From Eledone cirrhosa (lineage: Eukaryota), in assembly GCA_964016885.1 (NCBI GenBank), contig OZ024751.1, positions 21,452,001 through 21,516,000 on the forward strand: DNA of 64,000 bases. Direction: 5' to 3'. Positions 1-64,000 of this stretch are shown here, in pieces. A model generated the notes under the pieces. The model had not been told where the DNA came from and did not search any database. It saw only the letters and a list, made by a program, of their open reading frames with translations. Position 1 is the stretch's first letter. Each line of letters opens with the position of its first letter. The position numbers were made by a program, and so were the translations under genes.

Positions 1-129
1 CCTGACTATTTCTTCTAGCAATATATATATTTCTCTTGTGGTTTTCGTTTGTTTATCAGTTGTTTATCAGGGCACAACTCCTCCTGTAAAAACTGTTGCT
101 CAAAGTCAGTTACGATTTCAGAACTTTGC

Positions 130-331
130 TGGAGAAGTATGCAGGAAGTTATATACAAGCTGCTATTGTGGGAACCAATTCAGGGGAGACGCACTGCTCG
201 ACCCTTCAATGATCAACTCTCAGACGATACAAACTTTAGTAGGGAACAGTTGTTAGGAGTGATGGAAAATCATGAAGTGTGGAGAGTCTTTGTCAAGAAT
301 GTTCGACTGTGATCTCAATGATGATGATGAT
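130..331 (+). mobile_element. RTE-type LINE 3' end fragment (family 2) ending in (GAT)n tail
   Basis: Translates to IYKLLLWEPIQGRR..MENHEVWRVFVKNVRL, resembling an RTE C-terminus; similar copy at 12050-12230. Confidence 0.6.
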
Positions 332-779
332 TGTAATTTATGTTTACATGGCTGTCTTATACATTGTAGATCCAGTTAGTCTAACTCTTACTTCTATTAA
401 TATATACTTCTCTTGTGGTTTTGGTTTACATGGCGGTATTACGTATTTATTTTTATAATTTTATTTTTATCTTAATATTAATTTACCTCTGTATATCTTT
501 TTTTTTTGTTTGTCTCTCAACCGTAAGAAGTATTAGATACTTCACCTAGTCTGTCATGTCGTACTAGCTCTATACAGACGTTTACATTGAATAAACAAAT
601 AAATAAATAAGTATATTGTGGTTTTGGTTTACATAGCTGTATTATATATTACACATCCAGTTTCAGTCTCTTTCTTCTAGTATTATATATATTTCTTTTG
701 TGATTATTGATCTCTGGGTTACCTTATGGAACTTTGTCTTCCCTTCTCTCACATATATGGAACATATATTATAGGGCCT

Positions 780-1292
780 ATTTCTTATTATATTTACCAT
801 TCCTAGGGTTCTCTTTCTTTCTCTCTATCTTTCGATGCAGTTAAATTGTATTGGTCTTCTTTTTGAAATATCTAGGGTTTGTTTTTTACTTTAATTTCAG
901 TTTCCTTACGTAAATCACTTTTCTTGGTGATCTTAGCCACCTAAAATGCTCCAATACATACAGGGTTACTTGGTTTTTCTTACTTGACTTTACAGATTCT
1001 ATTCTTTTTATATCGGGTTTCAGACTTGGTACGAAACGACGGACAATTCAAAGGTTTTGATATAAAATTACTGTCATCCTTGGTTTGATATTAATATCAC
1101 TGAGCAGGCACGATTAACATTTTTAGTTTTAAATTCACCAGACGTTATGGAAGAAGGTTGTGTCAAGTGTTTTGTAGAAGTCCTTTCAGAGCCTAGTAGG
1201 AACATTTTAAGACGAAAACATAGTTTAATTTAATATGATGGAATAAAAAGTCTTATAGTTGCCATATATCAATATTATATCAACGAAACATG
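780..1292. repeat. Segmental duplicate of 7045-7566 (upstream region of the 1025-aa gene)
   Basis: Long near-identical stretches, e.g. cagggttacttggtttttcttacttgacttt and gaagtcctttcagagcctagtaggaacattttaagacgaaaacatagttt, occur at both places. Confidence 0.9.
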
Positions 1293-2470
1293 TGAAATGG
1301 AGATTACATACTCACTGTGGATTTATACACTAAACACATGCATACCCCTACACACATACAATAATACATAGATATTCATATACACACTTCTACATGCACC
1401 CACATCCTATGATCTCTTAAATAAATTTAGGACTAAATTGCTTATCGGCCCCGAACTTCAGACTGACGGCACTGTAGTCTTTTCCTTATTCTATAAATAA
1501 TATATCAGCCCAGGAATTGCCAGAGCTTGCTTCAAATCGATTTTCGATGGCACAGGAAATCTTTGTGGCACAAATGTAAATTAATTTTCTCGTTACCCAC
1601 TTCCAAATAAATTCTTTGAACCAGGAAATGTAGTTTATTTCTTTCAAAAGATCGTTGCCACTATTTTTTTTTTTCGACCATGTGTGTTTATTGTTTAGAC
1701 AAAGTGTGTGCTTGTATTGTTTGTTAATTTGTGTGAGACTATGTTTGATTATGTTTTTAATGCTATGGTGGTTGGTATTTATGTGTTGGTGTTAGCCTGT
1801 ATTTATTGTTTTGTTTAGATGTATCGATGTAATTATGTATGTACGTTTAATTTTTGCAAAGTGCCTTGTGCTCTAGAGTCATGTAAATGTTTGGTCATTT
1901 GATACTGTAACGTTTTTCCGAGTTATCTTACAGAATGTGTGTTGGTGTTGGTGTTGGTGTTGGTGTTGGCGTTGGTGTTGGTGTTAGTGTTGTTGTTGGT
2001 GGTAATAAAATTTTGTATCAGTTTTTAAATTGCATTGGTTGATGACGCATTCTTTTTGGCAGTAGACGCCCAATGGATATTCATTTGTGCTAAAGCAATT
2101 ACACATCCTTGTTACCGTTCGTACTTTTCGATTCAATGTATATCCTACGCAATTTTAAATTGGACAGGCTGGATAAAAACGATATTCTGAACACGATTAA
2201 CAGTGGTAGAATAGAAACCTTTCACAGTATTTTCTGTTTAAAGTTTTATAGTAGTGATGCTGGGGATGAAACTGTTTTTAGGAAGCGAAAAAGTTTTGAT
2301 GACAGATGTAGTTACTTTTGGTACCGTTGACTAGGTCGTCTATCACTTGGAGGGAGAGGTATGATAATTCCCAGTTTAATTCATTCTGCTTTAGGGTGTC
2401 ATTATAATATGGAGCACACTCTTTGAATGTTTGTTCCTTAACAGATAGGAGAAAGATACACGGAGAGATG

Positions 2471-2653
2471 TTTGGCAGTATCAGTAGAGAGTCGGACACC
2501 ATGCTTTCCAGCATAGTTACGTCCCTTTACGGTCTGAGTTCAAATCCCGCCGAGGTTAACTTTGCCTTTCATCCTTACGGGGTCGATAAAATAAAGTACC
2601 AGTAATGTACTGGGTATTTGCTGGCTTTGTGCCAAAAGTAGAAACAATTATTA
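2471..2653 (+). mobile_element. tRNA-derived SINE with Meta-like core (dominant family)
   Basis: A-box-like TGGCAGTATCAGTAG, B-box GAGTTCAAATCC, core GCCTTTCATCCTTACGGGGTCGATAAAATAAAGTACC, (ATT) tail; more than 10 copies in window. Confidence 0.85.
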
Positions 2654-3707
2654 GTAATAGACCTAAAGAGGTTCGATTTCCTATTTATGTGATGTGTTTT
2701 ATTGGTTTTTCGGTATGAGTAGAATCTCCAGTAAATATAAGATGGGGATTGTAGTCTCTAATATACAAATCGAGACATCCTTTTGATCAGCTAGAAATAG
2801 CAGCCATATCTCTTTCAAATCACACTCTACAAACAATGTAGTTTCAAATATACAAACCCCACCCCCGGGGCAGTTACTGTTGAAACGGCTTTTATTATAT
2901 TACAGCCTTAGGAAGTTGGATTGGCAGTAATGCTAGAGCGCCGAATAATGTATTTGTGGCATAGAGTTAAACCCCCCCCCCCTCCTTTACATTCTGGGTT
3001 GAAATCCTGTCGAAGTTAGCTTTAATTTTCATCCTTACCATTATATTACAGCCAAGATTGGCTGAAAAACTATAATACGTCAACATTGATCTCATTTGAA
3101 TTATAATAGTCTGAATAATTAATATATAAATCACGAGAAATGCTGCTTGTTTCCTTTTTATTGATTCTAAATTATCTGACTAAATTTAATCTGTTTGCTG
3201 ATATTTGACCCGCCATCTATGAACATTCTTTCCTGTCAACTGTCAAGTTTGATATATTTGTTCAATAATTCGAATAACTCTATGATTATTTAGATTTAGA
3301 TTTTTTATATGCTTTTTATTTTTATTTTTTCTGACTTTTAATTTTTATTTTTTCTTACTTTTTGTTGTTTTTTTACATTTTAATTTTCCAGAAAATGTAA
3401 TTGTAGAACGTTCACACCATAGGACGTTCGCACTAACAAAATATAATTCTGATAAAATCCGTAAGTATTCTTATATAGTTCACCTCACCACATAACGTTT
3501 GTCAAAATCAATTATACATTTCACCTATGCATCGTCTTCACGAATTTTCTCAATGGTTTCGAGATATGAAATAAGAGAGACTTTCAGGAAAATGTAATTA
3601 TGATACGTTCGTACTAACACACACCTATTTTGATATAGTCTCTACATAATTTTTCAACGTATTTTATACAAAACACATTCATCTGTATTTATCGTGTGTA
3701 TGTCATC

Positions 3708-6700
3708 TTATCTCGGTGGAGATAATCCTATTTCGTAATGATCACGAAACAAGTATTCCTGCAGCCTTTTGAGATCATCAGCTGAATCAGTCATACTTCT
3801 GCCTCTATAACTAAAAATGTTTTTATGTTCTTCCTCCGAAAATATTACAGGTGGCAGATGCCTTCCGGCCAATTTACGTTCTCGAAGTATTTTTTCATCG
3901 CGCTCTCTTTGATAGGATGGATTCAGATATCTAAGCATTGTTTCATTACGCTCTATCACAGAATAATTGGTAGGTCTTTGTATTACATCATAAATATTTG
4001 AATCAATATTCGTTTGACTTCTAGAAATTCTTTCATTGCGCTCAGGCAAATCACTCTTAATACACCCCCTAAGTCTTTTTGATTTGCACTCATCACATAA
4101 TTCCTCGCTCATTTCACAATATTCATCAGCAGGACGTGATACAGTTGGGTGGTAATCCTTAAGATCTTCTTCGAATACCTCATCAACATTTTCTCTAAAT
4201 ACCACAGAAGGGATATCTGAAACAGTATTCGTTCGTCTTCTGGAAGTTGTACGTGAAACGATTGGCGTCCCACTTTCAGTAATCGTTCGTCTCTTAGGAA
4301 TCATACGTGGAATGTATGGGGGCTCTCTTTCAGCATTTCTGGCATTCCTTCGGTTTTTATGTTCTTTCAAAAGACATTCATGTTGCTCCACATCTGGAAT
4401 ATTACAACTGTAGTAAGAAGTGGAATATTTCTGTTCTCTACGTATTTTTTCATCGCGTTTTCTAAGAATCTTCTCCCATGGATTTTTTACAGGTAGAAAT
4501 TCATTCGAATCAGACAATGAATCTGCAATCTGTTTTCTAAATAGTTCCAAACGTTTCTGGCGTGTGATTTGATCCCAAACTCTCCAATAGTATTCGTCAT
4601 CGTCTCCTGCTAAAGTGTGCAGGCATAATTCGGGGTCTTCTTCTTCATAAAGTTCCTCAACTGTTTCTAAACAGGCAACAGGAGGTAACCTTTCCGAAAA
4701 AAATCTTGGTGGCACATATCTAGGGCACCATCCTTGTGCAACACGTTTTTCAAAACGTTTTTTATATATTTTTCGTGCCCTGTTATGAATATCTAAATCA
4801 GAAGTTTGATGATTTTCTGATTGCCTATCCCTCGATTTATTCCTAGGTCTTAACCATGGAATGTATAGCTGTTTTATTCCACTCTTCGCACGTCTTCTGG
4901 AACTTGCACGTGGAACGATTTCGCGTTCTCTTTCAGTATTTGGCCATCTAGAAGTTACGTTTGATAAGTTTGGAGGCTCTCCTTCAATATACGTTCGTCT
5001 TCTAGAATTTTCCTGTAGAAAATGTCGAGGCTGACATTCAGTGTTCGATCGTTTTCTAACAGTTACTAACTGTGGTAAGTGTCGAAGCGCTCCTTCAGTA
5101 TTCACTCGTCTTCTAGATGTTATATGTGGAATGTATTGATGGTTATTTAAGTACTCCACTTGACGCCTGGAAAATAAGGATTCACGAAATGCATGCGGTA
5201 ATGTTGAGGGTTCATTTGAAGTTCTCACTGCATGTTGAGGAAGTACATGCGGTATTGTTCGGGGCATTACGTGATTTCTAAGGTAGGTGTGCGGTAACAT
5301 TCGGGGTATTCTTGAAGGTCTCACTTGATCCCAAGGAATTGCGTACGGTATTCGTCGAGGTATTCTAGAAAGCTTCTCTTGATTTTTAGGCTTTGAAAGC
5401 AATCTTTCAGTTTGCTCTTGGTTTCTAGGAATTACATTCGCTATCCTTCGAGGTATTCTTGAAGGTCGCACTAGTTTATCAAGGGGAGGAGGATGTGGAG
5501 TTTTTGAGCGCATTCTTCCAATCCCCACTTGGTTTCTAGGAATTACATTAGCTAAACTTTGAGGTTTTCCTGAAGGCTGTACATGACTCTCAGGAGGAGG
5601 GCATGGCATTTTCGAGGGCAATCTTTCAGTCTCCACATGATTGTTAGGAATAAAATTTGTTAATCTTCGTAGTATTTCCAAAGGCCGCACTTGGGTCTCA
5701 TGCTGAGGAAGAGGAGGGCGTAGAATATTTGAGTTCATTCTTTCATTTTCTTCTGGATTTCTAGGAATTAGATTTTCTAATCTTCGTGGAAATCCTGAAG
5801 ACGGTAGTTGACTCTCAATACGAGGGGTAGGCGGAGGAGGAGGAGGAGGAGGAGGAGGAGGAGGAGGACGTGGAATTTTTGAACGCTTTCTTTCAATATC
5901 CTCTCGGTTTCTCGTAATTACATTCGATAATCTTTGAGGTAGTCCTGAAGGCCGTACTTGGCTCTCATGAGGGGGAGAAGAAGGAGTGCATGGAATTTTA
6001 GAGAGAATTCTTTCAGTCTCCACTTGGTTTCTATGAATTGCATTCGTTAATCTTCGGGGTATCCTCGAAGGCCGCACGTGGCTCTTAGGAGGGGGAGGAG
6101 GAGGGCGTGGCATTTTTGAGAGCATTCTTTCAGTCTCCAGTTGGTTTCTAGGAATTATATTCACAAATCTTCGGGGTATCTTCGAAGGCAGCACTTGAAT
6201 TTCCGATGAAGGGTGTGGAATGCTTAGGAGCATTGTTTCAATTCTCTCTGGACTTTTACTTGGCCAAGTATAGCGACGCATCCTTGTAACTGTTAATGAT
6301 CTAACGCGGGGTTTCTTGATTCCTGTTCGTGTCTCACCTTCCATTTGCTGTACCGAATCAGGTTCGATAGAGTTTATAGTTTCTTTCATGTCTGTCATAA
6401 CAAGACTTTTTGAACGAAATTTACCCGCTTTTTCTCGTTCCTTTCGAAATCTATTCGCATTTGCGAATAGTTCAGCCACTGTAAATTCTGGCATTTCAAC
6501 AAATCTCATTGGTGTTATATGTGATTTTGAGACCCAACGTGGTGATATATAAGCTATTTCCATAGGGTCTGATATTTCTTCTTCGAGTAAGATCTCTGAT
6601 TTAGTTTTTCTTCCCCGTGGGTTATCCCTTACCTGTTGCTCTAAATCAAATGGTCCCCTATCTGCCTCATAAATATCATCCATAGTATATTGTGGGACAG

Positions 6701-6785
6701 GATCTTCATAAAATGGTCTTACATATAATAAGTCTGCATCTCCTTGCCTTGTTTCGCAGTGAAAAGATTTATGCGCTGTTTTCAT
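3708..6785 (-). CDS. Uncharacterised 1025-aa Pro/Arg-rich, low-complexity repeat protein (single uninterrupted ORF)
   Basis: 3078-nt open frame in AT-rich DNA; about 8 degenerate ~40-aa repeats (VRPSRIPRRxxNVIPRNQxETERxxSKxPxPPP) and RRRTNTE-type repeats; no RT or transposase motifs seen. Confidence 0.75.
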   Translation of the reverse strand: MKTAHKSFHCETRQGDADLLYVRPFYEDPVPQYTMDDIYEADRGPFDLEQQVRDNPRGRKTKSEILLEEEISDPMEIAYISPRWVSKSHITPMRFVEMPEFTVAELFANANRFRKEREKAGKFRSKSLVMTDMKETINSIEPDSVQQMEGETRTGIKKPRVRSLTVTRMRRYTWPSKSPERIETMLLSIPHPSSEIQVLPSKIPRRFVNIIPRNQLETERMLSKMPRPPPPPPKSHVRPSRIPRRLTNAIHRNQVETERILSKIPCTPSSPPHESQVRPSGLPQRLSNVITRNREDIERKRSKIPRPPPPPPPPPPPPPTPRIESQLPSSGFPRRLENLIPRNPEENERMNSNILRPPLPQHETQVRPLEILRRLTNFIPNNHVETERLPSKMPCPPPESHVQPSGKPQSLANVIPRNQVGIGRMRSKTPHPPPLDKLVRPSRIPRRIANVIPRNQEQTERLLSKPKNQEKLSRIPRRIPYAIPWDQVRPSRIPRMLPHTYLRNHVMPRTIPHVLPQHAVRTSNEPSTLPHAFRESLFSRRQVEYLNNHQYIPHITSRRRVNTEGALRHLPQLVTVRKRSNTECQPRHFLQENSRRRTYIEGEPPNLSNVTSRWPNTEREREIVPRASSRRRAKSGIKQLYIPWLRPRNKSRDRQSENHQTSDLDIHNRARKIYKKRFEKRVAQGWCPRYVPPRFFSERLPPVACLETVEELYEEEDPELCLHTLAGDDDEYYWRVWDQITRQKRLELFRKQIADSLSDSNEFLPVKNPWEKILRKRDEKIRREQKYSTSYYSCNIPDVEQHECLLKEHKNRRNARNAEREPPYIPRMIPKRRTITESGTPIVSRTTSRRRTNTVSDIPSVVFRENVDEVFEEDLKDYHPTVSRPADEYCEMSEELCDECKSKRLRGCIKSDLPERNERISRSQTNIDSNIYDVIQRPTNYSVIERNETMLRYLNPSYQRERDEKILRERKLAGRHLPPVIFSEEEHKNIFSYRGRSMTDSADDLKRLQEYLFRDHYEIGLSPPR

Positions 6786-7044
6786 ATTCCCGTCAGAAAT
6801 ATCTCTATTTTCTTTTGTTCAGAAACTCTACAGAACTTCTTTTGTGATGTATATCCTATATTATTATATCAAAATGTTAATCAAAGTTGAAAATTTGTTA
6901 TGTAATGCAGATTCACTGAATTAATATCGTTCTGTTAATAATATACATGTTAATAATATAGATGTTAGTAATATATATTTCTCTTGTGTTTTTGTTCTCT
7001 GAGTCATTTTGATGTGGTTACTCTGCTTTCATAATTATATTAAA

Positions 7045-7566
7045 AATTACTTATTATATTTACCATTCGTAGGGTTCTCCCGTTATCTCTATCTTTCCAT
7101 ACAGTTAAATTGTTCTTATTCACAGCTCCACTGGCTTTATTGTGTTGGTGTACTTTTTGAAATATGTTTTTTACATTAACTTCAACTTCTTTGCTTAAAT
7201 CCCTTTTCTTATTGATCTTAGCCACCTAAAATGCATACAGGGTTACTTGGTTTTTCTTACTTGACTTTATAGATTCTATTCTTTTTATATCCGGTTTCAG
7301 ACTTGGTACGAAATGACGGACAATTCAGAAGTTTTATATAAAATTGTTGTCATCCTTGGTTTGACATTAATATCATTGAGCAGGCATGATTAACATTTTT
7401 AATTTTAAATTCACCAGACGTTATGGGAGAAGGTTCTGTCGTGTGTTTTGTAGAAGTCCTTTCAGAGCCTAGTAGGAACATTTTAAGACGAAAACATAGT
7501 TTAGTTTATGTGATGGAATATAATGTCTTATAGATGCCATATATCAACACTATATCAACGAAACAT
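7045..7566. repeat. Segmental duplicate of 780-1292
   Basis: Direct sequence match to 780-1292. Confidence 0.9.
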
Positions 7567-8095
7567 TAATAATACATATATATTGAGTGTTTATGAATTA
7601 AACGCATGTATGCAGAGGGATAGGTGTACACATATAAAAACATGCATGCAATTGGCGGACATGCATACATACACCCAAATTTAACGTACATCTCTACAAG
7701 TACACAGATGGATTGGTTCTCCGGTATCCACACTCATGATGAATTCAAGTGCTCAAATTGCCAGTGATGACACCCAACCATAACATTAGAAGATAAAATA
7801 GAAGCCACGCAATTCCCTCCCCCCCTCCTCCATGCAGCCATTTGTCGAACGGAGGGTGGTGATGCCGAGATTAGTATTTGTAGTGTTAAATGTACCTATG
7901 TCGAGTGTAATCATGGTTAAAAAGAATGCAGAGAAAAAGTAAAATAAAAATATAGGTCCATGCAGAAAACTAACAGAATAATTGCAGCCCAAGTGAATTA
8001 TCCTCGTAGTAATTTAGTAGAGTAAACGGAAACGTTATTGACAATGTAAAGATTTGAACTATGAAAACATTTGATATTTCTGTGTGTATTTATAT

Positions 8096-8192
<97 letters not shown>

Positions 8193-8597
8193 CATGCATA
8201 CATACATACACACATACATACATACATACATACATAGTTAGGAAATTACAAGTACAATCCATTAATGGAACAGTAAAAATATGTAAAACATTCCAAAAAT
8301 GTTGCATCTAATAACTGCATATACACATGTACAGATACAAAGCGTATGCACATGCACACATACAACTCAAAACATACACATCCACACATACTATAACATC
8401 CATATCTACACATGCATGCATACATACATATCTACCTAGTTGATGTTGTGTAAATTCCAATGAGAGAGTCTTGTGTCTATGTTAGAAACCGACTCTCTCT
8501 CTATTGGTAAAAATTTGTGAAATTATAAAACCAGAAGAACATACATACATACATACATACATACATACATACATACATACATACATACATACATACA

Positions 8598-9355
<758 letters not shown>

Positions 9356-9694
9356 TATATTTCTATTCGGGACGTAATCCTATGTAATATGGATCATTTA
9401 TTCACTTTCTTGCTAAAGGTCTGGATTCTGTATTCTGAAAATGTCTCTATGATGTGTATGATAGTAAATCCCGAGGAAGTTGTAGGGGTTGCCATATCTA
9501 CATATAGCGTTTCTTAAGGCCTTTTTAAATCTGGTGGAGCCCATTCACTCTCACCAGGTCTGAGTACTAAATACAGCAGATTTTTCCCAAGGAAGGATAG
9601 AGTGTGAGCGAGAGGAAGTGAGAAAGAGATATAGTGGAAGAATCGAACCCAGTGTAAGTCAGTGAAAATCAGCTGCCTCACGTAACTTACTGGG

Positions 9695-9842
9695 ATGGAC
9701 ATCCGTCGGTTTCAATGAAGAGTGTTCCAGTTGTTCGATCAATGGAATAACCTACTCGTGAAATTAACGTATAAGTGACTGAGGATTCCACAGACACGTG
9801 TACCCATAACGTAATTCTCTGGGAGTTTCAGCGTGATACACC
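9695..9842 (+). repeat. Dispersed repeat (SINE-like body), related copies near 13320-13445 (-), 16170-16280 (-), 18590-18750 (+)
   Basis: Shared motif ctcgtgaaattaacgt..tccacagacacgtgtaccc..cagcgtga. Confidence 0.6.
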
Positions 9843-10097
9843 CATGGTATGGGTCGAACCGAGACTATAATAAATGACATTTGATGAAAATGTCACACAA
9901 TGATATCAAACCCGGGTCTTAAATAAACTTCTTAACTGCTCGGCCAAGCTAGGTCCTAATTGAACGTCCCTTAAGATCAAAGGTCTTCCAATAGTGACCC
10001 TCCTATCTTAATATACAGTATCAGGGTAGTATTTTGTTCAGCTCAAGTCAGCTCTGATTGAGCAGGCCTGTGCATTCCAGTCAAGATCATTTTGTCT

Positions 10098-10514
<417 letters not shown>

Positions 10515-12049
10515 TTCCCCCTTTTTTTTTACTGTAGAGTTAAAAGTTTGAGCTGTTAATTCTTGCATGTCGCGAAGCCGCGTAGCATAAGAGCAGCATA
10601 TAGTTAAGAGTATAAATTTTATATAGCTACTTACGTTTAACAGCCTATCTGAGATCCGGAAAGGGAATTTATGAAAATGCTGAACCCACAAAATATAATT
10701 CCAATATGACGTGAAAAGAATGGCGGTATATCACTTGGCGGGAATTATGGATGACGTCATAATTGCGGAAAAAGTTAGAACAGTTGTGAGTTCAAATACC
10801 ATCGAAGTCAACCAATTTTCTCATTTATCCTTATGGTAGGTGGCCAATTGGCAGTGACGATAGAATCATGATGTTTTATCATCATCATCATCATCATCAC
10901 TATTATTATTATAATTTCTTTATTATCTACAAGGGCTCAAATGCAGGATACAAAACAATAGGCGTTTAAATACATGTAATACCAACAATAAAAAATTCCC
11001 CAATACGGAATACACCGACTTCATTTCTTGACTGTTAGAATGGCGTGATTAGCTGACATTCCAGATGCCAGACACCAAGCTTAGGTTTGCAGCTTTGTCA
11101 AAGAGACGAGATGTGGGAGGGCGGGCCTAAGAAAAGATGACCCCCCCCCCACACACACACACACACAATCACACAATCACACACACACACACCATCTAGT
11201 AGTCTTTATATATGTTGCATAACGGGCACATGTCCACGCATTATCAGCCACAGCTTACCATGCTGGAGAACGAAAGTAAGAGAAGCACTTTCGCTCTTTA
11301 AAACATTTCTGGTTGGCTAGCTGGCTGGCTGGTTGGATGGTTGGATGGTTGGCTGGCGAGCAAGGATGACGCCATCTTTAAGATTAAGGAGGGGTTTTTT
11401 TTTTATAAAAAGAAAGAAAACACTTCAAAACTATTAAATTGACCGCATTACTGGTACTTTATTTTATCGACCTTGGAAGGATGAAAGAAAAAGTTAACCG
11501 GGATTTCAACTCAGAATGTAAAAGAAATATAATAAAATATAACAAAGTCCAACCGATAGGCCATTGAGAATATACCATTTATATGCTTAGTTTTTGATTT
11601 TCATACAACACATCTGGGGACAACTTAATTTATACGTGATAAATCTTAGACTATTTATATACACCTCAAAAGTTGCACATTAACCTGTAAAAAAAATCGA
11701 AATAACTATAATTTCTGTGATTACGCATTCCTGTGCTGGATTGTTCAACCAATTACGAATAGCATAATGTATATACATACATTACATACATATGCATACA
11801 TGTATGTATAGTCCCGCAACTCCCAAAGCTATATTAATATACAACGTTTCTATGGAATTTGTTAATCTGGCGGAACCTATTTCCTTTCTCCAGGTCTGAT
11901 TACAGCAGATTTATCCCAGAGAAGGATAGATAGTGAAAGAGAGAAAGGAAATGAGAAAGAGATATAGAGAATAGGAGATATAGAGAATAGGAGAATAGGA
12001 GATGGGAGATATAGAGACTAGGAGAATAGGAGATAGGAGAAGTAAGCAG

Positions 12050-12230
12050 ATGTATACACAAGCTACTATTGTGGGAACCAACTCAAGGGGAGCGCGGTAG
12101 AGGAAGACCCGTTCGAACCGTCATCGATCAAACCTCAGTAGATAGCAGTTGGCAGGAACAATAGAAAATCGTAAATTGTGGAGAGACTTTGTCAAAAACG
12201 TTCGACTGCGATTACGATGATGATGATTAT
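12050..12230 (+). mobile_element. RTE-type LINE 3' end fragment (family 2)
   Basis: Similar to 130-331, with (GAT)n tail. Confidence 0.55.
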
Positions 12231-12346
12231 AAATATGTTGTTTTTTTTTAAATATTAGTGTGCAATTTTAACGAGAGACGACAATCAGTTTTGAGGTGTT
12301 TGTAGTATTCTAAGAATAATCATGTATCAGTATTAAGTAGTCTCTA

Positions 12347-12537
12347 GGGCGGTGGATTGGCAGTATCGGTAGAGGGTCGGACGCCATGCTTTCCAGCATA
12401 GTTACGTCCCTTTACGATCTGAGTTCAAATCCCGCCGAGGTTGACTTTGCCTTTCATCCTTACGGGGTCGATAAAATAAAGTACCAGTAATGCACTGGAT
12501 AATTGCTGGCCTTGTGCCTAAAGTAGAAACAATTATT
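12347..12537 (+). mobile_element. tRNA-derived Meta-like SINE, full length
   Basis: Near-identical to copies at 30619 and 27272. Confidence 0.88.
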
Positions 12538-12786
12538 AAGTAGTCTCTAGATTCGTTACTCCAAAGTATTCGGTGTGTAGGTGTATAGCGGCACAATATA
12601 ATCCCGGAAAGAAGCAATGTAGTTATAAAGAAGAAGAGTTGAAATTAATGCGTGTAAGGTTTCACAGCTCTAGCATCACGTCTTCATAATGAGCCTATGA
12701 GTTTTTCAACCGACCCTCTTACGTTAAGTTGACCAGCAGATTCGTTGTTCCAACGTGTTCGATGTATAGCGGCATAATATATTTGT

Positions 12787-12977
12787 TCATCGTTCATGCC
12801 ACAGAAACCTCTCATCGCCGAGCATCGCAGCAAGTTCTTCTATGGAAGGTTTGTATATATTATACAGTGTACTTCTCGTTTTTTCTAGCATGGGTCCTAG
12901 TTTCTTTTTCTCCTTACTTCTTTCAAAGATATGTTTTCCAGACGTTATTTCTTCCAACTTCTCCATACTTAGAGGCT
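12787..12977 (-). CDS. CHST15: CHST15-like sulfotransferase, coding exon 7 (last)
   Basis: ttgtag acceptor, phase 1; KPLSMEKLEEITSG..LGPMLEKTRSTLYNIYKPSIEELAAMLGDERFLWHER*, typical CHST15 C-terminus. Confidence 0.88.
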
Positions 12978-13495
12978 CTACAAGGTAAAAAGAAACAAGG
13001 TGAATATAAAGTTACATTGAGAGTAGTATTGCTCTAGTTAATGGTATGGTGAATGGCATGGCTCTGGTGAGTGGTATGCTGAGTGGTAGGATAAGTGGTA
13101 GGTTCTGTTGAGGGGTATTGTGAGGGGTATGGCGAGTGGTATGGTTCCAGTGAGTACATAGTGCCAAGCAGAATCTTCCTAAGTATTGCGTTAAGGGTGA
13201 ACGTAGGACATGATTTTGGTGAGTAATATGGTGAGTGGTATGCTAAGTGGTATGCTGGATAGTAGGGCTTTCGTGAGTGGTATGGTTCTAGTAGGAGGTA
13301 TGGATCCGGTGGATTCATAATGTCAAGCTGAATCTCCCTCAGAACTGCATCATGAGTGCACGTGTGTGTGGAATGTTCATTCAATTACATGGTAACTACA
13401 CGTGAAGGCCGGTACGTTGTTCTTAACAACTGGAACACTCCACCAAGATGGCGTTATTAATGGAGTCAGTTTTTATTATTGAAATATGTACTTAC

Positions 13496-13643
13496 TCATT
13501 TCTAAGAATTCAAAAATCCTCTTTAAGGTTCCGCTCATATCATTTTTGTAATCCTCCGTACGAATTATAAAAAATTGTTTCCGTGGGAAAACTTTTAACC
13601 ATTCTTTCAAATAATCTGAATACATTCCGATTAGTAAACGTAC
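13496..13643 (-). CDS. CHST15: CHST15-like coding exon 6
   Basis: ccag/gtaag boundaries; VRLLIGMYSDYLKEWLKVFPRKQFFIIRTEDY..IFEFLEM. Confidence 0.92.
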
Positions 13644-14058
13644 CTGGAAAAATGAGATAAAAAAAAATTCATTCAAAACCAATGAGACTGAAAATATAAA
13701 TTTAAGCATAAAAGAGTTAATCATAGACAAAGAATTTAATTAGGCCATTTTACTGCTTTTACCAACGTGCTATTTTTTTTTATTATTCTTGTTTTGTCGA
13801 ACATTTCGACTCATTTAATCTGTCCTCATTCTATCGTTCTCTTTTTGTCGAACCGGTAGAGTCTGATTTTCCGTCTTGGGTCCAGTTTCCCTAATGGACT
13901 CAACTCCCCTCCCTAATTTCTTTAATCTTGCACACAAACACTCGCGCTTACTTTTATGACCCTAGCCACTGTCACCCTGTCTTGTCTATTGTTATACATG
14001 CGCGCACGCACACCTCAACACTTATCCTCACAGCTTTGTACGGACCAACAACTGACAT

Positions 14059-14091
<33 letters not shown>

Positions 14092-14162
14092 AGGTAAATG
14101 GAACATGTAAATTAAATAATGTATTAATTGTTAAACCTTGGTGTTCTATTTTCTGCAATTAA

Positions 14163-14261
<99 letters not shown>

Positions 14262-14364
14262 AGTGTGCGTATGTGTGTGCGTCTGTGTTTGGTTGTTTGT
14301 CTCTGTGTGTAAATACATATATACAATACACTACAACACATCTAAGGCAACTTCAGTTACTTAC

Positions 14365-14524
14365 TTCTGTCATCATATGCAGAGTCTTGTTAAAGAGGCA
14401 AAGCTGTTTGCTGGAAGTCTTCTGACAATTTATGAACAGGTCCCAAGATAACTGGACGCCTTCGTGAAAGCTTTGCGGTGTTACTGCGGCGTGGGAGTTC
14501 AAGAACAAGTAGTCCGAGTATAGT
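14365..14524 (-). CDS. CHST15: CHST15-like coding exon 5
   Basis: ctag/gtaagt boundaries, phase matches; RLYSDYLF (3'-phosphate-binding motif end)..FHEGV..CQKTSSKQLCLFN. Confidence 0.9.
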
Positions 14525-15258
14525 CTAGAAATAGAATAAATATACGAACATCTTAGCAGTTCATTTGCACACACAGGGACAGCGCAAAAAGAGAGAGAAG
14601 GGGGGGGGGGGGGGCGAAACACAAATACAAACATACACATACTCACATAAACACACGCACACACAAACACTAAGATACAAGCACACACATAAACATACAA
14701 ACACTAAGACAAACACATGCACACAGAAGAATGGTCACTATTTTGATTACTCTTGTTTTCTGGCGCTATAGTAAAAAAAAACCTTGGGTTTTTGTTCCGT
14801 GTATGAACATAAATAAATAATATATATATTACATTTTAGTGGAAACTGTTAATGCGAAGTTTTCGTTTCGAAAGTATTAATTCAAAAATGTCAAACTCGA
14901 GAAATATGCTTCTAGATGTATATCTGAATGAAATCGTAGGTGGGTCGTCGTGACATACTGTGTGTTTTGGACATTTTAGACCTTGTGGTGCCCATCTCTT
15001 GCCCATGTCTAACATAATAGATTTCTTTAAGAAAAGGAAAGAGAGTGAGAGAGAGAGGAAGTGAGAAAGAAATACAAAGGAAGAATCTTTTTTTATTGAC
15101 CTCGAAAGTATGAAAGGCAAAGTTGACCTCGAAGGGATTTGAACTCCCAGAGAGCAGAGAGCCGAACGACATTGATAATTCGCCACCTTTATCCTTCTCA
15201 ATATACGAGATTATATTTAATAGATGGATGTAAAAGAGATTAGTTTTGTTTGGTTTAC

Positions 15259-15415
15259 CTATCAACCGGATTTCTCAGCATCAAAATAAATTTAACTTTT
15301 GGTGTCAGATGTGAAATGCAATGCGGAGTCAAAATTATAGGTTGTTTCAGCCATCTGTTTTGTGCGATAAGCGGCCACCCAGTAAAATCCCAGAAAACCG
15401 TAGGACTACCTTCAC
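15259..15415 (-). CDS. CHST15: CHST15-like coding exon 4
   Basis: ttcag/gtaaac boundaries; GEGSPTVFWD..KFILMLRNPVDR (3'PB motif). Confidence 0.92.
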
Positions 15416-15502
15416 CTGAAATACACAATATAGTTATCTGTTTTTCTGGGGTGTTTTCCAACAATTATCACAAAAAATGAATATATCTATCTATCTATCA
15501 TA

Positions 15503-15557
<55 letters not shown>

Positions 15558-15560
15558 CTT

Positions 15561-15706
<146 letters not shown>

Positions 15707-16330
15707 CGCCGTGCAATCATTAGGTCTCAGGTTCGATTCCACTGCGTGACATCTTGGAGGAACTATTACTTAACATAGCCTTGTGTGAAGAGACATTGGC
15801 CTAATGGTTGGGATGGTGAACTTACGTTCATAATATCGTCGGTACGATTCCTGGATAGGTTGCTGCTGCGTTGTGTTCTTGAGAAAAACACTTTCACGTT
15901 ACTCCAGTATACTCAGCTGTGAGTGAGTACCACCAGTAGCTGGGGGAGTTAATCCTGCGATTGACCGGCGTCCAGTCGAGGGGTGAGAGATTTACTCTCA
16001 GTCGCTTAACGCCAAGGAAACCGGGGATAAGCACCGACCTGACGGGCCTTCGGCTTAAAACAGACTTTTGAGTCGACCTAAGATTTGTGAATGAAATTGG
16101 GTAGACGGAAACTGTTTGGAAGCCTGTCGGATGTTCTCTACCTGTAATTCAAAGGACCAATCTTTATCCCACACTGTGTCATGCTGAATCTCCCTTATGG
16201 TTACACGTTAATTACACTAACAGGCTGTTCTTTCGGTTGATTGAACAACTGGAATACACATAGTCGAAACCGACGAGAGTCCATTCCATTTCATTTAACT
16301 TCGACTTTTAATTACCAATATCCATGTCAT

Positions 16331-16490
16331 TATCTAGACGTTCAGCTATTTACCTTGTGAAAGAATTGAGTCATACTCACGAACTTATCTAGATATTTAG
16401 TAATGTATCTTAAGAAATAATTGAGTCACGCTCACGAACTTATCTAGACGTTTAGCTAATTATCTTAGGAAAGAACTGAGCCACACTTAC
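16331..16490. repeat. 55-bp tandem repeat x3 abutting the exon 3 splice donor
   Basis: tatctaga..ttgagtca..ctcac recurs at 16331, 16386, 16441. Confidence 0.8.
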
Positions 16491-16610
16491 CTATTATACC
16501 ACAGCATGATTTTTCTGAAGTGTCATTCAATTGTTGTGCAGCCTTATCGAACACTCTCAAATATTCATCGAAAGATTGGAATCTTGAATTATGTGTAAAT
16601 ACATCGTATC
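16491..16610 (-). CDS. CHST15: CHST15-like coding exon 3
   Basis: atag/gtaagt boundaries, 120 nt, phase 1-1; GYDVFTHNSRFQSFDEYLRVFDKAAQQL..GIIG. Confidence 0.88.
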
Positions 16611-16795
16611 CTATATAGAATCGGAAACATAAACCAAATCAATTACGGGTTAAAAGCATGAATGAAATGAGTAAGACCAAGAAATAGCAAATTCATATCA
16701 GTTCAGATTTCCATCATTTCAAGAGTCCGTAAATCCTCGTTTAGTCATAGGAATGCCGTCACGGCTGATTTCTTCTAAAGGAAGAGGGTAGGGGA

Positions 16796-16840
<45 letters not shown>

Positions 16841-17553
16841 GAGAAAAAGATATAAAGGAAGAATTGGCTTGAGTACTAGACGAGTGCCTCATTTATTGAC
16901 CTCAAAGGATGAAAAGCAAAGTTGAGCTGGGCAGGATTTTAATTCAGGGCTAGAAAGCCGTAACGAATACTGCAAAACATTCTATCCGGCGTTCTAACGA
17001 CTCTACCAATTTGAAGCCTTATTTCAGGCCTTTTCTCATTAGAATTTTCTCAAAGAGGGATTTTGAACTGTAATGTTCTTCAATTTATAGAAAGTGAAAA
17101 CATTTTAAAATATACTACAAACATAGTGTAAATGTTATGGAAAAGGTTTGATGCTGAGCATTAGAAACAATGTTTCTGACTTCGAACCCAGCTTCACTCA
17201 TAGTATATATTTAATAAATATGCTTTGTGTAAGATCAGTGCTACAATTAAGGCCAAATAGGCCACCATTAAGAGTGCAGCCCTCAGTGAGGTACATTACT
17301 GAACCTTAAAGTATCACAGTTTTATGAAAATTTGTATAATTAAATTCTATATATTTTTTTTTTCTTGTGATCAATAAACAAATCACTAAACACCATTGCC
17401 GCTTAGCAGCGTTATGGAAGTATCCAAAGAGATGGAGTGTGTCATGTAGCGTTCTGACCTGTCATCTGATTTTTCTTAATGTGGTCGGAGTAAGAAGTGT
17501 CAAAATCTAGGTTCCTCAGTTTACCATGCTGTAAACTGAAATTATTTTATTTG

Positions 17554-17604
17554 TAGGGCTAGGGTTAGGGTTAGGGTTAGGGTTAGGGTTAGGGTTAGGG
17601 TTAG
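17554..17604 (+). repeat. Interstitial telomeric-type (TTAGGG)n tract
   Basis: About 6 perfect TTAGGG units preceded by 2 degenerate ones. Confidence 0.9.
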
Positions 17605-18024
17605 ACCAAGCGCTGGCTGTGGCTGTACTCACAATACATGATTCGATCAAATAATTACCAGCTAGAATCGATTTAATGAACTATAACTGTCCTCGGTGAC
17701 GTTTTTGACATTGTGTTGATACAAGTATTAATTTTATCCAAACAGCTACATTTCCCCTCTCCTTATTAAAAAAAAAAAAACAACAACGACACACTATATT
17801 TCTTTTCTTATGAAAAAGATGTTTTAACCCCGAAATATGAAATATAAGGTATGGGAGTTTACTGCTGTTTTGTTTTGTTTTTCTTACTTTACTTTAGTTT
17901 TCCTGTTGTATTTCTAATTCACGTTGTAGTAGTTTTCCCCAAACAACCATAACCACATATCATATAATGTTTCATATAAACTATGGTGGTCAATAAAATA
18001 AAAATAAAAGTTCTCCATATTTAC

Positions 18025-18244
18025 CGAACCGTCTCCAAGACCACCAGTGCGTTTCTTTGCCAATGACTGCAGTTATTTTCAATAAATCTGGATGTTTGGC
18101 TAATCGTAAGAAGAGATCAGTCGTACCACATTTATCGACTCCAACCAAATAAAAATATGGTAAGCACTTCAAAGTCAAAGTTTTACCGTCTTGCTTTTCA
18201 TACCAACAAGGATTCTTGAAACGACTTGAAAGCGGTAACGGTTT
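18025..18244 (-). CDS. CHST15: CHST15-like coding exon 2
   Basis: tatag/gtaaat boundaries; FKNPCWY..LKCLPYFYLVGVDKCGTTDLF (5'-PSB loop)..KETHWWSWRRFG. Confidence 0.93.
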
Positions 18245-18470
18245 CTATAAACAGAAATATAACTGTTACAAAACAAGTGCGAAGTTGATATTGATGTGTG
18301 TGTGTCTGTGAGTGGGTGGGTGTCTGGGTTTGTCTCTCTTTCTCTCTCTCTCTCTCTCACAGATACACACACACACACACACCACGCACACACACACACA
18401 CACACCCTCTCTCTCTCACACACACACTCTCTCACACACACTCTCTCTCTCACACACTCTCTCACACACA

Positions 18471-18504
<34 letters not shown>

Positions 18505-18968
18505 TTCTCTCTCTCTCTCTCCCACACACACATTCTCTCTCTTTCTCTCTCTCTCATATTCTCTCTCTGTTGGACCTCAGATCGTTCCGACGACGACTGT
18601 TCCAACTATTCAAACAATGGAACAACACGCTCATGAAATTAAAATGTGAGTGGCTGAACACTCCACAAACACGAGTATCCCTTAATGCAATTCTTAGAGA
18701 GACTCAGCGTGTCACAGCGTGTCACAAGGGTGACCTTTTGAATTACTGAAGTAACGTAACGGATAATAAAGTGTCTTGCTCAGGGACACAAAGCGCGGTC
18801 GGGAATCGAATTCATGACATTACGATCGTGAACCAAAGACCCTAACCACTAAACCACACGCCTCCACTGTATTGATTGTAATCTTGTATCGATTAACAAC
18901 TGGCTGCCCTTAAGTCGATCTGGAAACGAATTCAAATGTTGACTTAATAAATTTAAATTGTTATTTAC

Positions 18969-19178
18969 CATCCCGATTATATCGTCAACAACACCGGGTG
19001 TGGATAAATTACTTGGTCGATGGTAAATCTGTAGATCTTCCTTAATATTAAGACGAGATAGTCTTTTGAAAAGGAAAAACTTGATATTAAAAATAAAGTA
19101 ATACACTAGAACTAATGCCAGGAAAATTTTTATAAGACATATTTTTCGTTTTAAAAACCGATAAAAATTTAGCTTCAT
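18969..19178 (-). CDS. CHST15: CHST15-like coding exon 1 (type II membrane anchor)
   Basis: ATG, basic tail, hydrophobic ICLIKIFLALVLVYYFIFNI, phase-0 donor ATG/gtaaat; acceptor ttttcag 20 nt upstream of ATG implies an upstream non-coding exon. Confidence 0.8.
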
Positions 19179-20406
19179 TATGGATCTGCAGGAATTAACT
19201 GAAAAATAGAAATAAAATATATATAAACAAAGAAAGAATTAATGCATTACAAGAATAAAAGATAAAATATCATGTTTAATAATAATTTTAAAGGAACTAG
19301 AACTACGGTGAAACCTCGGTTCACGAATGTCTTAAATCACGAACAAATTGGTTCACGAACAATTTTTCCGAAAATTAACCGTTTCGGTTCAGGAATTGTG
19401 TCTCGAGTAACAAATACACAAAGCGGCAACAACAGTTGGCGACAAGCTTGGAGCATCGACGGGAAAACACCACTAGTTGTGAAGTTAGCTACTATGGTGA
19501 TATATATGTCTTTTACACACAGTCTCTCTCTCTCACTGTATTTCTCTCTCAACATTTAGTATGGGGAAAATAGTTTCGGCTTACGAATGCTCTCCAGGAA
19601 TGAATTAATGATATAAGGGAACCGAGGTTTGACTGTATGGTACCCGATTTTCTAACGCCCTTATTAGCAATTCTGTGTTTGGATTTCAACGTTTCGAATA
19701 CCAATTAAAAGATATTCATGACATTTCGTACTTAATTGTAAATGGAAATAAGATTTGACAAATTCACATAATTATGAAATATGTTTTTCTTAACGAAAGC
19801 AGCAAAATCGTTAGGGTGCTGGATTAAACAATCCTTTGCTATTTATTCCGGATCGCTGCGCTCTGAATTCAAATCGCGCCGCGGTCAACTTTGTCTTTCA
19901 TCTTTTCGAAGTCGATAAATAAAGTAATTGGTCTGTACTGGAGCCAATTCTACATCTCTTTCTCTGAAAGAAATTGCCTGTGTTCCGACCTGGAGAGGGA
20001 TACACTCCGCCAAGTTTAAAATGCCCGAAACACTCTGTGTGCCAGGATGGCGCCCCTACGACTCCACCAGGAGTTAAGGGCCTTTTACCTTACCTTACCT
20101 TTATCCATAATGAATATGTATCAATAGCACAATGCATGAGACACATGACTGTTATAAACATAGTAGAAAACTGTTTCATTTTTTTAATGAAAACCAATGT
20201 TGTTCTATTAAATAGAATATGCTTTCATTAACAATAATTCTGGACAATAGCTATTTTGTGTTTTGGCAACACCAGGTATTCTACTAGTAGAGAGATAAAA
20301 CTCAAAATACAGTTAACAGTTCAATGTCTGATCCTACGCTGCGGTAAGTTGAATAAAATTTGATAGACAGAAACTGTGCTGATGCTTGTAGCCTGTTGCA
20401 CACTCA

Positions 20407-20543
<137 letters not shown>

Positions 20544-21267
20544 CAAACAAACAAACAAACAAACAAACAAACAAACAAACACACAACCAAAACTCCCTAA
20601 CGAGTTGTCTTGTTTACTCTCTTTATTTCCAATTATTTTTTTTATTTGGACTACCTTTATTTCCTGTATCTATCCTTTTGATCCTGTCTCTATTTCTATA
20701 CTCCCGAAGGAGGGCTAAAGTCCGACACGTCGAACTTTCTTTCCCCTTTTCCATATAAAGCGTGAAACTAATAAGACTTTTTGTACCTCTGTTGTTTCCT
20801 TGAACTATATATACATATATGCATACAAACAAGCATTGATATGTATTTATATATCTATGTGTGTGTGTATATTTTGTGTGCGTATGTCTGTTTGTGTTTG
20901 ACTAAGTATGAATGCGTGTGTGTATGTATTTATGTCGTATAACATATCAGTTCGACGTATTATAGTTATAGAGAAGACTGATAAAAGAAACCGACTCAAG
21001 TATAAACTGCCGTTGATATAAGCGACTAAAACATTTAAAGTGTAAAACTTCAAACATGACTGCAGTCTAATGACATAAACTAGTAAAAACCAGTAAAAGT
21101 GTAAAACAATAAGTACATAAATTAATAAAGAAATAGATAAATAAAGAAAAAGGATTGTTTCTCCTTACCTTGGAGTCAGTCGCGCGACAGAGTTGCAATT
21201 AGAAAGTGAAATTGATGATAATCATAAAAGAATAATGGTAATGATTTCTGATATAGGCACCAGGTCA

Positions 21268-21298
<31 letters not shown>

Positions 21299-21354
21299 AG
21301 GCGTGGTGCAAGTTGATTATATCGATTTCAGTACTTAACTGGTACAATAATAAT

Positions 21355-21473
21355 AATTGTTTCTACTTTTGGCACAAGGCCAGCAAATTACCCAGTGCAT
21401 TACTGGTACTTTATTTTATCGACCCCGTAAGGATGAAAGGCAAAGTTAACCTCGGCGGGATTTGAACTCAGAT
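21355..21473 (-). mobile_element. Meta-like SINE, 5'-truncated; a second partial copy follows at about 21500-21573
   Basis: Reverse complement of the SINE core and tail. Confidence 0.8.
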
Positions 21474-22224
21474 TGGAAAGGGCCGTGTACAATAATAATA
21501 ATTGTTTCTACTTTTGGCACAATGCCAGCAATTACCCAGTGTATTACTGGTACTTTATTTTATCGACCCCGTAAAAATAATAATGAATACTAATTTAGTT
21601 AGAAAGCCAGCAATTTGTAAGGGAAGTGAAGAAAGTCAATTAAATTGCCACCAGCACGTTACTGCTGTTTTATTTTATCCAGCCCGAAAGGATGAAAGGC
21701 AAATGCCAACCTCGGTTGGATTTGAACTAAATAATAATGATAATAATATTAGATCTAAATATGGAAATGCATGTGGTGCCCCTCAAAAATAAATATATAA
21801 ATAGATAAATAAAAAAAGACAAAGTTGTATAATATGATCAGCAAGAACTAAAGGGAAGAACGTTAGAAGATTAAAAAATGGGAACGGTTAAAAGAATATC
21901 TCATCCAATCGGACGATGTGTTGTTATCCAATATGAAGCACACGTATTCCAAGATATCGATACCATGTAACAACAGCATCAATAATACGACAATGATGTT
22001 GTTATCCTCATTATAAACCTCTCCCTGTGTGTATCTATCTGCAATGTGGCTTCTATTCCTGCGTTGAACAACTCTGGAAATTTCTAAATGCATAACCACC
22101 CAACCTCTTCCTCCATCGATATATACATGCGTGTGCGTGTGTGTATATATGTGTATAAGTGTGTCTGTGTGTGTGTGTGCGAGTGTGTGAAGGTGTGTGA
22201 GTATGTGTGGGAGAGAGAGAGAGA

Positions 22225-22272
<48 letters not shown>

Positions 22273-22284
22273 GTGTGTGTGTGC

Positions 22285-22315
<31 letters not shown>

Positions 22316-22357
22316 AAAGTGTGTGAGTATGTGTGAGAGAGAGAGAGAGAGAGAGCG

Positions 22358-22398
<41 letters not shown>

Positions 22399-22514
22399 AT
22401 GTGTTTGTGTGTTTTGATGTTTACATGTACAATACGTGTAAATAAATGAATTTATAACTAAATACTACCTTTTTGAAAAATAAAAATAAAAAATTCCATG
22501 TGCCTGTGTGTGTG

Positions 22515-23055
22515 CATGTGTATGCGTGTGTGTGAGTGTGGTGTGTGTGTGTGTGACTGTGTGTGTGGGACGGTATGTATGCGTGTGTACATGTGAGTGT
22601 GTGTGTGTGTGACTGTGTGTGGGGGACGGTATGTATGCGTGTGTGTACATGTGAGTGTGTGTGTGTGTGACTGTGTGTGGGGGACGGTATGTATGCGTGT
22701 GTGTACATGTGAGTGTGTGTGTGTGTGACTGTGTGTGGGGGACGGTATGTATGCGTGTGTGTACATGTGAGTGTGTGTGTGTGTGACTGTGTGTGGGGGA
22801 CGGTATGTATGCGTGTGTACATGTGAGTGTGTGTGTGTGTGACTGTGTGTGGGGGACGGTATGTATGCGTGTGTGTACATGTGAGTGTGTGTGTGTGTGA
22901 CTGTGTGTGGGGGACGGTATGTATGCGTGTGTACATGTGAGTGTGTGTGTGTGTGACTGTGTGTGTGGGGGACGGTATGTATGCGTGTGTGCATGTGAGT
23001 GTGTGTGTGACTGTGTGTGTGGGACGGTATGTATGCGTGTGTGCATGTGAGTGCG
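22515..23055. repeat. Minisatellite, ~57-59-bp unit x9, built on a (TG)n scaffold
   Basis: gtgactgtgtgtgggggacggtatgtatgcgtgtgtgtacatgtgagtgt repeated nine times. Confidence 0.92.
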
Positions 23056-23536
23056 TGTGTGTGTGTGAGTGTGTGTATGTGTACGTGTGCATGTGTATTT
23101 ACAGTAAACTTCGATTAAGTTACTTTTAGACAACAGCTGGCAGTTCAAAAAACAATTATATGGAGAAAGGGGGGAGGGGGTAGTGAAGCAGGAGGAGGAG
23201 GAGGAAGCCGAACAGGGATGAGAGGAATATAGTAGTTGAACAAGAAACTGGGGGGGGGGGGGAGAAGGAAGATAGGCTAGAATTTTGCTCGGTACTTCTG
23301 CTCAAGTTTCATCACACACATACACACACACACATATATCATCATCATCATCATCATCATCATCAGGTTTAGCGTCCGTGTTCCACGCTTGCATGGGTTT
23401 GGACGGGGGTTTTCCCACTTGAGGCAAGAGTGGTTGTCTTGCTCGCATAGGACTGTCTGGCGGGTTTTCTACAGTTGGATGCCCTTCCTAACACCAACCA
23501 CATTTACAGTATGTATATATATATATATACATATTT

Positions 23537-23596
<60 letters not shown>

Positions 23597-23597
23597 T

Positions 23598-23646
<49 letters not shown>

Positions 23647-24385
23647 TGGCTGCCAACTCGTTTTCGAGTACGGCCACTACTTTATATCCATGTAGGAGAA
23701 CCCCTACCGATGCGCTGAACGAATGTGACTTTTTAGTCCAGCCAGCGACTTGAAAACTCTGGTACAAAGACTACACTTGTGACCATTATTGACACATAGT
23801 GCAGGGCCCATGGTACCATGTGATGACAAGTGCAGAGAGATCTCCAGATATAAAGCAATGCCTGTGCTGTGAAGCTTTTATAGTGAGCAAAGGCACTGCA
23901 CAAAGCCAGTCCCACTCTCTTAACCAAGATGATATTTACCAAAAAGAAGAACAAGTCAACATCATTGGATACCATCAGGGTTGCAGGTGTTATATCAGAG
24001 TTTTCCTTCTCCTAGAATTCTGCCTTGACAAAGGCTAAGGGGTCATCTCTCCCGGTGATTTTGGATGGCTATTGAGTCTTAAGAGCTCCCTTGCCCTTTG
24101 ACAGGTTTTGTTTTTAGTCCTGCAGGATGTCCAAAGTCACCCTCCTCACCAAGAAACCTTGGTAGGGTTGCCAGTTTAGTCGCCAACGACCCGACCATGA
24201 GACAGGTTGTACTGGGATACATATATATATATATACACACACACATACATATACATATGTACGTATGGATTATATCAAACATTAATAATAATGTTAGACT
24301 CATTTGTAAACAAACGACCCCGGTTAGAAGCTGTGACTTGTCGGTGACCGGTCGTCATCTGCTTGTTCAACACTGGCTTTGAGGA

Positions 24386-24428
24386 ACAATCAACATGTTT
24401 CTGGGTCATTACCCTTCATCAGGATTGT
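24386..24428 (-). ncRNA. Minimal type-I hammerhead ribozyme motif (family F')
   Basis: ACAATC CTGATGA A GGGT aatg ACCC A GAA AC at GT T GATTGT: stem I, core, stem II, palindromic stem III. Confidence 0.8.
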
Positions 24429-25106
24429 ATACCTCTCTGTCACTGTTCAAAGGTTGAAAATATACATTATTTTCTTAAGTATACATCGCTACTCAGCCGA
24501 TGTATACTTAAGGAAAATTCTATATATTGTCAACCGCAGAATTTACAGAGTTTTGAATAAAATGAAATTGCTATATTTCTACGGGCTCAACTTTGTCTTT
24601 CATAATTTCAAGGTCAATAAAGTAAATCCAGTTCTGTTGGTGTTGACTGTTCCTATAATATCTCTGTCACTTTCTCTCACTCTCATTTCCTGGAAGAAAT
24701 CGGCTGCGTTCAGACTTGGAGAGGAGATTGGCTCCGGCAGGTTTATAATGCCCAAGAAACACTAGGGCGCCTCTACGCTTCCACGAGGAGCAACTGGAAA
24801 AAGCGAAACGAATATAGATGTATGAGCATAAAATGTGTTTAATGCGATAACGATGTTGATGAAGAGGAGTGTGTTGGAAAATAGTCATGGCAGTGGTAAA
24901 CAGAAATCGATTTCGCCTTTTACGCTTTTGAATTTGATACACTTTGCTTTGTTAAAAAAGTATGTGCGTGTGTACATTTGTCTTCGATATATATGTCTAT
25001 ACGTATATTTATATATATATACATATATATGTGTATACATATACATGTATGTATATATATATATGTAAACATATATGTATACATATATGCACATATATAT
25101 ATATGT

Positions 25107-25952
25107 AGGGCGGGTAAAATTCCCGAGATCCATGGACGAGTTCTCTCCAGCGGTCTCTGTCCCTCATCATCGCTGCCATGTCCTGCGTCTCCAAGAGACC
25201 TGTGTCTGTCCTTAGGGCATCAACATATGTTAACCTCAGTCTCCTTTTTCCAGTGTGTCCATGCAGGGGCTCCCACCGGAACACTGAGTGCAGTGTCAAC
25301 TCTGGATATCGGTGAGCATGTCCAGCTAACCTCAGTCTCCTCTGTCCTACTCTCGAGCTGACTTTTGGGAATCAGTGTATACTGATTAATGTTCAGAGCC
25401 ATCCTCAGCATTTTCGTATAGCAACCATCCACCAACTGAGTGAGTTTCTTGGTCAGTGTCAAAGTCTCAGACCCGTACAGCAGCACATACTCCACTAGAG
25501 CAACGAAGAGACAGATCTTCAGGTTTTTATCTTCAGGTGCGACTTCCAGACCGATCTCAAACTGTGGCATGCCGCCCAGGCTTTGCTTTTCCTCTCGACC
25601 ACATCATATTCCCAACCTTTGCTTCCCGTCTACATTAGTAATCTTCTCTGATTTCTTAATATTCTCTACCAGATACTTCGTCTCAATCTCATTCATTCTC
25701 AGCCCCACACTCATCGACACAGTCTCCACCTCCTGCATTAAATCCTCTTCCTCCTTCACTGTATTTGTCACCAAAACTATGTCGTCGGCAAATTCAGCAT
25801 CCGATATCTTTTTTGCTTTAACTCTCCTGCTCTGAGCCGGTGCTACAGTAAAGCCGGAGTCCTGGTGTTTCTCCAGCGCAAGGCGCATACAATAGTCCAC
25901 TACGATGATAAAAAGGTAGGGAGCCAATGTATCTCTATGGAGCACTCCAGCC
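25107..25952 (-). mobile_element. RTE-type LINE fragment (RT domain to 3' end), frameshifted
   Basis: GVLHRDTLAPYLFIIVVD..EFADDIVL, VLLYGSETLTLT..GCYTKMLRMALNI. Confidence 0.9.
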
Positions 25953-26369
25953 ATATATATATATGTGTGTGTGTGTGTATATATATAGAGAAGGGGGGTG
26001 AGACTGGAAATAGCATGGAAAACACTTTTAAGGGTCTGTTTCTCTTTATCTTTCTTTTTTTTCTTTTCCCTTCCTTGATATGTATGTGTGTATATATATA
26101 CAGAGAGAGAATGGGGAAAACATTCGACCGCGAAACCTAGCGGGTGCGGCTTGTATTCGGCAAGCCTTTTCAAATATATATACTGCAACCCTCGCACGTA
26201 ATCGACTTATTGGTATGCATTTAAAATATGTTCGCTGGGGGTTTTAGATGCCCATGTAGCCACGAGTAGATAGAGACAGAGGTGGAGAGAAAGAAAGAAC
26301 TAAAAGACCAGAAAGTCAGAACAAATATTCCAACATTCTATCGATTTTGTGAAATCAGCCGTCAGTAAT

Positions 26370-26473
<104 letters not shown>

Positions 26474-26546
26474 GTTATTTTTATCTAAAGACATTTTTTA
26501 CAATTCCATCCCGCCCGTCCCCCAATCTATTTTATTTCTCATTCTT

Positions 26547-26582
26547 TCTTCTGATGAAGAACTAGCGTCCGAAACGTTAAGA
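26547..26582 (+). ncRNA. Minimal hammerhead motif (family G) in a short element at about 26472-26660
   Basis: TCTT CTGATGA AGAAC tagc GTCC GAA ACGT T AAGA; sister copy at 40133-40168. Confidence 0.7.
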
Positions 26583-26668
26583 CCCTCTTCCTGCTATATC
26601 AAGCGTTAACCTAATATATACCTTCCATATACTGCACCGATTGTGTTTACCTTTTACATACACACATG

Positions 26669-26729
<61 letters not shown>

Positions 26730-26805
26730 CTATCTTGATAAAGCTATTTTTCTCTGTCAAATGTTTTTCCACCTTTCCAACTTCATCTTTCTCTGAACTT
26801 TGTTC

Positions 26806-26841
26806 TTTCCCGATGAAGGACAAACGTCCGATACGTTGAAA
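26806..26841 (+). ncRNA. Degenerate hammerhead motif (family G relative)
   Basis: TTTC CCGATGA AGGAC aaac GTCC GAT ACGT T GAAA; core GAA mutated. Confidence 0.5.
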
Positions 26842-27271
26842 CGTTAATTTTTCTTTTCCAACAAGCAGAAACTAATAAAACTTCGTGGCATTGTATCTCG
26901 GTATTCGTCTTGTCTTGAGTTATATGTATTTGTGTATATTTATATAGTAAATGACGGTGATGATGATGTTGATGAGAATTTTAAATAAAATCCCGAGGGT
27001 ATTTCCTTGAACATCTGTTCCTAATTTACCATTGATATCTAAAGTAAACAGTGATTTACGAACTAGCAGCATTCTTAGAAAATCGATGTCAACAGATGAT
27101 ATCTCAACACAATAAATAATGGGGGAAGAAAGATTGATAACCGCGATACTAATCTCGTATGAAATATTTTTATCTTCACTTTTACTACCTTCAATCAATA
27201 GACTGATGACGATACACATCTCTTTTTTAAAAGAAAACAACAACATCGAAATGAATTTTCGATAATAATAA

Positions 27272-27455
27272 TAATTGTTTCTACTTTAGGCACAAGGCCA
27301 GCAATTACCCAGTGCATTACTGGTACTTTATTTTATCGACCCCGTAAGGATGAAAGACAAAGTCAACCTCGGCGGGATTTGAACTCAGATCGTAAAGGGA
27401 CGTAACTATGCTGGAAAACATGGCGTCCGACCCTCTACCGATACTGCCAATCCAC
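27272..27455 (-). mobile_element. Meta-like SINE, full length
   Basis: Reverse complement of the consensus. Confidence 0.88.
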
Positions 27456-28134
27456 ACCAGAAAGAGAATCGATTCATGTCCTGAATTTACATAGAATATG
27501 CTGTAATAGTATCGCAATCGTCCGACATATGGTAGGTGGAGGTACGGGTTTTGCAGGCGAATGTCCTCTTTCTCCCGTCTCCAGAAGTTAAGTACCCAAT
27601 TTATTCAACTATTTTATAGTTAGCAATGTTGCACACGAAAACCAAACAAAACCCCCAGGTATTGTTGGTACTCAATTTCAGCTGAGTATACCGGAGCAAC
27701 GTAAAATGAAGCGTGTTGCTCAAGAACGCTACGCACAACCCAATAAAGAGGAGGGATAGTAAAAGATATCGCACTGGTAAGTAAACACTTAGTTAATCAA
27801 ACAAAGAGCGCGTAGCTTTGTAATAAATTACGAAATTAAGTGCGTTGTAACCGCTTTTCAAATTATTTCAATACTCTGTAAACAATGTTGTATACATTGT
27901 TTAAAACACACGTTATGCTCCAATTTCTACACATGAAAAGGCAACACAATTTAAGAGTTGATAGTATCAGGAAGTAAAATATTGCATCGTTCCCCAGTTC
28001 TTGGCAGTTGTTCACATGATCGGATCGTTTAGTCATGTATGTATGTATTTATTTATTTATGTATGTATGTAAGTATATATATATGTATGTATATATATAT
28101 GTACATATGTATGCATATATATATATATATATAT

Positions 28135-28348
28135 ATTAAAATAACAGATTAAAGTTTAAGCAAAGAATCGCTGCTTTCACCCTTAACGGGATCTTCTGAA
28201 ACTCCCGTTAAGGGTGAAAGTAGCGATTCTTTGCTTAAACTTTAATCTGTTATTTTAATAAATATTTGTTCTACGGTTCTTATATATTTGATATATATTT
28301 ATCCTTATCGAGCCCTCTTTGGATTTTAGTCTTCAATTTTATTATTAT

Positions 28349-28352
<4 letters not shown>
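28135..28352. mobile_element. Fold-back element family A in (TA)n, hammerhead-like fold at 28153-28203 (-)
   Basis: ~55-bp inverted arms; AGTTT CAGAAGA T CCC gttaa GGG T GAA AGCA..TGCT T AAACT; other copies at 36052, 36354, 48635. Confidence 0.78.
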
Positions 28353-28389
<37 letters not shown>

Positions 28390-28390
<1 letters not shown>

Positions 28391-30010
28391 ACAGGGAGAA
28401 AGAGACGATTATTAGGAAGAAAAATATAATTTTTTCCTTTTTTTATTTCTCTCTCTCTTTTTTCTGGGTTAGAAAATGATTAAAACGAAATGTTTTACTT
28501 TGTGTGAAGTGTTAAGGTATTAGTTGATTTATTTATTATTTAACAATGGCATTTATTTATCTATTTATATATTTAATTATTGTCTATTACCGGTTTCAGA
28601 ATTTTTATACATTATCAAATGATAGTGAAATGTATTAGTGTGGTGTCTCACATGTTAAACAGAAGGTGCAGAAAGAATAATGTTATTTACAAACAAGGTT
28701 TATGAAGTGAAAAGAAAAAAGAAAAAGAAAAAAAACCTGCATAATGTAGAGCATAAAAGTCAATGTGGAAGAAAAAATAATGTTATTTACAAGCATAGTC
28801 ATTGAAGTTAAGTGCTTAGTTGATCCATGATTCTGTGATGGAGGCAAATGGTGGACTGAGGTTTGATATGATTTCCCTTTTTAGAGAGTTAATATGAAGG
28901 GGGAAGCAATTCTTGCTGGATGATATTTAATTTATCTAAGAAAAAGGATTAGGTAGGGTGTGAGGAGGTAACTCTTGTAAATGTTTGATTGTTTGTTGCA
29001 GTTTTAGATTGGTCCGATTTTTAGAGCATTAAGTAGGGGTTGGAATTTATTAATGAAATATGTTTCCTTATTGGTACGTTGGATGAAAGTAGCGTTGTCT
29101 ATGATTTTGTAAATGGGGAAAATTTTAAAGTGTGGATGTTGGTTGTGAGCACAATTGGCGATATGTTCACTAAATGCAATCTTTCTGTATTCCTGTATTT
29201 TAATTTGTGATTTATGGACGGAGGCTGTTTTTTGTCTGTCCTATGTAGTGCTCTTGACAACCTGAGCAGGTCAAAACATAGATAAGGTTTTCAGATGCAC
29301 ATGTAAAGTTGTGTTTAACTGTGAAACGCTGTCCTTGTTTAAAATGGAACGTTGAACCTTCTATTAGATTTATGCATATGCCACAGTTGGGCCTTCCGCA
29401 TTTTGTTACTGTAGGGTTCATTGGATTTTGGCTTGTGTGAGGATGTTTTTTATGGATTTAGGTTGTCTTTTGCTCTTTATGACGTTGTCTGTTTGGAGGA
29501 TTTTGTTCATTCTTGGGTCTCTTTTTAGTAAAGGAATGTTCTGGAGGATGGTGTGAATGCCTCATTCTGTGTGGAGATGTATGGTAGAGTTTTTTGTTGC
29601 GGTTCATTCCTGGGTTTGGGGTGTCTGACTTCCTGGATGTCTAGTTTTAGGGCATGTTGGAATCCATTGGTGATTAGGGATGGTGGGTAGTTTCTGCTGA
29701 TAAGTGTATTTTTTAATTCTTCTAGTCGTGTGTAGCATGTGTCTTTATCTGAAACTATTGTGCAGATCCTTCTGGCTAGGTTATAAGGAATTTCCATTTT
29801 GGTGTGTCTAGGGTGGCACGAGTTGAATGGAAGGTATTGTTTGGAGTCTGTGGGTTTGTAGTATATGTCTGTTTCTATTTTGTTGCTTGTTTTCTTGGTG
29901 AGGATGTCGAGGAAAGAGAGTTGTTCATGGCTGTAATCCATTGTGAATTGTAAGTTAGTGTTGAGCCCATTCAGAAGGGTTTTAAACTCAAACAGTCTAT
30001 CTATACTTTC
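28390..30010 (-). mobile_element. 5'-truncated Penelope-like element (RT C-terminus, Cys linker, GIY-YIG endonuclease, 3' UTR)
   Basis: LSFLDIL..TDIYYKPTDSKQYLPFNSCHPRH..RICTI; CGRPNCGIC; FTCASENLIYVLTCSGCQEHYIGQT; disrupted by frameshifts and stops; ends at (TA)n. Confidence 0.92.
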
Positions 30011-30136
30011 ATGCCAGAGTTATGTAATAAACAACATAAGATAATGTTGTTTATTACAAAACTAATAAGGTCTGTAGCCTACATAGAGCACTCTTTTTTC
30101 CTGTGCCTTTCTGACGGAAATACTTCACACACACAC

Positions 30137-30230
<94 letters not shown>

Positions 30231-30618
30231 GCGTGTGCGTGTGCCTGTGCGTGTGCGTGTGTGTGTATGTATATATATAGAACAAAGGTTAACAAGGTTT
30301 TTAAAACACCGATGTAAAACCTGCAACTCAATGGTAGCCATTGATGTAGACCTGCTCTTTTGGGATTCCTGTCGCGGTCAATCAAGGAGTGAGATTGGTC
30401 CAGTGCAAAGCGTTTCTTCACTCTAAAAAAGCTTCAAGTATGGGTATCACTTGATCTAAACGACTTTTCACGTGTGTTACACGAATATGGTCTTTCGTTT
30501 TTTCTTTCGCTGAAAGAAATCTAGATCCCTGGCAGGGCTGTTCGTGCTACGCATGTATGGGAAAAGGTCAAGGAAAGGCAATTCTTCAACCGGAGATGCC
30601 GCTATTATATATGAACCT

Positions 30619-30808
30619 GGGCGGTGGATTGGCAGTATCGGTAGAGAGTCGGACGCCATGCTTTCCAGCATAGTTACGTCCCTTTACGATCTGAGTTCAA
30701 ATCCCGCCGAGGTTGACTTTGCCTTTCATCCTTACGGGGTCGATAAAATAAAGTACCAGTAATGTACTGGGTAATTGCTGGCCTTGTGCCTAAAGTAGAA
30801 ACAATTAT
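30619..30808 (+). mobile_element. Meta-like SINE, full length, with apparent target-site duplication ttatatatgaacct
   Basis: Consensus match; tatatatgaacct flanks both ends. Confidence 0.9.
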
Positions 30809-31147
30809 ATATGAACCTTGGAACAATGACAACTGTGTCAAAATATAGTTGAACTTGACTTCTTTAAGAAAGAAAGATCCTCCACAATTCTGACTTTACA
30901 GATTATATCGCAGTATAAGCGGTAATAAAATTCAGCAAAGCTTTAAAAATTCAAAGTATTGCGTAAAGAACGATGAAAAACGAACTGAACAAGGCTTCCT
31001 TTATTGTGAAACCATTTTATTACAACCTTGTTACCGAGTTAGTGACCGGTTACAATAAGCTTCAAACTAGAAGCGGAGAAAAACATACGCACACACTTAA
31101 ACAAACATTCATCCATATATACATATATGTTTGTGAGTGTGTGTGCG

Positions 31148-31228
<81 letters not shown>

Positions 31229-31229
<1 letters not shown>

Positions 31230-31403
31230 GACCCCTTGAGAAGAATACCAGGATAAATTTTCATTTAGTCCAGAATTAGCCGTCGAAACGGCTTGAGCTC
31301 AGCTGTCGGGGTCTTACTGGTTCCTATTACCCACTCTACTACCTCAAGTATTGAGTACTTTGGTGCGTTATGGTCCACCTGGTTCCTTACCACATTTCCT
31401 TCG

Positions 31404-31405
<2 letters not shown>
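31229..31405 (+). mobile_element. Family C hammerhead-bearing element, non-inverted copy, in (TA)n
   Basis: GACCCC TTGAGAA ..long stem II.. GAA ACGGC ttgagctca GCTGT C GGGGTC followed by the family tail. Confidence 0.7.
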
Positions 31406-31477
<72 letters not shown>

Positions 31478-31605
31478 GTACATATATAGTTAATATATGT
31501 ATATATATATATATGTGTGTGTGTCTGTGTCTGTGTGTGTGCGTGTGTATGTGTGTGCGTGTGTGTGTATGAACCTACAATAACTGGAAGTTATAATCCC
31601 TAAAA

Positions 31606-31647
<42 letters not shown>

Positions 31648-31649
31648 CG

Positions 31650-31682
<33 letters not shown>

Positions 31683-31967
31683 GCGCACACTGAATATATA
31701 TGGAGAGAGAAATAAAGATATACACATACGTATATATGGTTATATACATACATGCTTGCATCCATCCATCCATCCATCCATACATACATACATACATACA
31801 TACATACATACATACAAACATATATAGATGCATACATATGTACGTACATACATACATACATACATACATACAAACATATATAGATGCATACATATGTACG
31901 TACATACATACATACATACATACATACATACATACATACATACATACATACATACATACATACATAA

Positions 31968-32100
31968 TCGCTGGCACCTTCAAAATTTGCAAAACATTCT
32001 TGCGATTCAAGGGATGACAATTTCTTTTCTTTTACAACCTTGCCACCAGGAAGGTGGCCGGTCAAAAAAATATACTCGAAATTAAGAGAAAGAGAAAACA
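31968..32100 (+). mobile_element. Extreme 3' fragment of the R4/Dong-like element, inside (TACA)n
   Basis: Near-identical to 9107-9240; flanked both sides by (TACA)n. Confidence 0.88.
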
Positions 32101-32385
32101 TACATACATACATACATACATACATGGGTACATATATATGTATGTGACTGTAATAATAGTTAGTTTATTAGTCACAGATTGGCACTAACTGGAAGCTATC
32201 TGTATATCTGTATCTATATTTGTAAGAGTGGTGAGTTATCTGACACCAAGGCACATCAGAGACAGATGGCTAGAGGACTTAACAGCAACAAGTTTCTTAT
32301 CACACCAGAAATCCACGTCATTGCGGCGGACTTCTTTCGACGGCTTCTCGTAAAACAGACATTTTGTAGGTATAAAAACAAACAA

Positions 32386-32440
<55 letters not shown>

Positions 32441-32515
32441 CATACATACACATGTACATACATATATACATATATGTATGTATATATGTATGTAGATATA
32501 TATAGATATATATAG

Positions 32516-32567
<52 letters not shown>

Positions 32568-32665
32568 ATACATATACGTGTGTATATAAAAATGTATATA
32601 TATATATATATATATATGTATACATATAATTATATATATGCATATATATATATATAATTATATGT

Positions 32666-32741
<76 letters not shown>

Positions 32742-33083
32742 TTTTCTATACACACATGTATATATATATATATATATATATCATAAAACATGTCTATAGA
32801 ATCACAAGATAAAATATATACTATTTCCTCTCCCAATTAGCATAATTAACTATATAAAAAATCGAATAGACCAGGCTATAAGAATGAGGCTTCTATGAAG
32901 GAATCTCCAACAAATAACCAAAACTAGCGCTTCGCATCGGCCGTAGTGGATTATTTATCGAATATTTCGTCAGCGTAATCGCCTAGATACAGTCAACTAA
33001 GCAGAATTAGGTTTAAAATAAACTAGGAGAAAATAGAATACACTTAAATACCTCTACCATGGTTTCGTCCGTGTTTTGAGTTT

Positions 33084-33129
<46 letters not shown>

Positions 33130-33192
33130 ATATGAAATTAGTAAACCTTTGTTCGTACTGCCTCTCTGTTTTGTTCCCGTTCCATTTTTCAC

Positions 33193-33228
<36 letters not shown>

Positions 33229-33229
33229 A

Positions 33230-33335
<106 letters not shown>

Positions 33336-33426
33336 CATACATATATATAGATCGATAGAGAGAAAGAACGGTAGATAGGTCGAGGGCGAACGGAAGATCA
33401 GTAAAGCTATATGTAAATTAACATTT

Positions 33427-33614
33427 GGTGGATTGGCAGTATCGGTAGAGGATCGGACGCCATGCTTTGACGCATAGAGTTACGGCCCTTGCCATACTGA
33501 GTTCAAATCCCGCCGAGGTTAACTTTGCTTTTCATCCTTACGGAGTCGATACAATAAAGTACCGGTAATACACTGGGTATTTGCTGGCCTTGTGCCAAAA
33601 GTAGAAACAATTAT
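33427..33614 (+). mobile_element. Meta-like SINE
   Basis: Consensus match. Confidence 0.85.
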
Positions 33615-34431
33615 TTATTAACAATATCACCTGAAAAAGTAAGGCAGGTGAAACTATATGGAAAATATAATTATTTTTTAACATATCACTTTAAAAATCG
33701 AGACAGCTGAAGCTATCATCATCATCATCATCAGCAGCAGCAGCAGCACCACCGTCGTCTTCGTTGTTATTGTCGTCGTCGTCATTTCAATGTCCGCTTT
33801 CCATATTAGAATGGGTTAAATTCAAATTAATTATTAACAAATCACATTAAAAAATTAAGACCAGGTGAAGCAATATGGAAATTAAAATAAAACATTAAAT
33901 AAAAAATCAAGTGAAAAAACTGATGTGGTGAGGTGGAGTGGGGTGTGTTGTGGTGTGATGTGGTGTGGTTTTCTCTGCTGTGCCGTTACCTCCCCCAATC
34001 ATTACTACCGGCATTAAATCCCGCCGAGGTTAACTTTGTTTTTCATCCTTACGGGGGGGAAGGGGGGGTCGATGAAATAAAGTACCAGTAATGCTCTGGG
34101 ATTAATTACTGGCCTTGTGCCAAAACTAGAAATAATTATCTTCACCGCCATCATAGCAGCCTCCATCATCAACCATCATCTCTGCCACTAACGCCACTAT
34201 CATCATCATCATCATCATCCTCACCGCCGCCGCGCCGCCGCCATCATCACTGTCGCCGCCACAATCACCGCCGCCGCCATCATAAACCACCATCAGCAGT
34301 AAGGGAGGGGATTAGCTGACTGTGATTCTGTATTTATCCAACATGATAACCTACTTCAGTTGATGTTAATGTAAGTTTTTCAAGGGAGATAATAATATAG
34401 TAGATGGAGTTACTGTCGTGGTTGTTGTTGT

Positions 34432-34475
<44 letters not shown>

Positions 34476-34633
34476 TTTTAATAAGGGAAAGAAAGAATAA
34501 AAGAAAATGAAATGTATAAAGGAATGCATATACATACATAGATGCATACATACATATATATATACATACATACATACATGATGGCTGCCCCCTCGTTATC
34601 GAGTATGGACATTGCACGAGGAGAAAGAAAAAA

Positions 34634-34665
<32 letters not shown>

Positions 34666-34951
34666 TAATAAATAAATACATACATACATACATACATACA
34701 TACATACATACATACATACATACATACATACATACACAGTCACAAATTTCTTAACAGTATCGAACTAGTAACATCCTATCGATATATATATATATATAAT
34801 CAGAGATGGGGGGGGGGGGGGTACGATACCAGGAGGACCATAACTGTCGAAACGGCCGGAGATCAGCCGTCGGGGTCCTGAATCTTTTCATATATATATA
34901 TATATATTATATTTATTGAAACCTACAGTAACTCCAAGTTACACTCCCTAG

Positions 34952-35007
<56 letters not shown>

Positions 35008-35011
<4 letters not shown>

Positions 35012-35189
35012 AACGAGTAGGACCCAGACAGCTGAGCTCAAGCCGTTTCGACGGTCCAGAATTAGCCGTCGAAACGGCTTGAGCTCAGCCGTCGGGGTCC
35101 TACTCGTTCCTATTACCCACTCTACTACCCTAAGTATTGAGTACTTTGGTGCGTTATGGTCCACCTGGTTCCTTACCACATTTCCTTCG

Positions 35190-35191
<2 letters not shown>
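35008..35191 (+). mobile_element. Fold-back element family C in (TA)n
   Basis: Inverted arm aggaacgagtaggaccc..gtttcgacgg then the direct copy with tail. Confidence 0.82.
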
Positions 35192-35825
<634 letters not shown>

Positions 35826-36051
35826 TCTGTATGGATTCAGTTTGAAACTGGTTCATCCATTATTCACCAGAGTACTCGATACTTGGCGTAGTATAGTGGA
35901 GTATGGTTATATTATAAAGAGTCGGGACCCCGAAAGCTGACCTCTTGCTATTTCAACAACTGGTTTCAACAGCTAGGTCCAGCTGTTGAAACGGTAAGGG
36001 CTCAGCCGTCGTGGTCCCGACTCTTTTTAACAAACACACATACGTATATAC

Positions 36052-36311
36052 AGAAGATCCCGTAAGGGTTTAAAGCAGCGATTCTTTGCTTAAATTTTAA
36101 TAAATATTTGCTCTAGGGTTCTTATGTTTTTGATATATATTTATCCTTATCGAGCCCTCTTTGGATTCTAGCATAGTTACGTCCCTTTACAGTCTGAGTT
36201 CAAATCCCGCCGAGGTTAACTTTGCCTTTCATCCTTACGGGGTCGATAAAATAAAGTACCAGTAATGTACTGGTTAATTGCTGGCCTTGTGCCTAAAGTA
36301 GAAACAATTAT

Positions 36312-36357
<46 letters not shown>

Positions 36358-36500
36358 ATAATAATAAATTTGAAGACTAAAATCCAAAGAGGGCTCGATA
36401 AGGATAAATATATATCAAATATATAAGAACCGTAGAGCAAATATTTATTAAAATAACAGATTAAAGTTTGCTTAAACTTTAATCTGTTATTTTAATAAAT
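36052..36500. mobile_element. Cluster: family A copy, SINE 3' half (36169-36313), second family A copy
   Basis: Matches to 28135-28352 and to the SINE consensus. Confidence 0.75.
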
Positions 36501-36502
36501 AA

Positions 36503-36539
<37 letters not shown>

Positions 36540-36707
36540 ATAAGGAGTTGACGGACCCCCCTTATTTATCAATGCGAGTACCGGTTGTATCTCAGCGTAT
36601 ACTCAATAGGCAATGTAGCATACATTCCCAGAGTATACACATAGTTATTCGCTTCAATACAACACACGTAAAATATATTTATAAATACATACATATATAA
36701 TATATGC

Positions 36708-36805
<98 letters not shown>

Positions 36806-36806
36806 C

Positions 36807-36921
36807 TAAGGCGGATAAAATTCCCGAGATCCATGGACGAGTTCTCTCCAGCGGTCTCTGTCCCTCATTATCGCTGCCATGTCCTGCATCTCCAACAGAC
36901 CAGTGTCTGTCCTTAGGGCAT
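36807..36921 (-). mobile_element. RTE family 1 extreme 3' fragment inside (TA)n
   Basis: [37 protein letters not shown]. Confidence 0.85.
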
Positions 36922-37030
36922 ATATATGTATATGTATATATATATATGTATATATATATATATGTGTATATATATATATATATGTATATATATGTGTGTA
37001 TATATATATATATATGTATGTATGTATATA

Positions 37031-37090
<60 letters not shown>

Positions 37091-37095
37091 TATAT

Positions 37096-37284
37096 AACGA
37101 AGGAGTTGTGGTATGGCACCAGATGGACCATAACGCACCAAAGTACTCAATACTTAGGGTAGTAGAGTGGGTAATAGGAACGAGTAGGACCCCGACGGCT
37201 GAGCTCAAGCCGTTTCGACGGCTAATTCTGGACAGAATTAGCCGTCGAAACGGTTTCAGCTCAGCCGTCGGGGTCCTACTCGTT

Positions 37285-37288
<4 letters not shown>
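37096..37288 (-). mobile_element. Fold-back element family C in (TA)n
   Basis: Near-perfect ~58-bp inverted arms plus tail. Confidence 0.82.
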
Positions 37289-37346
<58 letters not shown>

Positions 37347-37559
37347 CACATATATATATATATACATATGTATGTACATATGTTTGTATATTAAGAGAGG
37401 TGTGGTAGTAATTGTTGTTAATGATGTTTTAAAATAGGAGGAAAAGAAAGAGGAAAAGAAAGAAAGAAAGAAAGAAAGAAGAATGATTGAGACAAAACGA
37501 AAACAAGATATTAATATATACATACATATCTATGTTTATGTGCACACACATACACAGAC

Positions 37560-37666
37560 ATGTGTATGTGTATATATATATGTGTGTGTGTGTGTGTGCA
37601 TGTATATGCGTCTGTGCGTTTGCGTATGCGTATATATATATATATGTTTGTATATATGTTTGTTTG

Positions 37667-37700
<34 letters not shown>

Positions 37701-37766
37701 CATGTATGTGCGTTTGCGTATGCGTATATATATATATATATATATGTTTGTATATATGTTTATTTG

Positions 37767-37841
<75 letters not shown>

Positions 37842-37863
37842 GTGTGTGTGTGTGTGCGTTTGC

Positions 37864-37901
<38 letters not shown>

Positions 37902-38026
37902 TTGTATATATGTTTGTTTGTATATATATATATGTGTGTGTGTGTGTGCATGTATATGCGTCTGTGCGTTTGCGTATGCGTATATATATATATATATATA
38001 TATATGTTTGTATATATGTTTGTTTG

Positions 38027-38069
<43 letters not shown>

Positions 38070-38148
38070 ATGTATATACGTCTGGGCGTTTGTGTTTGCG
38101 TATATATATATATATATATATATATATGTTTGTATATATGTTTGTTTG

Positions 38149-38179
<31 letters not shown>

Positions 38180-38200
38180 ATGTGTGTGTGTGTGAGTGAG
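37560..38200. repeat. Compound microsatellite with higher-order period (TG / TA / gcgtttgcgtatgcg blocks)
   Basis: Block repeated about 5 times. Confidence 0.8.
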
Positions 38201-38900
38201 TGTGAGTGTGTCTATGTGTGTCTGTTTGTGTGTGTGTGTATGTACACAAAGATGCAAGCAGGCAGATAGAAAGAGAGGAGGAAAGAAGGAGGAGGAGATG
38301 TATGGTAGAACTGATGTTGGTGACGGCGTCGTGTAGTATATTATTGGCGATGTCGGTGATAAAGTCTGCAACAGTTCCTTCTTCTCACACCATTTATTGG
38401 ACAGAGGCGAGAGGCAACAGAGATTTTGGCTGATATACAGACTGTGAATTAGTGATGTGACTGATTGACTGAGTGGCTTTAAGCGGAGACTTATTAATTA
38501 ATTAACTAATTGACTAATTGACTAATTGACTAATTGACTAATCAACGAAGTGAGAAGAGCGGCACAGCTTTTTCTTTCTTTTATACGCTATCCTTAGTAA
38601 TCCCGGATGTCGCGTGGGAAAGGTTTCCATTGTGGTTATGTAATACAAATATTGACAAGGTAAGTTCTCATATGTATTCTTTATATGATTCCGTTTACTT
38701 TCTATCTATAACATGAAATGTGGGTGACCCAGTGGTTTGGGCGCTCGACCGACGCCCCGATCATAAGGTCGAGGATTCAGTTACTGTACTGATAGACGCG
38801 ATGCCTTTCACGTTCATGGGGACCTTATCATTAACACATCCGAGAAAACTCCTAAGAAATACAACCCCGTAACAGGCCAGCTAAACCTTTATATGTGTGA

Positions 38901-39096
38901 AGGCGGGTGGCTGAGTGGTTAGAGAATTGGATTCACAATCTTGAGGTTGTGAGTTCGATTCCTGGACCAGGCGATGCGTTATGTCCTTGAGCAAGGCACT
39001 TTATTTCACGTTGCTCCTTCTACCTGGAGTTGCGACCGATAGATAGTATTAGCAACTGGAAAGACCAACGGAAACATTGTTTCCTCGGTCCGATTT
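38901..39096 (+). mobile_element. Second tRNA-derived SINE family with CORE-like segment
   Basis: GTGGCTGAGTGGTTAG A box, GAGTTCGATTCC B box, gtccttgagcaaggcactt; inverse copy at 56871-57044, relatives near 15797 and 18770. Confidence 0.8.
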
Positions 39097-40132
39097 GACG
39101 AAAGTAGATCGTGTCCCCCCCCCCCCCCCACCCCCCAATGTGTGAACTGTAAATTTCATTTCATTTCATATTTAATACCGTCTCAGTGAGGTATTAGAAC
39201 AAGTTGGCTGGATTATATGTAATCCGCATAGTGCACGTGTATACACACATACAAACACAGACACACATATATACAAATACAGATACACACACAAAGTACA
39301 CACCTATAAACATACACAAACGTACATACGTTCAAACACGCAAACATACTCATATACACATACACTTACATGTCTGTGTGCATATGAGACCCTCAATACA
39401 TTGCTTTGCCTGTGGTCTTATACAGCTGTTAAAATGGCTCTGCACACACACTCCCTCATGCGTGAAAATACTCATAGTGGTGAATCTATTATAAAACTAA
39501 AGTTTATTTAAGCTATGAGGGCTTTGGGGACCCATAACATTCCAAGCTTTAGGGCCCCGAAAAATGTAGACCCACCCTACGTACGCATACAGTCGCTATA
39601 AGAGGTGAGTTGGGCCGATATATCGGTCTGTGGTTCGGAGAAGTAGGAAGAGAGCCATTGAATATCTGACACCATCTGACATCAAAGTATAGACCTGATA
39701 TGTCCAGTTCCATCTTTAAGCATGAGCGGGTATACGGGGCAATTGCCCAAGAAGACCATCGGGTCTAGCGGTTCGATGTGAACTTATGTATATTTTGGTT
39801 GTATATATAAGGACCTTAGGGTGTTGCTTTACCCTCTGGCCTGTAATATTGTCCTGATCAATCTCTTTGCATTTAAGAGGAACCCCACCAACTTACCCCG
39901 GAACCCGGAAAATAATCATGCTCCACTATTACAGGAATTTCTCTTCGAGGCCCTATATATACATCGATTGGGAATACCATATACACGTGCACATATAGGC
40001 ATGCAGTTTGGGTGTATGTATATATAAATATATATATGTATGTATGTAAAAGGTAAACAGAAATAACAACACAATCGGTACAGTATATGGAAGGTATATA
40101 TTATGTTAACGCTTGATATAGCAAAAAGAGGG

Positions 40133-40168
40133 TCTTAACGTTTCGGACACTAGTCCTTCATCAGAAGA
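40133..40168 (-). ncRNA. Minimal hammerhead motif (family G) in a short element at about 40045-40245
   Basis: TCTT CTGATGA A GGAC tagt GTCC GAA ACGT T AAGA. Confidence 0.78.
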
Positions 40169-40423
40169 AAGAATGAGAAATAAAATAGATTGAGGGGACG
40201 GGCGAGATGGAATTGGAAAAAATGCCTTTAGATAAAAATAATAGGTCCATTCATGTTGACACATACATACATACATACATACATACATACATACATACAT
40301 ACATACATACATACATGCCCGTATATATATTGTGTATATTACAAATATTTATACGTATGTTATGTATATAAAGGATATCAGTCCTTGGGCTCTGGGCCAT
40401 ATCTTTGAAGACTATATACACAC

Positions 40424-40454
<31 letters not shown>

Positions 40455-40481
40455 CTTCTTCTTCTTCTTCTTCTTCTTCTT

Positions 40482-40514
<33 letters not shown>

Positions 40515-41057
40515 GACTGCGTGACGACGACGGCGAATGTGAAGAGGATGATGATGATTATGATGATGATGATAATAATGATTGTGGTGGTTATAGTAGT
40601 GGTGGCGGCGGCGGTGGTGGTGGTGGTGGTAGTGCTGCTGCTGATGATGATGATGGTGGTCTCGACGACGACGATGATGATGATGATGATGATGGTGCTG
40701 ATGATGTTGACGATTATGATCATGATGATGATGATCACGATGATGATGATGATGATGATAATAATCCCGGCCCGAAACGTCATATCTAACTGCACTACAA
40801 ACTCCTAAAACCAGCAAACGACTTTATCGTCTGCTATTTCGAATATCGTTTCTATTTATTAGATTCGGAAGTTAGTGATTAGATTGAATGGAGACGCATG
40901 TGGTGTAGGGTAGGGTGGGGCATGTGGTGTAGGGTAGGGTGGGGCATGTGGTGTAGGGTAGGGTGGGGGCTGGGCTACTACAAATAGTGGAGGTGTATGA
41001 TAGAGGAATCTTTTATACATTATAGCACATACTCACACAAATATATATACATACATT

Positions 41058-41090
<33 letters not shown>

Positions 41091-41097
41091 GTATATG

Positions 41098-41203
<106 letters not shown>

Positions 41204-41273
41204 ACATATATATATATATCTCACTTCCTACCTCGAGATTTCCCATCTGCATTGTTGTGGCTTTCTAAACTAC

Positions 41274-41322
<49 letters not shown>

Positions 41323-41402
41323 ATATACGTACGTATGTATACATGTATATACACATATACGTACACACAGATAAATATGAATATATGTGTAGGTAAATAT
41401 AA

Positions 41403-41488
<86 letters not shown>

Positions 41489-41640
41489 TTATTTATTTAA
41501 AGGTTAAACAAGGTTCAATGAATAAATCAAATTCATGTCTCAATCTTAAGGTATATAAATATTGAGTTTTATCATATCTTAATCACTACCATGACTGAAT
41601 CTTAACCATCTACTATGTCAGGGTATGTCATGCATCATCT

Positions 41641-41707
41641 TATTTTATCTGATGAGGACGTACTGTTGAAGTTAGCTCAGTACCTCTGAAATATGTATAA
41701 TAAAATA
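41641..41707 (+). ncRNA. Type-I hammerhead motif (family H) between (TA)n tracts
   Basis: TATTTTAT CTGATGA ..GTACTG..CAGTAC.. GAA ATATGTAT A ATAAAATA; 8-bp stem I. Confidence 0.72.
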
Positions 41708-41748
41708 TACTTGATCACAAGAAGTTCTATTTTTGTTAATATTTTGAA

Positions 41749-41825
<77 letters not shown>

Positions 41826-41981
41826 ATATTAATAACTCCAGAGAACCTCTTGTTGAGTGCTTTTAATCTATTGTAAAACTATATTCATTGAGTAATCAAT
41901 GAACCATATTAATCTTTGGTTATATATACATAGACATATATATATATATACACACATATATATATAGATAGATATATATAT

Positions 41982-42173
41982 AACGAAGGAAATGTGGTAA
42001 GGAACCAGGTGGACCATAACGCACCAAAGTACTCAATACTTAGGGTAGTAGAGTGGGTAATAGGAACCAGTAAGACCCCGACGGCTGAGCTCAAGCCGTT
42101 TCGACGGCTAATTCAGTCCAGAATTAGCCGTCGAAACGGCTTGAGCTCAGCCGTCGGGGTCTTACTGGTTCCT
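41982..42173 (-). mobile_element. Fold-back element family C in (TA)n
   Basis: Near-perfect inverted arms plus tail. Confidence 0.82.
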
Positions 42174-42273
42174 ATATATATATATATATATATATACATA
42201 TATATATGTATATATATATATATATTAATCTTTGGTTATATATACATATACATATATATATATATACATATAC

Positions 42274-42306
<33 letters not shown>

Positions 42307-42322
42307 CATATATATATACATA

Positions 42323-42498
<176 letters not shown>

Positions 42499-42800
42499 TA
42501 TATATATTAGTATATATATATATATGAATATATATACTTGTCCAGTAATATAGAGAGTTAGATATACGACAGAAGACAAGTGTATGTTACTAAAGTGCTG
42601 CTCTGTCTCTGTGGGTTTCCTTATATGAGTTCATATACAGTAGTAGCAGTGTTGTGTAGGAGTTAGGGACAAGGGGTGAGGTACTAAGAAGGGTTGTAGG
42701 GTGAGGGGTAAGGAGTCTGTGGGCCGGAAAGAAACCGGAAGAAGATTTCATTGCACATATTTTCTTATTGAAGTATCTACCAATATATATATATATATAT

Positions 42801-42973
42801 AGTTTTAATATAGATGAGATTGTACAGGACTAGAACTGTTTCATTCTTTAGAAATCATCAGGAATCACTAGTTCTAGTCCTGTAGAATCTCATCTATATT
42901 AAAACTTTTATACTCTGCAATGTATTGAGTACCTTACTTACTGTGGTTACCTCCGATTCAACCCGGAATAACG
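42801..42973 (+). mobile_element. Fold-back element family B in (TA)n
   Basis: Left arm holds the hammerhead core on the minus strand; right arm is truncated, then the tail. Confidence 0.82.
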
Positions 42974-43074
<101 letters not shown>

Positions 43075-43080
43075 TTATTT

Positions 43081-43279
43081 ATAGGAAAATGTTCAAGACC
43101 CCGATGGCAGAGCTCAAGCCGTTTCGACGACTATTTCTGGACTCAGAAATAGCCGTCGAAACAGCGTGAGCTCTGCCGTCGGGGTCTTGAACATTTTCCT
43201 ATTACCCACTCTCTACCCTAAGTATTGAGTACTCTGGTGCGTTTTGGTCCACCTAGTTCCTTACCACACTTCCTTCGTT
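43081..43279 (+). mobile_element. Fold-back element family C (subfamily C2) in (TA)n
   Basis: aggaaaatgttcaagacccc.. inverted arm; sister at 56497. Confidence 0.8.
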
Positions 43280-43396
43280 ATATATATATATATATATTTA
43301 TATCCGGATGTATGTATCCATGTATCGGTGTATATATTTTAAAAAATATATATGTATAAGCATACATATATATATATGTATGTATGTGTGAATGTG

Positions 43397-43499
<103 letters not shown>

Positions 43500-43982
43500 T
43501 GAAAAGGGAGATACACGCACATACATACACACCCCCGTTATTACCCCTTATGAAACTTAGCTCTGTACTACATCCTATCTTTAAATCACATATATCCATG
43601 TTTGTTTCTATTCATTCTTCCTTTCATTCACATATTACAAATTCCTTCACTCGCTACTTCATTCATTCGTTCGTTCGTGTTTTCTTTTTTGTATTCATTC
43701 ATCTGTCCTCTTAGTTAGTCGTTGTTGCATTTAGCTCAGATTCTGACCAAATTGCCAGGAGTTATTATTGAAGACCTTCCAGTTGTGAGTATCACGTCTT
43801 AATATTAGTCGTAGTGTATCTATGACTACAATATCCACTGTTTCTTTCCTCTTGATTATTATTATTATTTTCTCAGGAAATACGGATATAATTATCAGAA
43901 TATTTACTTGAGCAAATAAATTGATCTGTTCAAGTAGGAAGCCTGGTTGTAGCCAATATCATTATTATTTATATAAGTATGT

Positions 43983-44081
<99 letters not shown>

Positions 44082-44246
44082 TTTTTTCCGTTTATATATA
44101 TATACATATATATATATATTGTGTGTATATATATATTTGTGTGTGTGTGTATGTGTGTGTGTGTGTGTGTGTGTATACATATATTGTATGTATATAGATG
44201 TATCTACAGGGAGAGGGGGGAAAGCGAAAGACACACAGAGAAATAG

Positions 44247-44282
<36 letters not shown>

Positions 44283-44311
44283 ATTCTATCTGTCTATCTA
44301 TATATAAAGAA

Positions 44312-44367
<56 letters not shown>

Positions 44368-44880
44368 GTCATCGAGCCAGAAGACAGATGGTGCCAAGCT
44401 TACAGCCTCTGGTCATAAGCTATTTATTACGACCACACGACAACATTGCTGTACCAATTCCTGAGAGTTACTGAACCGAAAAGATTTCAGGGAGGAATGG
44501 AATTCTAATAGATATCTCTTAGTCTAGATTTAGATTGAATTTGTGACGTCATAACAGATTGATATATTTACACATTGGAATGTTAATGAAAACACATACA
44601 CAAACACTCATACACATACATATACACTAATTAATATGTTTCTGTATACATGCTTACTCCTACAAATCTTGTACCACCCCACCCATACAAACTACGTACA
44701 TATTCGTTTATATATGTATCCACATGTGTGTGTGTGTGTGTGTGTTCATATATTTATGTATATATATATATGTATATATTGGTAAACGGAATAGAAAATG
44801 CTGATAAATTGTTCACAGTTGAAAAATGGTTTAATTAGGAATAAAAGAGTATTAGTGATTGTATGGGTTAGTATTCAGTT

Positions 44881-44988
44881 GTGGTTTTAAGTTTTTAAGA
44901 TTTTACCGGTTGCGCAGTGGTTTTAAGTTTTTAAGTTTTTACCGGTTGCGCAGTGGTTTTAAGTTTTTAAGTTTTTACCGGTTGCGCA
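44881..44988. repeat. 36-bp tandem repeat x3
   Basis: gtggttttaagtttttaagtttttaccggttgcgca repeated head to tail with no spacers. Confidence 0.9.
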
Positions 44989-45168
44989 TTTCTAAATGCT
45001 TTTCAAAAATAATTTTGAGATAGAGTGTCTGTGATGTTTGCTCTGATCTGATTAGTTTTGGGAATTCTACCTGTTTTTATGTTAAAAAAGTGGCTCCAGC
45101 GTTATTTTTGTGTTGCAAAAATTCTTGTGGTCAAAACAATTTTGATTGGTCGATAGGAGGTCATGTGA

Positions 45169-45198
<30 letters not shown>

Positions 45199-45202
<4 letters not shown>

Positions 45203-45400
45203 TTAATATAGATGAGATTCTACAAGACTAGAACTGTTTCATTCATTAGAAATCATCAGGAATCTCCTGATTCCTGATGATTTCTAATGAATGAAACAGT
45301 TCTAGTCCTGTAGAATCTCATCTATATTAAAACTGTTATACTCTGCTATGTATTGAGTACCTTACTTACTGTGGTTACCTCCGATTCAACCCGGAATAAC

Positions 45401-45401
<1 letters not shown>
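45199..45401 (+). mobile_element. Fold-back element family B with complete hammerheads on both strands (45214-45266 -, 45269-45317 +)
   Basis: GATTC CTGATGA T TTC taat GAA T GAA ACAG ttctagtc CTGT A GAATC. Confidence 0.85.
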
Positions 45402-45451
<50 letters not shown>

Positions 45452-45535
45452 GTACGGTCAAGTGGTCGATAAAAAAAGTACCAGTCCAGTACAGGAATCG
45501 TTTCTTCCTCTATATCACTTTCTCGCCCCCCCCCC

Positions 45536-45581
<46 letters not shown>

Positions 45582-45707
45582 GGATAAAATCGACTGGAGA
45601 GAGGGGATAGGCTCCGCCAGATTTAAAGTAGCCAAGACATGTTTTATAACACTACGGCGACAATATGACTCTATCAGGAGTTACGAGTCCATACATACAT
45701 ACATACA

Positions 45708-45739
<32 letters not shown>

Positions 45740-46139
45740 CACATACATACATACAATACAATACAATACAATACAATACATCATATCCTTGCGAGTAGGA
45801 AATAGCGATACACTATATTCTGATCACGTGTTTGACAAATTTTTTTTTTTGGTAAATTTGACTAAGTATATTTACTCTGCACACATGAGTAAACCTTGAG
45901 CACTTTCAATACATTTGAATCTATTTCCCGGTAACGTTGATATAAATAAGTATATGAGTATAAAAGAATGTTAGAGGAAACACTTGCTCGGAGTGAAGGC
46001 AAGTTGTGTTAAGTACCTCATCAAAAGACAACTTGTAGAAGTAGGAAATAAGTAGGAAATAAGCGCATAACATGCGTCCGGGTCTATATCTACGCCTTTT
46101 TCCTAAATATACTGCACATATATACATATATATATATGA

Positions 46140-46215
<76 letters not shown>

Positions 46216-46217
<2 letters not shown>

Positions 46218-46394
46218 CGTTTCTGAATTTGTTTAGCAAGATTCTTTATCTGAAATCGTGTGTTGAAACCGATATTGTTATACTTTGGGAGGGTCATGTT
46301 GCCAATAAGAAACACACGCACCAGTTGCTTTCACTTCAATTTAATTTATTATATATTTATAAATTTACAAATTTATAAATTTCTGGTTGGTTGG

Positions 46395-46447
<53 letters not shown>

Positions 46448-46470
46448 TTGGTTATATATATATTGGTTGG

Positions 46471-46524
<54 letters not shown>

Positions 46525-46597
46525 ATATATACATGCATATACATATATATATATATGTATATATATGTATGTGAGTGCATACTTACACATACACACA

Positions 46598-46656
<59 letters not shown>

Positions 46657-47130
46657 ATGCTTTGGGAGGGTCATGTTGCCAATAAGAAACACACGCACCA
46701 GTTGCTTTCACTTCAATTTATTATAAATTAAATTTATAAATTTAAGAATTTATAAATTTCCGGTTGGTTGGTTGGTTGATTGGTTCCACAACCAGACGAT
46801 TGTAAGCACACAACACACACAAAAACAAGATGGCGTAGGACAGAACAAAGGAGAGGCACAAAAACAAAGAAAAGAATCCCTGTCACTGAAGAGATCATAG
46901 AATGTGTGACGAAAGAACTTTGACAATATATGAACAATCGTCTGGTTGTGGAACCAACCAACTAACCGGAAATTTATAAATTCTTAAATTTATAAATTTA
47001 AATAAATTGAAGTGAAAGCAACTGGTGCGTGTGTTTCTTATTGGCAACATGACCCTCCCAAAGCATAACAATATCGGTTTCAGCACACGTTTTCAGATAA
47101 AGAATCTTGCTAAACAAATTCAGAAACGAA
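46216..47130. mobile_element. Fold-back element family D (partially duplicated arm) with hammerhead in spacer at 46881-46925 (+)
   Basis: Arms 46216-46802 and 46934-47130 are inverted; spacer has TGTCA CTGAAGA GaTCATA gaatg TGTGAC GAA AG aa CT T TGACA. Confidence 0.78.
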
Positions 47131-47279
47131 ATATATATATATATACAAGCATATAATACATAAATGAAACAGGGCGTTGCTGTGTTTGTAAATCCCCTTG
47201 GGCCGATGGAAAGTGCACAATAGGCAACAGTGTTCAAGGTGTGAACCTGGAAATGTAGAATTTAGAAAGTTAAAACCTG

Positions 47280-48095
47280 GTCCGGAAACTTCTAAGGATT
47301 CAAAAGTACATCGTGTGGATCATGTTAAATTTAGTGCTACTGTAGACACTTTGGTTTAACTTGTTATCGACAGTTACACTTATATCTCTGATATTAGTTG
47401 AGATCATTAGGGGGGGGGGGGGCACTTCTCTTGGTGTTTTTTAAGCACATCTTTTTCAGACTGAATAAGCTCAAATGTTTCCTCCAATAGCAGCGTATAT
47501 TTTCTGCCCATTGTATCACAGACTGAAGTTCTATCTAGTCACATACTATGTTAATGATCATTGTATCACAGACTGAAGTTCTGTCAAGTAACATACTCTG
47601 TTAATGATCATTGTATCACAGACTGAAGTTCTGCTAAGTAACATACTCTGTTAATGATCATTGTATCACAGACTGAAGTTCTGTCAAGTAACATACTCTG
47701 TTAATGATCATTGTATCACAGACTGAAGTTCTGCCAAGTAACATACTCTGTTAATGATCATTGTATCACAGACTGAAGTTCTGCCAAGTAACATACTCTG
47801 TTAATGATCATTGTATCACAGACTGAAGTTCTGCCAAGTAACGTACTCTGTTAATGATCATTGTATCACAGACTGAAGTTCTGCCAAGTAACATACTCTG
47901 TTAATGATCATTGTATCACAGACTGAAGTTCTGCCAAGTAACATACTCTGTTAATGATTATTGTATCACAGACTGAAGTTCTGCCAAGTAACATACTCTG
48001 TTAATGATCATTGTATCACAGACTGAAGTTCTGCCAAGTAACATATTCTGATAATGATCTTCGAAAACTTTAAGTAATCCACAATGTTTTTTTTT
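47280..48095 (-). mobile_element. Decayed CR1/L2-like LINE RT fragment hosting the 50-bp satellite
   Basis: Minus strand reads ..LQSVIQWAEN..FELI..TNIRDISVTVDNKLN..ILRSFRTR, resembling the post-YADD region. Confidence 0.6.
47509..48058. repeat. 50-bp tandem repeat x11
   Basis: cattgtatcacagactgaagttctgccaagtaacatactctgttaatgat, head to tail. Confidence 0.97.
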
Positions 48096-48634
48096 ATTAG
48101 TATTTCCCAGTGCTTAATAGCAATACGGATGTTTGTATGAATTATAAAGAGAAGACGTCCAAACACAACGCTTTAGAGGACACCACAAACGTCTGATGTT
48201 GTGTTTGGGTGGACTACCTGATCACAGCGCACTTGGTCTTGTTTAACAAGCAACACTTAATCCACTGCACCATTCGCTTACGAATTCCAATGTTGGAAAG
48301 TTTTTTTTTATTTTTATTTTGTTTTTATTTTCAACATCAGGCTGTGATCGATTCTATCGTTGGCCTTGCTGGAGTCAAGGTATATGATCTTTGTTAGAAC
48401 GTTCCCCAGCACAAATGATTTTAAATGTCACTCAAATGATGTTGAAACTCTGTTTAGCAATGTTATCTGACACATTGAAAGATATATTAGTTTCGTGGGG
48501 ATTTATGCGATTATGACTCCCCAGGCAAAACAAGCAACTTGTATTCGCCCATATATATTTTTTATTCATATAAATACAGCGCTTTTGTTCCGTGTATGTA
48601 TGAACATAAATAAATAATATGAAATATATATATA

Positions 48635-48868
48635 TAGTAATAATAATAAATTTGAAGACTAAAATCCAAAGAGGGCTCGATAAGGATAAATATATATCAA
48701 ATATATAAGAACCGTAGAGCAAATATTTATTAAAATAACAGATTAAAGTTTCAGCAAAGAATCGCTGCTTTCACCCTTAACGGGATCTTCTGTTAGTTTC
48801 AGAAGATCTCGTTAAGAGTGAAAGCAGCGATTCTTTGCTGAAACTTTAATGTGTTATTTTAATAAATA
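48635..48868 (-). mobile_element. Fold-back element family A in (TA)n
   Basis: Inverted arms centred near 48795; tail matches 28260-28352. Confidence 0.8.
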
Positions 48869-49034
48869 TATATATATATATATATATGTATATGCATAAA
48901 TATATATATTTTATATATATGTTTATGCATATATATATATGTTATATATATATATATATATAGTGAAAGAGTGAAGAATAACATGGTCAACAATACAAAA
49001 GGGTTTTATTACAGTATTAACAATTGTTTCATAT

Positions 49035-49065
<31 letters not shown>

Positions 49066-49657
49066 TATCATATTATTTATGTATGTTCATACATACACGG
49101 AACAAAAGCGCTGTATACTGACATTAGTCTCATATAAACTACTTCTGCTTTGTTTGTATATTTATTATTGTTGTTGTTTTAAAAATTAAAAAAAACTATT
49201 GTTTCTAAAGCATTCTTTATTGTGATGGCACTACACGTGAGTAGACCGAAATGTTGGTCATCATCATCATTATCACCATGATCATCATCATCACCACCAT
49301 GATGATGATTGATCATCATCATCACCATCGTCATTATCATCATCGTTGTCGTCGTCATAAACATCGTCATCATCGTCATCATCACCATCATCACCATCAT
49401 CATCGTCATCATCGTCATCATCATCACCGCCATCACCATCATCACCATCATCATCATCATCATCATCATCATGGCCATCACCATCATCATCAAGAACAAC
49501 AACAACAACAACAACACAGTCATAACAGGCTTTTGTTGTGAGAATGCATCAAATGTCGTCCTGAATAGTTTCCAGAACAAAGACAACCGACTTACCGCCA
49601 ACATGTCTATACAACTACACCTAGACAATAAACAAACAACCAACCAAACAAAAATAT

Positions 49658-49850
49658 AATTGTTTCTACTTTAGGCACAAGGCCAGCAATGACACAGTAC
49701 ATTACTGGTACTTTATTTTATCGACCCTGTAAGGATGAAAGGCAAAGTTAACCTCGGCGGGATTTCAACTCAGATCATAATAAAGGGCCGTAACTCTATG
49801 CTGCAAAGCATGGCGTCCGACACTCTACCGATTCTGCCAATCCACCACCC
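49658..49850 (-). mobile_element. Meta-like SINE; further partial copies at 50030-50225, 50393-50495, 52052-52171
   Basis: Consensus match. Confidence 0.85.
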
Positions 49851-50553
49851 TTAATAATAATAAGAGTTTCTCATCTTAGACACAAAGCCAACAATTTTAA
49901 GGAGAGGGCATAATCGAACATGTTCGACCTTCTACCGATACTGCTATCCATCATCCTTAATAATGATAATAATTGTTTCTACTTTAGGCACAATCCTTAA
50001 TAATGATAATAATGATGATAATGATAATTTCTAATTTGGCACAAGGCCAAGTAATAGGAGGGAAAGGGTTAATCGATTATATCGACTCCAATATTAAACT
50101 GGTACTTTATTTTATCGATAAAAGACAAAGTTAACTTTGATGGAATTTGAACTACGAATTCAGACCGTAACTAAGTGCCACGAAGCAGTTTGTCCGACGC
50201 TCTAACGATTCTACCAATCTACCACAACGTTGTTGTTGTTGTGGTTGTTGTGGTTATTGTTGTTGTTGTTGTTGTTGTTGTTGTTAGTAATAAAGAAATC
50301 ATTATTATTATCAATAATATTATTATTATGTCCAACATCAGTGCACAGAACGGAAAGCGACGATGGAGAGAATTATGTCGCATTAATTACTTGCCGAGGT
50401 TGACTTTGCCTTTCATCCTTACGGGGTCGATAAAATAAAAGTACCAGTAATGCACTGGGTAATTGCTGGCCTTGTGCCTAAAGTAGAAACAATTAATTAC
50501 TTAAATTTTCCGCTGTCGTTTGGTATTTATATATATATACATATATATGTATG

Positions 50554-50628
<75 letters not shown>

Positions 50629-50727
50629 ATTACAAAATACGACTAACGTATTTGAGACAAATACGTTAGTCGTATTTTGTGCCACATTGAAACGATCGCT
50701 CACTGAAAGATATAGGTATATTGTGTC

Positions 50728-50758
<31 letters not shown>

Positions 50759-51845
50759 ATCGGTGGTTTCTCAATGTATATCGGGGGGCGACGCAGTTAA
50801 AATGGTACCCTATACGTTAGTCGAGTATAGGCATCTTTAATTTATTATACAAATGACTTCTACAGGACTAGAAATGTTTTTATGTATGTAAATATACATA
50901 CATACATACATACATACATACATACATACATACATACATACATACATACATGTATACATGCATACATACATACATACATACATACATACATACATACATA
51001 CATACATACATACATACATGTATACATGCATACATACATACATACATACATGTATACATACATACATACATACATACATACATACATACATACATACATA
51101 CATACAAGAAGATAGTGCTTATGTATATATCTTTACTCGACAATCGCAAAGGCTTGATTGCGTTTCCTTGAAAAAATAATATAAGTCCCCATACACTGGA
51201 AAACTTAAGGGATCAATCAAGTGATATTTAGAGCGAAGTCCTAAGGAAAAATAAACGGAAACTGAAGTATCAGTTGGCAACCATCTTTGTTGGAAGTGTG
51301 GGCTAGTATGAGTGGTTCGACTATCATGGCTTGCTGGGTGCTGGGTTTATAATTTGATTATAACAGCTGGCAATTGTGTTTAAGTGAGGCTGTAAGTCGC
51401 AATTGTCAAAATACACCTCATACGGCGATAGAAAAATCATTTTTTAGACATTTCCCCGCAATTCCTCAACATAAAAACTATCATATAACAGAACTAACTA
51501 GACTAACAAGCAAATGTCAGGTTAACGCACGCGACTCGCTATTTTTATTTCAGACCCGTTGAAATCCCTCAACGTAATCATATATAACTTCCTTCAACAT
51601 TAATAAAGGTCCCTCCTACTTCCTCACCCCCAACCCCCACTTTCGTCTCTTTTACTTTTCCTCCACCCACACCACAGCCTACCTCATCTCCCTTCCACAT
51701 CACATCTCATATTCAACAACATCATCATAATCATCATCGTCTTCTTCTTCTTCTTTTTCTTCTTCTTCTTCTTCTTCTTCTTCTTCTTCTTCTTCTTCTT
51801 CTTCTTCTTCTTCTTCTTCTTCGCCCCCTTCCTTCTTATCATCAT

Positions 51846-51877
<32 letters not shown>

Positions 51878-52166
51878 TCACAATCATCGTCATAATCATC
51901 ACTATCACCATCATCATCATCATCATCATCATCATCATAATCACCGTCATCACCATCGTCACCATCCTCCTCCTCCTCCGTGTTCAACTCTTCCCCGCCT
52001 CTCCCCTCCCCGTCATCATCATCATCATCATTAATGGACTTAACGTTTTTAGTCTGAGTTCAAATCCCGCCGAGGTTAACTTTGCCTTTCATCCTTACGG
52101 GGTCGATAAAATAAAGTACCAGTAATGTACTGGGATAATTGCTGGCCTTGTGCCTAAAGTAGAAAC

Positions 52167-52241
<75 letters not shown>

Positions 52242-52477
52242 TATACAATATACAATGATATTAAATAAATGGAAACTATATTTATAAAACCATAATTATT
52301 TTATTATATATATTTCAAGGGCAACCAAGGCAGTCTTGGTGCGCTTTCATCAGATTAAATACAAAATTTGTTTTATAAATAGTGACATAGCCATGGAAAA
52401 CAACCTATATATTCAAATAACAGATTAAAGTTTAAGCAAAGAATCGCTGCTATCACCATTAACAGGAAAAAACAAAA

Positions 52478-52581
<104 letters not shown>

Positions 52582-52834
52582 TCAATTCAAAACCTGTTCC
52601 CAAACAGACCTATTGTATTGAATCTTTGTTTTTTTCAATAAACAAATATCATTATTTCTGAAGACAGCATATATATGTGTAGGTATGTATATTCCCTCTG
52701 ATAGTTTGTATAAATATTGTACATAGATCTATAGAATATGCATACCAACTCTAACACATATATATCCTAGAAACGATCGTAAAATGATGAATTTTTTTAA
52801 TATAAGGAACTGTTTCTTTGTTTATTCATTATTT

Positions 52835-52927
<93 letters not shown>

Positions 52928-53174
52928 ACGTTAGGTTATATTGGAGTTTACCAATATATGTCCTGGTAAAGATTATAGAAGCTTAATGCTAATCAGTATC
53001 ATTGGTCAATCAGTAACCCAAAAGGCAGAATAATTTTTCAACCTCTGGAGATTACGTTTTGGACTCTTATGAATTCCAGAATTCCAGAAATAATCAGGAT
53101 CTGATTATATAGAGCGATTGCTGGTCCAGCAAAAATTAGGAATTAGTATTGGTGCTCTAAAATAGCGATGTATA

Positions 53175-53479
53175 CATGAATGTATGTATAGTATATTTGG
53201 CAATATACTTTATGTTTAATTAAAAACATTTTGAAGACCATTCGCTATGAGTTTTAAAGTAGTGACTAATCTATAAGAATCCAGTTTCTATAAGGCAGCG
53301 GAGTGTGTGGTCTTGATAAACGCTAACAAGTGAGAAACAGACTGTCTGTCGATCACTCTCCGTTGTTTTTACCGAGAATAAGTAAGTGATGTAGTCACTA
53401 CTTTAAAACTCGTAGCTAATGGTCTTCAAAATGTTTTTAATGAAACATACAGTATATTGCCAAATATACTATACATACA

Positions 53480-53484
<5 letters not shown>
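53175..53484 (+). mobile_element. Fold-back element family E with hammerhead in spacer at 53295-53366
   Basis: ~94-bp inverted arms; GTGGTC TTGATAA A CGCT aaca AGTG A GAA ACAGAC t GTCTGT C GATCAC; ends in (TA)n. Confidence 0.8.
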
Positions 53485-53548
<64 letters not shown>

Positions 53549-53747
53549 GGAAAAAATGAAACGACATTTCATTTCTCACTCTTAGTACGGCTGTTACTTA
53601 AATATAAGTATGTACACGTACATACATATATGTATACAGACGTACAGTAGTATGTATATATATATATATACATACATGCACACATATATATATATATGTA
53701 CGTATGGATTCACCGAACATTTATTATAATGCTCGGTGTGTTTGTAA

Positions 53748-54156
53748 ACAAACATCCCGAATTAAGCCGTACAGTGTCCAGCAACCATCGTTGCTCATTT
53801 GTTCAACACTGACAAAGGAACGCTGTACTAGTTTCAAGCTTATTAGCTATCGTCAGCAACGTATACCTTTCTGCCAGATGATTGAACGTCTGAAAGTATA
53901 TACTTTCCTTATACATATTAACGGCTGAGCAGCCTAATTTGCAGATCGAGTGAGTTAATCGGCCGGGCGCACCGAAAACGATAAACGGAAAAAATGAAAC
54001 GAAATTTACTTTCAGATGTTCAATCATCTGGCAGGAAGGTATACGTTGCTGACGATAGCTAATAAGCTTGAAACTAGTACAGCGTTCCTTTGTCAGTGTT
54101 GAACAAATGAGCAACGATGGTTGCTAGACACTGTACGGCTTAATTCGGGATGTTTG
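53748..54156 (+). mobile_element. Fold-back element family F with hammerheads in both arms (53820-53862 -, 54043-54085 +)
   Basis: ~150-bp inverted arms; ACGTTG CTGACGA T AGCT aata AGCT T GAA AC ta GT A CAGCGT; ends in (TG)n. Confidence 0.86.
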
Positions 54157-54453
54157 TGTGTGTATGTGTGTGTATATGTTTGTCTGTCTGTCTCTGTGTG
54201 TGTGTGTGTGTGTGTGTGTGTAACATAGTTGTTCTATTGTCGGTGATCAATTTCAACAAAGTCACCTTTCTATTGGAAATTGATAAGTGTTGAATTATTG
54301 GAATTCTCTTTCTGCTCCCCCCCCCCACCCCTCTCTCTCTCTCTCTCTCTCTCTTTCTTTCTCTCTTTCTCTCTCTCTCTCTCTCACTCCCTTTCTCCCT
54401 CTCTCTCTCTTTCTTTCTCTCTTTCTCCCTCTCTCCCTCTCTGTATTTCCCTC

Positions 54454-54552
<99 letters not shown>

Positions 54553-54609
54553 CTTTCTCCCTCTCTCTCTCTTTCTTTCTCTCTTTCTCCCTCTCTCCCT
54601 CTCTGTATT

Positions 54610-54640
<31 letters not shown>

Positions 54641-56125
54641 CCTCTCTCTCTCTCTCTCTTACATACACACACACAGATACACGCACACTATCTCCCACCC
54701 TCACTCCTGTCTATCACCCCTCTCATCTATTAACACTATTTGTGCCCCCACCACCACCTTCCAACTTTCATATCCCCCACCCCACCAAACATTCCAATTA
54801 AGACCCCTGCATTAACGAGAATTAAAACTTCCGTTTCATTCGAATCAATCGACACACATACATAAACATACACATACATACATACACACATACAAACATA
54901 CATAAACATATACATACACATACATACATACACACATACAAACATACATAAACATATACATACACATACATACATACACACATACAAACATACATAAACA
55001 TATACATACACATACATACATACACACATACAAACATACATAAACATATACATACACATACATACATACATATATACATACATACGTACATACATACATA
55101 CATACACACATACATACATACATACATACATACATACATACATACATACATACATACATACATGCATACATACATAGATACACACACAAACATACACTCA
55201 CATACATATATACATATATATATATACACATACATATACATTCATATACATACATGCATACGTACATAAATGCATACACCATACTTACATACATGCACAC
55301 ACACACACTCATTCTCATATATACACACACACACACACTCATACACACACGCACACACACACACACACACTCACACACTCACACACTCACACACTCACAC
55401 ACACGGAATTTCCTAGAACACCTGCAGTTCTCGCCTTCGCTATCCTCAACAACACCATCCCCACCACTACCAACATACCACTACCTCAAACACCGCCATC
55501 GCCCACAACACCACTACCACAACCATTCCCACCACCATCACCACCACTACCTCACACACCGCCATCGCCAACAACACCACTACCACAACCATCATCATCA
55601 CCAGCTCCACCATCATCACCACCGCCATCCCCACCATCATCAGCACCACTACCAACATACCACTACCACTAACACCACCACCACCACCAGCTCCACCAAT
55701 ATCACCACCGCCATCCCCACCATCATCAGCACCACTACCAACATACCACTACCTCAAACACCGCCATCGCCAACACATCACCACTAACACCACCACCACC
55801 ACCACCAATGAACCTTGTGTTAAATCATCATCTCGTTAAAAGCGAGAAACCGGGTGTTTTTGTTTATTAAATATTCTCACAGAAGCTCTTCTATTTACTG
55901 TCCCTTCTCCCTCTTTACAGTCACACCCCACACTCGACGTCTCCCGGGGGCAGGGGGTGGCTGTTTTTACAACCTATTCACCCCTACATCCACTTCTAAA
56001 TATTGCCTTGAACCTGCCGGAAACCTGAAAGTCGATTATAGACATTTGTTGTTATGATTTAAATATATATGTGGGGGGGGGGGTTGTATGTATAAATGTA
56101 TGGACACACACACACACACACACAC

Positions 56126-56160
<35 letters not shown>

Positions 56161-56496
56161 GTATAAAAAATCGAAAAATCAGTGATGCATCTGGACTCAG
56201 TTAATTGCGTGTTACAATTGTTTCGCCGGCAGGTAGCTCGAGACATGATCACTGTATGGATCTGGCTGATTCTACGGCTGCAGGTTCCTTCGGACACAGG
56301 CAATTCTTTCGGAGCAATTTTTTATACTATATACTATTCACACTCTGCTCTGTAAAAATATTGAGTGCTAATTTTGGCTTACCGCCTATGGAAGCACCAT
56401 AGCTACCATTATACACACGTATATATATATATAAATGAAAAGTATAGAAATTATTGTAGCAAGAAGCCAACAGTATTCCATAATATATATATATAT

Positions 56497-56660
56497 GGAA
56501 AATGTTTGACCTCGACGGCAGAGCTCAAGCCGTTTCGACGGCTATTTCTGGACTTTCTTGTCCAGAAATAGCCGGCTTGAACTCTGCCGTGAGGGTCAAA
56601 CATTTTCCTATTACCCACTCTACTACCCTAAGTATTGAGTACTCTGGTGCGCTATGGTCT
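56497..56660 (+). mobile_element. Fold-back element family C2
   Basis: Similar to 43081-43279, with a deletion in the right arm. Confidence 0.75.
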
Positions 56661-56870
56661 ATCTTCGACGCCGGGAAATACAGTAATATATTTTGTTTAT
56701 ATTCTGATTGCTTTTGTATCTGTTATATGTATTACATTATATAATTATTTTGTTTTTCTGTAATATTCTTGTATAAGAGATTTTTTTTAAATCTTACTTC
56801 AATTGAACTTTTACAGAACAACGAAATCGAGATGTTTTTATTTCGATTTATATATGTATCGACAGTCGAT

Positions 56871-57044
56871 CCTCGGACCGAGGAAACAATGTTTCCTTTG
56901 GTCTTTCCAATTACTAATACTCTTTATCGGTCGTAACTCCAGGTAGAAGGAGCAGCGTGAAATAATGTCTTGCTCAAGGACATAACACATCGCCCAGTCC
57001 AACCTCACGATTGTAAATCCAATTCTCTTACCAGTCAGCCACGC
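56871..57044 (-). mobile_element. Second SINE family copy
   Basis: Reverse complement of 38901-39096. Confidence 0.8.
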
Positions 57045-57140
57045 GTATGTGTGTATGTATATCTATAAATATATATATATATATATATATAAATATATAT
57101 AAATATAACCTAAGAGGACTTAGAAATACATTGTTTTATT

Positions 57141-57187
57141 AGGTAACAGTGTTTCATCCATACGCCATGGCAGGAATCATCAGAGCT
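57141..57187 (-). ncRNA. Hammerhead motif with decayed stem I (family J)
   Basis: AGCT CTGATGA T TCC TGCC at GGCG tat GGA T GAA ACA c TGT T ACCT. Confidence 0.55.
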
Positions 57188-57528
57188 TATAAACATAAGT
57201 ATATCAGTAGATGTATGCCCAGACATGCAGATATATTGCCCTTGGTAATATATCTGCATGTCTGGGCATATTGATATATTTGTCAACGAAATATATATAT
57301 ATAATAGAAGAACGATTTGTTAAGCCTTCATTACATTTATTGATTGGTGATGCGCGTTTCGCTATTGATCAGCTCAAGGTTTGATCTGTATCGATCCGGT
57401 CCGACTCTGGAATCAAAAGCTCGTCGGACCTCTGCTGTAATGACAGAATGACAGAATGTATTTCCTACAAATTCTAATACACTCGCGTCTCAAAACTTGT
57501 TATTCGAGTTAATTTGTTTATATATACA

Positions 57529-58013
57529 GCTTGAGATCGGTGTGGAAGTCGGACCTTCGTGAGGACCTGAAAATCCGCCTCTTCATTGCTGTAGTGGAGT
57601 CTGTGCTGCTGTACGGGTCTGAGACTTGGACACTGACCAAGAAACTCACTCAGATGGTGGATGGGTGCTACACGAGAATGCTTAGGATGGCTCTGAACAT
57701 TAATCAGTATACACTGAAGATGAAAAACTCAGAGCTGTATGGGAGCCTCCCAAAAATCAGCTCAAAAGTGACACAGAGGAGACTGAGGTTAGCTGGACAT
57801 GCTCACCGACATCCAGAGTTGACATTGCACTCAGTGCTCCTGTGGGAGCCCCTACATGGACACACTGGTAGAAGAAGACCAAGGTTAACATATGTTGATG
57901 CCCTAAGGACAGACACTGGTCTGTTGGAGACGCAGGACATGGCAGCGATAATGAGGGACAGAGACCGCTGGAGAGAACTCGTCCATGCATCTCTGGAATT
58001 TTACCCGCCCTAG
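57529..58013 (+). mobile_element. RTE-type LINE 3' fragment (family 1), open frame
   Basis: KIRLFIAVVESVLLYGSETWTLT..RRLRLAGHAHRH..LLWEP..RPRLTYVD. Confidence 0.92.
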
Positions 58014-58373
58014 AAAATACATATATATTGATTTATTATGCCTACGTAGTGAGTCTTACTGTGGAATTTCACTTACGTACTCGCAGGATCATCCATCATC
58101 TTGTTTGTGATCCCGCGAGTGCCTAGGTGAAACTCCAGAATAACAAGACACACAACTTAGTCATAATAAATGAATATTTAAACTCTACTTCGGTATTGAG
58201 TACTCTTTTTCTCATCAGTTAACTACATACGGTTATAGAGATGATCCCGCTTTAGACTGAAAGCAGGAATCGTTTTTTAAATATTTAATCTTTGCTAATA
58301 ATATGTTTTTACTCTACGGGTTTATATATACTTATATATATATATATGATATCACTGATTCTCTTTATTTCTG

Positions 58374-58409
<36 letters not shown>

Positions 58410-58453
58410 AAGTTAAATAAAAGTCAAATGATTAAAATCTAGCTTCGTTTATT

Positions 58454-58508
58454 ACTGCTATATATATTTCAGTGACAGCCATCTTTGGCTGTGACCTCTT
58501 CAGGCAGT
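58454..58508 (-). ncRNA. Type-I hammerhead motif (family I)
   Basis: ACTGC CTGAAGA GGTc ACAGCCA aaga TGGCTGT cACT GAA ATATATAT A GCAGT. Confidence 0.8.
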
Positions 58509-58818
58509 TTGAATTAGTATGGTATAGACAAGTACATATGTTGTTTAGGTGTATAATATTGTCAATACTCTGATATGCCCAGTTCCTTGTTGGGTTGTTA
58601 ATTCACTGAGGAACTGGAGTCATATGAATTCAAACAAACGAATTTCAGTGTCAAAGGTCCCCTTCTCTCATTGGTCAGTTATTAGAACATTCCTCATTCT
58701 AAGTGTTGTTATTGTTGGAGTAACCAAACCAACCTGCGCACTTCGTCGAGTGCTCCAGCCTGCATACTGAGGTGTTGGTATACAACCAACATAAACTCAA
58801 AATCTATATATATATACA

Positions 58819-58880
<62 letters not shown>

Positions 58881-58925
58881 ACACACACATTTTCATAAAC
58901 ACACTTCCACACACATATGTGTGTG

Positions 58926-58959
<34 letters not shown>

Positions 58960-58962
58960 TAT

Positions 58963-59156
58963 AGTTTTAATATAGATGAGATTCTACAGGACTAGAACTG
59001 TTTCATTCTTTAGAAATCATCAGGAATCCTGATGATTTCTAAAGAATGAAACAGTTCTAGTCCTGTAGAATCTCATCTATATTAAAACTTTTATACTCTG
59101 CAATGTATTGAGTACCTTACTTACTGTGGTTACCTCCGATTCAACCCGGAATAACG
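58963..59156 (+). mobile_element. Fold-back element family B in (TA)n
   Basis: Perfect ~62-bp inverted arms meeting at caggaatcctg; tail as in other copies. Confidence 0.85.
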
Positions 59157-59492
59157 TATATATATATATATATATATATTCATAAACGCACTCAGATATA
59201 TATCCTTCTTAATCTTTTCCCACACGTCATATGTTAATTGATGTACATGTTCCTGCAAAATGGTTATTTCAGACATAGAATCATCAAATCACAGTATATT
59301 CATCTTGGATAATTAATTAGGTAATAAACGCTACCTTTAATGGGTCTCTCTCTCTCTCTCTCACTCTCTCTCTCTCTCTCTCTCTCACACTACTTATATA
59401 TATATGTGTGTATGTATGTGTGTGTGTGTGTGACTGTGTGTGCCTGTACGTGTGACTGTGTGTGTATTTATATATATATATACATATCTGTA

Positions 59493-59538
<46 letters not shown>

Positions 59539-59544
59539 CACATA

Positions 59545-59691
<147 letters not shown>

Positions 59692-61809
59692 TTCCTGTAG
59701 CAGCTCCCTTCTTAGCACATCTGGAAATCACCAGGAAGTCGTAAAGCTTAGTGAGAGAGACATAAACATTCTTCTTTCTTTTCCTCTTTTTTTCCTTTCA
59801 AAAGAATGAAACATTTGTGCCGGGAGCCTCTATGAAGTCGATTGTCTTGCCAGAAATAACAGTCTAATTTCCCTCTAATCACACCTTACCGTCTTCACAA
59901 ATGATACGTTAGGTAATGTGATATCCAGGAGAGTAACCCCTAAAACACAGACTGTTTGGTGAGGACATGAACGCCTTTCATGATATATCAGCTCTATCAT
60001 CGTTGACCTAGCGATAAACAACAACAACAACAACAACAATAACAGCAACAATAACAGCAACAATAATAACAGCATCCACGATGACAACGACAATAACAAC
60101 AGCAACAATAACAACAGCAACAATAACAACAGCAGCAACAATACCATCAGCGAGGAAGAAAAAAGCCAAAAATGGCCCTCTACGTGGTCGCTGGACCTTC
60201 TAAAGACAAATCTCACTCAAATCACATTAAATAAAGATCGCATTAAACAAAGCAATCCACGACATACAAAAGCTGTGGATAATCACGACTGGAACGCCTT
60301 TGACAACCAATTTATTCGATCATTGATGACTTAGTACAGCAATAACAACAACCACAATAAATCTTCCATCTCTCATAAAACGTCATAACAACTCACCTCT
60401 CAAAATAGCTGACGAATTTATTAGCTGTTGTTAACGGATTTATTAATCAACCCGACTATAGCTGAAGACTCTTGCCCCAAGTGACCCCAAGGGCCCATGT
60501 GTCATGCAGTTGGACTAAACATCAAACCACGTGGCTGCAAAGTGAATTTTATTTTAACCCTACAGTCAATTATTTTCTTTGCTGTCTGAAGCTAGGTTTG
60601 TATGTGTCACACCTCTTTGCTTTGCTCTGCAATACGGAGTTTATACCGACTCCCAACAGTTCGATGGAAAATTGAATTATTTAATGTGTATCATGTGATG
60701 GGTGGCAAATTGACCGAGTCATTAGAACCTGCGTTTTCTGAGTTCAAATCACATCGAGGTCAACTTTACCTTTTATCCTTTCGAGGTACTGGATTCGATT
60801 CTGCTTTTACATATCGTTCTCTATCATTCTCGCTCTCTCCTTCTCTGGAAGATATTGACTCTGTTATGATCTGTAGATGAGATGGGACTCCACCAGGTTT
60901 AGAAATGCCCTAGAAACACCGTATAGAACTACAGCGTGCCTGCGACCTCACACGGAGTTGCGGGTCCAAAGAACATCATTTGCCGTTGGCTGTATGATGA
61001 TACGTTATGCAACTTTTTTCTTCATAAAACTTGTTAACAAATTTACGCAACTAGGTTGTTGGTTCCGGATATCTGTAACTAAAAATAGCAAGAAGGTAGC
61101 ATGTATGACATCGAATCTTGAAGAAGAAAAAAAAAACGAAAATTGTAAAAAATAATATTAAAAAATAAAAAAGACGCCCAGCAACGTCGAAATCATGACC
61201 CTTCAGTTGTCAGATCAGCATGTTCTCTCCAGATGTTATTGACCCAAAAAATAGTTTAGAGCAAGCTTTAAAGCATATTCTTATATAGAATTATATAACT
61301 ACATCTGGTCTTTGACTCTTATCAATACTATGTGTGGGCGGAAGCTGTCTCCAAGCCGTGTTTTTTGTCGTGTTTTTCTAGTAGTTTCTAGCTTATGACA
61401 CTATCTACAGCTATTCCATGCTGGGAATCTGCATAACTTTTCAAATCACGTTTTGAGATAAATAAATAATAAATAGAATTTAAAATATATACTTCTAAAT
61501 CTACATCACCATTCTCAGCTGTCTTTTATACTTGCTAGGGTGGTAGATTAACAGTATAAGGTGAGGGTGGAGAAGGAAGTGCATCTCCTCCATTACTTTT
61601 GTTAAAAGTTGGGTGAATGCAGCAAGGATGACTCAAGTGAATGGGATTGCTCTGACAATGCACCTGTTGGCTGCAGAATTTGGAGAGGAAGGGGCGTCCT
61701 CCTAGGGTGCTTTTGGAGAGTAGGGGTGGTTTATGATTGGTGGGGTTTCTAAGTTACCTCTGGGTGGTACGCCACTTTATTGGGGAAGAAATAACAATTA
61801 TTATTATCA

Positions 61810-61996
61810 GGATTGGCAGTATCGGTAGAGGGTCGGGCGCCATGCTTTGTAGCACAGTTACGTCCCTTTACAGACTCAGTTCAAATCCCGCCGAGGTTAA
61901 CTTTGCCTTTCATCCTTACGGGGTCGATAAAATAAAGTACCAGTAATACACTGGAATAATTGATGGCCTTGTGCCAAAAAGTCGAAACAATTATTA
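61810..61996 (+). mobile_element. Meta-like SINE
   Basis: Consensus match. Confidence 0.85.
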
Positions 61997-62099
61997 TCAC
62001 TTGACTCTGACCTATTTAAACGTGCTTAAATTTGCTCCGAGATCTTTCGATAATTTTTTAGTATAGCTGAAGGAAATGATTTTCATTTTGGATTATATT

Positions 62100-63470
62100 T
62101 TAGACACGAATTTTATTGAACTATTTAGAATTTTATCTCGTACCCATTCTATACTGCATTTATGCCTTGCTCTAAGTTTGAGACACCACTAGGATTCTTA
62201 ATTATCTGTTGTACATTCGTATCGTCAGCACAGCTAATGCAAATACCTGTTCATATAACCGAGAGCATGTGGCACCCCACTCAGAATTAACTGAGGACAT
62301 GTCTACGAGATCCATTGCAAACAACAGTGGTCTCAAGACAGTTCCATGTGGTACCCCACTCAGAATCAATGGACATGTCTGAGAGACCCACTTCGAACAA
62401 CAGTGGTCTCAAGACAGTTCCATGTGGTACCACACTCAGAATCAATGGACATGTCTGAGAGACCCACTTCGAACAACAGTGGTCCCAAGACAGTTCCATG
62501 TGGTACCCCATACAGAATCAATGGACATGTCTGCGAGAGCCACTTCGAACAACAGTGGTCTCAAGAAAGTTCCATGTGGTACCCCACTCAGAATCAATGG
62601 ACATGTCTGAGAGACCCACTTCGAACAACAGTGGTCTCAAGACAGTTCCATGTGGTACCACACTCAGAATCAATGGACATGTCTGAGAGACCCACTTCGA
62701 ACAACAGTGGTCCCAAGACAGTTCCATGTGGTACCCCATACAGAATCAATGGACATGTCTGCGAGAGCCACTTCGAACAACAGTGGTCTCAAGACAGTTC
62801 CATGTGGTACCACACTCAGAATCAATGGATATGTCTGCGAGAGCCACTTCAAACAACAGTGGTCCCAACACAGTTCCATGTGGTACCACACTCAGAATCA
62901 ATGGACATGTCTGAGAGACCCACTTCGAACAACAGTGGTCCCAAGACAGTTCCATGTGGTACCCCATACAGAATCAATGGACATGTCTGCGAGAGCCACT
63001 TCGAACAACAGTGGTCCCAAGACAGTTCCATGTGGTACCCCACTCAGAATCAATGGACATGTCTGAGAGAGCCACTTCAAACAACAGTGGTCCCAAGACA
63101 GTTCCATGTGGTACCCCATTCAGAATCAATGGACATGTCTGAGAGACCCACTTTAAACAACAGTGGTCCCAAGACAGTTCCATGTGGTACCCCACTCAGA
63201 ATCAATGGACATGTCTGAGAGACCCACTTTAAACAACAGTGGTCTGAAGACAGTTCCATGTGGCACCCCACTCAGAACCAACTTTTCCTTTGCAAGAATA
63301 CCATTGGCTATAACTTAAAATGTCACAGTCATTCTCTTCCTATTTTTCCAACTATATTAAGATCACGCTATTTGTTACAAACTATTCTATCTTCAATGTT
63401 ATCAAAGGACTTCATAAATCCGAGATATATTACATCCATATTTGACTGGTTAAACCTCTGTTTCCCCACC
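62100..63470 (-). mobile_element. Decayed CR1/L2-like LINE RT fragment hosting the 76-bp satellite
   Basis: Minus strand order: MDVIYLGFMKSFD..VIANG..VLSGVPHGTVLGPLLF (repeated)..CADDTNVQQII, i.e. consecutive RT motifs. Confidence 0.8.
62267..63277. repeat. 76-bp tandem repeat x13 with 228-bp higher-order period
   Basis: atgtggtaccccactcagaatcaatggacatgtctgagagacccacttcgaacaacagtggtctcaagacagttcc; variants recur every third unit. Confidence 0.97.
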
Positions 63471-63863
63471 CAGACATAAGACTTCCGTCCGGGAAGATGT
63501 TTCCTTACACGATTTTATTTCCCGGGAGGAAACTTTGCTGGGTGTCAGTTAACAAATTTTTATCTTTATTTATTTTGATTTTGATTTTGATTTTTATAGA
63601 AACGGGATCAGTTTCACTCTTATAATTCACTCCATGAATATATATATATATATATATATGTATATATTTGTATGGATGAACCCGTAACTTCTAGTTGAGT
63701 CGTCCTAAGAGCGCTATGGCTATTTCCCAATCTCCCCTCCTCCTCATCTTCCCCCTTTCCTTCCTCTTCCTTTTTGATTTATACACATGGGCAAACACAT
63801 ACACAAACACACATACACACACATACATACATACATACATACATACATACATACATACATACA

Positions 63864-63895
<32 letters not shown>

Positions 63896-63942
63896 CATAT
63901 ACATATACATACATACATACATACATACATATACATATACAT

Positions 63943-64000
<58 letters not shown>

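Follow-up and report, generated by a model that had tools for sequence, protein, structure and literature searches.

The 64-kb stretch of DNA analyzed here (the window) carries two related hammerhead sequences, F and F′, whose helices differ in sequence while still pairing. This locus raises the question of whether the RNA structure is under selection, and of what kind of element carries it and how that element moves. The window sequence places F hammerhead cores at 53856 (minus strand) and 54049 (plus strand), and an F′ core at 24422 (minus strand). The F motif is ACGTTG CTGACGA T AGCT AATA AGCT T GAAA CTAG TA CAGCGT, with the predicted cleavage triplet GUA, whereas the F′ motif is ACAATC CTGATGA A GGGT AATG ACCC A GAAA CATG TT GATTGT, with the triplet GUU. 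Both have the core CUGANGA / GAAA / UH and three helices with helix I open, which makes them type I hammerheads. A sequence-only reading had placed the same motifs at the same sites, with the predicted F cut after the GUA at 54077-54079, and all of these assignments hold. A hammerhead descriptor scan found nine type I motifs in the window and none in any of 50 shuffles; the Rfam hammerhead models gave no match in the window at the gathering score.

Homology between F and F′ extends past the ribozyme, with 69% identity over 288 nt. The two F copies are arranged as an inverted repeat of 154 nt (97% complementary, 4 mismatches), and it is this inverted pair, rather than a tandem, that occupies the coordinates given in the sequence-only reading. 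The features of the locus are as follows.

53543..54013, minus strand: main arm of the F1 retrozyme, made up of a 438-nt unit and terminal redundancy; its 3′ end at 53543 abuts (TA)n
53814..53870, minus strand: type I hammerhead of the F1 main arm, including distal helix I; predicted cut 53826/53825
54004..54157, plus strand: inverted, head-to-head second F arm (unit positions 113-266), with 4 mismatches relative to the main arm
54035..54091, plus strand: type I hammerhead of the inverted F arm; predicted cut after GUA 54077-54079
53483..53545, strand not applicable: (TA)n target microsatellite at the main-arm 3′ end
53981..54013, strand not applicable: 33-nt direct repeat of 53543-53575 (91%)
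24217..24488, minus strand: F′ retrozyme arm, partial, of an older family with a unit of ∼370 bp
24380..24436, minus strand: F′ type I hammerhead, predicted to be cut after GUU (24392/24391)
24489..24536, plus strand: short inverted, head-to-head F′ arm, 90% over 48 nt relative to the F′ unit of locus L050

The main arm exceeds one unit because 53981..54013 repeats 53543-53575. The second F arm lacks its 3′ part, and a TG-rich repeat comes next. The folding z-score of the main arm is −6.64, to which TA-rich hairpins contribute part, and the 2-kb bins around F have 29-43% GC. The window locus is most likely a passive, decaying insertion.

Several other sequences lie close to these arms. A degraded inverted pair at 53095-53492, 78-82% related to the 310-bp retrozyme of family H, directly adjoins F, and family H arrays also adjoin F at two other loci (L022 and L092). 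Outside the hammerhead, a hairpin with an AT-rich 6-nt loop (53716-53743 and 24265-24300, both minus strand) keeps its pairing between F and F′. In the F version, an AATAAA that may be a poly(A) or promoter signal overlaps the loop. Beside this hairpin, the conserved TTTGTTTACAAA resembles a forkhead site.

To compare the two elements, 17 pairs were scored in a gapless frame fixed by the core: six in helix I, four in helix II, three in helix III counted as a dimer, and four in distal helix I. There are 14 substitutions at paired positions, and all of them form seven double compensatory changes that keep pairing. When 14 random substitutions were placed, none of 200,000 simulations kept all 17 pairs. 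Covariation had been called full in the sequence-only reading. Every helix does covary, but 10 of the 17 pairs are unchanged, and the base at stem I position 4 of the window F′ copy is a minority variant (A, as in 3 of 29 other F′ copies, versus G, a G·U wobble, in 24). The helix III change consists of the central 2 nt, which pair in the dimer only. The flanks gtatacct, aggaac, and ttgttcaacactg, formerly regarded as shared sequence apart from the helices, belong instead to helix I, as its distal part and as an extension beyond a 3/1 internal loop. Distal helix I holds one more compensated pair (AAGG/CCTT versus GAGG/CCTC).

A similar pattern is seen in a seven-row alignment of F, F′ (two rows), subfamilies F2 and F3, and the related families G and H, which represent about five lineages. 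In these natural copies both partners have changed in 13 of the 18 pairs and 94.4% of the cells pair, whereas slid registers pair at only 35-50%. The observed pairing was reached in 0 of 500 shuffles, although the relatedness of the copies inflates this control. The core, reported as kept between the two elements, is invariant in 7/7 aligned copies, the core itself having been the anchor for their selection. The pair 10.1-11.1 is not formed in F1, F2, and H (U·U) or in F′ (A·A), and is C-G in F3 and G-C in G; the U·U of F or A·A of F′ weakens helix II.

These counts support the earlier proposal that selection has acted on the hammerhead structure. Selection probably worked on source lineages rather than on the window copies, since F′ copies are mutated at 11 of the 319 core positions read, versus 255 of 4,153 flank positions; most copies now appear to be decaying. 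The covariation is real and statistically strong. The ribozyme class in which it occurs is already known, as is the element class, and in such a ribozyme it is expected.

The identity of that element was missed by the sequence-only reading. F and F′ are subfamilies of a noncoding, often tandem, non-LTR retrozyme repeat. In the 3.0-Gb genome, where the window lies at G000:C11:21452001-21516000, the F motif GAAACNNGTHNNNNGTTCCT has 32,616 matches versus 22 for a reversed control, and the ACATGT-type motif has 678 versus 10. Tandem copies with a hammerhead in each unit are frequent genome-wide; the window holds one unit and an inverted arm. Units are 422-426 bp in one array (7+2 units), 484-502 bp in another, and ∼370 bp in F′. 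No plausible ORF of at least 170 aa was found within the F unit. In the array of 422-426 bp units, six full units differ in microsatellite length and at seven point columns, each private to one unit. This pattern would fit repeated copying of one template, and a homogeneous source array could also produce it. We rejected a hammerhead-like motif on the antisense strand of F (CAGATGA...GAAA GTATATAC), which lacks stem I and is not retained in F2.

Hammerhead motifs are abundant in this genome. Forty evenly chosen stretches of 10 kb were specified, one of which proved nonexistent, and the remaining 39 contain 22 intact hammerhead motifs of several families, compared with one motif in 10 shuffles of the set. 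Extrapolation gives a genome total of ∼170,000 motifs (Poisson range 106,000-256,000, with clustering ignored), a number comparable to what has been reported for axolotl (126,247), whose genome is much larger. The window itself contains further types. Hammerhead motifs in which helix II is long and the inserts of helix III alternate between A and T (TATGTA, TATATA) lie at 41649 (plus), 58503 (minus), and 52353 (minus); they belong to other repeat families that are common in the random sample too, and a first reading of the TATATA type as a pseudo-LTR (pLTR) of Hydra-clade Penelope-like elements (PLEs) was dropped. Another family, with a longer helix III (CAGTTCTAGTCCTG) and U·U at the base of helix II, is found at 45274 (plus), 45259 (minus), and 59023 (minus), the first two forming a head-to-head pair. 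The window also holds a 1,036-codon stop-free frame with proline-rich repeats (3711-6818, minus), a 307-codon stop-free frame built of a long tandem repeat (62295-63215, plus), and fragments that by eye resemble the endonuclease or reverse transcriptase (RT) of non-LTR retrotransposons (8605-9153, plus; 25607-26206, minus; 10041-10730, minus).

The closest known relatives are the metazoan non-LTR retrozymes, among them HHR_Amex1 and HHR_Amex2 of axolotl (Cervera and de la Pena 2020, PMC7229834), which like F are noncoding tandem repeats with a canonical type I hammerhead. HHR_Amex1 shares with F a one-pair helix III and palindromic tetraloop, and HHR_Amex2 the U·U at the base of helix II. Metazoan retrozymes also resemble F in having <50% GC and in co-occurring with PLEs. 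The F unit, at 422-502 bp, is at or above the range of 150-450 bp given for them in PMC7229834. That paper describes expressed linear and circular monomer RNA. PLE-type head-to-head arms, two preferred (TA)n ends, and a PLE chimera are found for F (see below), and the sections of PMC7229834 consulted report none of these. According to PMC4209133, the canonical metazoan hammerhead has a 6-bp helix I, a 4-bp helix II, and a helix III of one to two pairs with a palindromic loop, a form that F fits.

Helix III inserts are palindromic in five of six family groups: ACTAGT (F and G), ACATGT (F′), ACGCGT, AGTACT, and ATGCAT (one copy); the sixth carries AGAACT/AGGACT. At a chance of 1/4 per group this gives p ∼0.005, for a grouping that is our own and families that are partly dependent. 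An F2 tandem array (G000:C1:319893984-319896443, L165-L168) has changed its palindrome from ACTAGT to ACATGT in 4/4 matched copies, but in F as a whole only 4/9 loci (7/12 copies) at which both central bases have changed are palindromic. Constrained to the double-hammerhead form, a natural tandem reaches −182.3 kcal/mol, versus −175.0 kcal/mol as two monomers; its unconstrained fold, at −188.6 kcal/mol, is 6 kcal/mol below the dimer form. Dimeric cleavage, which had been suggested from the palindromic stem III, is likely in tandem arrays elsewhere in the genome because the palindrome is kept in five of six groups and tandem arrays exist. At the window locus, however, it is impossible in cis because the two F copies are inverted and on opposite strands. 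Read-through RNA of this locus would hold one sense and one antisense copy, with predicted arm-with-arm pairing and a predicted stem I probability of 0.0 for either strand. Dimeric cleavage has already been described for this hammerhead class (PMC4209133; PMC7229834) and is reviewed in PMC6765202.

Insertions preserve a record of how the repeat moves. Insertion loci were picked by similarity or motif, and overlapping ones were dropped. A typical insertion has two head-to-head arms with scattered 5′ ends, and many arms are longer than one unit. At 53 loci there are two preferred 3′ end positions, 59 nt apart, at which 25/28 and 26/30 of the noncontinuing ends join (TA)n; some F arms end away from both. 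The partial tandems, inverted 5′-truncated copy, terminal extension, and (TA)n target that we find are the insertion architecture described for PLEs (PMC8557442). In particular, Hydra-clade PLEs (Craig et al. 2021, PMC8557442) have the same (TA)n target, partial tandems, and inverted 5′-truncated copy, with a terminal extension at one end, but F, unlike them, encodes no protein. The offset between the preferred ends, 59 nt in F, compares with 30-40 bp for the PLE tail in that paper. Nonautonomous Chlamys elements such as MRC1 likewise form PLE-type, multicopy head-to-tail insertions (PMC8557442). In contrast to F, they generally share 3′ sequence with an autonomous partner, and most Chlamys elements, as that source describes them, lack canonical hammerheads.

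Neither preferred 3′ end is the cleavage site. A pile-up of 5′ ends there, the expected footprint of in vivo cleavage, was not found when junctions were counted genome-wide against a control site. At the cleavage site, 28 of the 57 matches with altered bases just 5′ of the cut are true junctions, versus 26,141 intact copies; at the control site the figures are 17 of 23 and 15,900. Both junction rates are 0.107%, based on classification by hand with one or two ambiguous cases each. Cut linear monomers are thus not the template, since breaks are not in excess at the cleavage site. The template would be a religated circle or an uncleaved multimer, and the lack of cleavage-site breaks fits both equally.

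The second of these templates leads to a different account of the family, in which a PLE-mobilized repeat is copied from uncleaved linear multimers, no circles form, and the hammerhead cuts rarely, trims precursors, or works as a protein-helped monomer. This account draws, besides the junction counts, on the U·U or A·A at the base of helix II, on the poor cleavage of PLE-type hammerheads in vitro (PMC4209133), and on the cleavage of only one of nine Xenopus retrozyme dimers (bioRxiv 10.64898/2026.07.22.740005). We consider it unlikely. The compensatory changes in all helices, together with the invariant core across lineages, argue that catalysis matters for propagation; the private changes of array units are as expected from one template read repeatedly; and axolotl motifs of similar form undergo cleavage as dimers and yield circles (PMC7229834).

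A PLE family (28,127 first-look candidates, 150 scored) was reached by way of RT fragments that lie next to F copies. Several copies of this young family have 713-aa open frames (L185, L190, and L191) in which RWR, DKT, CxCx5C, CxxC, and CxH motifs and a C-terminal endonuclease were read by eye. The Hydra clade is defined by an RWK-like motif, DKT, a CxCx5C linker, CxxC and CxH, a C-terminal GIY-YIG, and a (TA)n target (PMC8557442), and judged by these motifs the 713-aa family matches the definition. Pfam gave no significant match for three fragments. Naiad was rejected as the partner, as the endonuclease is C-terminal with Hydra motifs. The 3′ ends of the young family have two preferred positions on (TA)n, with ∼32 and 15 of 62 motif matches when overlapping loci are kept. 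Its pLTR contains a hammerhead unrelated to those of F and has no sequence in common with F. TA runs lie between this family and its F1 and F2 neighbors, an arrangement that shared targeting alone explains.

Fragments of the 3′ end of the young Hydra-type PLE also occur in the window (28129-28354, 36051-36501, 48634-48869, 52406-52467, and 58239-58341); several are inverted pairs, and they are up to 98-100% identical to L190. The Hydra-type pLTR (L190, L185, L191; G000:C3:235112195-235115701 and others) carries a hammerhead-like motif with the variant core CAGAAGA, in which A replaces U4. This putative hammerhead has a long helix III and is constant across copies.

A more direct connection is recorded at L118, where an F′ arm is joined head-to-head, across a 1-nt gap and with no TA run, to a 5′-truncated Hydra-type RT arm that continues to its own hammerhead and (TA)n. 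The RT belongs to another Hydra-type family, with 45% protein identity to the young one. We infer that this chimera arose in one insertion event that used two templates. At L111 there is a colinear junction between degraded F′ and a Hydra-type linker and endonuclease. Thus the 60 F′-selected loci include one clear F′/Hydra junction (L118) and one weaker (L111). Autonomous PLEs co-exist in the genome with the retrozyme repeat. A partial literature search, confined to main texts, turned up no report of chimeric retrozyme/PLE insertions or of a cleavage-site junction test.

Another view takes F and F′ to be only solo or tandem pseudo-LTRs, as 5′-truncated 3′ ends of an unsampled autonomous PLE that do not replicate independently. 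The insertion architecture is the same as that of PLEs (PMC8557442), some PLE variants have a helix III that is small and palindromic (PMC4209133), and bioRxiv 10.64898/2026.07.22.740005 derives retrozymes from pLTRs. The pLTR hammerheads of PLEs (Cervera and de la Pena 2014, PMC4209133) further resemble those of F in being type I, with a palindromic helix III, predicted dimers, and many compensatory changes, and some form opposite-strand pairs 100-700 bp apart. However, F differs from them in its canonical helices of 6 and 4 bp, which are not the minimal PLE form, and in having neither the conserved G10.1-C11.1 pair nor a linked ORF. Upstream of a full F unit comes the unit again rather than an ORF, and among the loci examined there is none in which a PLE ORF runs on into an F-type hammerhead. 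None of L048, L026, L080, L082, and L083 supports F or F′ as a pLTR: in the near cases L026, L048, and L080, 1.0-2.3 kb lie between ORF and hammerhead, and the gap in L048 and L080 consists of unrelated repeats or the PLE's own 3′ end. An autonomous parent with an F-type pLTR, with an RT and GIY-YIG ORF running into an F-type repeat, was absent from the ∼0.95 Mb read of the 3.0-Gb genome. On this evidence a pLTR identity is improbable.

It is very unlikely that a spliceosomal intron of 58 nt, from AG|GT at 54039 to the AG at 54096, encloses the hammerhead and removes it by splicing: GT...YAG is present in F1, F2, and F′, and PLEs carry introns beside their hammerhead (PMC4209133), but both "splice sites" are paired parts of extended helix I, an F3 copy lacks the GT and family G the AG, and the spliced junction has no match in the genome, though PLEs are known to retain introns. 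The proposed joint was also absent from contigs of four sequencing runs of unrecorded kind, with X4-X6, which have only 10-12 contigs each, left out of account.

We therefore return to F and F′ as retrozymes that probably cleave themselves as dimers, form circles, and are copied into (TA)n by the enzymes of Hydra-clade PLEs, which we regard as the probable explanation. In this scheme, tandem source arrays would be transcribed, and the RNA would cleave through a 6-bp helix III formed between neighboring palindromes. The monomer would then be ligated into a circle of ∼370-500 nt, perhaps by RtcB, by analogy with PMC7229834. A Hydra-clade PLE would supply the RT and GIY-YIG endonuclease; nicked (TA)n DNA would prime on UA-rich RNA ends, rolling-circle reverse transcription would proceed through the religated site, and the two arms would be joined at their 5′ ends. 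Cleavage, expression, and circles are postulated in this scheme; what the genome shows is the motif, its covariation, the copies and their ends, the ORFs, and the chimera.

PLEs have been proposed in PMC7229834 as candidate mobilizers of retrozymes, with circles as templates, and bioRxiv 10.64898/2026.07.22.740005 argues for a PLE origin of retrozymes from co-occurrence and pLTR trees; both leave the mechanism open. What the present locus and its relatives add is not the covariation but genomic evidence, in the form of an insertion record, on how a retrozyme moves. That record comprises over 32,000 copies, 3′ ends fixed at positions other than the cleavage site, arms exceeding one unit, intact Hydra-type ORFs, and a chimera, and it opens the partner as well as the circular template to testing. 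The chances are slightly better than even that this genome directly records how animal retrozymes are copied: from religated RNA circles, by rolling-circle reverse transcription with Hydra-clade PLE enzymes, both nicked target strands priming separate arms. If so, an arm from a PLE and an arm from a retrozyme can be part of a single insertion, and the ∼170,000 hammerhead motifs in many families would constitute a natural test bed for a step that has hitherto only been hypothesized.
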